Below, piece after piece: positions 1 to 32,000 of a stretch of 32,000 nt of DNA. Within the stretch, counting starts at the first letter, position 1, and every line of letters starts with the position of its first letter. A program made the translations under genes and the position numbers. The stretch is from positions 1,837,760-1,869,759 of the forward strand of contig OZ257143.1 in NCBI GenBank assembly GCA_965279305.1, given 5' to 3'. The notes below the pieces were generated by a model. It saw only the letters and a program-made list of their open reading frames with translations. It was not told the DNA's origin and ran no database searches. This stretch comes from Gammaproteobacteria bacterium (lineage in GTDB: Bacteria > Pseudomonadota > Gammaproteobacteria > JBIOEC01).

Positions 1-8497: not shown

Positions 8498-9087
8498 GCT
8501 TAAGCCCACTTCAATTTATTTCGTTTACTATTTTGGCTGGTGTGTTAATTATGTTAACACTCACCTGGCTTGCTCCTACGCCTATTTCTTCTGTAAAAAA
8601 ATGGCCTAACAATGTGCCACAATGGTTTTCTACTGAAACCACTAGCACCAAAATGGCAGCAACCGGAAAACCAGAACAAATTGTAAGCGCAACCAAATTG
8701 TTTCATTATGAACAACAAAAAGAAACTGAAATTATTGAACCTCGCGCCACTATATTTAATACTGAATCTACACCTTGGCAAATGAAAGCCAACCGAGGTA
8801 TTGCCAAACATGAAAATGCTTTAGAAGAAATGAGTGAATTAGATTTATATGACAATGTAGTTATTTGGCGTGACGCTGATCAAACGCATGCTTTTAGTGA
8901 AATGACCACTGAGTTTTTACAATTTTTTCCAGAAGACAATATGGTTAAAACTGATGTATTCGTTAATTTTAAATACGGACAACACAGCACTTCAAGCATA
9001 GGCTTAGAAGCCGATTTAGATACACAACAAGTGAAATTATTAAACACCGTTAACAGCCAATATGTGCCCAATGAAAATAATCCATAA
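8494..9087 (+). CDS. lptC: LPS export system protein LptC
   Basis: N-terminal membrane anchor followed by an OstA-like domain, about 195 aa, positioned between kdsC and lptA. Confidence 0.8.
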   Translation: MSLSPLQFISFTILAGVLIMLTLTWLAPTPISSVKKWPNNVPQWFSTETTSTKMAATGKPEQIVSATKLFHYEQQKETEIIEPRATIFNTESTPWQMKANRGIAKHENALEEMSELDLYDNVVIWRDADQTHAFSEMTTEFLQFFPEDNMVKTDVFVNFKYGQHSTSSIGLEADLDTQQVKLLNTVNSQYVPNENNP

Positions 9088-9619
9088 TGTATTGATAACG
9101 CTATTATTACTATTCGTACCTCTATCGGTATGGAGTGCAACTACCCCCAGTTCTGATCCCATTAGCTCTGATTTAACAAAGTTAGCGGCGGGCGAATTAG
9201 AAATTGATTCAGACAGCGCCGAAATTAATACACAAGAAGGCACTATTACATATTCCGGTAATGTGGTGGTTTCTCAAAAAACACGTAAGCTTACCGGAAA
9301 CACTTTAATTATTTATCGTAATGCCGCCGGCGATATTACCAAAGTGGTAATGAAAGGAACGCCAGTGCATTATAGAGGGCAAGTAGAAAACAAACCTGAT
9401 ATTATCAATGCTTACGCCAGCTCCATGGAATATGATTTACCCAATGAGCTACTCTATTTAAGAGGCAATGCACGCATAGAGCGCGATGGCGATATTTATC
9501 AAGCACCTGAAATACAGTATGATGTAAAAAGCGGAATAGCCAGCTCAGTGGCCACTCCTACAGGACGCACCCATATTACTATTGATCCAGAATCTATAAA
9601 AAATGAACCCAAGCAATAA
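9062..9619 (+). CDS. lptA: LPS export periplasmic protein LptA (alternative start 9071, MKIIHNV...)
   Basis: Signal peptide [23 protein letters not shown], OstA N-terminal-type beta-rich sequence, conserved synteny. Confidence 0.85.
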
Positions 9620-10343
9620 ACATACACTAAAAGCCGTTGCCCTAGGCAAACATTATAAAAAACGACAAGTGGTTAAAAACGTGTCGCTTGAAGTCAATAG
9701 CGGTGAAATTGTAGGTCTACTTGGGCCCAATGGTGCCGGTAAAACCACCTGCTTTTATATGGTAGTGGGTTTAGTGCCTTGCGATTCAGGCCAAGTATTT
9801 TTAGATGGCAAAGATATAACCTCTTTACCCATGCACTTAAGAGCGCGCTTAGGAATTGGTTATCTTCCCCAAGAGCCTTCTGTGTTCAGAAAACTTTCGG
9901 TATCCGACAATATTTTAGGCATTCTCGAAACCCGCGAAACGCTATCACAAGATGAGCGCATTGATATATTAGAAAACCTATTAGAAGAATTTAACCTCAA
10001 ACAAATTCGCGATAACTTAGGCATCAGCTTATCCGGTGGTGAACGCCGTCGTGTAGAAATTGCTAGAGCCATTGCTGCTAACCCTCAATTTATATTATTA
10101 GACGAGCCGTTTGCGGGTGTAGATCCTATCTCGGTTATTGATATTAAACGCATTATTCGTCAATTACAGCAACGCAAAATCGGTATTCTTATCACTGACC
10201 ATAATGTGAGAGAAACCTTAGATATCTGCGAACGCGCCTATATCGTAGGCCACGGTGAAATCCTTACCCATGGCGATCCTACGCATATTCTGGCTAACAA
10301 AAAAGTCCGCGAAATCTACCTGGGCGAAGAATTTAAGCTCTAG
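9603..10343 (+). CDS. lptB: LPS export ABC transporter ATPase LptB
   Basis: Walker [13 protein letters not shown] signature LSGGERRR, Walker [12 protein letters not shown], 246 aa. Confidence 0.95.
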
Positions 10344-10413
10344 CCTACCGCCCTCGCAAAGCCTGAGGTACCGGAGTATAATAAGATCATATCAACCAAG
10401 CACGGAGCGCAGT

Positions 10414-10692
10414 ATGGAAATTAATATTACCGGTCAACAATTTGAGCTAACCCCTGCCGTTAAAGCTTATGCTGAAGAAAAGCTAGGCAAAATAACCCAG
10501 CAGTTAGACCATATTATAAAAATTCATGTAGTTTTGAAAATAGAAAAAAATAGCAATATTGCTCATGCCGACTTACACGCTAAAGGCCATGATTTATATG
10601 CCAAAGCAGAAGCCGGTGATATGTATGCAGCCATCGATTTACTCGCTGAAAAGCTGCTGCAACAAGCACGTAAACTAAAAGATCAGCATTAA
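10414..10692 (+). CDS. hpf: Ribosome hibernation promoting factor (short HPF/YhbH type)
   Basis: MEINITGQQFELTPAVKAYAEEKL...HADLHAKG is typical of short HPF. ATG 10414 follows GGAGCGCAGT; the 10255 start in the ORF track overlaps lptB and adds non-homologous sequence. Confidence 0.85.
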   Translation: MEINITGQQFELTPAVKAYAEEKLGKITQQLDHIIKIHVVLKIEKNSNIAHADLHAKGHDLYAKAEAGDMYAAIDLLAEKLLQQARKLKDQH

Positions 10693-10699
10693 TATTATT

Positions 10700-11545
10700 A
10701 TGAAACTACTTATTGTTAGCGGACGCTCAGGATCAGGCAAAAGTATTTGCTTGCACTTGCTTGAAGATCTAGGCTTTTACTGCGTAGACAATTTGCCGCT
10801 CGATTTGTTTTTACATTTATGCGAACAAATCAAAGAGCAATATCCGCGAGTAGCCGTGAGCATTGATGCCCGTAGCTCTTCTACCTCTGACTTGAGTCGT
10901 TTCGATAGTATTTTAAAAGAAGCCAAAGCAAAAGGTTATAATCCAACGGTTTTATATTTAGATGCTAGCTCTAATATTTTATTACAACGCTATAGCGAAA
11001 CTCGCCGCAAACATCCGCTCACCAATGAAAAAACGCCATTAAAGGACGCGATTGAAGCTGAACGCAAATTATTAAGCCCTATTGCTAACGTAGCAGATAT
11101 TACTATTGATACCACAGAATTAAATAGCCAAGAGCTAGGCGCCTTATTGCGTGATCGCATCGTAGGACAATACAGTGGCCTCTCTATTTTATTTGAATCG
11201 TTTGGATATAAACACGGTATACCTGATGATGCGGATTATGTATTTGATATTCGCTGCTTGCCCAATCCTTATTGGCAACCAGGTATGAGAGATCTAAGCG
11301 GTTTAGATAAAACTGTAATTGAATTTTTAGATACGCAAGAAAGCGTGCAAGCTATGGAAAAAGATATTGAAACCTTCTTAGATAAATGGATCCCCGCATT
11401 TGCAAACGACAAACGTAGCTATTTAACCGTAGCCATTGGATGTACAGGCGGAAGACACCGTTCTGTATATTTAGTAGAGCGCTTAGCCAAACACTATAAA
11501 GAAAAATACCCCGGCATCCTCACCCGCCACCGCGACCTAAAATAA
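10700..11545 (+). CDS. rapZ: RNase adapter protein RapZ (YhbJ)
   Basis: P-loop VSGRSGSGKS, C-terminal CTGGRHRSV motif, 281 aa, conserved synteny. Confidence 0.93.
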   Translation: MKLLIVSGRSGSGKSICLHLLEDLGFYCVDNLPLDLFLHLCEQIKEQYPRVAVSIDARSSSTSDLSRFDSILKEAKAKGYNPTVLYLDASSNILLQRYSETRRKHPLTNEKTPLKDAIEAERKLLSPIANVADITIDTTELNSQELGALLRDRIVGQYSGLSILFESFGYKHGIPDDADYVFDIRCLPNPYWQPGMRDLSGLDKTVIEFLDTQESVQAMEKDIETFLDKWIPAFANDKRSYLTVAIGCTGGRHRSVYLVERLAKHYKEKYPGILTRHRDLK

Positions 11546-11553
11546 TATTATCT

Positions 11554-11617
11554 CGTCATTGCGAGCTTGCGAAGCAAGCGTGGCAATCCACATCAAAAAA
11601 TAGTATATTCAGTAAAC
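11554..11617 (+). repeat. REP-like hairpin element, copy 1 (CGTCATTGCGA[GCTTGC-GAA-GCAAGC]GTGGCAATCCACATC plus an AAAAT..ATTCAG..AAA tail)
   Basis: Outer arms ATTGC/GCAAT and a perfect 6-bp inner stem. An inverted homologous copy lies at 14712-14754. Confidence 0.8.
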
Positions 11618-11682
11618 TATCAGGTTGGGATGGGTAGGTAATTCGCCAAGAGCCGCATCTTGTTGAGTCTTGGTAAAATATT

Positions 11683-11985
11683 TTAGGCGGCTTTTGAGGA
11701 GATGGGTTTAATCCAAGAGAGTCCTTTTCCTGTGTGTTCAATTTCCCACAAATCGTAAGCACTTTGCATGCGTAGCAATACCGCAGGATCCACTCTCAAT
11801 AAGCGCCCTAACTTTGCCGCTAAATCTGGAGTTAAACGTAATCTTTCATTTAAAATACCTGATAAGGTATTGCGAGATACATCAATACGCTTGCTAATTT
11901 CTTGCTGGGTTAACTCTACCGCAGGCAAAATGATAATTCTTAAAAAAGCTCCTGGATGAGTGGGCTTTCTATTACTGGGCTTCAT
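11683..11985 (-). CDS. higA: HigA-family antitoxin / XRE-type HTH protein (no adjacent toxin gene)
   Basis: HPGAFLRIIILPAVELTQQEISKRIDVSRNTLSGILNERLRLTPDLAAKLGRLL matches the HigA/VapI HTH pattern (HPGE.L.E..L.P.g.s...lA..lgv....is.i.ngkr.it.d.AlrL...f). Confidence 0.8.
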   Translation of the reverse strand: MKPSNRKPTHPGAFLRIIILPAVELTQQEISKRIDVSRNTLSGILNERLRLTPDLAAKLGRLLRVDPAVLLRMQSAYDLWEIEHTGKGLSWIKPISSKAA

Positions 11986-12017
11986 TAGTGATAATCCTCT
12001 AAATCAATTATGATAAA

Positions 12018-12056
12018 ACTATACTGCCATTTATTGAAATGTGTCAACTTTTGACA
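12018..12056 (-). promoter_or_regulatory. Putative higA promoter with overlapping palindromic operator
   Basis: On the - strand: TTGACA (12047-12042), an 18-nt spacer, TATAGT (12023-12018), then the GAGGA RBS. The -35 box is half of the palindrome TGTCAA-CTT-TTGACA (12042-12056). Confidence 0.5.
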
Positions 12057-12093
12057 TGCAAAAATACTGATCATATCAGAATCTTCCGACCAG

Positions 12094-12164
12094 ACCCCGT
12101 CATTTTTCTCCTGAAAGATCTCTTTCTTTTCCCCATAGTGGGAGGAGAAAAAAGCGGGGTGACA
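12094..12164. repeat. Long imperfect hairpin element, copy A
   Basis: ACCCC (12094-98) pairs with GGGGT (12156-60) and TTTTTCTCC (12103-11) pairs with GGAGAAAAA (12144-52). The 20-mer GAGAAAAAAGCGGGGTGACA recurs at 17/20 identity at 14649-14668. Confidence 0.6.
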
Positions 12165-12190
12165 GATTAAGCTTTTGTAAATGTTTTAAA

Positions 12191-12911
12191 TTAGGGTGGT
12201 GGTCGCCTTATTACAAATGGATTTGGTTTTGGGGCTGGTCGATTAAAGTTTTTATCGACAAGAGCTCCTGCTTCCTTTCCTTCCAACGCAGATTCATCAT
12301 TGGTAAACGCTACGATCTTACGATTTAATTCATAAGGAAGCATCCAGAAAAAACCCGTATTAGTAGTAAGCGATTGATAAACCATACGAGCATTTTTTAT
12401 AACTTCCCCCCTATTCCTAATCTTATTCCGTGAAATCTCACCAATAACCTCTCGTCTTGTTGGTTTATTCAATGCAGGGGGATATACGGGGCATAATAAT
12501 CTTATGTCAGGCAAACTAGATTCCCATCCAACACATTGCTCAAATACACGTTCATCACGCATAATAAAATTAACAATCACTCTCGCTTGTTTTGGAAATT
12601 GCTGTAACACTTCCGTCAGTTCTATACCAGTGACATTGTTAATAAGACGTTTAAATTCACCTTTGACGCGAAGAAGGATCCGAATAGCCTGTGGTGCATA
12701 GTTAGGAGTAAGACACCCTAATGCGCATAGATCGTAATGATCCTTAATGATACGTTTAAATTCTGGAATATTATTAACGAGAAGATGAGTAAGAGGGCCA
12801 AAGATATTGTGGGAACCTTTGTTTTACAACATAGAAATCTGTATAGGATTTAAAAAGAGATTGAAAAGCACAGAGATTGCTTAAAGCTTCTTGTATGTCT
12901 TGTTCTTTCAT
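12191..12911 (-). pseudogene. F-box-motif protein gene split by a frameshift (frame 1 at 12911-12774, frame 2 open at 12823-12191)
   Basis: ATG 12911 has a strong RBS (GAGGAGTATCCATT-ATG) but the frame stops after 45 codons. The overlapping frame is open for 71 codons upstream of its first possible start (GTG 12610) with no start codon. It encodes MLPYELNRKIVAF and a Pro-rich tail. Confidence 0.55.
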
Positions 12912-13025
12912 AATGGATACTCCTCGTTATTATTAAAGGGACAACTTGAGTGTTCCATAAAATTAAAATAAAAACAAGCCACTTTTTTATAAAGCGATTA
13001 AAAAAATTCAATAAGGTTTTATTTA

Positions 13026-13901
13026 TTAGCTGGGGTTGGGGCCATATAAATAGTTAGATGACGGAGGTGCAGGAGAAGTCGCTCGAAGTTCACCTGGAGG
13101 AGAAGGTGGTGGTTTTGGAAATTCACTTTCAAGAGCGGCCTTTTGTTCTGCAGTTAAATCGATGATGTCTTGAATGGTGCGCTTCTTCTCTATAACTAAA
13201 TGTCCCCAATCTGTGATATTGAAAAACTGTATCATGTTGAGATCTTTAATTTGATCAAATGACAACACTCTACTTTTCATCAATGCGTGAATGTTTTCGT
13301 TATTAAAATTAGAAGATTGAGTACCTTTTAAATCGCTAATTTGCTTAAAGCACACTATTCCAGCGATTAGCATTCCTCGAAGCACTGAATTATCAATATG
13401 AAGTCCTGAATCCCAGCTTAAATTCTTAGCATCTGGCAGTGAGAGTATTCCGCTCGCAACAAAAGCCTTAATAGTGTGTAATCTCAGAGGCTCTTTACCA
13501 TCAGGAAAATTTCTCCTTCTAAGTTCTTGTTCAATTTCTGCAAGAATGCGTCTTTCCTCTTCAGTTATTTGACCCCGCATAATTCTTGAAACAGAATCAT
13601 TAGAAGTACCTGAAAGGACTTGTTCAAGAACCGTAAAAGCACGCTCCCACCCTTCTTGACCAAGAGTGCGATATAAAATCAGTCTTTTTTCACGTTCGTT
13701 TTTATATAATGCTATAACATCATTTAATGGTATTGTTCTGTATTCTGGTAATAAACGATCTCGATAAATTAAAGTATCCTCGCTAAGCGCTCTATGTGCT
13801 CTTGATACTTGAGCCAAACGACCACGTTCTTTATCGCCTAAATATAAACGTACTATTCTTAGAGCAAGTTCATAAGGCAAATTTCCGATAAGACCTGTCA
13901 T
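13026..13901 (-). CDS. F-box domain protein with four ~30-aa tandem repeats and a proline-rich C-terminus (eukaryotic-like effector candidate)
   Basis: The N-terminal LPYELALRIVRLYLGDKERGRLAQVSRAHRAL fits the F-box consensus LPxEhhxxIhxxL...L..V.+.W. Repeats are listed in findings. Confidence 0.75.
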   Translation of the reverse strand: MTGLIGNLPYELALRIVRLYLGDKERGRLAQVSRAHRALSEDTLIYRDRLLPEYRTIPLNDVIALYKNEREKRLILYRTLGQEGWERAFTVLEQVLSGTSNDSVSRIMRGQITEEERRILAEIEQELRRRNFPDGKEPLRLHTIKAFVASGILSLPDAKNLSWDSGLHIDNSVLRGMLIAGIVCFKQISDLKGTQSSNFNNENIHALMKSRVLSFDQIKDLNMIQFFNITDWGHLVIEKKRTIQDIIDLTAEQKAALESEFPKPPPSPPGELRATSPAPPSSNYLYGPNPS

Positions 13902-14131
13902 TTGAGTACCTTTAAACGATATAAATTAACAGCGCCCATTTTAAGCTATTTAAATAAATAATTCAAATTCGCCCCTTAAGTGGGCACTTACATGAACCAC
14001 GCCCCGCTAAATCGACCACTGAGAAACAAGGAGGGTGTCGCGTAACAGGAAGATTATTTTCTGAGTTTGGCCTATAATAGCTTATCTGCGCCATTAAACG
14101 TTAATGTTGTATTAGGGACAAAGAGACGATA

Positions 14132-14371
14132 ATGAGTCCAACAGTTTTTAAGTCAGGTTCATATAGATTTTACTTTTTTTCTAGGGAAGAGCCTAGAAAA
14201 CATGTACATGTTACATGTCCAGATGGGGAGGCAAAGTTTTGGATAGAGCCTATTGTTTCTTTAGCCACGTCTACTGGCTTATCAAAGAAACAACTAAAAG
14301 AAATTCAATCATTAGTGGAGAGTCATATCGATGAAATTAGCAAAGCGTGGAAAAAGCATTTCGGCAATTGA
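14132..14371 (+). CDS. DUF4160-family small protein
   Basis: 79 aa: SGSYRFYFFSREEPRKHVHV...GEAKFWIEP...ISKAWKKHF matches my memory of the DUF4160 pattern (G.yrf.fys.E...PHiHv...geaKfwl.P). Confidence 0.7.
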   Translation: MSPTVFKSGSYRFYFFSREEPRKHVHVTCPDGEAKFWIEPIVSLATSTGLSKKQLKEIQSLVESHIDEISKAWKKHFGN

Positions 14372-14588
14372 TATCAATCTCACACAGTTTGGTATGTGGT
14401 TATGCTTATCTGATGAAGAATTCTTTTTATCCTATGAAGACTATCCTTTCTTCAAAACAGCCAAAGTCAACGATATTTATCAGGTTGAACTACATCACAA
14501 AAATCATCTCTATTGGCCTAATTTGGATGTAGATTTGAGTGTGGATATTTTAAAAAATCCGCATCACTTCCCCTTATTAGCACATTGA
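14331..14588 (+). CDS. DUF2442-family small protein (overlaps the upstream gene by 41 nt)
   Basis: FLSYEDYPFFKTAKVNDIYQVELHHKNHLYWPNLDVDLSVDILKNPHHFPL matches the DUF2442 pattern (..fPwf..At..ql.nve.....l.Wp.lDvDls.d.l..Pe.fPL). Confidence 0.7.
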   Translation: MKLAKRGKSISAIDINLTQFGMWLCLSDEEFFLSYEDYPFFKTAKVNDIYQVELHHKNHLYWPNLDVDLSVDILKNPHHFPLLAH

Positions 14589-14614
14589 TGCATGTTTCAA
14601 ACCAATTTTTAGAT

Positions 14615-14668
14615 AGAACCGTACTTTTCTTTTATAGTTTTTTTGGTAAAGAAAAAAGAAGGGTGACA
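14615..14668. repeat. Hairpin element, copy B (shorter and degenerate, same orientation as copy A)
   Basis: The AGAACCGTACTTTTCTTT...AAAGAAAAAAGAAGGGTGACA arms pair (TTTTCTTT/AAAGAAAA). ATAGT and the 3' 20-mer are shared with copy A. Confidence 0.5.
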
Positions 14669-14690
14669 CACGGAGCATAATCAATCTAAT

Positions 14691-14803
14691 AAGGCTTTTC
14701 TGAATCATTTTGGATGTGGATTGCCGCGGCCGCTACGCGGCCTCGCAATGACGGAAAAGGTTTTCTGAATCATTTTAGAAATAAAGGGTTTCCGAATCGT
14801 TTT
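14691..14803 (-). repeat. REP-like hairpin element, copy 2 (14712-14754, inverted relative to copy 1), embedded in three ~20-bp direct repeats
   Basis: The reverse complement reads CCGTCATTGCGA[GGCCGC-GTA-GCGGCC]GCGGCAATCCACATCC. Direct repeats: AAGGCTTTTCTGAATCATTTT (14691-14711), AAGGTTTTCTGAATCATTTT (14757-14776), AAGGGTTTCCGAATCGTTTT (14784-14803). Confidence 0.8.
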
Positions 14804-15965
14804 AGTTCATGGAGAGGCGGAAACGATCGGAGACTACGCGTAGCCATCCACCCTTTTTAGCAGGTTCTAACGCGACTAGAGGCTTCTGATCAATCACTTT
14901 CTTATCTAGTTTCACTTCCACATTCCCGCACTGCTGCTTCTCAGCCACGGGCGCCTTCATACCATTATTCACATGAAACTCAAAATCCAGATTATCAAAC
15001 TCACCCTTAGGCACCGTCACATACCAATCATCCGGCACGCCTACTTCAATACGCTTCTTATCCCCCATCCAAATACGCGCCTTACTCACAGGTGTATAAG
15101 CATCTTGCAACTTACGGGTTTCATAATATTCAAAACCGTAGTCTAATAACTCTTGGCTTTGCTGAGTACGCGCTTTTACGCTCTTAGAACCCAGCACAAC
15201 CGCAATCAAGCGCATATCGTCACGTTTAGCAGATGATGCCAAGCAAAACTTAGCCGCGCGCGTATAGCCCGTTTTAATGCCATCTACGCTATCATCCCAC
15301 CACAACAATAAATTCGGATTACTTTTTCTCACACCTTTATACGTAAATGATTTTTTAGAATACTTAGGATAGGTTTCAGGAAAATCATTAATTAAAGCTC
15401 TAGCCAAAATAGCCAAATCCCGTGCACTACTATAATGATTGTCTTCGGTTAAACCATGAGGATTAGCAAAGCGGGTATTTTTCATGCCTAAGCGCCTAGC
15501 TTCACGATTCATTCTATTTACAAATTCATCTTCGCTGCCGGAAATAAATTCGGCTAGCGCCACGCTGGCATCATTCGCTGATTGAACTGAAACGCCATAC
15601 ACTAAATCTTCTACGGTAGGTTCATTGGTAGGTTTATGAAACATACGCACCCGTTCAACGCGCACGGCATTGTTAGTGATAGGAACGCGTTGGTTCTTTT
15701 TAATTCTGCCCGCTTTAATTTCTTGATCGACAATATAGGCGGTCATCATTTTAGTAATGCTAGCAGGATGAAGACGTTTGTCAGGATTTTGCTCGGCAAG
15801 CACGATGCCAGAATTAGCATCCACTAAAATATAGGAATACACATCAAAACGAGGTGCAGGAGGAACTTGATAGATTTCGTGCGCAGATGCAAAGCACGTA
15901 GATAAGGAAAAAGTGAAAAGCAATAATAAGCGAAAGCAAAGACGTTTCATTATCACGGCAGACAT
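14802..15965 (-). CDS. D-alanyl-D-alanine carboxypeptidase, PBP5/6 (DacA/DacC) family; alternative start 15950 (MKRLCF...)
   Basis: Signal peptide; SITKMMT (SxxK), SANDAS (SxN) and KTGYT (KTG) motifs; PBP5-type C-terminal domain. Confidence 0.9.
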   Translation of the reverse strand: MSAVIMKRLCFRLLLLFTFSLSTCFASAHEIYQVPPAPRFDVYSYILVDANSGIVLAEQNPDKRLHPASITKMMTAYIVDQEIKAGRIKKNQRVPITNNAVRVERVRMFHKPTNEPTVEDLVYGVSVQSANDASVALAEFISGSEDEFVNRMNREARRLGMKNTRFANPHGLTEDNHYSSARDLAILARALINDFPETYPKYSKKSFTYKGVRKSNPNLLLWWDDSVDGIKTGYTRAAKFCLASSAKRDDMRLIAVVLGSKSVKARTQQSQELLDYGFEYYETRKLQDAYTPVSKARIWMGDKKRIEVGVPDDWYVTVPKGEFDNLDFEFHVNNGMKAPVAEKQQCGNVEVKLDKKVIDQKPLVALEPAKKGGWLRVVSDRFRLSMN

Positions 15966-15975
15966 CCTTTGTCAT

Positions 15976-16018
15976 AGTATATTACTTTTATAATATACTA
16001 CTTTCTCGCCGAAGCAAG
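15976..16018 (-). other. Two small hairpins between rplQ and the carboxypeptidase gene
   Basis: On the - strand: CUUGC-UUCG-GCGAG (16018-16005), then the perfect AT-only inverted repeat AGTATATTA-N6-TAATATACT (15976-15999). Neither is followed by a U-run. Confidence 0.3.
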
Positions 16019-16039
16019 GTTCCTTAAGTGATAAGAACT

Positions 16040-16429
16040 CTAGGCGGTAGCGCTGTTAGCTTCAACCGCTTCTGCGCGATCTACCCACTCAATAATAGCA
16101 CGAGGTGCGCTATCACCAGGGCGGAAACCACATTTGATAATGCGAGTATATCCACCACGACGATTGGTTGAGCGAGGAGCTACCATTTCAAATAGTTTTT
16201 TAACAGCATCTTTGTCACGTAAGCGAGCAAATGCAATGCGGCGTTTCGCCACGTTGTCTTCTTTCGCCATGGTGATCAAAGGTTCAACAACACGACGTAA
16301 TTCTTTTGCTTTAGGCAAAGTAGTATTAATTATTTCATGCTGAAAAAATGATACAGCCATGTTACGAAACATAGCGGTACGATGTGATGAATTTCTATTC
16401 AGTTTACGCCCGGATTTGCGGTGACGCAT
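16040..16429 (-). CDS. rplQ: 50S ribosomal protein L17
   Basis: [24 protein letters not shown] is the canonical L17 N-terminus. Confidence 0.97.
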
Positions 16430-16457
16430 AACACTACTCTCCTAATAAGCCGCTGTA

Positions 16458-17450
16458 CTATTCGCCTTGGTTAGGCATTCCAGCTGGCGGCCAGTTATCA
16501 ATTTTCATACCAAGAGACAATCCCTTGCTATGTAACACTTCTTTAATTTCAGTTAGAGATTTTTTACCTAAATTAGGTGTTTTCAACAACTCAGCTTCGC
16601 TGCGTTGAATCAAATCACCAATATAATAAATATTCTCTGCTTTTAAACAATTTGCTGAACGCACTGTTAATTCTAAATCATCAACAGGACGCAACAAAAT
16701 CGGATCTAATTCACGAGATACTTTCAGAGAAGATTGACCTTCAATCGCTTCTAAATTAACAAACACAGATAACTGCTCTGCTAAAATAGTCGCTGCACGA
16801 CGGATCGCTTCTTCAGGATCAATCGTTCCGTTAGTTTCTAAATCAATAACCAATTTATCTAAGTCGGTACGTTGTTCTACACGTGCGCTCTCTACAGAGT
16901 ACGCTACTTTACGAACAGGAGAAAAAGAGGCATCCAAATACAAATGACCAATAGGACGCTCTGCTTCAGGATCTACAACGGTTTGCACCGGTTGGTATCC
17001 ACGGCCACGACGAACCACAATATTCATGGTCAAGTTAGCGTTAGGGTTGGTTAATGTAGCAATTAATTGTTGTGGGTTAATTAAACTCACACCATGATCT
17101 AATTGCACATCAGCGCCCATTACTAAACCTTGTCCACTGTGCTGAATTTTTAACTTAACTTCTTCGCGATTGTGTAAAACAAATGCAAGATTTTTTAAGT
17201 TCAACAAAATTTCAATAACGTCTTCTTTCACACCAGGAATGGTGCTGTACTCATGTAAAACGCCTTCGATTTCCGCTTCTACTACCGCACAACCTGGCAT
17301 AGAAGACAATAAAATACGACGTAAAGCATTACCTAGCGTATGACCAAATCCACGCTCTAGCGGCTCTAACACCACACGTGCATGGTAAACCCCTTGGCGT
17401 TGAACATCAACAATACGAGGTTTTAAAAACTGAGTAACGTTACTTAGCAT
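16458..17450 (-). CDS. rpoA: DNA-directed RNA polymerase alpha subunit
   Basis: 330 aa; LKPRIVDV...[17 protein letters not shown] and C-terminal [22 protein letters not shown]. Confidence 0.97.
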
Positions 17451-17495
17451 GCCATTTTCTCCAGAAGAATAATATTTGCTCTCTATTAATGAGGA

Positions 17496-17906
17496 TTAGA
17501 TTCGTCTCTCTTTGGGCGGACGGCAACCATTATGTGGTACCCGTGTAACGTCCCATAAAGCTTCAATTGTAAAACCGCAAGCTGCTAATCCACGAATAGC
17601 ATATTCACGACCGGGTCCAGGACCTTCCACGTAAACTTCCAACTTCTTGAGGCCATACTCTTTTGCAATTTGCCCAGCATCTTCAGCTGCAATTTTTGCA
17701 GCGTAAGGAGTACTTTTGCGGGCACCTTTAAACTTCATTTTACCTGGGGTAGACCAAGACAAGGTGTCCCCAAATCGATCGGTAATAGTAATAACGGTGT
17801 TGTTAAACGCCGCTTTAATATGAGCAATACCGTCTACAACCTGACGTTTCTTCGCCTTTTTGCGAACTACTGCACCTTTTGCACTGGATGGTTTTGCAAC
17901 TGCCAT
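17496..17906 (-). CDS. rpsK: 30S ribosomal protein S11
   Basis: [18 protein letters not shown]...[12 protein letters not shown]. Confidence 0.97.
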
Positions 17907-17920
17907 ATTAATTCCTTCAA

Positions 17921-18307
17921 TTATCCTTTAGCGACTTTGCTTTCGGTCTTTATTTGCGGCCCACCACGTTTACGACCACGACGGGTTTTAGCGTTTGTGT
18001 GAGTGCGTTGACCATGTACGGGAAGACCACGAATATGGCGTAAGCCTTCATACGTTTTTAAATCGACTTTACGCTTAATCGCCATTGAAATCTGGCGGCG
18101 TAAATCACCTTCCATATCATAAGCGGCAGCTGATTTACGTAGCGCCTCTTCTTGTTCAAATGTTAATTGGTTCACCTTGGTGGTAGGCGCTACACCGGTC
18201 GCTTCGCAAATTTTGCGAGCGCGAGTAGGTCCGATACCAAACACATAGGTTAACGCTATAATCACATGTTTGTTTGCTGGCAGGTTAATTCCCGCGATAC
18301 GCAGCAT
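17921..18307 (-). CDS. rpsM: 30S ribosomal protein S13
   Basis: [24 protein letters not shown]...[19 protein letters not shown]. Confidence 0.97.
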
Positions 18308-18375
18308 ATTTTACTCCCCAATTACTCTATAAATTCTGTTTTTATATTCGTACAAAAAAGCCTCAGCGGCCACAT

Positions 18376-18404
18376 AGCATACGTGGAAACGGGCTTTGGG
18401 TCAA
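18376..18404 (-). promoter_or_regulatory. Candidate alpha-operon promoter (TTGACC-N17-TATGCT)
   Basis: On the - strand: TTGACC at 18404-18399 and TATGCT at 18381-18376, inside the 116-bp rpmJ-rpsM spacer. Confidence 0.35.
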
Positions 18405-18423
18405 GCCTATCTCCGCCCTTGGG

Positions 18424-18537
18424 TTACCCCTGGCGTTGCTTATGCTTAGCATTTTCGCATATCACCATCACGTTACTTCTGCGACGGATAACACGGCATT
18501 TTGTACACATTTTCTTAACGGAAGCACGTACTTTCAT
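18424..18537 (-). CDS. rpmJ: 50S ribosomal protein L36 (not in the ORF track; too short)
   Basis: Hand translation gives [37 protein letters not shown]. The RBS GAGGTGAGGA lies upstream. CxxC...C....H marks the zinc-ribbon form. Confidence 0.95.
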
Positions 18538-18549
18538 AATATCCTCACC

Positions 18550-18612
18550 TCAATAATACCCTAGGCTGCATGCCTCCAAGGCTACATACCCCCAAGGTTA
18601 CATACCCAAGGG
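18550..18612 (-). repeat. Four tandem ~16-bp units spanning the secY stop codon and the secY-rpmJ spacer
   Basis: On the - strand: CCTTGGGTATGTAA / CCTTGGGGGTATGTAG / CCTTGGAGGCATGCAG / CCTAGGGTATTATTGA. Confidence 0.7.
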
Positions 18613-19908
18613 CCCGCCCTTCATATTGGCTTTTTTCATCAACGACTGATAACGGGCTGACATTAAGTGGGTCTGTACTTGGGCAATAAAGTCCATCACC
18701 ACCACTACAATAATCAGCAAGGAGGTACCACCAAAATAAAACGGTACGTTCCAACCCATAATCAACAATTCAGGCATCAATGCGACACCTATCAGATAAA
18801 AAGCACCGAACAAGGTAAGCCTTGTCATCACACCATCGATATAAGAAGCGGTTTGCTGACCTGGTCTTATTCCAGGAATAAACGCACCATTCTTCTTTAA
18901 ATTCTCAGCCGTATCCCTTGGGTTATAAACCAAGGCGGTATAAAAGAATGCAAAAAATAAGATCGCAAGAGCAAACAATACTAAATACAACGGTTGCCCT
19001 GGCGATAACATTTGGCTTAAACCAATAAGCCAGCTGTTTCCTTCCCCTACTCCAAAAAATTCGGTCAGAGTAGCTGGAAATAAAATAATACTAGAAGCAA
19101 AAATAGGCGGAATAACTCCGGCCATATTGATCTTCAACGGCAAATGACTGGTTTGACCACCCATCATTTTGCGGCCTTGTTGGCGCTGCGCATAATTCAC
19201 AGTAATGCGTCGCTGCCCTCGCTCGATGAAAACCACAAATGCTATCACTAACACCACACCTACTATTAAAAGTAAAAGCACGATGGGCAGCAATTGTCCT
19301 TCACGAACTTGCTCAATAGTGTTGCCTAATGCAGCGGGTAAACCTGCCGCAATACCGGTGAAAATAATAATGGATATGCCATTACCAATTCCACGCTCTG
19401 TGATCTGCTCACCTAACCACATTAAAAACATGGTACCGGTAACCAAGGTCACAACCACTACTACATAAAAACCAAAACCGGTAAACAATGCTACACCGGA
19501 ACTCGCCAAATATTTTGCAAAGCCTAAGCCTTGAAATGTCGCTAAACCTAAAGTGGCATAACGCGTAATTTGACTAATTTTACGGCGGCCTTGTTCGCCT
19601 TCTTTTTTATACTGTTCTAGTGCAGGTGACACCATGGTCAACAACTGAACCACAATAGAAGCCGAGATATAAGGCATAATGCCTAGTGCAAATAACGTAA
19701 AACGTTCTAATGCACCACCCGAAAACATATTAAACAAACCTAAAATGGTATTTTGCTGCTGAGAAAATAATTCAGCTAAGCTTACCGGATCAATACCTGG
19801 AACGGGTATATGCGCTCCGATGCGGTAAACTAAAATAGCACCAAACACAAACAACAAGCGACGTTTGAGTTCGCCTAATCCATTAAGCATGCCTAGTTGT
19901 GTGGCCAT
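18598..19908 (-). CDS. secY: Preprotein translocase subunit SecY
   Basis: 436 aa, 10 TM segments, ...[16 protein letters not shown]..., position between rplO and rpmJ. Confidence 0.97.
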
Positions 19909-19929
19909 AGTGATAAGGCTCGTTAGTTT

Positions 19930-20364
19930 CTATTCTTCAATGCTTCCGCCGGCTTGGAGAATGGCTTCACGTGCGCCCTTCGTTACTCCTAACCCTTTTA
20001 ATTTTACTGCTTTAGTTAAAGTACCACGACTAATAACTTTCGCACGTTTCATATAGTGAGGAATGATATTGGCTGTCATTAATGCGGCCAAATCAATTAC
20101 ATCTACATCTAATTTATTTAATTGTTCTAAACGCACTTCTGCGGTGTGCTTAGATACGCGAGAAGTAAAACCAAATTTTGGTAAACGTCTGTGTAAAGGA
20201 GTTTGTCCACCTTCAAAGCCAGCAGGAATGCTAGAGCCAGAACGTGCTGTTTGGCCTTTACCACCACGACCACCTGTTTTACCTAAACCACTACCTTGCC
20301 CACGACCTAAACGACGTTTTTCTTTTTTAGCACCGGGGTTGGGTTTTAAAGTATTTAATCTCAT
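19930..20364 (-). CDS. rplO: 50S ribosomal protein L15
   Basis: [38 protein letters not shown]. Confidence 0.97.
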
Positions 20365-20558
20365 TATCCTTGCTCCTCAACCTTTAGCAAATAGCTGATC
20401 TTGTTAACCATTCCGCGGTTTTCTGGTGTATCAATACGTTCAACCACTTGATTAATTTTACGTAAACCCAAACCTATTAAGCACTTTTTGTGAAGTGGCA
20501 AAATAGAAATAGGACTCTTAATTAATTTAATTCTTAACATTTTTTTGGACTTACTCAT
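20364..20558 (-). CDS. rpmD: 50S ribosomal protein L30
   Basis: 64 aa; [10 protein letters not shown]...[10 protein letters not shown]...TPENRGM; position between rpsE and rplO. Confidence 0.93.
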
Positions 20559-21082
20559 TAGGAAGCCTCTTTTAATACAGGTAAATCTTCAACCGATTTG
20601 CCACGTTTAGCAGCAATCGATTCAGGGGATGACATGGAAGCGAGTCCTTTAATCGTAGCCCAAACCACGTTAACAGGATTGCTAGAGCCAATACATTTTG
20701 ACAATACGTTATGAACGCCTACTACTTCAAATACAGCGCGCATTGCTCCGCCCGCGATAATACCAGTACCTTCGCCAGCAGGAAGCATAACTACTTTAGA
20801 AGCGCCATGACGTCCGTAAACTTTATGAAACAAAGTATGGCTATTCAATTGGATGCGAACCATGCGTCTGCGCGCATCTTGCATTGCTTTTTGAATAGCC
20901 GCAGGTACTTCGCGTGATTTACCACGACCTACACCTACGCGACCTTTGCCATCACCTACAACAACCAGTGCCGCAAAACCAAATATACGTCCACCTTTTA
21001 CTACTTTAGCAGTACGAGTCACTGTTACCAGCTTCTCTATCATGCCATCAGTTGTTGTGCCTTCATCAAATGTTTTAGCCAT
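20558..21082 (-). CDS. rpsE: 30S ribosomal protein S5
   Basis: [44 protein letters not shown]. Confidence 0.97.
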
Positions 21083-21102
21083 TGTATAACCTTAATAAGT
21101 CC

Positions 21103-21468
21103 TTAGAATTCCAATCCGCCTTCACGTGCCGCATCTGCTAATGCAGATACTCGGCCATGAAACCTAAAACCAGAACGATCAAAAGCCACTTTTTTAATAC
21201 CTGCTTTTGTCGCACGCTCAGCAATTAATTTGCCGATAGCTTCAGCTGCTGTTTTGTTTCCAGTCGCTTTTAATTGTTTACGTAATTCTGGTTCAACAGT
21301 AGAAGCAGACACTAGCACTTTATCAGCACCTTCGTGTTGCTCTATCACCTGAGCATAAATATGCTGCGGTGTACGATGAACCGTTAATTTAATTGCATTT
21401 AGCTCACGAATTTTGCAGCGAGTACGAGTACCGCGGCGAATTCTGGCTTGTTTTTTAGATGACTTCAT
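21103..21468 (-). CDS. rplR: 50S ribosomal protein L18
   Basis: [10 protein letters not shown]...[15 protein letters not shown]...[26 protein letters not shown]. Confidence 0.97.
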
Positions 21469-21497
21469 CGCGCTTCTTCCTATTCTATTCTCTTATC

Positions 21498-22034
21498 TTA
21501 CTTTTTCTTCGTTTCTTTATGTTTAACATGTTCATCGCTATAACGTACGCCTTTACCTTTATAAGGTTCAGGAGAACGAATGCTACGAATATTGGCAGCC
21601 ACTTGGCCTACTAATTGTCTATCGATACCATGAATCACTACTTGTGTTTGGGTAGGTGTTTCAATAGTAATTCCTTTAGGAACATCAAAAACCACCGGGT
21701 GTGAAAAACCCAAAGACAAATTCACTTTGTTACCTTGCGCTGCTGCACGATAACCTACACCAATTAAGGTTAATTCTTTTTTGAAACCTGCGGTAACACC
21801 GGTTACCATATTTTGAGCTAATGCGCGCATAGTTCCCGCAATCGCTAATGATTGCTTTGCTTTACTCTTAGGAGCAAAACGCAACACATTTTCTTCAAAT
21901 TTTACTTCCACATCACCAGGTAGTGCTGTGCTAATAGTGCCTTTATTACCGGTAATGGTTAACAAAGTTGGCTCAAGCAATACTTTAACACCGCTTGGCA
22001 CACTAATGGGTTTTCCTGAAATACGAGTAGACAT
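21498..22034 (-). CDS. rplF: 50S ribosomal protein L6
   Basis: 178 aa; IGVGYRA...LSLGFSHPV...PEPYKGKGVRY. Confidence 0.97.
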   Translation of the reverse strand: MSTRISGKPISVPSGVKVLLEPTLLTITGNKGTISTALPGDVEVKFEENVLRFAPKSKAKQSLAIAGTMRALAQNMVTGVTAGFKKELTLIGVGYRAAAQGNKVNLSLGFSHPVVFDVPKGITIETPTQTQVVIHGIDRQLVGQVAANIRSIRSPEPYKGKGVRYSDEHVKHKETKKK

Positions 22035-22049
22035 TTTCTTTACCTTATC

Positions 22050-22448
22050 CTATGCCACTAAACAAATCACTTCACCACCCTGTCTCGTTTTGCGAGCTTG
22101 GTGATCCGTTATCATCCCTTTAGAGGTTGATACAATATAAATACCTAAACCGCCACGCACTTTAGGTAATTTTTCCACTGATTTATAAGAACGTAAACCC
22201 GGACGGCTTACACGCTTAATTTCAGAAATAACACCTTTGCCTTCGTAGTATTTTAATACCACGTTCAATACGGTTTTATTTCCATCCATCTTTTTTAATG
22301 CGTAAGAAGTAATATAACCTTCGTCTTTTAAAACGCGGGCAATTTCGTTCTTCACTTTTGAGCCAGGCATAGTTACATCAACGTGTCCTGCACTTTGTGC
22401 ATTACGGATACTGGTTAACATGCTTGCTATCGGATCTGTCATACTCAT
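22050..22448 (-). CDS. rpsH: 30S ribosomal protein S8
   Basis: [17 protein letters not shown]...RPGLRSY...GGEVICLVA. Confidence 0.97.
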
Positions 22449-22475
22449 AATTTCATAATCCTATCTAAATAATTT

Positions 22476-22781
22476 TTACCAGCTTGATTTTACTAATCCG
22501 GGTATTTCACCGCGCATTGCTAGTTCGCGTAACTTGCTGCGACCTAAACCAAACTTACTATAAACACCACGTGGACGACCCGTGATAGCGCAGCGATTAC
22601 GCATACGAACACGGCTAGCATCACGAGGAAAATCTTGCAACTTCATCATCGCATCTTCTTTTTCTTGGAAAGAAGAGGTTTGATCTTTTACTATTTTTAT
22701 TAACTCTGCGCGCTGAGTTGCATATTTTGCAACAATTTCCTTGCGGCGCTTCTCACGCAATTTCATACACAATTTTGACAT
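22476..22781 (-). CDS. rpsN: 30S ribosomal protein S14 (long, non-zinc form)
   Basis: [42 protein letters not shown] prefer ATG 22781 (GAGGA plus a 7-nt spacer) over the TTG at 22787. Confidence 0.95.
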
Positions 22782-22798
22782 GCACAATTCCTCAATAT

Positions 22799-23347
22799 TT
22801 ATCTTTCTTTAAATGGAAACTTGAAAGCATCTAACAATGCTCTCGCTTCAGCATCAGTACGTGCAGTGGTATTAATAGTAATATCCATACCGCGTACCGC
22901 ATCAATTTTATCGTAATCAATTTCAGGAGCTACGATTTGCTCTTTAATACCTAATGTATAGTTTCCACGACCATCAAACGCCCGTGGAGTAAAACCGCGG
23001 AAGTCACGAATACGAGGAATATAAATACTCACTAATCTATCTAAGTATTCGTACATACGTTGACGACGTAAGGTTACTTTGCAACCAATCGGCCAACCTT
23101 CACGAATTTTGAAACCCGCTACTGATTTACGCGCTAAGTTAACCACAGGTTTTTGACCTGAAATTTTGGTTAAATCATCAATAACGAAATCCATTACTTT
23201 TTTATCGTTAACAGATTCGCCCGCACCTACGTTCAGTACGATCTTTTTAATACGAGGTACTTGCATAGGAGAAGTGTAATTAAACTTCTTCATCAACGCA
23301 GGAACCACTTCTTTTGTGTAATATTCTTGTAAACGTGCTGTGCTCAT
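22799..23347 (-). CDS. rplE: 50S ribosomal protein L5
   Basis: [20 protein letters not shown]...[12 protein letters not shown]... Confidence 0.97.
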
Positions 23348-23364
23348 TTTATCTTCTACCTACA

Positions 23365-23721
23365 TTAAGCTTTTTGATTAACGGGTTTGCCAGAGCTCTT
23401 AAACACTCTAACTTTTTTACCCTTTTCTATTTTATATCCAACGCGATCTGCTTTTCCTGTAGCTTCGTTAAAAATAGCTACTTTGCAAATAGGCATAGGC
23501 ATATCTTTTGGTTTCACTCCGCCTTCTTCGTTTGCACGAGGATTTGGGCGTACGTGTTTTTTCACTTGATTAATATTTTGTACGATTACCATTCCTTCAA
23601 TCGGATCAACATCAATAATTTGACCACGACGACCTTTATCACGACCTGCCAATACGATGACTTCGTCACCTTTATGCAGTTTGCGATTTAGGGGTTCTTT
23701 TTTCTTTATCATTTTTGCCAT
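23365..23721 (-). CDS. rplX: 50S ribosomal protein L24
   Basis: KGDEVIVLAGRDKGRRGQI...ATGKADRVGYKIEKGKKVRVFKSSG; the N-terminus is slightly extended compared with E. coli. Confidence 0.95.
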   Translation of the reverse strand: MAKMIKKKEPLNRKLHKGDEVIVLAGRDKGRRGQIIDVDPIEGMVIVQNINQVKKHVRPNPRANEEGGVKPKDMPMPICKVAIFNEATGKADRVGYKIEKGKKVRVFKSSGKPVNQKA

Positions 23722-23758
23722 AATAAATACCTAGTATAAATTCCTAACGGTTCTTTTG

Positions 23759-24136
23759 TTATAGCACTTCAGGTGCTAATGAAATAATTTTCATAAAGTT
23801 TTCTTTGCCGCCTGTACGTAACTCTCTGGTCACAGGTCCAAATATGCGAGTACCAATTGGTTGTAATTGGCCATTCAATAAAACAGCCGCATTGCTGTCA
23901 AAACGAATCAAAGAGCCATCAGCGCGACGGACACCATGTTTAGTTCTTACCACAACAGCGTTCAATACTTCACCTTTTTTCACTTTGCCACGAGGGCTAG
24001 CTTCTTTAACAGTGACTTTAATCACGTCGCCAATACCTGCATAACGACGCTTAGAACCGCCTAACACCTTAATACACAGTACCTTACGAGCACCCGTGTT
24101 ATCGGCTACCTCTAAGATGCTTTCTACTTGAATCAT
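23759..24136 (-). CDS. rplN: 50S ribosomal protein L14
   Basis: [28 protein letters not shown]...SLAPEVL. ATG 24136 follows GGAGCAAGTT; the track start at 24148 adds 4 residues. Confidence 0.96.
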
Positions 24137-24159
24137 AACTTGCTCCAACTAGCTTCATC

Positions 24160-24207
24160 GGGCTGAAAACAGCCCAACATTATATCAAAAATACCGTCTG
24201 ACGGCTA
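24160..24207 (-). promoter_or_regulatory. Candidate spc-operon promoter (extended -10 TGATATAAT) and leader hairpin GGGCTG-TTTT-CAGCCC
   Basis: On the - strand: TGATATAAT at 24187-24179, a weak -35 TAGCCG at 24207-24202, and a perfect 6-bp hairpin at 24175-24160 before the rplN RBS. Confidence 0.4.
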
Positions 24208-24223
24208 TGCGCCGTATGCCCTA

Positions 24224-24475
24224 TTAGGCGCCAATAACCTCACTCAACTTCCAGAATTTCTTCTTAGAAATCGGTCTAGAATGAGCAATTTTAACCCATT
24301 GACCTTCTTTTGCCACGCTGTCTTCATCGTGAACATAATACTTGGTACGTGTGCGAACATACTTACCATAAACAGGATGAGGCTCTTTGCGCTCAGACTG
24401 AACGATGATAGTTTTTTGCATCTTACCTGCACTAATCACTTGGCCAGTTACTAGGCGTTGTGTTGTTTCACTCAT
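24224..24475 (-). CDS. rpsQ: 30S ribosomal protein S17
   Basis: LVTGQVISAGKMQKTIIVQSERKEPHPVYGKYVRTRTKYYVHDE. Confidence 0.97.
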   Translation of the reverse strand: MSETTQRLVTGQVISAGKMQKTIIVQSERKEPHPVYGKYVRTRTKYYVHDEDSVAKEGQWVKIAHSRPISKKKFWKLSEVIGA

Positions 24476-24663
24476 GGCTTAACCTTTTCATTTAATAAAG
24501 TATTGATACGAGCAATGCGAAGCTTAGCAGCACCAAACAAATGGTTTTTATGCATTTGTCCGCTGGCTCTTTGCATGCGCAAGTTAAAAATTTCGCGGTG
24601 AGCCGCTTCTAATTCGCTTTGTAGCTTATCTGCTGATAGCTTACGTAGTTCTTTAATAGTCAT
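24472..24663 (-). CDS. rpmC: 50S ribosomal protein L29
   Basis: 63 aa; ELRKLSADKLQSELEAAHREIFNLRMQ. Confidence 0.95.
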   Translation of the reverse strand: MTIKELRKLSADKLQSELEAAHREIFNLRMQRASGQMHKNHLFGAAKLRIARINTLLNEKVKP

Positions 24664-25076
24664 TACATCACCGTACGTTTTTCAAATACTGTTCTTACTG
24701 ATAATTTAGCGGCTGCTAATGCAAACGCCTCTCTTGCCACTTCTTCAGGAACTCCACCCATTTCATATAACACTTTACCGGGCTGAACCATGGCTACCCA
24801 ATATTCCACGTTACCTTTACCTTTACCTTGACGAACTTCTAAAGGTTTTTGTGTAATCGGTTTATCTGGGAATATTCGAATCCAAATTTTACCATCGCGT
24901 TTGATGAAACGGCTGATGGCACGACGTGCAGCTTCGATTTCTCTAGCTGAAATACGTCCACGAGTAACCGCTTTCAATCCATATTCCCCGAAAGCGATCG
25001 AGCTGCCTCGAAGAGCCATTCCAGGATTGCGACCTTTATGTTGTTTTCTAAATTTTGTACGTTTTGGCTGCAACAT
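24663..25076 (-). CDS. rplP: 50S ribosomal protein L16
   Basis: [17 protein letters not shown]... Confidence 0.97.
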
Positions 25077-25090
25077 TTAACAAACTCCTA

Positions 25091-32000: not shown

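Follow-up and report, generated by a model that had tools for sequence, protein, structure and literature searches.

Gene content and layout of the locus

The window, a 32-kb stretch of gammaproteobacterial DNA, contains a 3.2-kb segment (the islet) placed between rapZ on the plus strand and a PBP5-type dac gene on the minus strand, with five accessory genes (Table 1). All ORFs of at least 90 aa from position 103 to 11545 are on the plus strand, except 4160-4930 on the minus strand, a YdfG-like SDR whose top NCBIfam match (YdfG, 229 bits) is under the equivalog cut-off. Every real gene between 14802 and 31968 is on the minus strand. The ORF listing thus reproduces the layout given in a preliminary description of this DNA, a plus block on the left interrupted by a ydfG-like SDR and a minus block on the right. 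The rapZ gene closes a kdsD-kdsC-lptC-lptA-lptB-hpf-rapZ block, also found in the relatives L006-L010 and L132-L134, and rplQ is the final gene of the ribosomal-protein/rpoA block.

The tRNA scan found no tRNA or tmRNA anywhere in the window and none of the islet ORFs gave an integrase or transposase match in the domain scan, as the preliminary description had claimed. By sequence inspection, no target-site duplication occurs outside the REP pair. The GC content of the islet (0.35-0.42) is near that of the flanks, so composition lends no support to a foreign origin. An ankyrin-repeat gene of 506 aa is located 9 kb from the islet, beyond its limits.

Table 1. Coordinates and characteristics of the genes and repeats at the rapZ-rplQ locus
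Feature	Position	Strand	Evidence and remarks
rapZ	10700..11545	+	Pfam RapZ-like_N 5.9e-44, PapZ_C 5.1e-45; left conserved flank
Left REP hairpin (REP-A)	11554..11599	+	Between convergent rapZ and higA; RNA fold -13.8 kcal/mol
higA	11683..11985	-	TIGR02607 78.2 bits (cut-off 47.7); HTH_3 4.2e-8
D2 hairpin (second repeat family) with adjoining AAGCTTAAT	12094..12175		Downstream of split gene
Split orphan gene	12191..12911	-	45-aa ORF (12774-12911) and start-less frame-0 ORF (12191-12820)
F-box gene (291 aa)	13026..13901	-	F-box-like 28.7 bits (cut-off 24.3)
Doubtful degenerate D2 arm	14022..14040	+	Spacer between F-box gene and DUF4160; 74% identity to reference copy
DUF4160 gene	14132..14371	+	DUF4160 2.3e-16; putative toxin, DhiT superfamily
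DUF2442 gene	14331..14588	+	DUF2442 2.1e-11; putative antitoxin, DhiA superfamily
Second good D2 copy	14620..14668	+	Downstream of DUF2442; weak fold (z = -0.5); kept in L135
Right REP-A hairpin	14708-14753	CGTC tag on -	Fold -17.2 kcal/mol; within repeat cluster 14691..14806
dac (PBP5/6-type D-Ala-D-Ala carboxypeptidase)	14802..15965	-	Peptidase_S11 1.7e-81, PBP5_C; right flank in close relatives
rplQ	16040..16429	-	Ribosomal_L17; deep conserved right flank of hotspot

Accessory genes of the islet

The higA product is, judging from its profile matches, a solitary HigA antitoxin or Xre-type HTH regulator. The protein resembles the antitoxin of HigBA systems in passing the TIGR02607 cut-off and differs from them in the absence of higB: no higB-sized ORF lies upstream and the minus strand of 11986-12190 has no ORF of at least 40 aa, which bears out the orphan higA reported earlier. 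A promoter-like site (score 11/12) is placed at 12047-12018. The gene gave no tblastn match in any relative fetched and is known from the window strain only.

The DUF4160/DUF2442 pair of the preliminary description is upheld by the domain matches of both genes, which overlap by 41 nt as listed. Such a pair was validated in Dickeya dadantii as the type II toxin-antitoxin system DhiTA (PMC8198452). The window genes have the DhiTA arrangement, with the DUF4160 gene first and the overlapping DUF2442 gene second; however, the DUF4160 protein is far under the DhiT equivalog cut-off (just 19.9 bits against 100), and the pair is a putative one. This cargo is likely a DhiTA-type pair, which would be selfish and resist its own loss.

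In the F-box protein (AlphaFold pLDDT 82) the F-box is N-terminal and is accompanied by a helical repeat domain and a tail rich in Pro. Its top PDB matches are the F-boxes of Fbw7, FBXW8, Fbx4 and Skp2 in Skp1 complexes; the superposition on 2ovq_B covers 44 columns (rmsd 1.2, 41% identity), although its E value is about 1. The repeat domain, made of helical units of ~36 aa, has no Pfam or PDB match, and distant members of the family also combine an F-box with ~36-aa repeats. The protein is fast-evolving, since it is 71% identical in the related contig L011 versus 99-100% for RpoA, RplQ and Dac; between the window and L011 the gene has dN 0.152 and dN/dS 0.61.

The split orphan gene is broken by a frameshift, and the ORF noted earlier at 12191-12610 is its downstream part. 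L011 has the gene split in the same way, with a frame-0 dN/dS of 0.39 (p=0.005). The gene carries a C-terminal F-box-like motif (LPYELNRKIV), an under-threshold PRANC match (E=0.023) and an AlphaFold model with pLDDT 35; among 5.8 billion proteins its sole match is the 123-aa call of the source genome itself. Of the two F-box-motif genes announced by the preliminary description, the one at 13026-13901 stands, having passed the Pfam cut-off, and the one at 12191-12610 is an F-box gene by its motif only; hhalign gave it a probability of 2.6% against the F-box profile. The gene at 13026-13901 is the only securely eukaryote-like gene of the islet.

Hairpin repeats

The two REP-A arms are inverted, 46 nt long and 80% complementary. 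The left one is composed of a CGTC tag, an outer stem ATTGC/GCAAT, a variable inner stem CTTGC-GAA-GCAAG and a CCA tail. The pattern GTCATTGCGAG-N16-GGCAATCC occurs exactly twice in the 32 kb, at both segment ends (0.00 expected by chance), and confirms that inverted REP-like repeats bracket the islet. A second, nested family had also been described; this is correct for two D2 copies, at 12146-12164 and 14650-14668 (2 found, 0.02 expected), and doubtful for the third, the arm at 14022-14040, given its 74% identity; this arm has no stable fold. The D2 hairpin at 12094..12175 has a DNA fold of -19.1 kcal/mol (z = -4.75).

Around the right REP-A there are also three occurrences of a third motif, TTTCTGAATCATTTT. 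Copies of the motif TTTCTGAAnCATTTT flank this hairpin at 14691-14714, 14756-14779 and 14783-14806, the last adjoining the dac stop codon and being kept in L006, L011 and L135. The right-end arrangement is motif-REP-motif in L135, other palindromes between motif copies in L006, and devoid of REP-A in L011.

REP-A fits, by its sequence features, the published superfamily of CGTC-tagged REPs, which includes Neisseria dRS3 and Rickettsia RPE-4/6 and is reported in Coxiella burnetii (Di Nocera et al. 2013, PMC3733652). These repeats are mostly located 3' of genes, in the spacers of convergent or unidirectional ORFs, and have no known dedicated transposase (PMC3733652). REP-A shares with them the CGTC tag at one end, the AT-starting stem, the CCA tail, the location downstream of genes between convergent ORFs, the strain-variable copies and the lack of a transposase nearby. 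Published families have stems of 8-9 bp and loops of 4-5 nt, whereas REP-A has a 5-bp outer stem, an internal loop, a freely varying inner stem of 5-6 bp and a 3-nt loop; its two copies are 3.1 kb apart and hence form no compact dimer. Since this class favours gene 3' ends, bracketing by REP-A is expected at two 3'-3' junctions.

Variation among strains and deeper relatives

Eleven related contigs were compared. Two near-conspecific strains, S1 (sample SRR28248352; contigs L132 and L011) and S2 (contigs L133-L135), have flanks about 93-99% identical to the window and cargo that differs module by module; their contigs end inside the islet and cover its gene order in part. S1 (RpoA 99.7%, Dac 99%, 96.8% nucleotide identity over 5.1 kb) retains the split gene and the F-box gene, with a 380-aa orphan after rapZ in the place of the left REP and higA, and a 347-aa orphan in the place of the toxin-antitoxin pair and the right REP. 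Neither REP-A copy is present in S1 (the left is absent in L132, the right in L011). S2 retains both REPs and the toxin-first DUF4160/DUF2442 pair, called in L135, which begins at window-equivalent position 14059. Its left REP occupies the same place as in the window, is 9 nt shorter (L133/L134) and has a D2 copy after it where the window has higA.

Among relatives whose RapZ is 69-83% identical, the interval between rapZ and rplQ varies in length between 59 bp and about 8.3 kb; six states exist in all, counting the window. The interval is empty in a JGI contig (genes 59 bp apart), and contains a 211-aa orphan and dac in L006, five genes including a pentapeptide protein in L007, a histidine kinase and an NRPS set in L010, and HPr, an ABC protein and a histidine kinase in L008. 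The five cargo proteins of the window have no match in these loci; only L011 has any in common. The comparison across relatives proposed earlier yields both an empty site and alternative cargo, with none of the window's cargo in distant relatives.

The dac gene is present in L006, L011 and L135 and absent from the interval in L007, L008, L010 and the JGI contig, and rplQ adjoins the variable interval in all relatives whose RapZ is at least 69% identical, but not at 57% (L136). As dac is missing in more distant relatives, the conserved junction is rapZ|rplQ; of the borders first named, rapZ and dac, the second is valid in close relatives and fails at depth.

Origin of the variation

Nothing essential is transcribed across the 3'-3' junction of rapZ and rplQ, and lineages, even near-conspecific strains, differ in their gene modules there. 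The best fit is a known kind of hotspot, not a new mobile element: with moderate confidence, the islet is interpreted as a site of gene turnover free of mobile elements, located between tail-to-tail core operons, with the REPs as residents. The empty site, five other cargo sets and module-wise strain differences sustain the hotspot without mobile-element genes that the preliminary description had suggested. The interval where the lpt-hpf-rapZ and ribosomal-protein/rpoA-rplQ operons end tail to tail would host the turnover. Modules would be gained and lost chiefly through homologous recombination, acting on the conserved flanks and on internal segments that are shared, once related strains have exchanged DNA, with illegitimate joins now and then. 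The spacers may have been colonised by small hairpin repeats (CGTC-tagged REP, D2 hairpin, TTTCTGAA motif and other palindromes in relatives), which would favour gene 3' ends and may supply microhomology or insertion targets, without being the engine of turnover. Divergence shows no rise toward the islet and its GC is near that of the flanks, and both count against this explanation. The dS is somewhat raised in dac alone (0.17 vs 0.02-0.09).

Many hotspots of horizontal transfer contain no mobile elements and recombine at flanking core genes (Oliveira, Touchon & Rocha 2017, PMC5635113). The minimal mobile elements of Neisseria, as outlined where PMC3082526 cites them (Saunders & Snyder 2002; Snyder et al. 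2007), consist of a pair of conserved genes that enclose different whole-gene cassettes. The islet has in common with these systems a core-gene pair, strain-specific whole-gene cassettes, high turnover and the absence of integrase, transposase and tRNA. On the other hand, flank recombination and any natural transformation are putative here, the gammaproteobacterium concerned is uncultured and probably host-associated, and the right flank depends on depth, being dac in close and rplQ in deeper relatives.

A more active role of the repeats, in which REP-A, D2 and other hairpins are recombination substrates and cassettes are gained, lost and shuffled through dispersed copies or a hairpin-specific enzyme, is unlikely to be the main explanation. 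Such a system would move cassettes with neither integrase nor transposase and would loosely recall pdif modules or integron cassettes. The pdif modules of Acinetobacter plasmids and integron cassettes are small modules, often of toxin-antitoxin genes, with short structured sites and no mobility genes of their own. The islet also has small modules, toxin-antitoxin genes and structured spacers, and no mobility genes of its own, but the window has no XerC/D-like site, the scanned islet ORFs include no intI, the hairpins show by eye no attC-type core sites, and the islet genes are in both orientations.

Hairpin repeats are found at every module boundary of the window (4/4), and not in the spacer inside the shared module (12912-13025). 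Together with a 32-nt piece (D2 and AAGCTTAAT, 12144-12175) that is 100% identical to L011 5150-5181, there beside dac and thus at a different junction, they fit the more active role. Of the five breakpoints relative to the window (four in S1, one in S2), three abut hairpins. That of S2 is at the end of the left REP, and one of S1 is beside dac at TTTCTGAA, which D2 borders on one side and REP-A on the opposite side. Past the shared AAGCTTAAT, the element next to the split gene is D2 in one strain and a different palindrome in the other. Two of the five breakpoints are repeat-free (one 13 nt before the F-box ATG, one within the last 7 nt of rapZ). Moreover, the REP class is normal at gene 3' ends and has no known transposase (PMC3733652), no protein recurs beside 154 metagenomic repeat copies on 120 contigs, the variable intervals of the deeper relatives have no such border repeats, and the differences in repeat position are explicable as plain gain or loss. 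Repeat-mediated recombination, the mechanism first put forward, is possible at the islet, with mixed support: three breakpoints agree with it and two do not, S1 has the site without REP-A, and bracketing is expected of this class in any case.

It is quite improbable that the islet descends from one or more classical mobile elements (an integrative element, a plasmid or a prophage) that decayed, losing the integrase and keeping the toxin-antitoxin genes. HigA and DUF4160/DUF2442 are typical of addiction modules, higA has no toxin partner, and DUF4160/DUF2442 pairs were found on 32 plasmid records (best match 55.7%, Aeromonas salmonicida); however, the islet lacks integrase, transposase and tRNA as well as att-like direct repeats, the modules vary independently among strains and not as a single block, and the turnover is recent, between flanks 93-99% identical, which a dead element would not drive (following the argument of PMC5635113). 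An ancestral locus with differential loss only, or a replication terminus effect, is hardly credible: the islet composition is not clearly unlike the flanks and two gene blocks converge here as at a terminus, but no cargo is common to lineages beyond the species level, so that loss alone would presuppose an ancestral interval of implausible size, an empty site exists, no dif-like site occurs within 3 mismatches of the E. coli core, and the GC skew is negative on both sides without sign change.

Roles of the present cargo

In the hotspot favoured here, the present cargo likely consists of a solitary HigA-type regulator, a DhiTA-type pair, an F-box effector candidate and a split orphan. The proposal that host-interaction genes accumulate at this site is not sustained, as the islet has only one secure F-box protein, the ankyrin-repeat gene is outside it, and the cargo of other lineages comprises NRPS, histidine kinases, a pentapeptide protein and orphans. 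Bacterial F-box effectors include Legionella AnkB, LegU1 and LicA, Agrobacterium VirF and Ralstonia GALA. No sequence similarity was found between the window protein and these Legionella, Agrobacterium and Ralstonia effectors, and its repeat domain, without Pfam or PDB match, also sets it apart. It resembles them in the N-terminal F-box above the Pfam threshold, superposing locally on Skp1-bound eukaryotic F-boxes, in the repeat domain that follows and could bind substrates, and in its fast evolution. The protein is a candidate secreted effector that would probably recruit host Skp1 and hijack the SCF machinery.

Organization of the islet

The window has a G+C content of about 40% and was taken from a contig of 1,869,759 bp. 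Its layout is that of the preliminary description: with the exception of one SDR gene, the genes up to 11545 are placed on the + strand and the genes from 14802 on the - strand. An islet of about 3.2 kb with five accessory genes lies between rapZ and dac, where the two blocks converge. As also described, this islet lacks mobility genes, since no integrase or transposase was detected in its ORFs with Pfam and NCBIfam, and the tRNA search gave no tRNA in the window. Two genes with an F-box motif had been described; the gene at 13026-13901 is above the Pfam threshold, but in 12191-12610, within the frameshift-split gene, the motif is below it.

Table. Coordinates of the genes and repeats in the window
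Feature	Position	Strand	Content or evidence
Left block, first genes		+	nadB end, sdhE, CptA-like gene, ygfZ-like gene
Ankyrin-repeat gene	2608-4128	+	506 aa; Ank_2 8.9e-24
YdfG-like SDR	4160-4930	-	sole strand exception left of the islet
Type III PKS-like gene, then methyltransferase	4955-6921	+	follow the ankyrin-repeat gene in the left block
Left block, last genes	ends 11545	+	kdsD, kdsC, lptC, lptA, lptB, hpf, rapZ (in 9603-11545, hpf and rapZ directly after lptB)
REP-A, left copy	11554-11599		46 nt; inverted relative to the right copy
higA	11683-11985	-	TIGR02607, 78.2 bits (cut-off 47.7)
D2 hairpin repeat, first copy	12146-12164		within a strong hairpin (z = -4.75)
Split orphan gene	12191-12911	-	
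F-box protein gene	13026-13901	-	Pfam F-box-like, 28.7 bits (cut-off 24.3)
DUF4160/DUF2442 pair	14132-14588	+	overlapping; Pfam 2.3e-16 and 2.1e-11
D2 hairpin repeat, second copy	14650-14668		
Third motif, copies around right REP-A up to the dac stop codon	14691-14806		TTTCTGAAnCATTTT
REP-A, right copy	14708-14753		46 nt
Right block	14802 to window end	- (all real genes)	dac, rplQ, rpoA, rpsK, rpsM, secY, remaining ribosomal-protein cluster

The rapZ-rplQ interval in relatives

The contigs of relatives were found through RapZ homologues, and none of the close ones came from NCBI. All the NCBI proteins in the RapZ search had an identity of about 55% or less, and the scan of genome contigs with RapZ gave, among the matches listed, only distant ones (52% or less). 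The RapZ and RpsK of the window had no match in exact look-ups. The interval is enclosed by the rapZ block and the rplQ/rpoA block in a JGI contig, in the contigs L006, L007, L008 and L010, and in two near-conspecific strains, S1 and S2, each of which was seen as a contig pair (L132 and L011; L133/L134 and L135). The content of the interval differs in every relative of the clade with RapZ identities of 69-83%, and the blocks still converge. The interval is empty in the JGI contig (59 bp), contains a 211-aa orphan and dac in L006, and contains five genes, one of which codes for a pentapeptide protein, in L007. A hybrid kinase, an NRPS and two more genes occupy it in L010, and genes for HPr, an ABC protein, a kinase and others in L008. 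The search with the window's cargo proteins (tblastn) gave no match in these five loci. The synteny is lost at 57% RapZ identity (L136). Given that dac is confined to the closest relatives, the deeply conserved junction is the one between rapZ and rplQ.

Counting the window, six interval states are present among the relatives, and three mosaic states are seen in near-conspecific strains. The preliminary description had proposed a hotspot and a comparison of the rapZ-to-dac interval across relatives; an empty site and alternative cargo were found, and the six states together with the strain mosaics bear out a hotspot of accessory-gene turnover. The further claim that host-interaction genes gather at this place is weak: one gene qualifies, the cargo of the other lineages differs and the ankyrin gene is located outside the islet.

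Modules and breakpoints in near-conspecific strains

S1 (sample SRR28248352) shares 96.8% nucleotide identity with the window across a right-flank stretch of 5.1 kb, with RpoA at 99.7% and Dac at 99%. This strain retains the split gene (89-94% amino acid identity) and the F-box gene (71%), and carries a 347-aa orphan in the position of the DUF4160/DUF2442 pair and right REP-A, and a 380-aa orphan immediately 3' of rapZ, in the position of left REP-A and higA. In S2 (samples ERR3281022/3) the left REP-A is 9 nt shorter and has a D2 copy no more than 15 nt further on, with no higA there. The right side of S2, with 95.7% identity to the window, consists of the DUF4160/DUF2442 pair, D2, a REP-A copy between two motif copies, and dac. 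These differences make the islet a mosaic in which no fewer than three modules vary independently.

The window was compared with S1 and S2 at five breakpoints. Three are adjacent to hairpins: the end of the left REP-A (S2), the dac-proximal motif (S1) and AAGCTTAAT downstream of the split gene (S1). The other two, placed 13 nt ahead of the F-box start codon (ATG) and within the last 7 nt of rapZ, have no repeat. These two breakpoints speak against the repeat-mediated recombination initially proposed. Two strains carry an identical 32-nt piece of D2, each at a different junction. No target duplication was found outside the REP-A pair. As regards exchange by homologous recombination in the flanking genes, which would be expected of a core-flanked hotspot, the divergence of the flanks does not increase toward the islet; dac has a dS of 0.17, against 0.02-0.09 in the other flank genes.

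Hairpin repeats of the locus

The inverted REP-like hairpins that had been described at both ends of the islet are confirmed as the REP-A pair. Its core, GTCATTGCGAG-N16-GGCAATCC, is present exactly twice in 32 kb, with a chance expectation of 0.00. Both copies read CGTC-ATTGC...GCAAT-CCA and fold into a 5-bp outer stem (ATTGC/GCAAT), an internal loop, an inner stem of 5-6 bp and a 3-nt loop; the inner stems differ between the copies and each is self-complementary. The left copy is placed between rapZ (+) and higA (-), and the right copy between the DUF2442 gene (+) and dac (-).

CGTC-tagged REPs are dispersed in genomes in high copy number. They lie for the most part in spacers whose ORFs converge or run in one direction, and no dedicated transposase is known for them (PMC3733652). 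REP-A resembles this superfamily in the CGTC tag, the stem starting with AT, the CCA tail and the location downstream of ORFs, between convergent genes, where such elements are usually found. On the other hand, the published families CGTC-1 to CGTC-4 have stems of 8-9 bp and loops of 4-5 nt (PMC3733652), a geometry that REP-A does not share, and REP-A is consequently a variant form of the superfamily at most. In 11300-15000, nothing in Rfam matched at E values up to 1, and the core string was found in the literature in unrelated papers only.

A metagenome scan for the REP-A pattern gave at least 120 contigs with at least 154 copies and, among the matches listed, 112 distinct centres, all ending in CGY, on contigs of 31-74% G+C. 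The hairpin that brackets the islet is thus a member of a repeat class carried by contigs of this wide composition. No protein recurs beside the 154 metagenomic copies listed (contigs L012-L131), so there is no candidate transposase for REP-A. The core consists of GTCATTGCGAG, a variable palindrome, CGY and GGCAATCC, the ends being kept and the centre varying; among the matches listed, 54% of the centres have a perfect stem with 4 bp or more, against 18% of shuffled centres. The copies come from many habitats and are at times arranged in tandem, with 15 on contig L094.

Of the second repeat family that had been placed inside the islet, the two D2 copies stand, but the third is doubtful. A third motif, TTTCTGAATCATTTT, has three copies around the right REP-A. 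The motif of about 20 nt, TTTCTGAAnCATTTT, adjoins the stop codon of dac in each of the close relatives and is doubled around whatever palindrome sits there: REP-A in the window and in S2 (L135, about 640-715), and a 115-nt palindrome with another hairpin in L006 (2503-2805). S1 has a single copy and no insert. Possible readings of the motif are a long duplication of the target, a site preferred for insertion, or a binding site for a protein. Further palindrome families are found in the same spacers of relatives (L011 5150-5260 and 8138-8178; L006 2469-2740), namely CCTCTCCCC-TTGT-GGGAGAGG, nested hairpins rich in GC, and a perfect 20-bp inverted repeat whose arms lie 75 nt apart. The Logan contigs of S1 and S2 terminate within or near such repeats, as expected of multi-copy elements.

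Nature of the hotspot

The islet fits a core-flanked hotspot without mobile-element genes, a known kind of site for horizontal gene transfer (PMC5635113), and is a clean case of such a hotspot, with turnover from strain to strain, in a gammaproteobacterial lineage that has hardly been sampled. It also matches the definition of the Neisseria minimal mobile element, with conserved flanking genes and different whole-gene cassettes between them (PMC3082526). The site is a 3'-3' junction that is neutral for transcription. On this reading the hairpin repeats are usual residents of such spacers, and an active part for them in cassette exchange is less likely. These findings leave current concepts unchanged.

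It is rather improbable that the hairpin families (the CGTC-type REP, D2 and others) are the junction sites of a cassette system that works without integrase or transposase, through an unknown enzyme. Such a system would resemble pdif modules and integron cassettes in its working, with other sites and another enzyme. If it existed, single-gene modules, among them effector and toxin-antitoxin genes, would enter and leave permissive 3'-3' junctions of a bacterium that lives with a host, and the doubling of the TTTCTGAA motif on either side of inserted palindromes, seen in three genomes, would be a footprint of the mechanism.

A composite element bounded by the two REP-A copies is rejected: there is no target duplication, S1 lacks both copies and each module varies on its own. 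A system of the integron or pdif type is unlikely, since the islet ORFs include no integrase, an Xer-like site was not found and no attC-type cores were seen by eye in the hairpins. Of the features of a classical genomic island or integrative element, no integrase, no tRNA or other att site and no direct repeat outside the REP-A pair was found. The idea of a replication terminus was dropped, as no dif-like site was found with up to 3 mismatches to the E. coli core and the GC skew keeps its sign.

The F-box protein

Among 5.8 billion proteins searched through a word index, the only close relative of the F-box protein was the S1 allele; HMMER, run in full against 1.8 billion representatives, gave 18 distant relatives with 25-32% identity. 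The F-box was detected in two of the ten distant relatives scanned with Pfam, and repeats of about 36 aa of the IRAYIASGQLTIEQVL type in all five that were read. Few of these relatives have a source on record; among the sources are a gammaproteobacterial MAG and a transcriptome of Diplonema. The AlphaFold model is all-helical (pLDDT 82), and the top Foldseek matches of its N-terminus are the F-boxes of Fbw7, FBXW8, Fbx4 and Skp2 in Skp1 complexes, good locally but non-significant. The match to 2ovq_B has an rmsd of 1.2 over 44 columns and 41% identity, with an E value of about 1, which is due to the small size of the domain. Foldseek gave no structural match for the repeat domain.

The proteins of the window and S1 (L011 6402-7286) share 71% amino acid identity; RpoA, RplQ and Dac share 99-100%. 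The gene has a dN of 0.152 and a dN/dS of 0.61, with the highest dN/dS (0.7-0.84) mostly in the repeat domain, and the dN of its neighbours is 0.000-0.007. Its amino acid sequence changes at 20 to over 100 times the rate of theirs, which suggests diversifying or strongly relaxed selection, or the import of a divergent allele. The lineage is probably intracellular, and the protein is a good candidate effector from an undescribed repeat family.

Other accessory genes

The DUF4160/DUF2442 pair shares the architecture of DhiTA, a toxin-antitoxin system validated in Dickeya, in which DUF4160 precedes and overlaps DUF2442 (PMC8198452). This architecture is common on plasmids, and the putative DUF4160 toxin matches the DhiT equivalog NF048015 weakly (19.9 bits, cut-off 100). 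The HigA domain of HigBA systems is present, whereas the partner gene higB is absent: the 205 bp upstream of higA (11986-12190) contain a hairpin repeat and no - strand ORF of at least 40 aa. A strong promoter-like site belongs to higA itself.

In the 12191-12610 part of the split gene, PRANC scored 15.5 bits against a cut-off of 25.8, hhalign gave the F-box profile a probability of 2.6%, and the single-sequence AlphaFold model has a pLDDT of 35. A single additional A in GTAAAACAAAGG splits the gene, and S1 shares the split (L011 7401-8121). The 209 codons after the shift, 70 of them without a start codon, evolve as a translated frame, with a dN/dS of 0.39 (p=0.005) against 0.81 and 2.74 in the other two frames and substitutions of 15/6/22 by codon position. 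The gene could involve +1 recoding or internal initiation at a rare start, or could be a very recent pseudogene.

The ankyrin-repeat gene is a further eukaryote-like gene, located in a second variable stretch of the window, where no REP-A copy was found. The syntenic order in L007 is nadB-sdhE-cptA-like-ygfZ-SDR-kdsD, with the SDR in the opposite orientation and without the ankyrin, type III PKS-like and methyltransferase genes. In this lineage hpf and rapZ directly follow lptB, and rpoN, ptsN and the HPr-like gene are missing there; within this cluster, rpoN is found in L136, and ptsN and HPr in L008.
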